Part shown: piece by piece, positions 1 to 37,230 of the stretch | Layout: each line of letters begins with the position of its first letter | Numbering within the stretch: position 1 is the stretch's first letter | Assembly (NCBI GenBank): GCA_000320545.1 | Contig: ADNK01002977.1 | Location: 1-37,230 of the forward strand | Length of the DNA: 37,230 nt | DNA from: Bigelowiella natans CCMP2755 | Taxonomy: Eukaryota; Protista; Cercozoa | Direction of reading: 5' to 3' | Position numbers and translations under genes: made by a program | Notes under the pieces: model-generated | The model's input: the letters and a program-made list of their open reading frames with translations, nothing else | Told to the model about the DNA's origin: nothing | Database searches by the model: none

Positions 1-2369
1 CTTGAGCATTACCAATATTTCTTCGTTCTTCACATCGAGGCGTTGCTTCTTCTTTGGTCGTCTTCTCTCTTCATCTTCCTCTTTATCACTTTCCGAACCA
101 TTGTAGGAGTCTTCCTCTTTCTTCTCTTCTTCACGGGAAGTACTACTCCTCCTCCTACTACTACTACCACTACTACTATCCATACTAGTATTATTTCTAA
201 GCGATGAAGCGATCTTGAATATGCGAGTTCGACAAAAACGGCTGTCAAAGCTTTCCGCTGCACCTTTAAGAGTTGTGCGATGCTTATACCTAAGACGGAA
301 GAAGAAAAACAAGAAGAATAAATGATGAGGAGAATATGAGGCTGGGAGAGCACGGCTAGTCAAAGAAACCACAAACACTTGCAAGGTGTATAACTTCGAG
401 GTTGCTGCTAATGGCGCAGCTCGATGGTAGCAATGGTAGGTGTATAATCAAATGAAATCGAGGACAAGAAATACAATTATTTCACAACACACCCTGGGAA
501 TTGCTTTTCGTCAAATAACCTCATAGCATGGACACGAAAACTGAACAGAAAACAGATCAACAGTCAGAGTTTTAATTATTGTAATTTTTACGAAGCAACT
601 TGGAAGATAAAAATCCTTATTTCTAAAATCAGACAAGCACCAAGTACATAGGCCTCCCCTCTAACCCTACTAATATTCTCTGAACACTTTACTTGCACAG
701 AGGCACGGAGGAAATTCTTAATGAAAAAAATAAATGTTGGCTTATACATTTCTCTAATTTTCAAAATATTGACACAAGATTAGGCTCCCTCTATACAACT
801 ATCTTCGCTGTGCTTTCCCGGAAACATCAAGAACTTAATGCTGGCTAATTTTCCGAAGCTAGTAACTGCTACTTGGAGTACCCCGCAGTAGCAGCTTGTT
901 CCTCTATCTTCCAGTTGGAGTACGGAGGCTTGTCTCTTTTGGAAAATGGACAAATGAATTTTTAGTGGTAGTGCGGTAAGGAGGGTAAAATAAAAGTTTA
1001 AAAAAAAAGTAAAACAATGATGAAGAAAGAGAAAAAAATAACAAACAAAGAGCAGGATCAGGAAAAGGAAAGAAAGAAAAAAATGGAGAAAGCAAGAATA
1101 ACAAAGTATTCTAAAGAAAGTATAATTTTAAACTAGCAATATTTCACCGTAACGTCACATGAACCTCCCCGTTGGGAATAATGACGTGCCTCACTGAAGA
1201 AAAAAAGTCACGCAAAAGCGCCTTGTTTACGTGAACTCCTGAAACACACGACGAAAAGATCACCCACTCCGGTCATTAAATGAATGCTGGCAACATTGTA
1301 AGCATCTGCCATGCAACTCCCTATTGTATATCTGGGTATTACGTTATAAGCATCTGCCATGCAACTCCCTACTGTATATCTGGGTATTACGTTGTTGCCC
1401 AGAGTGTGGAAAGTTAAAGATCACTCGAGCAAACTTCGATTGCGAGAGACCCCTCTTTTTGCACACAAAGCACAGAGAGAGGCGTCAGTATTTTGCCCCA
1501 GTACTGTAGTATAATAACTTCTTGTTGTACAGAATGAAATGATGATGATGCTGCATCATCATTCGTATTTAATTTTAACTAACATGATGATGATGATGAT
1601 GATGATGATGAATCATCACTAGTCGTATTTAATTTAAACTAACATAATGATGATGATGATGATCCATAATCACTAGTCGTATTTAATTTAAACTAACATG
1701 ATGTAGAACCATGGTGTGGAGCTTTCGGCAATCGATTCCATGCATGACAGTCGCCTAACAAAGCAGCATACCATAAATAAAAAACGTACAACTTACTTCT
1801 CATCCTGGACCATCATAATATGCTTGGTCGTTACCTTATATCTCTTGATTTCAGTTATAATCATTGCAGCATTGGAATACTTTCTGGAAATAACATCCTG
1901 AGGCAAATATCGTATTTGAACTGGGAACGTGTGCTGGTGATCTGTGTGGAACTAATAAGTACCGCCGTGTCATACGAAGTACAAACTATGCTGGAACCAT
2001 CCCTCCGAGGTCTGTAAATAACAGAAAAGTACACAACAGCATATTATAAGAAAATACGGCCCTGGTGTGACTCTCTTTCCATTCTCTCTTAAAACAAATC
2101 ATCGACCTAGATCGGATTAGGCCTCTGGAAAAGGAGAAATCCCCGTCCCCGACCACAAGGATTTTCGCTATGCATGTTTTGTTCTCTTCCTTTATCTTAG
2201 ATTGGGATTTCGCTTGACCAGAGAATTCCTTTTTCTGACGGGAATCAATAGATTCTAAGGGATCGTAACTCTTCTTATCCTTCTTTTTTGACGAGGAGGG
2301 TCTGAACTGTCTCTTGTTCAGCTTTCTCCTGTCCGCTTTTCGCTTGCGAGCGCGATCCCGTTTTCCCAT
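1..2369 (-). CDS. BMT5: 25S rRNA (uridine-N3)-methyltransferase BMT5-like / DUF2431 protein; about 9 exons; 3' end runs off the window
   Basis: ATG at 2369. Exons joined at GT-AG give KILVVGDGDFSFSRGL (2107-2369), IVCTSYDTA, DVISRKYSNA, VMHGIDCRKL, FARVIFNFPHSG, VNKALLRDFF..GEVHVTL (1148-1238), KPPYSNWKIEEQA, FDEKQFPG, YKHRTT and then an acidic/basic tail. These are the DUF2431 motifs in order. Confidence 0.9.
1301..1393. repeat. 48-bp tandem duplication at a 5' splice site
   Basis: agcatctgccatgcaactccctaYtgtatatctgggtattacgtt starts at 1301 and again at 1349. Confidence 0.95.
1540..1703. repeat. Three ~60-bp intronic tandem units containing (GAT)n
   Basis: tcgtatttaatttWaactaacat occurs three times, separated by gatgat runs. 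Confidence 0.9.
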
Positions 2370-2489
2370 GAAGAGGAGACGATTTGTGTTTCCGAGAGTC
2401 CTTCTGTCTGGTTCCTCTTCCTCTTCGGCTTCGTCTTCGCGCCTCCTCCTTCTCCTTCTTCCTCTTCGAACAATGGGAATGCGTTGAGT

Positions 2490-4440
2490 CACAACGAAAC
2501 CGGGATTAACACCGACAGTGACCGGTGTTCTTGTACTCGAATGTTGCCTTCCCATGATGTTGCGCAGAAAGAAAGAAATCATGCTCTCTTTGTTCAATGT
2601 TTTTTGCATGATCATCATGATCCCCGCACAAAAGACAATGAAACTAGGAATGGAGGAGTTGGACATCCAAGACACCTTTTCTTCTGACTGCGTTTGCGTG
2701 TCACGCAACACTTTGGAAACGTCAGTCGTTGGAAAATGGACGAGGATTTCAAACGAGATCTTCAAGCTCCTCGTTGGCCAAAGTGCTATTCTTGATTCCT
2801 TCTGGTTTCACTGGTTGCTCGAGTTTGGACCTCACCAAAGTCAGTTCGAGGCACTGCGTTTCGCACACTGCAAGTCTTGTCACACTTTGGAAGTGGGTTT
2901 TTCATCATTGTTCATTGTTCAAGTGTCTTCCAACGTTTTGGAAGTGCAGCTTGTCACCATTGTTTCATTGTTTCGCACATTGGAAATGTCTTGCAACACT
3001 TTGAAAGTGCAGTCAATCATCGTGTTCACCTGTTCGTCTGTTTCGAAGTTTCTTTCTGCTTCTTTCTTCCTTCTGAGAACTTGACAAGGACGTTCATTCT
3101 TCGTTTGCTGCGCCGTTCCTCTCCACTTTCAGTTGCGCTGCCTCACTGCAGGCACGCACGCCAACTTTGCATCGTGCTGGTTCTCACACCAGAGAGAGCT
3201 CTGAGGCACTGCGTTTGGCACTTTGCAAGTGTCATGCAACACTTTGAAAACGCAGTCGATCACCATGTTTCTTCCTTTCTTCTTTGTTCGATTCTTTCTT
3301 TCCTCGTTGTTTTCAGCTCGAGGCACTGCGCAGTGCGTTTCACACTTTGCAAGTGTCCTGCCACACTTGCAAGTGCAGTCGAGAGACACTGCAGACTGGT
3401 TCTTGTTTCGTTTGGTGATCACCTTGCTTCACGTTTCGTTCGTGCCATGCGTCTCCTTTTTGCTTGGTGTCACTTCACTCACTCATTCACCTCAAGACCT
3501 GCACACGATTCGACACCCAAAACCAGCAAAAAGCAGTGCACACGACACGCCGCCAGCACGAAACATCATGAACGTCTAGACGTGCCAGCAGGGCCATTCC
3601 AGCAGTCCAGCAGTGCACGCAGTGAACCACACACACCTCTAGACCTGTGTGCGAGGGTTGCGGGCTGACCACTGACTGCAGCTGACCTTCACTTGCACAC
3701 GCACAACCTCGCTAGCTCGCGCAGTGCTGAAGTGCCAGAGTGGTCTCATCAGCTGCAAAAGCTAGCAAGTGTGCACCCGCATGCGCACCACGCACGCTAG
3801 CACGCTGCTAGGCTGGTGGATGCACACCCAGCACATCACAGCTGTGGTTGACTACCACGTCCACTGATGTGTCGTGCACGCCTAGACGCGCACGCGTCAT
3901 TGCTGGTGCACGTGCACAATGGTTGCGATGCTGGCCTGCACGCGTGTCATTGCTGAATTGCGGGGGGCCATCTTTGCCACGCTAGCACGCTCAACGTACG
4001 TGCTTCGCACACATGTTTGTCATCGTCTCGTGTTGAACGATCAGTGTGCATCACCTCTGCCAATCTCTTAGATCTAGCTAGCTAGACCTGCTGAATCATG
4101 CTGCACGGTGAATCGAAGATGCAGCTAGTGGACATGCAATCATGCCAATGTGGCAGCCTGTGCATACACTAAAACAAGACAACAGCACATGCATCAGTCA
4201 TGCCACATCGACATCTCAATTGAGCCATTTGCAACGTGTTGAAAATTGGGAATGTGTTTCAACAATGAGTGTGTAGATGTCAACACGATTTGCGGTCGAA
4301 ATCTCTGGAGTAGCGGCTTTGCACACTCGATTGCCACTGTATTTTCTGCAATCAATGAAACAATCATGCAAAAAACAAGTAATGGAGCCATGAACTAATT
4401 GCCACACTCGTCATTGGTGAACGATTTTCTGCATTGCGTT
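2490..4440. other. TpA-depleted, TpG/CpA-rich intergenic block 1
   Basis: No TA in 2789-3576. Only six TA in 2789-3852, all within CTAG. CpG is retained. Overlapping long ORFs contain no Tyr. Confidence 0.9.
2699..3382 (+). repeat. Dispersed ~30-65-bp repeat, about 6 full or partial copies, quasi-palindromic core
   Basis: Consensus gaggcactgcgtttc..acacWtTgcaagtgtc..gcaacactttgRaagtgcagtc at about 2699, 2848, 2920, 2970, 3203 and 3320. Confidence 0.8.
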
Positions 4441-4471
4441 CGCAGAGCATCGTCATCTCTTCTTCCGCTGG

Positions 4472-5843
4472 TTAGTGGCTATTCTCCGAAAGCACACGCT
4501 TCCCAATTTCCCCAACAACACGTTCCGCACTTTCTATTGCACCGTTAATATATCTACAAATTAACAATACAAAATGATCAAAAGGCTGTACCATTAGCGA
4601 AAGCATAATCATGATGATCATAATACCAATGATGACGATGTGGTAATGGGATATAATGATAAGACGATGCATGTACTGTTGCATTGGTAGGTATCATCAC
4701 TTCCTACTACTACTGCTAATATACTACCCAAAGCCATCTAGCGCGTAATCTGCTCCTGCCCAGTATATTCTTCCTAAAAACAAAGATGATGATGATGGTA
4801 TGATTGATGCACATGAAGATCGATGATCACATTAATGCGGATATTAGCACAGGAACAAAAATCTGAGACTTTTGCTCACTACAACAGCAACTACTTAACT
4901 CGAGAATCTGTTTAGGTGCTATTATTGCATTCAGATTATGTCCTTCTGCGAATGAAATCAAAATATGTGCTAGATGAAAACTATAAATCGTATCCTTCCC
5001 ACCAAATGAAGAACGAAGGGCGTGTCCGTACTGAAAGATGAATGAACAACAGTGTCATTGGTGTGCGTGTGCGTGCGTGTGCGCGCGCGTGTGTGTTTGT
5101 GTTTGTGTGTGTGTGTGTGTAATGCTTCGTACAGAAGAAGCAAAAGAAAAGGAAAGGACAATTTCTTTTGTATGAGTATGTGTAAGTGTGCTATTTCGAA
5201 TATTTCTCACGTGATCAAATCTAGCCAAGTAAGAACATGATCAAGTATCTCACTCATAGACAAAACATCGAACATAAATATTCGAATTAACGATTATGGC
5301 ACCGTTACCATCACCTGTGTCCACACTCCAGGAGGAAAATAAGAACTGTACGCGCCTCCTATATGCCTACAATAGGAAGAATTAAATAAGAAAAGAAGAA
5401 GAGTAAGGAAGAGAAAGAAATAGGGTATGGAGATGACTAGCTGGTTATGTATAGGATATAGTAACTGCCCAAACTAAAAAGTGAAGGATCAACAAAGAAG
5501 ATGAGGAAGAACATGATACAGATCGATAGCGGGAGGGAGGGAGACATGAAAAAAGTAAAATATCATCATACTCCTGGGCTGCCCAATTAAAGTCGAGATA
5601 CTCTGTGGCCTCCTCTTTGGCTTCCTCACCCTAAGTAGTATCAGCAGCAGAAACGGAAGAATATACTTCAGTTTGAACACCAACAACACATTGGTCTCTA
5701 TGTCGTCTATTGCTACTCTGCTCACCATAATCACTTAATTGGGCAAGAGCAACAGGACAGTTACACGTAGTGAAGAGAATGATAATGATGACGATGACGA
5801 TGATGATATTAATGATGATGATGATATGATGATGATGATGATA

Positions 5844-5879
<36 letters not shown>

Positions 5880-6010
5880 GGGGGTTAAATATAGAGATAA
5901 GGGGGATAGATAGGCAGGCTGAAGTATACCAAAGCTTGGGACAACCATGACGTGACTATCTGAACCTGATAAGATGATTGACATCATCAACTTGGATAAT
6001 AATCGTGATA

Positions 6011-6045
<35 letters not shown>

Positions 6046-8411
6046 TATGAAAATGCTATTCATTCCCCTAAAATAATATAAATATACGAACTCTTTCATC
6101 GTTAGATTTCATTCCCAAAATAATATAAATATACGAACTCTTTCATCGTGAGATTTCTCCATAAGCTTTACGCTACAATCTCCCTCCAAGAAGCACAACA
6201 AAACCTTTTTTAAGGATGATAATCAGTAACGATCATGCAGGTAGTGAATCAGAGGTATGGAGTGCGTTATCCTAGTATTCGTCGTTGTTGTTGTCGGTGT
6301 AGCCTGTAAGTTTTTAAAGTGAATGAATAAATAATGACCCCTTTTTTTCCTGAGTAGGGGCTATTATCAAAGCAGTTTGAAAGCAGGATAGAAGAAGAAG
6401 AAGAAGAAGAAGAAGAAGACGCAGAATTTTTTAGTGTCTGCTGCTGCCCCTGCTGCTTCAACTCCTTCGGAATCTGAATACGTGCTTGCTCTTTCTCTTC
6501 TATTATTTCCTCCAGAGAAATGTTAGTAGAGACGGATGCCAGGACAGTGCCGCTCCAACCCTTATCCCTCCAAAATGCCCTTTTTTATATGAGTTTTAAG
6601 AGAAAGAAAGCAAAAATATGAGTGAGAAGTAGAACGAAGAGCTTCAAAAGAGTAGTGGGAGGAATAATGAAAAGTATAATTTATTTTAGGTTTATGGTCT
6701 ATTAATCTCATATTCATTCCCCTCCTCTTGTCGTCATTCAATATACCCCATCATCGTCTTTACAGTTTTATCGCATACTTCTCAACCATCACTCTACCTT
6801 GGAAAAATGGCCTGGAATTTAACCGAGTTACCCTGCAAACAGCAGTTACGTATTGTCGTTAGTCGTCTAGCAGATGCTTTATATGTGCTAAGTTTATGAA
6901 GTCTCTCTTAGAGTCACTACTACTACCACTACTACTACTACTACAAATCTACCACTCCTTCTACATACTACCATTGGAAGGCGCTGAAAAAGCTGTCGTT
7001 TATCATATGGTAGGGGCGGTTTGTAGATGATACCCAACCCTGTCGTAGGTGGTGGGCCAGTGACTATGGCATATTTAGCCCGAACAGTAAAGAAGGTGGT
7101 GGACGAAGATGGTGTTGGTAGTAGGGATGAAGAAGCTTCTTTTTCCACGCGAAATGTTATCCCTGATTCATCTTGGCGTATTTCGCGCACTGGAGATGAC
7201 AGATGGACTGTAGAGCCAAATGGTCTTTGAGACATGAGCTGAGACGCAATTTTCAGCGGGGGTGCTTGGGTACCTCTGTAATAGTTTAGTTAGCAGTGGA
7301 ATAATGAATGATGAGGGGGGTGATTGATCCGCAACGATCTTGCGATAATGATATATTCGTAGTATATCTACTACTCATTATTACCCCCTAACACGGTATT
7401 GCTGCTCATTTACTACTAGGTTCTCCAAGCCTCCAGCAGCTCGGATGTAGAACAGGATATGTAAGAATGAAACTACAGATGGGGATTGCGCGATCTAATT
7501 GCACCGAAAAAAGGATGAGCAGAGAAATTAGGAAACAGAAGCTTAGGATCGTGACTCAATGCATTTTTCTGGAGTAAATAATACTTTTTCTCATAATTTT
7601 TTGAATATACCATAGTCGTACAAAGTACAGCTAAGATAGTCCTAGACTCCCGCAGAGAAACTGTCGCATTGATCCATGTCTCGAATGTCATTGAGTCCCA
7701 TTCCACGGCCCCGGGAGAACTTTGTGGATTTTCTAAGTCCACAGAGGTTTGGAGTGTCTCCAAAATCTGGGCTGCATGTCTCAACTCATCCTGAACAGGA
7801 CTGGGAAGCTGCTGAAATCCGGATATAAGATCTGTGAAATTTTTCCTTCCCTCCGAAGTGAAAATCACTGAATTTCCGTCAGAGGGAGTGTATCCAGCAT
7901 CGAACACCTAAAAAGGTAAGATACGTCATAGAAATAAAACGAAGAGAAATATCTCATTTAAAGATGCATCTTTCTGCAAGTTATTGAACACCATCACTTG
8001 AAAATCTTGGGGGAAATAAATATCATTAAATGGTATTGCTTTCTTCAGCATGAAGGTGCAGACCTCAAATCCTAATTCTTCAACGACAAGACGCCAGCTG
8101 TGAGGTTGAACGGTTTTGTTCCCTAGCCACTGACCACCCAATTCGACAACATCATCATTAGCGACATCTGGTCTCTGAATCGATGTATCCCAGTTCTTTG
8201 TACGTCCCCCTGTTGTGTTCGAAGCCTCCAGTACCCGTACTGACAATCTGTGTCGAGTTGTAAGGAAGTGCGCGGCTGCCAATCCCGCATAACCGCCTCC
8301 CACAATAGCAACATCACATAAGATCTCCTCCTCAGCAAGAGATTTGACAGTAGATGAGGCTATCAAGCCGATGAAGAGGACAAGCGAAGCCATGCTGCAC
8401 TCCATCGTCAT
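4472..8411 (-). CDS. Flavin-containing amine oxidase (MAO-like) with a probable N-terminal signal peptide; about 13 exons
   Basis: DVAIVGGGYAGLAAA..VLEASNTTGGRT..VELGGQWLG; WDSMTFETW; VSFLHILFYIRAAGG; QRLPMGNSVK; AFWRDKGWSG; FNWAAQEHIGGAYSSYFPPG; GRIYWAG..GFGYINGAIESAERV; TAA at 4472. Confidence 0.92.
5775..5876. repeat. (GAT)n microsatellite in an amine oxidase intron
   Basis: Seen directly. It explains the poly-His/Ile ORF 5631..5990. Confidence 0.95.
6061..6157. repeat. ~47-bp tandem duplication spanning an exon end and 5' splice site
   Basis: aaaataatataaatatacgaactctttcatcgtKagatttc occurs twice. Confidence 0.95.
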
Positions 8412-8829
8412 GGTTGTCGATGAAAACGTAACAATGAGTCACTGAATAATCGTATGTATCGGTGACGACTATACACATCATGCGACAATGTATTGCCTAT
8501 TGTCTCTAACGGAAAACGTGTCAACTTACTTCCTTTAATTAGGGATTACATTAGGTGTTAATGATCAGACATGGAAAAAACTCTTAATGATGGTATAAGT
8601 CTTAGATCTAGTTTCCTAGTGCATTTGAAGGATAATTTGATCATGCGACAACATGCTAAACACAGCTACTAAATAACGAGTCAATACGGAACCGCGGAAT
8701 AAGGGTCGGAATGACACTTTGCCGAAGACAAGTTAGGAGTCATATGTACAAATTGGCCCCATTTTTATACATACGACAACAATATACTACTGAGAATACT
8801 AGGAATATCTGATTGAGGTTTCCCAACTC

Positions 8830-11392
8830 ATGGGGGCTCTTTGCTTCTGCTGCGTTGGGGAAGGGGGGCAGATTGACCGTGTCATGGACCGGTTTCCCCT
8901 TATTGCACTCTCCAAAGCTAAGATTGGGTTTGTTGTCAAGGCCGTTGGGTTAGTTCTCGCTGTGTTTGTGTTTATCAAATCGTCGTCGTACTATCTATCT
9001 ATCAACTTATCAATTCATTCGCATCCAATTATCTCAGGCATGTGTTGCCCGACCAGCTCTCAGGCGCATTAGTAGGCCCTGTGACCGGGAGGCCGTGTGT
9101 TTTCTATCACATTATCATTACAGAAAAATGGGTTGAAAGAAGCATGGTTAACAATCAGGTCGATCACTTCTCCAAATCATCATTCCGACACCGCATTGAC
9201 TACCATTTTCCTCTCTCTTGTCCGTAGGTCCAGGAGCGCAAAAGATCAAGGACTGTGGTGAACGAGAAGCGTTCTGTTGACTTTTGGATTTGCGATGGCA
9301 CCTCTAGAGCGTTTGTGCGCGGATCATTGCTAGCAAATATTCGAATTCGAACAGTCAACGTTCGCAAAGGAGGTGTCCCCTCTGCAGCACAAGCTTACTA
9401 CAACCGCGGTGCATTTGGTGGGGGAGCCAATCCGTATGGAAGAAACGCATATAATAGACGCGGACAGCCAATGTATATGGGTGCACCTCCCGTGGCAAGT
9501 CTGGGATTTTCCAGGATTCCAGGGCGACAGTATGAATCAGAGGAGAAGGTGATTGAGGTGAACGAAAAAGTCTCAGTTCTTGGCCACCTCGTCGATCAAA
9601 AAGCGTCACAAGGCGCGCTACCAACGATGATACCTCTGAGCAAACAAGCAATAACTGGAGAGTATATGGAAAAGAATGAGTGGACAGACTGGGACAAACG
9701 TTCATGGGCAGCGCTCACCAAAAGGTTGTAGTGAAGATTGTCGTCCAAATATGATCAGCATCAATATCATTGTAATAGACATTGTCACTTGCCAACTAAG
9801 TAGTATTTTTGGTATGATGGATGGTCAGAAGCCCTGTTGTGTTCGTTTCCAATCGCGATCGAGGTGTGAAAATGGTGCCAGTTCGTATGCCGCCCCCACC
9901 TCAGCTCACAGCCCAGCAACATCCACCACCATCTCACCAACAGCAGCAGCAGGTAGCAATAGACCGTTCTACTAATTGACAAGGATATATGTGTATTCTA
10001 AATATTCGCACAGTTTACTTTTTTTATCTCTTCATTTTGGACATTCAAGGATGTTCTGCTGTTCGTTGAATCAAGATTATTTTTACCTCACTTTGATAGC
10101 AACGTCGGGTTGAAAGCAAGGAGGTAAAATTGGGCAATATCGTTGTAATTCCAAGGGATAAAATCACAATGGGGAATGAGCTGGGCCGTGGTAACTTCGG
10201 GGTTGCATACCGAGCAACCTATAACGGTGGCACTGTCGTCGTGAAGGTTCGTCCATAATCACAAGGGAGATATGATGCCAGCAGATAATAATGGCGATGA
10301 ATTTTGTCTTATGACACATATTGCATTAACCTTTTATCTACTTCTGATCGTAGGTACCCAAGGTTGCCACTGAAGCAGATTTCCAAGAAATGGCAAGTTT
10401 CGCGCAAATAACAAATCATCCCAACGTTCTTACTCTTGTCGGAATGACGGATATTGATGGGAAAATGAGTTTTGTCACAGAGTTTTGTGCTCTAGGAAGG
10501 TTTACCTAATATTATGCGCGTCTACGATCCTGCACATTGCATGCTTCACAATCGCACAAATTTCTAATTATGTTCTATTTTTGCTATATTATTATCATAT
10601 CACATTATTATTAATAATATGTTATGCTTCACAGCTTAGATAGACTACACAATCGTAAGGATTTGAACATGCACACGGAGAGCGTTTTTTTGAGGATAGC
10701 TGGTGACGTTGGCAGGGGTCTCACTCATCTTCACAAGCTTGGAATTGTCCAAAGGGTCATTAATTTTCCACCTTGTGCTTTTACTGATGATGAAATATGG
10801 TTATAATGACATAGTTTTTCTCTTATCTACACAGGACATCGCCTGTCGCCACCTATTGATGGATCATGCAGGGAAAGTTTTGATTGCCGATTGGGGCCTT
10901 TCTCGTCGATTAAATAATGGAGTATACCAGCAAAATAACAGTGCTGTTGCTTGGCCGTGGGCTGCACCAGAGAGCTTGAAGACAGGGAGATTTACGCAGA
11001 AAACAGACATTTGGATGTTGGGTGTGACCTTCTTCGAGATTCTTTCCCAGGGGAAAGACCCATATGACTGGAGAAATTGCGACAGACGCATAGCGAGCAG
11101 AAACATTGTCGAGGGAAATCTCAAATTGGATGTTCCTACTGGTGCTCCTTATCTTCCTGGACAAATCATGACAGCTTGCCTAGCATTCAAGGCACGAGAA
11201 CGTCCCACTGCAGAACAAGTCGTCATGGCTGTGCAACAAAGAACTGTAACCGTTTTACAAATTTCAAAAAGCTCGTATGCTAACATTGGGGATCTAGAAC
11301 AAACAGGTTATGCCATTCCAGAGGACATCACGTATCAAAACGAGCAGAGACAAAAAGAAGGCCCTGAAGCTCCTTTACTAGAAAAACAATGA
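8830..11392 (+). CDS. Protein with an acylation-type N-terminus, a GIDE-like domain, a Pro/Gln linker and an atypical tyrosine-kinase-like domain; about 8 exons
   Basis: MGALCFCC; LVGPVTGRPCVFY..DFWICDGTSRAFV; LGRGNFGVAY..VVVK; HPNVLTLVG; VTEFCALGSL; IVQR|DIACRHLL..IADWGLSR; WPWAAPE; TDIWMLGVTFFE. Exon phases join both halves in frame. TGA ends at 11392. Confidence 0.85.
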
Positions 11393-11453
11393 GTTCCTCA
11401 TCTATCTACTTTCTTCCTGCTTTCCTGTATTATTCCTAGAGATGTAGATAGTA

Positions 11454-11507
11454 AAAGAGGAACACTGAGGAAACCTGTGCTCTAGGCTTGAAATTGGCGC
11501 ACGCAAC

Positions 11508-11544
<37 letters not shown>

Positions 11545-12400
11545 ATGTGTGCATGCGTGGATGGATGCAATGCGTGATTCTTTCAGCCAAGGATTTGTGT
11601 CCTCATCTCCCGCTGATTCCAATGCCAGAGCAGAAAGGTGCACTTGGACGAACTGCAGGACACCTGGCTAGCTGAAGACTGTTTGTCCACACCCAGGCAT
11701 GCTCTAGCGCTTCTGCGTGCGTGCAGTGTCAGCTCATGATTTTGGTGCGCCTTGCAGCGCGTGGTCGCCGCTTGCCAGTGTGCATTGCCGAGCGCACGCT
11801 TTTGCACCACCCTTCGCCAACCTTTGGGACAGGCCGTTCTCGTTGCTCCAGTGCTGCTCATCGTGCGAAGTGAGCTTCACTTGTTCACCTCGTTCCACTC
11901 GAAGAACGGGCCAGTCATGTGCCAGAGTGGTTTGCATGGCACTTGCCAGCTTGGGGACTCAACGTTCCCACGTGCGTGTGATGAAAAGAACGCTTCAAAA
12001 GTTCACAGAACAGTCTAGCAGTGGCAAGTCTCGAAAAGTGAAGTGGCCAGCCGCTTGACCTTGTTGAGCTTGCAGTCACCAACACGCCACTGCCAAGCTG
12101 TGTCAAGCTCCACGGCAGCAATTGCCTGTGCGTGGTGATCGATGCATTCATGCATGATTCTTCTCCACGTTCGTCGTGCGACGCGAACAAACGTGCGAGC
12201 TCAGAACTCCAACAATTTCCGCTGTTGACCATGTGATTTGTTGAGGACGGCAGTGTTGCTGCGACACAGAATTAGGGTTGTCGCATGGCAGAGAACACCT
12301 CATTCACAAGAAGGAATGGACCTCACTGGAAAATGATGAAGCCTCACATTTCTGATTGTCAACATCACTGTGATACGTTTGTGGCACGTTTCTGTTTGAC
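11454..12400. other. TpA-depleted intergenic block 2
   Basis: 11454-12272 has only four TA (11483, 11669, 11705, 12016), all within CTAG. Confidence 0.9.
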
Positions 12401-12604
12401 ACTTTGTTAACGAACTGTGCCGATAGGGGGTAGTAAATCTTTCATTCCCACCTTCTTCCATGCATTCTCCAGCCTATTCCCTGTAAAACTACTTCCATTG
12501 CTTCCATTCCACAACATGAAATCCTCATCTTGCTGCTTGAGGACCCAAACTAATGATGTCACAAATGGTTCATTAGACTTCGACAGAAAATTCGTCCTAG
12601 TCAT
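11664..12604 (-). pseudogene. Possible relic of a spliced gene degraded by TA->TG/CA changes
   Basis: Phase-consistent exon chain 12258-12197, 12125-12060, 11967-11889, 11853-11751, 11703-11664. It needs damaged splice sites. ORF 12407..12604 may be an upstream exon. No family recognised. Confidence 0.35.
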
Positions 12605-12725
12605 TCTAGTAAAATAGTTAATATGCTTTTTGATGTAATATAAGAAAGGGAAAAATTCTTTTACAGATAACCCCTAAATTTACATACATTCTTAAGTAAT
12701 GATTAGCCATTCTTCAAAGACAGCA

Positions 12726-14289
12726 ATGACCAAGACAGTCAGCGATTTGGAACCTGAACCTGTATGTTTCAAAAAGTTTTCACAGTGTAGTAACAACCCG
12801 ACTTGGGAGTTATCCAGAAATACTAGACTCAATTCTTATTAGTAAAAGCTGTTTCTGGTAGGAATGGAGAAGAAGAAACGGCTGGCATGCTCCAAATACA
12901 AGACAACAGATTATAGCTATCACTTTCATATTTGGAAATGCTGGTCTATTTTATGGTTTGGTGTTCCCTTTTAGACCTGAATCGATGTACAATATCTATT
13001 TGATCCCGTACACTATTCTGGTAACTTTTTTGCTCAATTGCAAACTTCGGTTCCGTGTTTTTCCGATTTCCGATCCTCATTAAGACATTTTTTATCTTTT
13101 TTACTTGTAGACTGGGATTTGCCTCTCACTATTCATTCACGTCGAAACAGTGGACCCCATCCGTAAATGGGAAACACAGGAAGAAAATAATTGTACAGCA
13201 ACCCCAACACGGTCTATGGTTTTAATATGATTTAAAGTCCTCCATTTTAACTGTTATAAATATCTTCGCTAGAATATGTCAGTATTGCAACCTGCCAAGA
13301 TCAATGAAAATTACAACAAAGCACTGTCACATCTGGTAATTATTCAAAATGGTACATCTTGTATTTGAATCAAGTTTTTGGTTATCAGCAACAAATGCGT
13401 ATCGCATTTCGATCACCACTGCCTATGGTTAAATACATGCATTGGGGCGAAGAACTATTGGCAATTCTTCTCTATGTTGTGTTGCATCGTGGCAATGCAA
13501 ATTCTTCACATTGTACTTGCATGCATAATTTATGCGAACGACAATACTGTTGGCATTGCAAATCGTCTTGTTGGAAACTTTGAAGCTTACGCAGGTGCTC
13601 AAGACATAATTGTAACTATTTTCTTCCTGAAGTTCGATATGTTAGCTATTCTCGGAATTTCTCTACTTGCTCCCGCCGTAGCGTTTGGGGCAGTTGGTTC
13701 CCTTCTTTCATTTCATATCTATATTAAACTAAAGGGAACAACAACGTAAGTGCACTTGGCATGTTTGTGCAGATTTGTCAAAAACAAATGCGTAACAACG
13801 CGTTTTTCTTAGTTATCTTTTCCTGAAAGGGAAAGATGTAATACAGGCTGAGTTTGACGCTGAAACACGAATAAAAAGATCGAAGGTAGCATGGAAGTTG
13901 CTATTTTAGTTGTAAAATGCACATTAATCATGGACCCTTTTAGTCACATGAACAAAAGATAGAGGAGCGTCGTGAAAGGGAGAGGCAACGGTGGTTAGAA
14001 GAACGGTAATAAATTAGATTAATTGTAATAATGTGGATCAATAAAGATGAATGTGTATCATCTTAGCGATAAGAGACGGAAACAAAAAGCTCTACAAGCT
14101 AACAATAATACAATACAGTTATCAAGTTTGGATCATTTTGAGAAAAAAGAGGGACCTAGTGGTGTCCGCACCATCGGTCCTTCTGATTTTCAGGATCATC
14201 ACAAATCTTCGTCCAGAGAGGTCGAATTCAGTGGGAAAGAAACTGGAGTATTTGCGGTACACCAAACTTCCTTCGATGATTCATCCTGA
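12726..14289 (+). CDS. DHHC-type protein S-palmitoyltransferase (ZDHHC1/11-like N-terminal motif); about 8 exons
   Basis: ATG at 12726; RRNGWHAP..QIIA; CQYC..TKHCHIC|NKCVSHFDHHCLWLNTCIGAKNY; transmembrane helices; SFHIYIKLKGTTT|YLFL; stop at 14289. Confidence 0.93.
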
Positions 14290-14559
14290 TTTTAATTGTA
14301 CTATATTTCCTTCCACTATGCCAAGCGTGCTGTTATGGTCAATCTTGGAACTGCGAACGTTGACACAGTGTCTGAAGGAATTAAAATTCCAGTTGCTGAT
14401 GCGGATCATGTGTAAATATAAGGCTATCACTGGTACCTAATTGTAACGTTGTGTGTCGACTATAAATCACATGTGTTGATGTTTGCGTTTAAAATTATAT
14501 GTTGAACATAGACTTAACAAAAATGAAGAACTATGCCAGCGTATTTTCCAAGCAGCATC

Positions 14560-15560
14560 ATTCTACGAGATGTCACATGCAGTACGACCAGACTCGCCAC
14601 AAGACATGTGACTACTGTGGGAGGTCAGGACTAGGGGAGTGCAAGATGCCTGAGCCATGCGCAAGGCTGGCAGAATCTGAGGTGCTCTAGTGCTAGGACT
14701 ATAGACACAGTGTGTAAGACAGATGTAATTAATCAATGAAATTTGCTCAATAGTCATCCTTGTGTAGCTGTGCAATGCAGCGGCTACAGCGCTAACATTA
14801 AATCTGTTGGTTTCAGCCATGATGTGTTTCATGCAACTGAATGCAGTGCACATTGCATGCATCATGATTATAGACACAGTAATGGCACATGCAACATGCA
14901 TATTACATGTCTATTATCATGGACATCGGTGTAGAGCTACCCGACCGCACAAAATTTTAGTGGTCTTTGATGGCACTCTCGTTTCACTAGTTTAGTCGAG
15001 CAAACACCTCAAGACGCATCCTCTAGTGCTGGCTAGCTGGCGCACAGAGCAGCACAAGAGACATTGCATGCTGCTAACAGCTACTGTGCTGTCACTGACG
15101 CCTTTGTCTTGCACATCCAAACATGCATGCATTGCTAGATTGGCTGCAGCTGACATCTCTATAGATCTGCACATGTCTAGATGTAGCAGTAATGCAAGAC
15201 TAACAAACGTCTCATTGCTCTAATTCGGGTAACATAGCTGTATATCGCACGCATTTCAGCACTGCATTTAATGATCACTAAATGCGAAGTGCAGCACTTT
15301 GTATTGTAGTGACCGAGAATGACAAGGCAAATTTTACTTCATGTGATTCAAAACGATCGAATGCAACATAATTGGACAGCACATTCAACTAGTTTGCAAC
15401 AGATGGGCAAAATCGAATGTTTCACATGCATGATTGCTAGCTCTGAGCTAACTTGACTACGCTGCCTCATAATGAAATTTTCTGATGAAAAAACTCATTG
15501 CACTCTCACTTTGTGCTTGTTGCATCATTTAAAAAACGAACATGACTACTTGACTACACC
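14560..15560. other. Partially TpA-depleted, TG/CA-rich intergenic block 3
   Basis: Dense tgca, catg and ctag words. Many remaining TA are in CTA or TAG context. Confidence 0.7.
14705..14841 (+). repeat. Dispersed repeat, inverted copy of 22946-23082
   Basis: tgtagctgtgcaatgcagcggctacagcgctaa is identical in the reverse complement of the other copy, and the flanks align. Confidence 0.9.
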
Positions 15561-15568
15561 CAAAGGTC

Positions 15569-16137
15569 TCATTCTTGATTTTTTTCAGCTTCATCAATCA
15601 TCTCATGCAGAGTGCCAGCACTCAGCAACTTCCTTAGTCCCATCCAATCCTACCGAAAATTAGTTGACAAAAACGATTGAATATGAAGAAAATTGAAAAG
15701 AAAAGTATCAGCAAGGGCGTCGATTGATATTCTTTTGTATTGCAAAGATGAAATCGATTGAAGCTAAAATCCTAACTGTTGACTAACTAATAAGTGGATT
15801 TACTTCGGGGCCATCTCCGAAGCCGCCTACAAATTTGCCACCGATCCAAATCGAAGGTACAGAGCTCTGATGTATTGTTTGAAATCAGCCCCATAGATAG
15901 TTGTGCTGGTGGTGATAATGATTTTGGCACCAGTAGATTTTCGACGACTACCTGCCCAGTAATCTCCTTGAGAGCCATTCTTTCATCACTTTTGATGTTG
16001 AGAGAAACGTATTGTATTCCCTCAGCGTCCATGGTCTCCTTTGCAGCCTGCAGTGAATGAATTAACAATATTTTTGTGGTTCTTATGGGATATTCTCATG
16101 CGAGCCTAAACTAGCATATCTGTACACACGCGTATAA

Positions 16138-16212
<75 letters not shown>

Positions 16213-16639
16213 ATATTCTTATGCGCTCATGTGTGTTCATGGGCGCGAGAGTGGCTATGTTTTTATTGGACAAAGTTCTGAGAATAATTACTTGACAGAA
16301 AGGACACGTTGGGCTGGAAAAGATAACAACGGGTGTAGATTTTACAACTTGAAGAAGTTTTTCAGCTGTGGAATAATCATTTGATGAAATTAGCTCAAAA
16401 TGCATATCGAACAATATTTCCTGCATTCATTCTTAAACCAGGGAAAATAGCTATCACCGATAGGATTTTCGGTCGTAAGTGTTGAGCTTCCAGCATCCGC
16501 AGAGGCAAGCTTGACACTAATTACAATATATTAGCACTAAGAAGTGGATATGACATCTTAAATAATTACACAGGAGAAGGCAGTATCAATTGATCTATTC
16601 GTCTCTGGTTTCACTCCAATCCCCCTCCACCCCCCCCCC

Positions 16640-16681
<42 letters not shown>

Positions 16682-17093
16682 GTGTGTGTGTGTGTGTGTG
16701 TGTGCGTGTATCGTCGTTTCGAAGAGCATAGTACGATCAAAACAAGTTGCTAATAACCACCAGATATCGAAAATTGTTTCAAGGGATAATTTGTGAGCTA
16801 CAAGTTCATGCAGAAACCTTGAGCGAGGCCTTCCGGCGGCCGTTGTCGCAGCAGCTGCTGCAAAAATGGTAGTATCCTTTGCTGGCGTGCAGATCAATCT
16901 CGAAGTCACCGCATTCTGTATGATTTAGGAGAAATGAAATGAAAAGCCACACGTAAAGCAAGAGCACATAATGTTTTCACCAATAAGTGATACCGGCAGA
17001 AAACGCCCGATAATTCTTTGAAACATCTTTGCTGCGTAAACATGGCGTCCTGCAAGAGTTCCTAGGAACACAAAGAATATCATAATTTAACAC

Positions 17094-17127
<34 letters not shown>

Positions 17128-17612
17128 AAGATATTGCCATACCCACTCCCAGGAATATACACGCATAAACGGGAGACACAAGTAAAAGAGACCCAACTCG
17201 GTATGACCAGGGGCCATCCTAAAATAAAGAGATTATTCATCATAATTGTCATGATCATCCTTTTAATCTATGGATCTTCTTCTTTTGACCAACCCTTAAA
17301 GAGCCTTCGAGACCGATCGTGTGTTTTAAAGCAGGCCGAACGAGCGAAACACTTGTGGTGCCAGTCACACCGAACACAACGAACAAGATTGACGCCTCTT
17401 TGGCACTCTGCATAATTAACAGATAGATTGAAGATGAATCTCTCACTTCTTGTGACGGAATGATCTAAATATGGTAGAACCTCCCTCCAGGATGGCCGAC
17501 TTCGTGTTGTCCACTCCCAAAACCTTGACGACAAGTTCTTCGAAAAATGTCTGTGCTGCCTGCTGCGAATGGGCTGTAGAGGGAGGCGAAGTGCGGAGAG
17601 TCTTGAAATCAT
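15569..17612 (-). CDS. Fusion protein: mitochondrial-type presequence, DUF6787-like membrane domain and dithiol (CPFC) glutaredoxin; about 10 exons
   Basis: MISRLSALRLPLQPIRSR..SWRE|SAKEASILFVVFGVTGTTSVSLVRP..GSLR|DGPWSYRVGSLLLVSPVY..G|TLAGRH..GRFLP|NAVTSRLICTPAK..|..PVVIFSSPTCPFCQ|..LKEITGQ|SSVPSIWIGGKFVGGFGDGPE|DWMGLRKLLSAGTLHEMI..; TGA at 15569. The glutaredoxin part is secure; the fusion depends on two inferred introns. Confidence 0.75.
16140..16206. repeat. Compound (CA)n(TA)n microsatellite in an intron
   Basis: Seen directly. Confidence 0.95.
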
Positions 17613-18118
17613 CGTGTTGAAGAACCTGATGGGCGGCGTGTGCTCGGTGAAGCTTGCTTGATGCCTCGTGTTTCCTATTGTTGTTGTTACTGTTGCGTTG
17701 TCGAGATCAATGACAAATAGATGTTTCCCGCTGTTAAAAATTGAAATCCCAGCGATGATTAGCTAGTCAACATTTCGTCACATTTAGTAGGATGTTTCTG
17801 GATGCCGATGGCGATGACTTTAGTGAGGATGGTTGTGATGGTGATGGTGATGATTCTGTTGATAATAATATGATAATGAATAATTAGACATATTTTCCAA
17901 GATGTTTTCTTGTATTCATAATAATGTTTCCTACAAAGGTTGTAATTGTTGCGACGATGGTTGTCAACGATGATGATGATCCCAATCACAATTCTCACTG
18001 ATCAACTGTGGCTCCCTCCCCCTTCTTCCCTCGTAAAAAGCGCAACTCTCCGCTACGTTACTACGGGATAGAGTGAAATCGGGTCGACTGAAAGTTCGTG
18101 TCCCCTCGACAGTAAAAA

Positions 18119-18162
<44 letters not shown>

Positions 18163-18178
18163 GGAGATTGAATTGGAC

Positions 18179-18772
18179 ATGGAATCGAAGCAAGGAACAA
18201 ATTGGGATCACAACGGTGATATAAACCCTTCTCTCCTAGAGGAATCGGAGATTGACGATGACACTAAGAAGAAGGAGGACAAGAACCACTCAGAAATTGA
18301 GGTTCTACCTCTTGATCTCTCTCATGACAGGAAGGGAAAGCAGCAGAGTACGAGGCAAAACGTAACATCTCCTAAAGGTGATAGAGTAACCATAGTTGAT
18401 GAGGCAGACAGAAGCTCCTGTTTCAAACTTGTTTATCTTCTGCTACCACTAAAGTTCCTTCTACTTTTCCCCTCATAGTCGGTGGGAAAGGTGCTCGTAG
18501 TGGTGGTGAAAGAGGAGGAGGAGGAGGAGGAGGAGGAAGAAGAAAGCGAATTGCCCTAATTCGCAGCGTAATGAAAGTTGCTGGATTGTCGGCAATTTTT
18601 ATTGGCATAATTGGTCTCTCTGCAGTGTCCATTGCTACTGATGGAATAGAGCATGGTGACGATGGCCATCACAGCAATAATACAGCTATGATGGAAAATT
18701 TCAATGAGGTAGGTAATGTGAGAATGAACTGCATTGAGGATAACATACACTCACTCTCTCTCTTCAACATAC

Positions 18773-18838
<66 letters not shown>

Positions 18839-18840
18839 GT

Positions 18841-18886
<46 letters not shown>

Positions 18887-21800
18887 TACCCTCGAGGCTA
18901 CTTTCAATGAGCATAAATCTCATCAAATAGTAGTAGTCCCTAGTATCCTCTTGATCATATAATCCAAACGGTGGTGCTGTTGCTATAACACAACTGCACA
19001 GGGTTTCTCCCTCGCATTCCTAGCTGGTCTGTCTCTAGTGGTTTTCGCTCTGCATCCAATGAAATGTGTAGTGGGAGTAGTTCTTTGGGTAATATGGCTC
19101 TTTCAAGCTCTACTTCGAGAAGGGACCGATGTATGGCAAGACGTAACTGAGCGCTTTTTAGCTGCTAGTCTCTCAACCAAAATCTTCATTAGACACGGGT
19201 GGGTTATAACAATAGAAGATGAGACTTGCTAGAAGCAGCTCCAGTAGTTGCGTCAGCAGCAGCAGCAGTAGTAGTAGTAGTAGTAGTAGTAATAGCGGTG
19301 GTAGTGGTTCCTGTTGGATCATTGGTCTATCTTTGGTGTTATTCCTATATGTAGTAATGCATGAGTAAGTGGTAGTACAGTATTCGTCTTTGAGCATCAT
19401 TGCCCATAATCATTCTATTTGCTCACACTCCGAACCATCACTTGGAAGAAGAAAAAGACAACAAGGAGGGAGGGCTGCTATTACCCACGCCACACACATC
19501 GTCATTTCGTTTTCGAATGCGTTTTTATTAGAGAAATTAGCATCTTCTACCCCTGAAGATGAAATCGCATTCATTCACTCATGATGATGGCATTTGTTCG
19601 TAATGGTGCTATTGAACATTTATTGACTGGTGACCATGATAATGGTGATTATTAGGATCGGAATGCTAGCAGCTTGGGGTCGGTTGCTAGCACCATTTCT
19701 AACCGACATCTTAATTCTACTGCAAGAGCTCATTAGCCGCTTCTCCTGGGAGCAAAGACTTATAGGTGCCTTTACGCTTCTTGTTCTGTACGGCGTATAT
19801 CGTACATACCAAGCAGTGAAGGCACGGAAAGATGCTATTCTGGTACTGTCAAAGGGGGGAGGAAGGAAGGAAGAAGGGGGGAGACGAGTGTAGAGAGAGG
19901 GGGGGGGAGGGGAAAGTAACACAGGAAGAAGGAAGATATCAAATTTGACCAAAATCGGATCGAAATCACAGGGGAGGAGGAGAGTGGTGGGGGGGGTACA
20001 CGATTAGTGGGTGGTGTATGTACATCCAACATCGTAAAAAAGAATTTGATAAATATCATCGAACATGATGATGAGAGAATTCATTTAATATCATGGAACA
20101 TGGGGCATTATCACCACTATATCATCATCATCATCATCAACAACAACAACAACATTTCCTTCCTCCTCCTCCCCCTGTCATCGTGTCCTGATATCTCACA
20201 TTATTGAGGCATCATGTTGCTAATCAGCCCATCCTAGCACATAATAATAGCATATATTTTGTAATTCTCACAAAAGTTATAGTAATAATCATCATCATTA
20301 TCATCATAAAATTATTATTATTATTGTTATCATAATTATTATGGTATAATAGGTGGCTCTCTTCCAAGGCTCATATCTTCTTATCGGCCCTTTGGTATGG
20401 TTTGCTTTCCGACGTGCTATCCCTGCTAGGTGCTATCAACCATAAAATATTCGGATATGTGCGTATGTATGTATGTATGCATGCATGCATGTGTGATTAT
20501 ACGTACTAGCTATCTCCACACACTCTTTCATCGTCTGCATCCATTAGCATTTTCTGTTTGAGATTATTTGAGACATTCAAAATGCTATGACTACCACTGA
20601 TACTACCCCCCCTCCTCCTCCTCCTCCTCCTTCCTATGACGATGTTGATAGGTTTGCTGAAGGGGTACTTTTGGTGATTACAACGGTCGCGCCAACGTTC
20701 TTAAGCCTGCACGCTTTTCGCTATAGTTTTATTGCGAACGGAGGAGGAGGAGGGGAAGGCCAGAAGAGATGGAAAAAGAGCGTATGGGATCAATGGAAAA
20801 CTTGTGATTTATGGCTCAGGTACTATGTGGTTGTAGTTGCTGTTTGTTGTCGTGAATTTGATTTTAGCCTCTATCATTTCTTTTGTATTTTCTACACTAC
20901 CCCTACCATAGTACATTGGTTGCTCCAATCTTCTCTCCACTACCTACCATCGTCAATTAGTTGTTTCAATTTCTGATAAATATCCACGCAAAGTGGTGGT
21001 GATGGTGGTGCTACTACAAAAATGATCGATAGATGTTGAAACCACACAAAGAACAACTTCTTATTAATCACCTCAGCATGATTATTAGCAGTATCTTGAT
21101 CATTATCACTAACTATTCCATTTCCTCCCCCTCCTCCTACTTCTTCCACCTACTACTACCAATCAGCTATTGGTCGTGTTGGCCGCTAGTAATAGGACTC
21201 ACAAGCCTATGTACAAACTACATCACTACTGCATATGCTGCTCAGCTGTACAAAGAAGGCAGCAGGGCAACAACGGCTACCACCGCTGCTAGTGCTGGCG
21301 CTGCTGGTGGTGGTGGTGGTGGAAGTACTGTTATCCGTACTCAGATGTTCGCATCTTTGGCTACGCTATGTATCTGGCTACAATTCTGGTATGGAAGTAA
21401 AGCTTTCTTTTCGTTGGCAAGTAAGCTTGCGGCACAGGTATGTGATTGTACTTATTATGATGATGATGAAGATGGGGAGGGGGGGGAGGAGGGTGCGGGG
21501 TATTCATATGCCTTTGAGGATCAAAGAAGAAGAAGAATAAGATGTTGATCATGAATGTTAGTGAGTTATTGAGGGGCATAATACCTGCAGAAAATAGATT
21601 TGTCAAACATCTCTATCAATACGCTTAAGTTACGAGTAAAGCGTTTATATCCATGTTTTCTCGTCGTCGTCGTCTCATCCATGTCATATCTATTATTCAT
21701 TCATTATTGATCGATCATCACCAGATTGTTCCAAGTAGTCTGGGCGTGTTAACAGCTAACATGTCGTCGGTATCTCGTGTGATAAAACCTCTTCTTGGAG

Positions 21801-22521
21801 CTGGAGGTAATTTATCGCTCTCAGCGTTGCGTCAGCAATTGAGCATCATGAAGACGCTCGGATATCTCTGGGAAAATAAGCTTATATTTGGACCTATTAC
21901 CTTTTTCGTCGGAATTCTAATCTTCAGTCTAGGATTTCAAGTGTATACAATGATGACTTCAGTCTTAACCAGTCTCATTTGGGGCGGTGTTGCTTTGAGG
22001 AGTGCACGGGCTGTAGCTAATAAAGAGGCCAGTGTGTGCTCAGCAACCATTGCATTCTGGATTCTTGCACAGCTTTTAGAAGTATTATTAACCAACCAAC
22101 AAGAGTGCCAACGTCATCATCATCATCATCATCAATAGAGTTAACATCATATTCGTTTTACCTAAGGCATCTGTTTGGGTCCCTGTCGCTGGAAGCATGA
22201 TCAGCTTGTTCAAACCTGTTCTATTACCAATTTTTTTGGCGATTGGGGACGAGGTACATTATATTATGTTGTAATTAGAAGGTACGATTGAGATTGATGT
22301 CGATACGTGTTCATTTCTTAGGTGCTTAAAATTGCACTCACGTTGTTGGGTGAAAACTACAATTATTTTGCTGGAACTTGCGCCGCGGTGTCGGTAGCTT
22401 ACATCTTAAATGTAGATTAGGAATTGACGCAATTATCGCTCGCATCGCAACGAAAATGTCGAACATTTTATTCCCGGCTCGGTGTATCGCTGCTACATAT
22501 ATTAGTGTGAAATGGTGTTGA
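18179..22521 (+). CDS. Multipass membrane protein with two degenerate TB2/DP1/HVA22 (REEP/Yop1)-like segments; 3' end uncertain
   Basis: Hydrophobic exons flanked by GT-AG. Segment 1: VAPTFLSLHAF..DLWLSYWSCWP..LCIWLQFWYGS. Segment 2: GVALRSARAV..IAFWILAQLLE..VWVP..FKPVLL. The family call rests on motif resemblance only. Confidence 0.65.
18774..18885. repeat. Compound (TA)n(TG)n microsatellite in an intron
   Basis: Perfect TA run 18774-18836 followed by a TG run. Confidence 0.95.
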
Positions 22522-22679
22522 GAATTTATTTGATGTAGATGCATGTACACATGAGATTAAGTGCCATAATATATCGATAAAGCACACTAAAAGAAACTTT
22601 GTAAAGCACATCATAGTATGATGATGTGAACTACAGCTTGTTCGGTCTTTGTCACCGATTAGCTTATTAGCTTCCGCCT

Positions 22680-23416
22680 GCGTGCTGCATGGCAGTTGCT
22701 TAATTCGTTCGTTTGGCAATGGATGATGAGCAATGTGTACAAAATCAATTTGCATGCTCAACATGTTATTAGCATTATCAATGCACAGGGCTACGCTGGC
22801 AACAATAGACACAGTAATGTGACACACATTAGGATGACCATTGAAACAATTTGAACATTTCATTACATCCGTCTCACACATCATGCAATAATAGACACAG
22901 CAATACACAATATATATAATATATATTATATACATAGAGGACGCTTTCAATTGCATGAAGCACGTGGTGGCAGAAACCAACAGATGTAACATTAGCGCTG
23001 TAGCCGCTGCATTGCACAGCTACATCAGGATGACCATTGAAAAAATTTAATTCTTCATTACATCCGTCTCATACATAGTGTATTGCATGTCTATCATTGC
23101 ACACATTACATTGCGCATGTCCATCATGGCAAGGTAGCGATTCGTGTCATTGTATATATGTAGCATGGAATGTGCGAACACTCATGGGCGGGCCGCACAC
23201 GTGCAGTGCATCAGCTGCTTGTTGTGCCATCGCAGCACTCTGCCTGCTCAACCGGTACGTACAACAGAGAAATGATAGTCCATTATAGAAGTAAGATAAT
23301 CGAAACAAAACAATCCGATCGTATCGACGTCGGTAAACATTTCTGAACTTGCGCTCGCTGTAGAGTGTGCATCTGTCTCTAGATCTAGACACATTGATTA
23401 ACACATTGCATCCAGT

Positions 23417-23440
<24 letters not shown>
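22680..23440. other. Partially TpA-depleted, repeat-containing intergenic block 4
   Basis: TG/CA-rich. Contains a direct repeat (about 22823-22882 and 23021-23078) and the inverted copy of 14705-14841. Confidence 0.6.
22946..23082 (-). repeat. Dispersed repeat, inverted copy of 14705-14841; partial direct copy at about 22823-22882
   Basis: aggatgaccattgaaa..ttcattacatccgtctca occurs twice locally, and its reverse complement aligns to about 14715-14760. Confidence 0.9.
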
Positions 23441-23473
<33 letters not shown>

Positions 23474-23672
23474 GACAACAACAAATAAACAGATGACATG
23501 TGTACATCAACTCGATTTGACCGAGATTTTCCGAGAAGGAAGCTCAAATACAGAGTACATTGGGGAGCCTCTCTTGTCTCTTACTGTTGGAATATAAAGC
23601 GCGCATACAAATGGCTTCGATTTTTTATTGCACAATCTCTAAAGGCTATAGCATTTCTTCAAAGCTTAGATA

Positions 23673-24899
23673 TCAAAGTTCCTCTCTTGAAGTCGAAGGC
23701 AGCTCCAAAGCTTCGCCTTTCCACATTCCGTGGAGGTTGCAATAAGCGTAAGGTGTCACGAATTTGGATCCAGCCTTATGTATGCATGTGGTAATTAGGC
23801 AAGGTTTTGCACCAAATCTATGACTACAAGGTAGGGGGGGAATTCACTTCTCCTGGGCTGGATTACTGCATAATACCCAGAAATAATATGTTGTGATTTG
23901 TGTGCATTTAAACTGCAACGACAAATGTAGCTCTAAATTTTGAAAAAATGAGATAGTACTACCACCATCGAGAGGCGTATTGTATACTTAGGGGCCATCC
24001 CGTCTTGAAGAATCTGAAGTTTGTGGATAGAAAATGATGATTTTGTTTCGTGTTAGAGCGTGTCCAGGTCCAGAGGTGTGCACACTTTTCAACTCGGCAG
24101 TTGAATTTCAGTGGAGTCCAAAAAAAGGAGACTCTTTCGATGCGTGCGTGTGAACGAGTGAACGAACGAAGCAAACTCCAATGACAGTGAACGCAGCTGA
24201 AAGAAACGATCGTCGGAATTCTACTATGTGCGACGAGCGAATAAAGTAAACTTCCGAAAACAATACTACCTCAAGAGCAACGATCTTTCGGTTCTCGTTG
24301 AGCAGAATTAGGTGAGTCACCATGTGGTCGATATTTTTTGCCGCTGATGCCGTTTAAAAGAGGAACGTCAATTGCAATAAGTAATTTCTTCTGTTTTTGT
24401 AAGTATAAATTACCGTGATTCACAGAGATTTCTAGGTTGGAGCCAACAATTTTAATCATTGGAGCGTGAGTTCCAGCTGTTTGTAAAGCGTTGTTATTAT
24501 TGTTATTATTATTATTATTATCATTCACATCATTATTTTCTTCAGTCTTTGAGTTGTACTTACAGACGATGTTATCGTTGTTAGTAACAGTTACATATAT
24601 TGTCACTTAAATAACGATTTTGTTTGTGCACTTTTACCTTTTCCGGCCCACTTCCCTGGAAAATCCACAGAGAAGACATCGTAATCACTCTGCTTATGCA
24701 AAAATTTGTCACTGTCGGATATAAATACCGCATCTTCGCACGTCTACATATGCGTGTGTCTTGTTGGAAATTTGAGATTGAGCACAATGTCTACAACCTC
24801 TTGGAGTTGGTTTAGTCTTTCTCCTCCGATTACTTTTGGATTGGCGAATAGGAGGAGAGGAAGCAAGACCAATATTGGTACAACTCTATCGAACGACAT
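23673..24899 (-). CDS. Superoxide reductase / desulfoferrodoxin ferrous-site domain protein, about 165 aa, with signal peptide and C-terminal REEL; 6 exons
   Basis: Exons 24899-24798, 24743-24638, 24476-24414, 24343-24270, 24013-23963 (or 23966) and 23774-23673, all GT-AG and in phase. Translation: ..KWAGKAGTHAPMI..ISVNHAAKNIDHMVTHLIL..TPYAYCNLHGMWKG..REEL*. Confidence 0.85.
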
Positions 24900-26010
24900 T
24901 CTGGAAGATGTACATACAAAATTATACACGTATCACTCTTTCTTTTCATGTCTACAAACCTTGATATCGTAATTTTGGGCAAGCTTTTTCGAGAAAAGTG
25001 AGTATCGCCGCTACGTCAAACACGCCCGCTAGAAAGAGGTAATTGATTCTCCCCCTCTCTGCTTCGTCGTTCTTCGTCTTTGTTGTCTTCGAATCTCACA
25101 GGCAGAGATGAATCTCGAATCCGATGTAATTATATATTTCTACTTAATACACAGTAGATCCAATTATTACTCGGAAAATAACCCACCAAAAGAAGCCACC
25201 ATCATCAAAGTCAACCAGGGAAACCCGTAATCAACTTTGTCAAATGAAAGGGCTTCATTTTCATCGATTTTCTTACGGTGATTTCACCAAAACAGACTAC
25301 GACTCGTACATGTGCATTTTGTTGTTCGTTGTTGTCGTTCTTTGTTGTCGTTTGTCTCTCATATTGCTAAATAAAATAATACTCATGACACAACGAGCAG
25401 AGAGAGAAAAACGGATCAAGATCCAATTATTTCGCGCGCTTTTCCGTACTCCAAACAATTCGTTTTAAACTGATCGATGTTGCTGAATTTCTTCTCGGCA
25501 AAAGATAGATATTATAAGATTCTATTTGATTTGATGTAAAAGACTTGCTATTTTGGACAACAATCAAATAAAAATCAGCTTTGTCAGAAAACGAGAGTGG
25601 AAGGATCTCCATTGGATCTCTATTTAAAGGGAAAAGGCTTGGGATTTCTTCGGTCTACTCACCAAAAAGGAGACAAATAATGCCCAATCCGATTTCCGCA
25701 CTCATCAGAGTTTTCCGTGATGCGCTGTCCAGAAGGGCTTATAATTACATATAACGACAATGTCTACTATTGCGTCGCAGTTAAAAAGTACATATGTGTT
25801 TCCGTATTGAAATTTCAAAACAAAGCGACGCGTATACCAGTCTCTACGGTCACAATATGAATCTAATCAAGTTCAGAAGCATGAAAATATTGATGTCGCA
25901 ATCTAAAAAAGAGTCTGTTTCCATCACAGTTTTAAGTTTCTTCGCCAAAGAAACAAGCTGAAACTTGGTTTCAGCGCGAAGGCTCCAGACCAAAAAACCA
26001 TAGCACAACT

Positions 26011-29000
26011 ATGCAGTCGCCTGTCCTCGTCCTCAGTAATGGCCTAGTTTAGCATGATAGCTTCCGACCCCATTCCTAAAATTGTTGGCTATCCTAGTCA
26101 GATAGCTCATTTAAAAGTTTTGGGCAGGAATCACATATTTTTAGCGAGCGCGGTGTACCTGCCCAGATTACTAGTTGCGTGTTTTCTAGTTGTGTTTTCT
26201 TGTCACTTCTGTCGAGCGCCCTGACAGTACAACTTCAGAGTTCCACGACTATGTGTTTTCAGGATATTCTTCTTGTATTTGCGAATGTGCAACTAGAAGG
26301 AATAATTATATGACATAATTTATTACTTGAACAGACACAAATACGAAGCGAGAGCAAGGCCGCAAGGCTCAGCTGGGGAACATTGAAGCCGCAAAGGTTT
26401 GTGAGAAAATTGACTATTTGATTTTCATCTGATCAACTACTTTCATGCATAACATTGGAATGATTTCTCTGCAGGCTGTCGCGAGCATTATCCGTACCAC
26501 ATTAGGCCCTAGATCCATGCTTAAAATGATTCTTGACCCCATGGGCGGCCTTGTGATGACCAATGACGGAAATGCGATTTTGCGGGAGATTGATGTGTCT
26601 CATCCTGCCGCAAAGGTACACGCAGTAGCAACGACAGCTATAATACAGGCAGAATGAGAGAAACTCTAATGCGAATGAATCGTATCGTGGACTTCCTCCT
26701 GAGAATACGTGCTTGTTCTAATATAGAGTATGATCGAGTTGAGTCGAACCCAAGACGAAGAGGTTGGGGATGGAACGACATCTGTCATAGTATTGGGTGA
26801 GAAAATAATTTGAAGAATTGCGTTGATTATTATGTTGATCAATGCTCGAGTGTTGAAAATCCCACACTACCTACCTATACAGCGGGCGAAATGTTGACAG
26901 TTGCAAAGCCATTTCTCGAAGAAAACATGCACCCCCGAACAATTGTGGTATGTGAAAGTGTCTTGTATGTATCACACCATCGTCGTCATCATGATTCACT
27001 TCCACACCACCCTTTTTCCTCCTCCCCCCTCTAGATGTCGTACATCAAGGCGATGGATACTGCAATGGAAACTCTGGATAAAATTGCGGTGAAAGTTGAC
27101 CCTACGGATGAGAAAGAGATGATAAAAGTTATTCGCACTACTCTAGGTACAGCAGCAACAGCGTCGCTGGGGTTTTTCACCTTTTACTTTCAATGAAGAA
27201 TCAACATGACTATCGTGCCGCCCATTGGCAACATATCCATATGCATTGACACACTGCCCCCTCCCCCTTTGTGTTTAGGAACCAAATTCGTCAAGCGATT
27301 TGGAGATCTCATCCCCAAAATTGCCATCGAAGCGGTCCGCAAAGTTTCCGTCGAGGAGATGAAAACGAAGGTGATTGACATCAAGCGTTTCATCCGCGTG
27401 GAAAAGATTCCAGGTGGGATGCTGGAAGAGTCGGAAGTGCTCAACGGAATCGCCGTCTCCAAAGATGTTGTCAATCCGAACATGAGCCGACGAGTAGTCA
27501 ACCCCCGCATTGTTCTGCTTGACTGTCCCCTGGAGTATAAAAAGGGAGAGTCTCAGACGAACCTTGAATTCACTAAAGATATGGACTTTGAGCAAGGTTG
27601 CTATCATCATAACATACACATATAACAACATGTATGATGATCATCATCATCTAACACAATTCACATGATGCCACTTATGATCGCAATGAACAACACTAAT
27701 ACGCTAGCGACAAGCAAGACAAGAAATCTGATTGTAGTAGTGTATCAAGGCTGCTGCTGCTGCTGTATCCCTTCTGTTTTTTTTGCACTTATTCTTTGCA
27801 CTGATTTTTCTCTCCATGTAGCTCTTCGAATGGAAGAAGCATACATCCAGCAAATGTGTAAGGACATAATCAAAATGAAGCCAACCGTAGTCTGCACGGA
27901 GAAAGGTGTCTCTGATTACGCTCAGCACTTCCTGATAAAGGCTGGGATCTCTGTACTTCGCCGCTTAAGGAAGATGGACAACAACAGAATTGCAAGAGCA
28001 GTCGGTGCTACTATCATCAACGATCCTTCAGATCTCAAGGAGGAATATGTTGGCAAGAAATGCGGCCTATTTGAGATTCGAAAGATCGGTGATGAGTACT
28101 TCACTTACTTCGATCAGTGCAAAGAGCCAAAGGCGTGCTCCATCCTCCTCAGAGGGGCAGGAAAGGATGTGCTCAACGAAATCGAGAGGAATCTCCAAGA
28201 TGCAATGCATGTGGCCAGACAGTTACACATGGACCCTAGAGTCCTTCCTGGGGGGGGGGCTACCGAAATGGCAGTAGCGCAAGCTCTCATCAGAAAGGCC
28301 AAGACCATCAAAACCACCGAACAGAGGTACACCCATCATCACATATGTATATGGGAGGGGCAATCTGACAACAAACCTCATGACATCGTGATGATGATGA
28401 TGGTGATGATGATGATGATGATGATAGTGATGATAGTGATGGCAGGCTGCTCTCCTATCGTACTACTTTTGATGTGATGATGGTGGTGAGTTATAGCTGC
28501 TGCAACACCGTTCTCCTTATATATATGTAGTTATTATTACATACGATCGAGCCCTCTTACGTCGTGGTTGTTCCATACGATAGACTGCTCTTACGTACTT
28601 TTTCCTCCCTCTTACCTATGTTTTGTCCTTCGTTTTCTCTTCAAATAACAAGACCTTTCGAGGCTTTAGCTGCCGCATTTGAAGTGATCCCAAGAACTTT
28701 GATGGAGAACTGCGGATGCAAGATCATCAGGGTGATGACAGAGCTCAGGGCAAAGCACGCAGAAGGAAAAGAAATGTACTGGGGTGTTAATGGCAACACG
28801 GGTGAAATAGAAGACATGCGAAAGCTTGCAGTCCTTCAACCCATTAGTGTCAAAATGCAGACTTTGAAGACGGCGATCGAGGTGAGAATGATGAGAAAGG
28901 ATTGATATATTTATTACAGCAACTAATCATCATTTCGAAGAGCATTTTCTTACCATCATTTCTTTACATTTCGCATGAAAGCAACGATCATTCCAACAAC

Positions 29001-29468
29001 AAATCCTTGTTTTCATTCTTAAACGGACCAATTATATCGCATCATAGCCCGATTTACTTCGATTTTTTTTTAGTTTGGGTGACGTAACATCATTAAGAAG
29101 ATGACCATAGATTTCTTCATCACCTTGTCTTTCTGTTTTGCTGTCCCTCAATACCATGTGTTGGTACTTATTATGATTTATCTATCCCCTCTTAGTCAAG
29201 CTGCATGCTCCTTCGAATCGACGATATCGTTTCTGGATTGACCAACAAAGAGCAGTAAGTAGTCGGATGAGCTACTATAACCTACTACTACTACTACTGC
29301 TGCTCCTACTCCCCAACTTCGTTGTCGCGTAGCGACAGATCGAGGAATTTTAATTGGAGGGACAGATTGTGCAGATGTCGCATGATTGCCTGCACTGGGC
29401 GGATAGCTCACTATATAATTGTAGTAACCCACATCGTCTGCAGCACAGCGAAGGCACAGATGGCATGA
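26011..29468 (+). CDS. CCT3: T-complex protein 1 subunit gamma (chaperonin CCT3); 10-11 exons
   Basis: MQSPVLVLNTNTKREQGRKAQLGNI; RTTLGPRSMLKM; TNDGNAILREI; QDEEVGDGTTSV; RVEKIPGG; IVLLDCPLEYKKGESQT; EKGVSD; ERNLQDAM; PGGGATEM; LLRIDDIVSG. Stop near 29258 if unspliced, or at 29468 with a final exon. Confidence 0.97.
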
Positions 29469-29539
29469 ATCATGTAGCTACACGTATACGCCTTGACGCA
29501 GCACTAGAATAATAACTGAATTAATATTGTGGATTATGA

Positions 29540-30380
29540 TAAAAATGGACTCGTCGCTAGCAGCTAGCTAGGTATAGCATGGTTGACTAATAGCCCTGCT
29601 TGCATCTAGATTTCTGGTAGTCAGCTAGTCAGGAACGCTCTAGACGCTGCGCTACCATCATATGCACCAGTGCAGTACATCGTTAATCGATCAGAGATTG
29701 ATCTATACATCGATACGTACATGCATGTGATTGTCTAGCTAGCTAGCTAGCTAGCTGCGCACGTATAGACGATGCACATCTAGCTATAGCTAGCTCTAGA
29801 GCTAGACACGCTGCGACACCAGCTAGCTAGCTCTAGAGCTAGCAGCAAAAGCGGGCTAGCGGGTTGGAGCATGCATGCACTGACCTCTATCTAGCTTGCA
29901 CGTAGCTAGCTAGCTAGCAGCTCTAGAGCTAGCTAGCAGCTAACAGCCATATGGATGAGAGGCGGCCGTTCATGAAACGTGATTTGCCATCAACAAGTCG
30001 CATGCAATAACGTAACAATGCATCTCGGCATCCCTCATCCACATGCTAGCATGGTCATCTATAGTTGTGGCAGCCGACATGACTGAAACTAAATGATGCA
30101 CGTCGAGCTTGCATGCTGCATGACAAGTCCATCTGCTAGCCATGTGCACACGCATCTTGTCTGCTGGCCACATCTGCATGGTGGACACATGCAACAATGA
30201 TTCGTCGAGTGCCATGTGCACACATGTCTGCTACACATCTAGACATGCATGGCTAGACAGCTGCACGGCTAGATGGCCTATCTGGACAAAGCAATCATGC
30301 CCTCGTGTGCACATCTAGATTCATGCGCAAAGGAATGTGGCTACATCCAAACACGTTCTGCTGTCATATCATGATGTGAG
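29540..30380. other. Intergenic block 5: (AGCT)n/CTAG-rich tract followed by TpA-poor, TG/CA-rich sequence
   Basis: gctagctagc arrays at about 29735-29756, 29821-29843 and 29903-29941. TA in 30095-30345 occurs only after C, mostly as CTAG. Confidence 0.75.
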
Positions 30381-30457
30381 TGCAAATGATAGGGTGGCAA
30401 GGTATCGTCAATCATGGTATGGTGTTTATCCAATATGGGGTCAAATGACGTTAGTTA

Positions 30458-30803
30458 TTAGAGCACAATCCTTGGTGGCGGCCCCGCCGGAGTCCCTACT
30501 GCTGCCTTATTCTTATTATCCCCCTCTTCTGCTACGATCTTGCTTGATTTTGCTGCTGTTTCGCGATGAGAAGCAGAATCGGTTTCCCTGGAGATCAATC
30601 CGCCCCCAAAGTACCCACCATCTCTCAGGCCAAAGCTCTGGTCATCGCTTGATGAGCCTGTAGCAGCAGAGGAGGTGAGGGCTGAGATATTTCTTGTGGT
30701 TGGTACAGAACTACAATTGCACTTGCCTGAAGGATGCTTTGTTCGCATTTTCTGCCGCCGGGATGGTCCTGGGGGCCGCTTATTGAAGATTGAACTACCG
30801 ATC

Positions 30804-30844
<41 letters not shown>

Positions 30845-33800
30845 GGGGTTGGAGAGGATAGAGATGGAGAGATTGGGTAATTAGGAATCTACTACATTGG
30901 TAATGACGATATCATTAAGAATAGAAGACAGATCACTTAGTACAACCAACTCGCGAAGAAACAAGAGAGTGGGTGTTTCTTTCATTGAGAGTGAATGATC
31001 GATCGACCGATGACCTTGGCGATAAAGGAGTCGTTGTTGCCGTGTTGACCGATGATACTGGAGAGTAGTTTACTGATCGTGGTGTCCCCACCCCACCCTT
31101 CTCGGAAGTGCCGAGTAGCGTGACATCGAAGAGAGCGCACACGGGCTTGTGATCACTCTCTGTGACAGTGGATATACCTGATGATGACGGAAATAATAAT
31201 AAGAGGCAACATTTCATGAGATGCTATTTAAAGTAAGCTGACGGCATTAGAGATTGTTATTCTACGACTGACTTCTATAGAAGCGCTGCAAAACTGTGCA
31301 CACTCTTTGGTCACGCCACCTATGTGAGAAGAAGAACACAGAAGGAAAAGAATAATTAGGGGGTGAGCAGAGAAGAATAGCAAGATAATGACGACGAGCC
31401 AAGGCGCTGTTGTTACCATAGAATCCTATCACACCACGCAGGAACCCTCTTCTCATTATACGTGTTCGTTCCGACTTTAAACTTGAACGTTGGTGGGAAA
31501 TGGATAGGCCCCTGTGAGATGATGATTCACATTCATACCTCTCATTTCTTGATAATGGCTACACGATGTGTTTGTATATATATTCATATGGACACATCGC
31601 CGTTCCCAAACAGCACTTTTGTTGATAATGATAATAGACGAGACTACCTCTGTGAAGCGTAGAAACACTTTCCCCTCGGCACGTTGCTTGGTGAGTTGTT
31701 CGAACGATATTAGGCTAGACCAGTCGGCCTTCTCAATCAGCTTTTTCACTGTTGCGGTAGAGGAGGGAGGGGAGGAGGGGGGGGAGAGGTTTATAACTAA
31801 AAGAAGAGATGGATGTGCTATTTTGTACACTGATACAGAAGAAGAAAAAGATTGAGAGAAGTCTTGAGGAAGAAATCTCATGAATATATGTTCTTAAGGT
31901 AATATAGAAACAAACAAGCTGCTCTCCTCCCCATCTCCCTTCCCCCAACTTCTCTACTAACTACTACCTATGTTGGCGCCTTTGATATCGATACGATAGT
32001 TGAGGTCACCCATGCAGAATATGATCTCGTCAAGGCCGTGTTCCGACGGATCGACGCAAAAACGTCGCCATATCTGTGATGATAGGAACTCAGTTGGACG
32101 ATGACGATGATGATAATGACGATGACAATGATGATGACGATGACGACGACGAGGGTTGGTTGCTGCTCGTAAAATCATCAATCATCGAGAATTCATGAGT
32201 TGAGAAAGACTTCACTACTTCTCTCATGCATGGGAAACATACACTGAAAGTTCTCTTTGGGACGAGGAGAAGCATGGGAAATCAGTGGACAGTGTAAAAA
32301 GTAGCAGCAGCAGTAGTAGTAGTAGTAGTCGTCATCGTCGTTCTACTACTTTGTTTAAGTCTCGGTTGCGTGCCTCCACGTTCTGCTGGTGAGCTGTCAG
32401 ATGGCAATTTAGCACCATGAATCTAACACAACATTTATTATCACCGTGTAGTAGCAGGATGTGAGAAGAATTAGCTGCGCAACATATGATCACGAGACAA
32501 TAACGAAGACGAACAAATTTCATTGCACCCCCCCCCCCTTTCCCCATTTCACTTTCACCCTCCTCCTCCTCCTATACTGCTGCTGCTGCTGCTGCTTTCA
32601 TACCTATGACCATACACTCTGAACCTGGCTGCGACCGAGCCTTTGTTCCCACCAACGCCTATTTATCATGTTAAATATCAAATCGATTAGGATTAGAACG
32701 ATGGTTGCATGGTAAAGAGGGCTGCTGTTGCTGCCGCTGCTGCTGATGATGATGCTCGTGATGACGTTGATTGATGACACCAGCATGCACAGATGTCTGC
32801 CGCACTTGCTCACCACCCGTTGTTCTCTCTTTGCCAACACAAGAAATTTTAAAAAATGAGATAAAAATTGAAACTTCTCTCACCCATTACGCCGACGCCA
32901 ACGGTGTATTCATGGACCCCATCCATGTTAATAGCGACTTGCGCTGTCGCATAAACGAGCAGCAACATCCCGACAAGGTGCGTTTTAACGACTAGCCGAT
33001 AAGCCCCTAGCAAATAAGATGAATGAAATAACAACGATGATGATGATGATGATGATGATGATGACGATGATGATGACGGCCAACAATAGCAGTGAAGATA
33101 CTGATATGTACATGCATGCGATGACGCAATGAATGTGTGAGCAGGATAATGAAATTATACCTTTTGGCGCAGTAACCCTGAGAGCCTGTTCAATAGCTCG
33201 CTGCCAAGGCCGGGACACATCACGGTTTAGCAGCACCTCTCGTGCCTATTGTGCAAGCAGCAACAGCATGTGAGAGTAGATAATGATTCATGAAACAGGA
33301 GGAGGAGCAGAACAACTGGCACCACTACTTGTACTAATATTACTATTACTACCAAACTCTTCTCTACCTTGAGCTCTACGGTTTCTTGTAGACCTATGAT
33401 GTACAAGTCGGCTTGAAATCTTTGCCTCTCATCATCACCCCCCCCTCCATCCTCTATCCCAGCGCCGTTCATCGTGCTACTGCCGTCGTCCTCGTTTTGG
33501 CGATAATAGCCATTGTTATTTCTACTTTTTCCATCGCCCTCGCCTCCTCCCTTCGTATCAGCATTGTAGTAGGTTCTGCTCCCTGCTGTACCACTCTCAC
33601 CACTCAACCACAGCTCCAAAGCTTTCCTCGACGGTATTTGCGCATTGCAATTCCACGTCGCGGAAAAGACCGTCAGGTTTTTATTTTCCTTGGCCATGGG
33701 AACAGGGACAAAAGAACGCGATATCTGTAGGTATTATCACCGTCATCGATTGATTATTAATTACCAACAGAGTGTAGTATAAGGGATGATACGGTAGGAT

Positions 33801-34206
33801 GATGTAATTGTTGTATGTAGGAGCAAGGAGAAGACTTGGAAAAGTAAGAGGAAATTAGTTAAAGCTTAATATAAAAATTGTTAAAGCTAATATCAGGATT
33901 CATCATGTTAGGAAGGTGTTTTGGTTTGATTCTTGACTTGACTCTATTCACCCCCTCCATCCCTCTTCCTCCCCCATCCATCTACCCTTTCTGTTCTCTC
34001 TCTCTCTCTCTTCTATCTCCTACAGCTCATCGTACATTCATATCGGGATTTCCATTAGTTGGAGTTGTTGTTTTCGATGTCCCCCCTATCGCGCGCGGAT
34101 ATTTGAAGAACTCACGATTGCGCTGGTGACCGCTACGATTGGGGGGGGTACCCGCCACGCTGTGAGGAATGCGACCATCAACAAGAACAGCCTGGAATAC
34201 AATAAG

Positions 34207-34250
<44 letters not shown>

Positions 34251-35429
34251 AGAGAATGGGATAATTAGGATACGACAACGGCATCAATTAGGTCACTGTA
34301 TCTTCGATTATCATCATCATCATCATCATCACCATGATCTACCGTCACAGCCCTTCTCCGTTCCATCGCAGTTCTAAAGGACGATGCACAATCAGCGCTC
34401 GATGCCCTTATTCGTGAGGATTGGTCTCCCCCTGATGCTGGAGTTGCTATTCCCGTCATCGGATTATTAGCTTTGCTATTCGGGGTGATCGGACGGTGTC
34501 TTCTACCCCTTCCTCGCGATGCCGCTCTCCCCACAGAGCTCGATCTACCCGCGGATGATGTTGATGATGACTCAGCACCCTTCCCCGATGAAGCCCCGCA
34601 GCATTTTCTGAGCTTGCTCTCCCACATGTCCCTCTCCTTGGAGGTGGGGGCTAGGTACTCTATCTGCATCCCTGATGACTTTATCGAAAACCAGCACTCG
34701 AGGTGCTCCTCCTCCAGCTCATCCTCTCGGGGCATGATGGCAAAGGCCTTGAGAGCGTGAGAATGCACTGGCTTCACGTTGTTCCCTGAGGAGGTTTGGT
34801 ACTCCGCGAGCTTGTACTTACCATCCACCATCTAACGCCGCCGAGTTAATTAATAACAACAACAACAATACAACAACAACATATGTTACCTTGTACGATG
34901 AAGACAGCAACAACAACTAATATCTTTATACAAATTCTATTCCCTCTCCCCCCCCTCTGTCGCTCTTTATTAATCACAACCTGAAGCTCGATCCTGCGTT
35001 CCTTGAAGTCCTTAACGTCAGAGTTGTACTTTTTCTTTTCACCTCCTAACCCTATCGTCACACCTATTCTCTTCTTGCCCGACGTATGATAATGGTGTCC
35101 CTTACTACTACTGCTGGTCCCCCACACCCTTCTCCTTCTCTTTCGCACGCCAACAACGCCTGACGCTAGCAAGAATGGAGTCTTGTAGTTGTACAAGCTC
35201 TCGGATTGGAAGAACACCTTGCCTGATATTACACCAGTCGCAGTAGTAGTAGTAGTAGTAGTAGTAGTAGCAGTAGTAGAGGTAACGGCGATAAATATAG
35301 TCAGAAAGCTAGTAGACAATCTCTCTCTCTCTCAGTACACATATATTTTCCAGCACAAGAACAAGGCCGTCGCTCATCACCCTTCTAGATGTTGTATCAT
35401 ATTGCACGCGGTAGTAGGATGGTAGTAGC

Positions 35430-35460
<31 letters not shown>

Positions 35461-35859
35461 CCTTGCTTCTTCTCGAGTCGTGTCTTGAAGGAAGGGGTGA
35501 TGAGCTTATGCTCCAACAGCAATTGCCCTATCTGCAATGATGTGTGTTTTGATTGATTGATTGGTTTTTACTACGGGATGATGGTGATGATGATACATAA
35601 GCAAACAACTCATTTTTTCCCCGATGATGTTTCCTATCACAGTTGTGCATCATGCCATCCTTGAACTTTTTCCTCTTCTACTTATGATTCACTTCTCTAC
35701 TACACGCTACTGCCTCTACTACCACTCAGTATCAACACTTTGTAATAATAATGCTGCTGCTGCTGCTGCTGCGTTGTACAGGGACACTACTACTGCTTTC
35801 TCGAATGACCGATTATCCTCCACCCCCACAAAATATACATGGCAGCATGCACGGATGAT

Positions 35860-35893
<34 letters not shown>

Positions 35894-36598
35894 ACACTCC
35901 TCTCTTGAAGAGTACTACTTACTCACTCGCTTACTCACTTACTCACCCCCTCTGCTTGTTCCAATGTGTGGATATCTTCGGAGTCAGCCAACAGCCACAA
36001 TATCATTGCACCCCCCGAGAAGCATTTCTTGTACGCCTTCGATCCAAACATGTGCGTGTGCGGCTTTAGCCTGTAGTAAGGTGCAACGACATGTATATCA
36101 GTCCTTTGGCCCCCTTTCATTCGTTGTTGTGCTCTCTTCCCTCCCTCTTGTCCTCCTCCTTCCCCCTTCATCATAAAAACAACCCATTCACTATGCCGTG
36201 ACTTACTCTAATGCTGCACGTCTGGCCATCGTATCGAGGTCAAATGCTGACCATTCTCTCTTCTTCTGCTGCTGCTGCGGCTGCTGGTGGTGGGGAGGAG
36301 GCTGCTGCTGTGAAGACGATGCGTCTAGGAACAAACACAACACAACCACAACCACAATCATATACGATGACGAAAGGGACAAAGATGATGATGCTGATGG
36401 TGATGATGATGATAAGGGTAAGAGTAAAATAGGAACAGGGGGGAGGAGGGGGAGGAGGGGGAGATTTGTTTACCACCGCTGACATGTGTTATATTGCTTA
36501 TGTTGGTTTGGACGCGCTGATGAGCAGCCCTTCTACGCGCACGTGGCCGTCTCTCTGCGAATGCAATATTTTAAGAGAGGAAACAAGAAGGATATCAT

Positions 36599-36636
<38 letters not shown>

Positions 36637-36663
36637 GATCATATCTCACTTATAAATAACAAC

Positions 36664-36697
<34 letters not shown>

Positions 36698-37230
36698 CAT
36701 CACACATACGGCTGCTGTTGCTGCCGCTGCTTGCATAGTCCGCAGCATTGGCATTGTTGTAGGCACGAGACGGTGACACCCCAGGAGAGTGATGCACAGC
36801 ATGGCTTATCACGGACGCGAATTGTGAGTATCTTGCCTGAAGAGGAGGGCAATAATGGATCATGATGATGATGAGGATAAGGGTTGTTGTTGTTGCTGCT
36901 GTTGTATAATGCCGAGCTAATGATAATGATGATGATGATGATGATAACCACATCGTCGATTATCATTCCCCCCCCCCCCCTTGTGAATAGTGTTTTTTTA
37001 TCACAAAACGCAACAAGGCTTAATCACACCTGCTTTATGGAAGCTGTACGCGGTGTCTCATCTTGCTGTTGTTGCTCTTGCTTCAAGGAATTCAGATTCT
37101 TCGTTTTGTCAAAGGATTTGATTTGACTGAAAATTGATCTTCTCCTGCTCGATAGCTCCTGGTGATTTAGAAAACAGAGGGGAGAGGAAGGAAGAGAAGG
37201 AAAGAGGAGGAGGAGAAGGAGGAGGGGGAG
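30458..37230 (-). CDS. Inositol polyphosphate 5-phosphatase with upstream DEP and PH domains; many exons; 5' end probably outside the window
   Basis: Phosphatase: SATWNCN; IIGLQE; [10 protein letters not shown]; GVGVMG|..[10 protein letters not shown]; NCHLTAH; [10 protein letters not shown]; [18 protein letters not shown]; SDHKPV. DEP: [19 protein letters not shown]|[13 protein letters not shown]: [16 protein letters not shown]. Stop at 30458. Confidence 0.9.
36601..36697. repeat. Inverted (CAT)n / (ATG)n microsatellite pair
   Basis: (cat)n at about 36601-36636 and (tga)n at about 36664-36697, with a ~27-nt spacer. Confidence 0.9.

Follow-up and report, generated by a model that had tools for sequence, protein, structure and literature searches.

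In two intergenic blocks of Bigelowiella natans nuclear DNA from which TpA has been largely erased, every TA left in the block cores lies within CTAG. We favour, with middling confidence, the reading that two co-targeted processes make CTAG the sole TA left: a TpA hypermutator that is slow at CTAG, and a C-to-T change at CC that refills it. TpA hypermutation is already known in this species; neither the CTAG exception nor the CC signature turned up in the published literature searched for a CTAG or CC mutation context in B. natans. The window, the whole stretch of 37,230 nucleotides that was analysed, is B. natans nuclear DNA and thus belongs to the host of TpA hypermutation. Its genes encode a BMT5-like protein, an amine oxidase, a kinase, a DHHC protein, CCT-gamma and a 5-phosphatase, and the next relatives of the CCT-gamma exon after its exact match (Table 1) are from Amorphochlora (82%) and Lotharella (79%).

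Integrated viral DNA of B. natans has been reported to carry 231 de novo mutations (two insertions), almost all TpA to TpG or CpA, at a rate about 1000-fold above background; the same preprint describes 124 TA-poor clusters in the species and proposes an ADAT2-like deaminase, with Bn78255/Bn77986 as candidate (Mettrop et al., 10.64898/2026.01.13.699255). Its main text treats the dinucleotide only and mentions neither CTAG, CCGG, context nor flanking bases, although its supplements may hold context. Both blocks lie beyond its hypermutation cut-offs (Rho TpA at most 0.43, Rho CpA+TpG at least 1.52), with values of 0.17 and 1.62 in block 1 and 0.13 and 1.59 in block 2. A cluster in the preprint spans at least three consecutive 1-kb windows, a screening criterion and no mechanistic feature; the blocks, intergenic relics of about 1.6 and 0.8 kb with no evident viral origin, are shorter. 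The TpA mutator supposed in a preliminary description of this DNA therefore stands, given the hypermutation established in the species and the changes between LINE copies described below.

Table 1 Features of the window and of contig L001.
Feature	Coordinates	Strand	Remarks
BMT5-like rRNA methyltransferase gene, 5' part	1989..2370	-	weak Pfam match, start inferred; borders block 1
Block 1, TpA-erased, intergenic	2560..4165	.	TA O/E 0.17, CA/TG O/E 1.62
High-copy dispersed repeat, left part of block 1	2600..3330	.	internal 60-120 bp sub-repeats
CTAG-dense right part of block 1	3576..4130	.	single-copy, GC 57%, 0 CCGG
Block 2, TpA-erased, single-copy, intergenic	11455..12270	.	4 TA, all CTAG; CCGG 0
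5'-truncated LINE copy, ORF2 C-terminal end, high copy	14713..14844	-	tblastn 77% to L001 ORF2
Two LINE ORF2 3'-end fragments	22826..23081	+	in weakly TpA-erased tract 22500-23400
CCT-gamma exon	27824..28330	+	100% identity to jgi Bigna1 50665
Partly TpA-erased single intergenic tract	29480..30330	.	34 CTAG, CC/GG O/E 0.45, CCGG 0
Near-intact Bigelowiella-type LINE	L001:219-5130	-	ORF1 489 aa; ORF2 1160 aa, endonuclease + RT

The two block cores, each bounded by the nearest non-CTAG TA, are the longest stretches of the window without such a TA. Recounting gives 6 of 6 TA in CTAG for 2788-3852 and 4 of 4 for 11453-12272, in agreement with the earlier statement that all 10 TA of the cores are in CTAG. 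Because the core limits were set post hoc, wider bounds were also tested: CTAG then makes up 17 of the 24 TA in the two blocks and 68 of the 1925 TA that lie beyond the marked tracts (Fisher p=4e-19), so that the context difference between inside and outside is borne out. Outside the marked tracts, TA makes up much the same share of the TA/CA/TG class in every context (C..G 0.31, half-sites 0.33, others 0.31). By context, TA remains in the blocks at 14 of 38 CTAG sites, 1 of 53 CTAA/TTAG sites and 0 of 21 TTAA sites. Within the right part of block 1 (3576-4130), 12 of the 15 TA are CTAG, the remainder being CTAC at 3853, GTAC at 3997 and TTAG at 4069, and none of 2000 dinucleotide-preserving shuffles reaches 12 CTAG (mean 1.64, maximum 6). 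Block 2, with a kinase gene on one side and the DHHC gene on the other, holds 4 CTAG at 11455-12420 against 0.56 in shuffles (p=0.001). A further TA-poor stretch, 27276-27495, was rejected as a block; it is a coding exon next to the CCT-gamma exon, contains no CTAG and serves as a coding-sequence control. ApT is low too in blocks 1 and 2 (O/E 0.65-0.71), with ACY/ATY 2-3 times background, which suggests either a weaker T-to-C/A-to-G activity beyond TpA or a GC-rich origin.

At the block edges, many surviving TA had been described as half-sites (CTAH, DTAG). Against a background of 0.34, this holds at the right edges (6 of 9 at 4131-4500, 5 of 9 at 12270-12500) but not at the left ones (1 of 5 at 2250-2560, 4 of 12 at 11300-11455). 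The excess can be attributed to CCA-to-CTA changes, which would supply such sites; CTAH and DTAG themselves appear not to be protected. Stranded RNA reads with a depth of up to about 10 cover 4162-4605, where TA reappears on the right side of block 1, and a transcript end near there may set the border of this block.

A second signature, the loss of CC, is found in the same DNA. In contexts free of TA and CG, the odds ratio of CCY/CTY against DCY/DTY is 0.50 in the blocks (p=8e-6), 0.52 in the partial tracts and 0.56 in the 3' part of the LINE on metagenome contig L001, compared with 1.21 in the 5' part of this LINE and 1.03 in the rest. The direct CCY/CTY ratio also lies below background (p=0.003), and the CCG/CTG ratio is 16/109 versus 361/797 (p=7e-6). 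Block 1 has a CC/GG O/E of 0.54 and 0 CCGG against 6.6, and CCGG is zero in all blocks. At position 2787, the window reads CTAT where nearly all other repeat copies read CCAT, which supports the CC-to-CT direction. We read the deficit as the trace of a second process, which would change C to T at CC and be directed at the same DNA. Across 74 tiles, TA loss is weakly correlated with CC loss (rho 0.23, p=0.045) and shows no link with CTAG share. The CC deficit is not visible at the synonymous third positions of the 3' part of L001 ORF2, where the counts are tiny (5 CC versus 3 CT).

Two further observations concern related tetramers. CCGG is five-fold low over the whole window (16 versus 80; in exons 1 versus 11), and CCGG may therefore be methylated throughout the B. 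natans genome. AGCT is enriched and GGCC low (57 versus 12 in affected DNA, 118 versus 50 elsewhere), and AGCT is possibly a second sink of the CC-to-CT change. B. natans encodes a DNMT6 (PMC9998398), and no methylome or deaminase data for the species were found in the available parts of the literature searched, in which two methylome papers make no mention of it.

The LINE on L001 is near full length and belongs to a protein cluster that includes a B. natans model. TA is almost absent from about 900 bp at the 3' end of its ORF2 (301-1200) and reaches normal levels towards the 5' end, with CC loss strongest in the first 600 bp. The gradient of TA loss would fit copy-number targeting, since 3' ends left by 5' truncation outnumber the other parts of the LINE. 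At synonymously escapable sites of the 3' part, TA persists at 3 of 6 sites of the CTAG class, at 5 of 39 half-sites and at 3 of 60 others; the corresponding counts further 5' are 2 of 7, 23 of 61 and 56 of 142. The CTAG exception is here seen a second time, independently though in small numbers and within a reading frame, on a contig into which several copies may have been collapsed.

TA-linked changes are also seen between copies. Twelve near-identical LINE proteins differ from L001 by 27 distinct amino-acid differences, 11 of which are changes between TA and TG or CA, and some of the other 16 sit at fragment ends. None of the 11 falls at CTAG, a zero that is uninformative because CTAG offers only 5 of 206 opportunities. 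One LINE copy carries three TA hits in adjacent codons, CTAA>CCAA among them. In the block 1 repeat, at least 8 variant rows involve TA among the 38 analysed, these being taken from 40 of 87 rows after two single-run rows were dropped. TA-to-TG and TA-to-CA changes occur on both strands between copies, as in TpA hypermutation. In the listed contig pieces of runs X1 and X7, the single-copy parts show no differences from the window, the TA there being too few to expect any. The ATAG/ATGG and TTAG/TCAG differences mentioned in the preliminary description are present between repeat copies, and its caution that no single-sided rule is absolute was justified: half-site copy differences are of the CTAH/CTGH type at 6 sites and of the CTAH/CCAH type at 4, and they run both ways among copies (CTAA>CCAA and CTAA/CTGA).

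These comparisons bear on a one-strand rule, in which A before G, or T after C, would be avoided, or TAY targeted, so that only CTAG is doubly protected. Half-sites do outlast unflanked sites in the partial tracts (0.28-0.37 versus 0.13-0.24) and in the synonymous sites of L001 given above, the CTAH/CTGH type accounts for 6 of the 10 half-site polymorphisms, and RTAY holds 8 of the 11 LINE changes (42% expected, p=0.04). The CTAA>CCAA change within the cluster of adjacent hits speaks against such a rule, as does the plentiful CCAH still found in the blocks (68 versus 85 CTGH), and together with the model comparison that follows this makes the rule quite unlikely in our judgement.

Rate models were fitted to class counts of the blocks, the partial tracts and the L001 3' part, with the rest of the window (or the L001 5' part) as start state, hand-drawn regions and overlapping sites treated as independent. 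The best model spares CTAG and includes the CC-to-CT change (AIC 2097.6). One-sided rules with the CC-to-CT change reach 2122-2129, that is 24-31 worse, and free rates by +1 base are 26-28 worse, so that the per-strand flank rule of the preliminary description (5' C or 3' G disfavoured) is a poor fit, and absolute one-sided rules were rejected. When the parameters are freed, the CTAG factor g is 0.03-0.06 and the half-site factors are 0.9-1.7. A TAY-only rule was rejected as the worst of the models with the CC-to-CT change (AIC 3250 versus 3177-3180 over ten contexts); under it the blocks should still hold about 16 CTAA/TTAG and 5 TTAA, and they hold 1 and 0, while a mild TAY preference is allowed (factor 0.63, 2.5 AIC). 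Multiplicative flanks give 2115, and sparing rules without the CC-to-CT change 2175-2184. A uniform mutator was rejected both without the CC-to-CT change (AIC 2269) and with it (2138; 20-24 lnL units worse), so that any acceptable fit has to give CTAG its own term.

Sparing and fast regeneration share one likelihood ridge, and static sequence therefore cannot prove sparing. The ridge runs from g=0-0.2 with m=1-3 to g=1 with m=5-8 (m being the CCAG reversion factor), all within about 4 lnL, and the profile optimum lies at a CTAG loss factor g of 0.05-0.2 with CCAG reversion 2-3-fold faster. At the far end there would be no sparing: a flank-blind TpA mutator would act everywhere, and CCAG/CTGG would revert to CTAG 5-8 times faster than other CC, through methylation then deamination or through a CC deaminase. 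We consider this alternative rather unlikely. It comes within 2-3 lnL of the optimum, and the high CTAG share of its class in CC-poor tracts (0.60-0.87 versus 0.31 background), the CTAG/CTGG differences between copies and the window-wide depletion of CCGG are all in keeping with it. It nevertheless requires the fast reversion to be particular to these sites: g=1 with m=1 is out by 24, a context-blind CC-to-CT change without sparing was rejected as it predicts about 4 CTAG in the blocks where 14 are seen, and no CCNG or CCWGG rule appears elsewhere. CCTG/CTTG (15/34) and CCCG/CTCG (6/20) resemble other CC, and Dcm-like CCWGG methylation was rejected, C preceding only 7 of 115 affected CTAG strands with CTAGG and CCTAG rare. 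The position of the optimum and the lack of special loss at other CCNG contexts favour sparing. The survival of CTAG, first presented as a usable enzyme fingerprint, is not yet a clean one, because the CC-to-CT change had been missed, and this change on its own would keep CTAG in place if CCAG/CTGG revert 5-8 times faster than other CC.

CTAG is also denser than survival would leave it. In 3576-4130, base composition predicts 2.1 CTAG where 12 are present (9 with the tandem run masked), an over-representation that amounts to more than mere survival. Forward simulation by point substitution yields 2-3 CTAG per kb versus the 16-22 per kb observed. This region contains an exact 14-bp duplication (3793-3806 and 3978-3991) and a GCTA-type tandem of 3 units at 4074-4086; local duplication inflates its CTAG density, the duplication and the tandem GCTA runs account for part of the excess, and a GC-rich starting sequence may add further to it. 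In the tract at 29480-30330, the CTAG count exceeds the 3.3 expected and falls to 24 with tandem GCTA runs masked. GCTAGC/TCTAGA-rich tracts with tandem GCTA runs occur at 29480-30330 and L001:1-190, and such tracts are probably slippage expansions of the sole lasting TA-bearing unit. The left kilobase of block 1 has 1 CTAG versus 3.9 expected, CTAG numbers 1 versus 7 CCAG/CTGG at 2560-3560, and position 2813 reads CTGG in the window where 43% of the repeat-copy depth reads CTAG. CTAG is thus not fixed, being either open to mutation or not static.

The density invites a different explanation, in which the elements carry CTAG from the outset or under selection (as LINE-tail-like GCTAGC/TCTAGA tracts or a protein-binding site), slippage and duplication have multiplied it, and its presence says little about the mutator. 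The exact duplication and tandem runs, the shortfall of the substitution simulations, the strong 6-mer bias in affected DNA (G or T at 95 of 115 CTAG flanks) and the CTAG-rich 3' tail of the L001 LINE would all follow from it. It explains density but not exclusivity, however: block 2, with 4 dispersed CTAG, 0 other TA and a density as by chance, is left unexplained, as are the three CTAG kept in LINE ORF2 despite open synonymous escape. We regard it as very improbable.

A high-copy repeat forms the left part of block 1 and two tracts contain LINE ends, while 3576-4130 and block 2 are single-copy. The repeat at 2600-3330 is found in 345-483 contigs per DNA run, with a summed depth of up to about 400 times that of the flanks, and other copies have TA at CTAG and half-site positions. 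It gave no Pfam match, no protein homologue of near length and no Rfam match, and its degenerate motif had no match in the viral or metagenome contigs searched. Reads of one RNA run cover it with a strong strand bias, mostly from other copies. Among the contigs aligned, 3330-4165 is single copy, and neither 3576-4130 nor block 2 has a further copy at 80% identity that would show an ancestral state. The LINE copy at 14713-14844 lies within a partly TpA-erased tract (14540-15480), in which CTAG occupies 10 of 14 C-YR-G sites; its best-conserved part, 14764-14795, is a hairpin-like inverted repeat that keeps three half-site TA in more than 88% of the depth. The LINE-end motif matched 2 metagenome contigs and none of the viral contigs searched, and no viral locus was found for the LINE protein. 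An extension beyond 140 bp of the homology between the LINE ends near 14 and 22 kb (r14/r22), seen with CA/TG collapsed to TA, was rejected as plain alignment did not uphold it, and the 44 prokaryotic hits of an 18-base motif were set aside as fortuitous. TA is preserved in intronic tandem duplications of 47-60 bp (1299-1393, 1539-1703 and 6059-6157), so the process does not act on short tandem repeats within genes.

According to the reading with a slow-hit and refilled CTAG, repeats would be marked first, and a TpA mutator would then erase TA on both strands, through the A deamination proposed in the preprint or through T modification. The mutator's rate at CTAG would be about 5-20 times below that at the remaining TA contexts. 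A C-to-T change at CC, probably strongest at CCG, would convert CCAG, CTGG and CCGG to CTAG; CC-context cytosines would decay to T, with DNMT6 as a candidate source. What sets CTAG apart is that the CC-to-CT change leads both products of its mutation back to it; slow to be hit and refilled from both, it would become a sink, which slippage and short duplication might then multiply as the only TA motif that lasts. Because the sparing would need both flanks at once, a mark on the palindrome, or a joint block by -2 C and +1 G in the enzyme, fits better than a single-base preference. The putative mark may be a methyl group on cytosine or on adenine, and adenine so modified resists deamination of the TadA type.

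A bolder version, which we think improbable, is repeat editing by two enzymes, a TpA adenine mutator and a CC methylase or deaminase, both directed to the same DNA and spreading from LINE 3' ends, with a putative restriction-modification-like mark that would exempt CTAG by blocking deamination. If true, it would be a eukaryotic reverse RIP with a self-protection motif. The CTAG exception predicts what specificity the ADAT2/3 candidates should show in vitro, and the TpA process is seen to reach ordinary LINE copies, with a gradient. Should the two-process reading be true, the exception and the CC-to-CT change would together be a testable fingerprint for the hypermutator enzymes; the CC signature also bears on the coupling of silencing marks and mutator, as in RIP.

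RIP in ascomycetes is a repeat-targeted transition hypermutation with sharp borders and cytosine methylation, which makes TpA from CpA. The process described here likewise is repeat-targeted, dinucleotide-specific and sharply bordered, and differs in that TpA is destroyed, CpA/TpG is gained and no RID-type enzyme is shown; a RIP-type C-to-T change at CpA, which would raise TpA, was rejected on the same grounds. TadA/ADAT2-3 and ADAR deaminases convert A to G after a 5' T or U, as here. ADARs favour UAG, a preference opposite to the CTAG exception, and no single +1 base rule fits well here. APOBEC3G-type deamination changes C to T in a CC context; this, or 5mC decay caused by a DNMT, resembles the loss of C after C, strongest at CCG and confined to repeat-derived DNA, for which we infer both enzyme and direction. 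In the available part of a paper on a chlorarachniophyte virus, the motifs CANNNNNNTG, RCGY and TGCA are given and CTAG is absent. The closest counterpart is the TpA hypermutation of B. natans itself, with which the blocks share the species, TA-to-TG/CA changes on both strands and TA-poor, CA/TG-rich patches; LINE (endonuclease-RT) sequences are affected here, as in the Pfam enrichment of the preprint, and the CTAG exception, the co-located CC-to-CT signature and the 3'-to-5' LINE gradient go beyond what its main text describes.

Follow-up and report, generated by a model that had tools for sequence, protein, structure and literature searches.

Introduction

RIP of fungi is a dinucleotide-specific mutation that acts on both strands and ruins the open reading frames of mobile elements, and it makes TA from CA or TG. 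A comparable signature of opposite direction has been described in Bigelowiella natans, where integrated NCLDV and virophage DNA undergoes TpA>TpG/CpA hypermutation (Mettrop et al., bioRxiv 10.64898/2026.01.13.699255). According to the part of this preprint that was available, two viral regions had gained 231 de novo changes, 230 of which were A>G or T>C, all on TpA, the TpA>TpG/CpA rate in the two inserts was about 6e-7, and ADAT2 was named as candidate enzyme from motifs and predicted structure. Coding sequences depleted of TpA were enriched in reverse transcriptase, endonuclease-RT, DDE and zinc-finger domains, and the preprint suggests that the process reaches transposons; sites above twice the mean depth were left out. 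No other report of the TpA signature, or of the LINE described below, was found in the literature searched, and the available parts of PMC13196603 and bioRxiv 10.64898/2026.07.28.741278 held nothing relevant to the signature.

The pattern that we describe in a LINE family of B. natans matches the hypermutation of the viral inserts of this species in dinucleotide, direction and its occurrence on both strands; it is a known process at a new target, followed copy by copy in polarised comparisons rather than through composition. As the core phenomenon had already been described in B. natans, the surprise is limited. What is added here is the polarised LINE evidence, the near-sparing of the 3' tails and the survival of CTAG in TA-free islands; the main text of the preprint, as far as available, makes no mention of CTAG, of trinucleotide or other context, or of spared 3' ends. 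With RIP, which the preprint also cites for comparison, the LINE pattern shares the dinucleotide specificity, the involvement of both strands and the ruined frames of mobile elements, but the direction is reversed and a single-copy island is affected as well.

Results

Three repeats in the window are 3' ends of a LINE

Self-comparison of the window, the entire 37,230-nucleotide stretch of B. natans DNA analysed here, whose genes carry short GT-AG introns, bore out the repeat copies reported by a first-pass annotation, with a likeness far beyond chance. A CCT3 segment of the window was 100% identical to a JGI Bigna1 model, the next matches among named chlorarachniophytes standing at 79-82%. An inverted pair (14705-14844 and the reverse complement of 22943-23081) matched at 83% over 140 nt (E 3e-34) and a direct pair (22826-22881 and 23022-23076) at 87.5% over 56 nt. 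The repeats are 5'-truncated 3' ends (the last 9-37 codons and a short UTR) of a B. natans APE-RT LINE, and are designated copies A, B and C.

14697..14711, plus strand: left direct repeat of copy A, candidate target-site duplication, 14/15 identical to 14866-14880
14712..14844, minus strand: copy A, LINE 3' end (tblastn 29/35 to P0124; alignment; family allele shares)
14740-14844, minus strand: ORF part of copy A, the last 35 codons of the APE-RT ORF; the UTR follows and the stop is lost
14866..14880, plus strand: right direct repeat of copy A, doubling as left arm of an AT-rich foldback unit that extends to about 14922
22799..22818, plus strand: left direct repeat of copy B, candidate target-site duplication, 18/20 identical to 22885-22904
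22826..22878, plus strand: copy B, last 9 codons, TGA stop (22852-22854) and UTR; L002 subfamily, 51/51 identical to L002 over 22826-22876
22885..22936, plus strand: right direct repeat of copy B (22885-22904), continuing into the left arm and (TA)n centre of a foldback
22930-22937 and 23071-23078: 8-nt direct repeat flanking copy C
22937..23072, plus strand: copy C, last 37 codons, TAA stop (23048-23050) and UTR; P0124 subfamily (tblastn 35/37 to P0124 and P0144)
23071-23104: right arm of the AT-rich foldback whose left arm and (TA)n centre lie within 22885..22936

A pattern scan of a metagenome found the repeat at three loci (L001, L002 and L003), and pattern scans of viral contigs and genome contigs gave no match to it. 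At L002 the repeat closes an open frame of 517 aa in which RT motifs and a CCHC finger are present; its relatives include full-length APE-RT ORFs of 1153 aa as well as many gene models of B. natans. P0126 and P0138 matched PF14529 (E 4e-19 and 1e-18) and PF00078 (E 3e-17 and 2e-17), placing APE and RT in one ORF, and the window copies align to the last 35-36 residues of these two proteins. The Cx2C...H...C of a C-terminal CCHC finger was seen in the alignment; the zf-RVT match of the outgroup P0154 was weak and below cut-off. This outgroup also carries an insert with RNase H-like motifs recognized by eye, absent from the B. natans family and with no Pfam RNase H match. At least three subfamilies of this APE-RT-CCHC LINE were distinguished, and the 3' ends of seven aligned copies fall within a few bases of each other while their 5' ends vary, copy B being about 53 nt long, copies A and C about 135 nt and L002 over 1.5 kb. 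With contigs mapped on 11550-16100, summed depth at 14770 was about 31,000 and 65,000 against about 8 and 18 in the unique flanks; the ratio of repeat to flank, about 3,500-3,800, is not a copy number and is read as a family of thousands of copies. At L001:736-1267 and L003:1593-1925, older and heavily decayed longer LINE pieces adjoin short 3' ends, hence fragments of the family cluster or nest.

The family resembles APE-type non-LTR LINEs in its APE and RT, the YxDD motif, the C-terminal CCHC, the common 3' end with variable 5' ends and the flanking direct repeats of variable length. It differs from them in that copies A-C have no clear poly(A) or tandem tail, no tail being common to the copies past a few bases, and in that a common motif flanks A and B in opposite orientation to the element. 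A SINE sharing the tail of a LINE was rejected, since the copies consist of LINE ORF end and UTR with no pol III (tRNA, 5S, 7SL) head; Rfam gave nothing at gathering score over the whole window.

The direct repeats around A, B and C measure 15, 20 and 8 nt, and the motif common to A and B also lies within the foldback unit. The sequence ATAGACACAG occurs four times in the window (14697-14922 and 22799-23104), only as the direct-repeat pairs of A and B. A single AT-rich foldback with a (TA)n centre is the site of both B and C, the centre of the sister unit at 14866-14922 being CA/TG-rich, and extra contig depth was observed at 14884-14900 in the latter unit, beside copy A. Copy A has 21 extra bases inside its direct repeats, and no empty site was seen for A-C. 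Target preference or a composite element are possible readings of this arrangement. A host transcript (X15 record, 14511-14746) also carries copy A, in antisense, in its last exon.

Differences among the window copies

All mismatches listed by the first-pass annotation were found, each at its position. The bias towards TA<->TG/CA that it had proposed from them was only partly upheld: such mismatches exist, but in the homologous cores TA/TG-type differences made up 6 of the 12 clear-context transitions against 35% expected (binomial p=0.21), a non-significant excess, alongside 11 transversions, four unclear-context transitions and one CA<->TG double change. The window by itself is therefore insufficient to carry the claim. 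Copies A, B and C retain 8, 2 and 6 TA against 12.0, 5.7 and 10.8 expected; their surroundings have a rho TA of 0.74-0.95 and a CA+TG of about 1.66, and lie outside the depletion thresholds of the preprint.

Independent decay in each copy, the explanation offered with these mismatches, applies to about three of the eight positions (14714, 14796-97 and 22877); four are subfamily-level and one lies on a junction. Alignment identified the four as subfamily or master differences common to other copies, namely 14716, 14752, an Ile codon (ATT vs ATC) and the stop codon (TGA vs TAA). About half of the listed sites are thus inherited subfamily differences rather than within-copy decay; they are compatible with TA loss in the source lineages. 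At 14752 the change is synonymous (Thr), and TG makes up 89% of the family contig depth. Taking the family majority as ancestor was dropped, because subfamilies dominate the pile-up. Position 22825 is unscorable, as it falls on the junction at the 5' end of copy B and is one base beyond the 51-nt stretch identical to L002.

The three remaining positions are compatible with copy-level TA loss. At 22877 the TA of L002 is CA in copy B, and at 14796-97 copy A has Val (Ile>Val at 14796) in place of a conserved Ile or Leu, a two-step change via TA or via CG. The best copy-private events are others, overlooked in the first pass: the Ile>Thr change of copy A at 14762, a residue that is Ile in the outgroup and in every intact ORF and at which 98% of the family has A, and the two mismatches between the 20-nt direct repeats of copy B, both of them CA/TA and reciprocal. 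Copy A further shows an ordinary CpG loss at 14721, where the family has G in 92%.

Part of these observations would also follow if the TA/TG/CA differences had arisen in a few source copies (master or non-autonomous), been amplified and been inherited by most copies. Four of the eight positions track subfamilies, several TA rows are 87-100% one way, and Tyr>His and Tyr>Cys are fixed at two columns in intact-looking members of one subfamily. Inheritance from mutated sources holds for some sites. As the account of the whole it is improbable: a given Tyr is found intact, as Cys or as His in different copies of a single subfamily, mutational loads differ widely, single-copy islands show the same TA loss, and the two reciprocal mismatches in the repeat of copy B post-date insertion if that repeat is a target-site duplication.

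Conserved residues give the direction of change

As every Tyr codon contains TA, conserved tyrosines polarise the change. Columns were scored where two intact ORFs and the 40%-identical outgroup P0154 agree, across 10 B. natans models and 964 cells, with 346 low-identity cells dropped. Conserved Tyr had been replaced by Cys (9), His (13) or Arg (1) in 23 of 34 cells and by other residues in three, in gene models that are biased towards copies from which stop codons have been lost and whose cells are partly interdependent inside a subfamily. Non-TA A>G/T>C controls were changed in 2 of 301 cells (one Asn>Ser, no Lys>Arg), and the reverse change, Cys or His to Tyr, was seen in 1 of 41. Likewise, Ile had gone to Met, Thr, Val or Ala in 24 of 71 cells, the reverse in none of 80. 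When one column with an inherited His was removed, Tyr loss stood at 16/26, and an earlier reference set that did not include the outgroup had given 14/30 against 14/730. The direction TA -> TG/CA assumed in the first-pass annotation was therefore right for the LINE family on the basis of the polarised Tyr columns, and it agrees with the mutation-accumulation data of the species.

The load of Tyr changes was uneven, P0144 keeping six of these residues and P0327 one. A single Tyr column read C, H, H, C, H, H, H across seven copies, and the tyrosine of the YxDD motif was replaced in two models, by His and by Cys respectively. As the same codon became Cys in some copies and His in others, both strands must be hit.

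Deamination at methyl-CpG or CpA, or a RIP-like C>T process, would make TG/CA or CG the ancestral state, and could draw on the CpG decay at 14721 in copy A, on TG as the family majority at 14752 and 14800 and on the route through CG at 14796-97. At single sites such decay may have operated; as an explanation of the whole family it is refuted by the near absence of reverse changes at conserved residues (1/41 and 0/80) together with the loss of TA, the islands described below having a rho TA of 0.07-0.2 where RIP would enrich TA, and we regard it as very improbable. RIP in the strict sense (C>T at CpA creating TA) was rejected on the same grounds, Cys/His>Tyr being found in only 1/41 cells and TA being depleted, not enriched.

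The same direction is seen at the DNA level. Contigs of run X1 mapped on L002:1040-1771 gave 37 A>G and 34 T>C against 11 G>A and 14 C>T (110 places), and runs X7 and X12 gave similar counts. A directional count by dinucleotide, which the first-pass annotation had recommended, was made on L002 and supported its view: 14 of 64 TA adenines had changed against 14 of 343 other adenines (p=1e-5) in the best-supported 40 of 122 rows, a selection that favours lopsided sites. Seven of the 14 changed TA rows are synonymous and near-fixed, and these may be source-level differences. At three dinucleotides L002 and the mapped copies had diverged by opposite routes, TG versus CA, with a conserved residue that fits TA and not CG. 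Along the open-frame copy at L002:300-1771, TA loss forms a gradient, with almost no TA left at 400-800 and more towards the RT core.

The strand balance argues against ADAR-like editing of the element RNA prior to reverse transcription. ADARs favour U before the edited A (bioRxiv 10.64898/2026.01.13.699255, available part), as this explanation would need, but sense-only editing would give Tyr>Cys and not Tyr>His, whereas His (13) was at least as frequent as Cys (9), A>G and T>C were balanced (37 vs 34), and non-LINE islands and flanks show the same pattern. We consider such editing most unlikely.

Spared 3' tails, TA-poor islands and CTAG

The LINE 3' tails are only lightly hit, a pattern that may be overstated, as diverged copies map less well. 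At the TA sites 14765 and 14785 in the high-depth 3' core no variant at 3% occurred among the rows listed, and 14726 and 14731 were changed in about 1-2% of the DNA depth. The last Tyr of the ORF was kept in five of six models, saturated ones included.

Two TA-poor islands were delimited in the window, and a LINE match was looked for in both and not found.

2470..4480, unstranded: TA-depleted, CA/TG-rich island, with zero TA at 2787-3577 (790 bases) and no LINE match
11540..12400, unstranded: TA-depleted intergenic island, three of its five TA lying in CTAG, single copy at 80% likeness, flat depth

Rho TA in the islands was 0.07-0.2, and the 1-kb intervals 3001, 3501 and 11501 had TA depletion with CpA/TpG enrichment at the thresholds of rho <=0.43 and >=1.52. 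The second island has a kinase gene on one side and a DHHC gene on the other, and its RNA depth was near nil up to 12309 in two runs. A minus-strand ORF (1986-2765) reaches into the first island with its 5' part, and its 3' part weakly resembles BMT5 (Pfam E 0.005, atlas 0.81); short internal repeats rich in Cys lie in the island at 2833-3382. The first island may thus represent a host gene of which the mutator has erased a part; the 18 island frames gave no Pfam match above cut-off, and no longer homologue was found for the ORF at 1989-2765.

CTAG accounted for 8 of the 21 surviving TA in TA-poor intervals (2470-3580, 11540-12400 and L002:300-1200), the limits of which were drawn by eye, against 69 of 2049 elsewhere in a background of host DNA (p=4e-7). 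The density of CTAG in these intervals equalled the background, and other TA were down about 7- to 27-fold. Protection was not absolute, as one X12 contig has CCAG at L002:1134. Sparing of YTAR (12 seen of 33.1 expected vs 9 of 155) had p=5e-5 including CTAG and p=0.11 excluding it, and a strict half-site rule, in which a 5' C or a 3' G blocks the change, was broken by 1077 and 1698, one each. A preference of the mutator for T-A-pyrimidine (11/34 vs 3/30, p=0.04, in chosen rows and post hoc) is only suggestive.

CTAG-rich blocks low in CC/GG were observed at 29330-30420, 3580-4480 and L002:1-200, the window blocks having 31 and 12 CTAG per kb vs 2.2; CTAG could be an end state that builds up over time. 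Compound (CA)n(TA)n or (TA)n(TG)n microsatellites at 16137-16212, 18770-18885 and 23410-23470 could be (TA)n tracts partly converted.

Discussion

In the LINE family of B. natans, TA has changed to TG or CA, on both strands and with an unequal load among copies. We consider it likely (a probability of roughly 0.8) that the longer LINE copies lost TA through the TpA-specific mutator that acts on the integrated viruses of this species, a putative DNA adenine deaminase working on chromosomal copies. Abortive reverse transcription would produce the thousands of short 3' ends. After insertion, the A of TpA on either strand would be deaminated to inosine and read as G. In the long genomic copies, A>G and T>C at TA wreck conserved tyrosines, including that of the YxDD motif; the 3' tails are lightly hit and CTAG mostly survives. 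The source lineages were presumably hit too, which would give rise to subfamily differences such as TAA versus TGA.

The same pattern could come about by other chemistry than adenine deamination, if in silenced chromatin a polymerase were error-prone at TpA or the thymine there were modified. Double-stranded data do not distinguish A>G from T>C, and the ADAT2 candidate of the preprint is based on motifs and predicted structure. A WA motif of the polymerase-eta type would hit AA too, and the rarity of Lys>Arg and Asn>Ser at strict columns (none and one, within 2/301) argues against an error of that kind. Other chemistry is the less likely course, though it deserves more weight than any of the alternatives weighed above.

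A wider reading goes beyond adenine deamination of LINE copies and is put forward tentatively: the TpA mutator of B. natans might be a general, context-reading defence on mobile DNA that prefers T-A-pyrimidine, leaves CTAG, spares the LINE 3' tail and reshapes active sources, carried out by one DNA-editing enzyme conserved in Rhizaria and stramenopiles.

The preprint measured the process in two viral inserts only, and its reach to transposons was there inferred from composition. The LINE family shows it codon by codon, with the catalytic Tyr of the RT destroyed in genomic copies and both strands affected. Survival of CTAG provides a testable specificity for any candidate enzyme, and the rate, spread and context of the process could be read out, in polarised form, from thousands of insertions that have paired target-site duplications.

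Follow-up and report, generated by a model that had tools for sequence, protein, structure and literature searches.

The gene described here lies on the minus strand of a 37,230-nt stretch of DNA from the chlorarachniophyte Bigelowiella natans, hereafter called the window. Its 147-aa product, P0001, is predicted to be an ER-addressed, single-domain member of an exported superoxide reductase (SOR) clade that also comprises bacterial twin-arginine (Tat) proteins, tandem arrays and membrane-anchored forms. Our main reading, to which we assign a probability of about 0.5, is that P0001 acts as a one-iron SOR of the ER lumen, reducing superoxide to H2O2, and that it is re-reduced through a membrane wire of the cytochrome b561/DOMON type and not by rubredoxin.

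Gene structure and expression

The SOR-like gene is real, spliced and expressed. The same six introns, all GT..AG on the minus strand, are missing from the contigs of all six contig runs, which come from six studies; since the precise loss of six GT..AG segments is expected from spliced RNA, these runs were taken as such. The full transcript lies inside one contig in two of the six. A run of raw reads, X21, covers mostly the 3' end of the transcript, with 1 read across the last joint. The features of the gene are as follows.

24960..25120, minus strand: non-coding first exon (5' UTR); RNA contigs reach 25077-25120, the 5' end being inexact
24901..24959, minus strand: 5'-UTR intron of 59 nt, GT..AG, with its joint in 6/6 contig runs
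ATG at 24899 to TGA at 23673-23675, minus strand: ORF of the SOR-like gene
24798..24899, minus strand: coding exon 1, aa 1-34, with the predicted signal peptide and helix 26-34
24825..24899, minus strand: predicted signal peptide, covering roughly aa 1-25, with cleavage judged by eye to follow Ala19 or Gly25
24638..24689, minus strand: coding exon 2, aa 35-52, with the family loop P-G-x-W-x-G-K (Lys51 at 24639-24641)
24414..24476, minus strand: coding exon 3, with His55 (24466-24468) and His72 (24415-24417)
24270..24343, minus strand: coding exon 4, with His79 (24324-24326)
23963..24013, minus strand: coding exon 5, aa 98-114, seen in contigs
23673..23774, minus strand: coding part of exon 6, with Cys126 (23739-23741), His129 (23730-23732), REEL (23676-23687) and the stop TGA
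24690-24797, 24477-24637, 24344-24413, 24014-24269 and 23775-23962, minus strand: the five coding introns, from contigs of 6/6 runs
24014..24196, minus strand: segment of intron 4 that a minor isoform retains; joint in X2 and X3, product on record as P0004
23479..23672, minus strand: 3' UTR, reaching at least to 23479 in contigs

The first-pass annotation, made from the letters alone, had proposed six GT-AG coding exons. The contigs of all six runs skip the introns between them, and the transcripts agree with that model in splicing, start and end; the non-coding first exon is an addition. The leader (24960-25113) holds an in-frame stop upstream of the ATG and no upstream ATG, and the spliced product, compared by eye, matches the public transcriptome protein P0001. 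A minor alternative acceptor at 24196 gives the joint 24196-24270 in two of the six contig runs (X2 and X3); the resulting isoform, P0004, is truncated, its frame reaching a stop before the Cys ligand. A longer public model, P0002 (label jgi/Bigna1/82114), was set aside, as its 18-residue insert after exon 1 occurs in no contig of the six runs. RNA reads and one contig were also found at 23300-23405, past a microsatellite downstream of the 3' UTR; either the 3' end extends further than mapped here or another transcript lies there.

Within the window, no functional link was seen between the SOR-like gene and the genes adjoining it. A spliced and expressed gene for a TCP-1/CCT chaperonin subunit (25964-28902, plus strand) is divergent from it, the observed transcript starts being about 850 bases apart. 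A dispersed inverted repeat of 110 nt, 85% complementary (14735-14844 and 22943-23052), is probably a small non-coding repeat element present twice. Other exons recognized in the window are the following.

7929-8438, minus strand: flavin amine oxidase exon
10700-11389, plus strand: protein kinase exon
13369-13746, plus strand: DHHC palmitoyltransferase exon
33230-33733, minus strand: exon weakly matching the Exo_endo_phos2 phosphatase family

A divergent SOR domain with an intact ligand set

Profile searches matched P0001 to the SOR centre II domain of Pfam (PF01880) with 30.1 bits, against a curated cut-off of 22.2, while its scores stayed far below the NCBIfam cut-offs (20 vs 61.9 for TIGR00332 and 21.9 vs 146.9 for TIGR00320). 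The five ligands H55, H72, H79, C126 and H129 stand in register with those of centre II, so that the His4-Cys set read earlier from the letters is present in full. C126 is the sole Cys of the protein, and the N-terminal Cys4 desulforedoxin centre of the 2Fe SORs is therefore absent. A structure model built from a 44-sequence alignment reached a mean pLDDT of 88.5, and all of the 22 best rows listed by Foldseek were SORs, with a best E of 5.5e-8 and an rmsd of 1.8 over 88 columns. The SORs in these rows come from Desulfoarculus, Treponema, Desulfovibrio, Ignicoccus, Nanoarchaeum, Giardia, Pyrococcus, Archaeoglobus and Thermotoga. P0001 is thus predicted to adopt the SOR beta-sandwich fold, and the domain assignment of the first-pass annotation stands on both the Pfam score and the modelled structure. 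ESM Atlas feature matches for P0001 all remained below 0.9 and are leads only. Canonical SORs are homo-oligomers, either dimers or tetramers.

The site is conserved well beyond P0001. The search of representative sequences gave 237 domains, of which 198 have all five ligands, as does every one of the 79 genome loci with a usable domain; the Pro at +2 from the first His was retained in 228 of the 237.

The loop ahead of the first histidine

Directly ahead of H55, P0001 carries G53-T54, and the canonical E-K is absent. The substitution had been spotted in the first-pass annotation, where it was taken to hint at an altered role; the first part of this observation is correct, and the second loses its ground once the relatives are considered. 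Among 425 aligned domains, E-K precedes the first His in all 73 canonical matches, and the P0001 family shows a W-x-G-K-x-x-x-H loop in its place, with a Glu at -2 from the first His in only 18 of 224 family domains. Of the 79 usable genome loci, 40, all bacterial and all keeping the five ligands, have a loop of the W-x-G-K type. Since this loop is clade-wide and common to bacterial Tat-exported SORs, the change from EK to GT is not special to the B. natans gene. A twin-arginine pattern was detected in 36/40 W-x-G-K loci vs 1/38 EK loci, an association partly favoured by the search itself because the loci were chosen by patterns from a Tat-bearing alignment. The K-A-G-T-H of P0001 recurs letter for letter in the bacterial protein P0182, and, aligned on G-x-W-x-G, the P0001 loop is two residues longer than that of the Pyrococcus SOR.

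Natural SORs without the Glu or without the Lys are known, as the PDB titles of the Ignicoccus mutants E23A and T24K indicate, and the Nanoarchaeum SOR is reportedly an enzyme without one residue of the pair. These enzymes reportedly stay active. The possibility that Lys51, at -4, stands in for the canonical Lys was considered and is not supported. Raw counts over 224 domains (18 with Lys at both -4 and -1, 86 only at -4, 79 only at -1, 41 at neither) look mutually exclusive, in line with compensation; a tree-aware pair test gave no support (median p 1), and archaeal EK proteins also carry a Lys at -4. As a separate observation, C-x-x-H-D replaces C-x-x-H-G in most bacterial Tat-type members (L001-L040), and in 37 of the 79 loci overall.

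A broadly distributed family

A word-indexed search with P0001 returned only 4 near-identical proteins, and the wider family surfaced only with HMMER, which, over 1.84 billion representative sequences, yielded 236 clusters at E<=0.001. With clusters from several protist groups, the family is not "sporadic in protists", as had initially been stated. The matches studied are the 148 listed out of 236, the two records of the gene itself being left out. Species names obtained for 10 of 30 matches looked up were Amorphochlora amoebiformis, Gambierdiscus australes, Biecheleria cincta, Rhizosolenia setigera, Bicosta minor, Diplonema papillatum (two matches), Artemidia motanka, Lacrimia lanifica and Flectonema neradi; Monosiga brevicollis is also among the organisms of the family. 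We take these relatives to include a chlorarachniophyte, dinoflagellates, a diatom, choanoflagellates and diplonemids. Bacterial members belong to Planctomycetota, Desulfobulbaceae, Bacteroidota, Campylobacterota and Pseudomonadota, among others.

Phylogenetic analysis of 78 rows and 97 columns placed P0001 in a clade with P0003, P0153 and P0156 (support 100/93), while the split between the exported clade and the canonical EK proteins was weakly supported (90/62). The eukaryotic members may have one origin or several: the free tree needs 5 changes, and an AU test of 34 vs 44 rows (97 columns, LG+G4) does not reject their forming a single clade (p 0.144).

Crude rules applied to the 148 listed matches assigned a signal-like start to 47, a twin-arginine leader to 36 and neither to 65, many of these last being fragments; the twin-arginine rule mislabelled at least four eukaryote-like proteins (P0022, P0046, P0058 and P0110). 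The family is not wholly exported, since the Monosiga proteins P0186 and P0188 lack a leader. Another eukaryotic relative, P0197, begins with a signal-like stretch; together with the long segment after it, rich in Ser, Ala and Pro, this looks like a bipartite plastid leader. Of 80 genome loci, the first 40 were examined for a widespread conserved neighbour gene and none was found, the commonest occurring in 7 loci. These 7 all belong to Desulfobulbaceae or cable bacteria, and the gene that comes next there encodes about 600-650 aa.

The SOR-like family is large, widespread in marine protists and, apparently, undescribed. In standard teaching, SORs belong to the cytoplasm of anaerobes. A census of 2011 counted 3 eukaryotic genes among 325 (PMC3116461), and a phytoplankton survey of 2023 notes SOR genes for two diatoms and a haptophyte, as unconfirmed (PMC10128935). 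Full-text literature searches, at the level of titles and abstract starts, found no secreted or ER eukaryotic SOR, although subscription reviews may mention one, and no text pairing desulfoferrodoxin with DOMON, desulfoferrodoxin with dinoflagellate or superoxide reductase with Monosiga.

Addressing to the ER

P0001 is predicted to enter the ER lumen and to stay there. Its N-terminus, with a hydropathy peak of 3.3 over 9 residues, and its REEL end, which fits the PROSITE pattern [KRHQSA]-[DENQ]-E-L (as given in PMC2140024), agree with the hydrophobic start and ER-type tail proposed in the first-pass annotation; no twin-arginine motif occurs in the leader. Both signals recur in the homologues. 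P0153 (46% identity to P0001) and P0156 from Amorphochlora (37%) also have hydrophobic N-termini, and the tails of the clade read REEL in P0001 and in the N-terminally short P0003, HEEL in P0153 and HDEL in P0156. Because these tails vary yet stay within the retrieval pattern, ER addressing looks to be under selection, as judged from sequence comparison.

Beyond this clade, -EL ends were found in 13 of the 148 listed matches, against 0.66 expected from the internal frequency (p 2e-13, for matches that are not independent). His stands at -4 in 6 of these 13 tails; 4 fit the strict PROSITE pattern and 10 a relaxed rule drawn from PMC2140024. By eye, ten of the 13 proteins start with a signal-like segment and two have none visible; the thirteenth is a fragment whose full-length cluster member has a signal-like start.

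An alternative is that P0001 passes through the ER to act as an SOR in vesicles or on the cell surface, with REEL as a weak retrieval signal. A hydrophobic C-terminus resembling a GPI signal or membrane anchor was indeed detected by a crude rule in 16 of the 148 listed relatives, and some tails matching the PROSITE pattern retain poorly in human cells according to PMC2140024, in whose main text REEL itself was not found. We nevertheless consider a surface or vesicle protein improbable, for REEL, HEEL and HDEL are kept across one clade, and HDEL is also the tail of the ER Hsp70 of B. natans. In this alga, the Hsp70 and Hsp90 proteins that bear signal peptides have HDEL and KDEL as their last four residues (PMC3542566).

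The signal peptide might also open a bipartite leader that directs P0001 into the plastid or the periplastid compartment. Ferredoxin or rubredoxin might reduce it there, which would solve the question of its donor. In this group, a signal peptide stands at the start of plastid and periplastid proteins, and PMC3542566 describes their sorting as poorly understood. Between the hydrophobic core and the domain, P0001 has 20 residues, net acidic and holding helix 26-34; among the three members of the clade whose N-terminus is intact, this segment measures 16-21 residues, is acidic in two and contains the conserved helix. So short an acidic, helix-bearing segment leaves little room for a transit peptide. 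Tails of the xxEL type are moreover present in relatives such as Bicosta, which we take to belong to a group without plastids, and a plastid destination is the least probable of the alternatives weighed here.

Domain fusions and the source of electrons

An ER-lumen SOR would need an electron donor, as SORs depend on an outside reductant, usually rubredoxin (PMC11638306). P0001 itself carries neither DOMON nor cytochrome b561. Its relatives were surveyed in 40 long matches picked by hand, where DOMON and/or cytochrome b561 were found in 11 proteins and neither in 29: DOMON occurs in 9 (8 above the cut-off) and b561 in 4 (all above). The same 40 yielded fusions to cytochrome b5 (4 proteins), nucleotide cyclase (3) and Reeler (1), and a looser scan of 9 of them also picked up b561, weakly, in two proteins that carry a cyclase. 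The minimal layout, signal-SOR-DOMON-b561, is that of P0119, with M212/H305 and H342/H374/H403/H444 as candidate haem ligands; this protein groups with two ER-tailed proteins (support 99/92).

According to PMC10784552, the DOMON-b561 proteins of plants act as ferric reductases, taking electrons from ascorbate in the cytosol and handing them to acceptors outside. Given this activity and the fusions seen in the relatives, a b561/DOMON-type membrane wire is, by analogy, the likely donor of electrons to P0001. The same ferric reductase activity favours a role in iron handling equally.

Several fusions have elaborate layouts. In P0006, P0067, P0070 and P0110, all very long, tandem SOR-like domains precede DOMON and/or b561 and cytochrome b5; three of the four have an adenylate/guanylate cyclase, and three bear diplonemid names. 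Their layout makes them candidates for a trans-membrane redox sensor in one chain. P0005, P0008 (from the dinoflagellate Biecheleria) and P0025 combine 4-8 SOR-like domains with ephrin-receptor-like Cys repeats and at least 7 predicted membrane helices, and appear receptor-like. Single fusions, which may be gene-model chimeras, were noted in P0137 (deiodinase-like), P0075 (UbiE methyltransferase), P0060 (phosphogluconolactonase-like) and P0149 (Mpo1-like).

Proposed role

We infer the ER residence, the iron loading, the use of superoxide as substrate and the donor of P0001. In the preferred reading, the protein would enter the ER co-translationally, be retrieved there through REEL and load one iron at its His4-Cys site; it would then reduce lumenal superoxide to H2O2 and be re-reduced through a b561/DOMON protein or by ascorbate.

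The domain could instead be an iron-binding or relay module of the secretory pathway, in which surface arrays would capture ferric iron, a fused b561 would reduce it, the ER copy would buffer or deliver lumenal iron, and superoxide reduction would be incidental. Copy numbers suit an array rather than an enzyme: 58 of the 148 listed matches have one domain, 90 two or more and 22 four or more. DOMON and b561 are parts of known ferric reductases (PMC10784552), and the canonical Glu and Lys are missing. The Reeler domain, fused in one relative, is tied to the SDR2/FRRS1 ferric reductases and would be another such part. A His4-Cys site, on the other hand, is better suited to holding a catalytic iron in place than to exchanging it, and the exact five-coordinate SOR set is retained along with its Pro; no iron-response data were found. 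Overall, iron capture and relay seems unlikely, although it is the strongest of the alternatives.

Still less probable is a non-catalytic redox or metal sensor, possibly binding a metal other than iron. The SOR-like domains placed upstream of cytochrome b5 and nucleotide cyclase in 3 of the 40 long matches, and the ephrin-receptor-like repeats with several membrane helices of other relatives, would suit signalling; P0001, a lone soluble domain, has no output module, and we hold the sensor function to be very improbable for it.

On a larger scale, aerobic marine protists of several supergroups may run an extracytoplasmic SOR system, whose domains would reside in the ER, be anchored at the surface or be arrayed up to ten times on DOMON-b561, some of them with b5 and cyclase. 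Superoxide would be removed reductively and, in some lineages, signalled as cyclic nucleotide, the B. natans gene encoding the ER-lumen member. This broader picture is tentative, with the odds somewhat against it.

Phytoplankton release extracellular superoxide. An expressed, intron-rich, ER-addressed SOR-like gene in an oxygen-producing alga, together with the candidate electron wire of its family, would add extra-cytosolic superoxide or iron handling, and bears on how phytoplankton control extracellular superoxide. Because P0001 is small and single-domain, the question of its role is directly testable.

Comparison with known systems

CYBDOM proteins (DOMON plus cytochrome b561), such as Arabidopsis CRR and animal SDR2, correspond to the unit that relatives of P0001 carry behind their SOR-like domains. 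They are not described with an SOR domain in the consulted part of PMC10784552, and P0001 differs from them in having neither of the two modules.

The SOR of Giardia and other diplomonads belongs to microaerophilic parasites and is attributed to lateral acquisition replacing SOD; the SOR set of PMC6934886 comprised only Fornicata and prokaryotes. The Giardia enzyme (PDB 4d7p) is, like P0001, a eukaryotic one-iron SOR domain, with a weak sequence match (E 0.25).

With the one-iron SORs in general (neelaredoxin; centre II; PDB 4brv/4bk8, 1do6 and 4d7p; centre II of 1y07, 1dfx and 2ji1), P0001 shares the predicted fold, the His4-Cys site, the C-x-x-H-G-x-W end and the absence of a desulforedoxin domain, at 15-28% identity to SOR structures in structural alignments. 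In contrast to them, it has a predicted signal peptide, an xxEL tail and no EK.

The TAT-SOR class of SORGOdb comprises seven bacterial SORs predicted to be Tat-exported (PMC3116461) and, as predicted for P0001, consists of an exported single centre-II domain. The loop of P0001 is shared with genome loci bearing the Tat pattern, to which this comparison applies, whereas its predicted eukaryotic signal peptide and its ER tail set the B. natans protein apart from this class.
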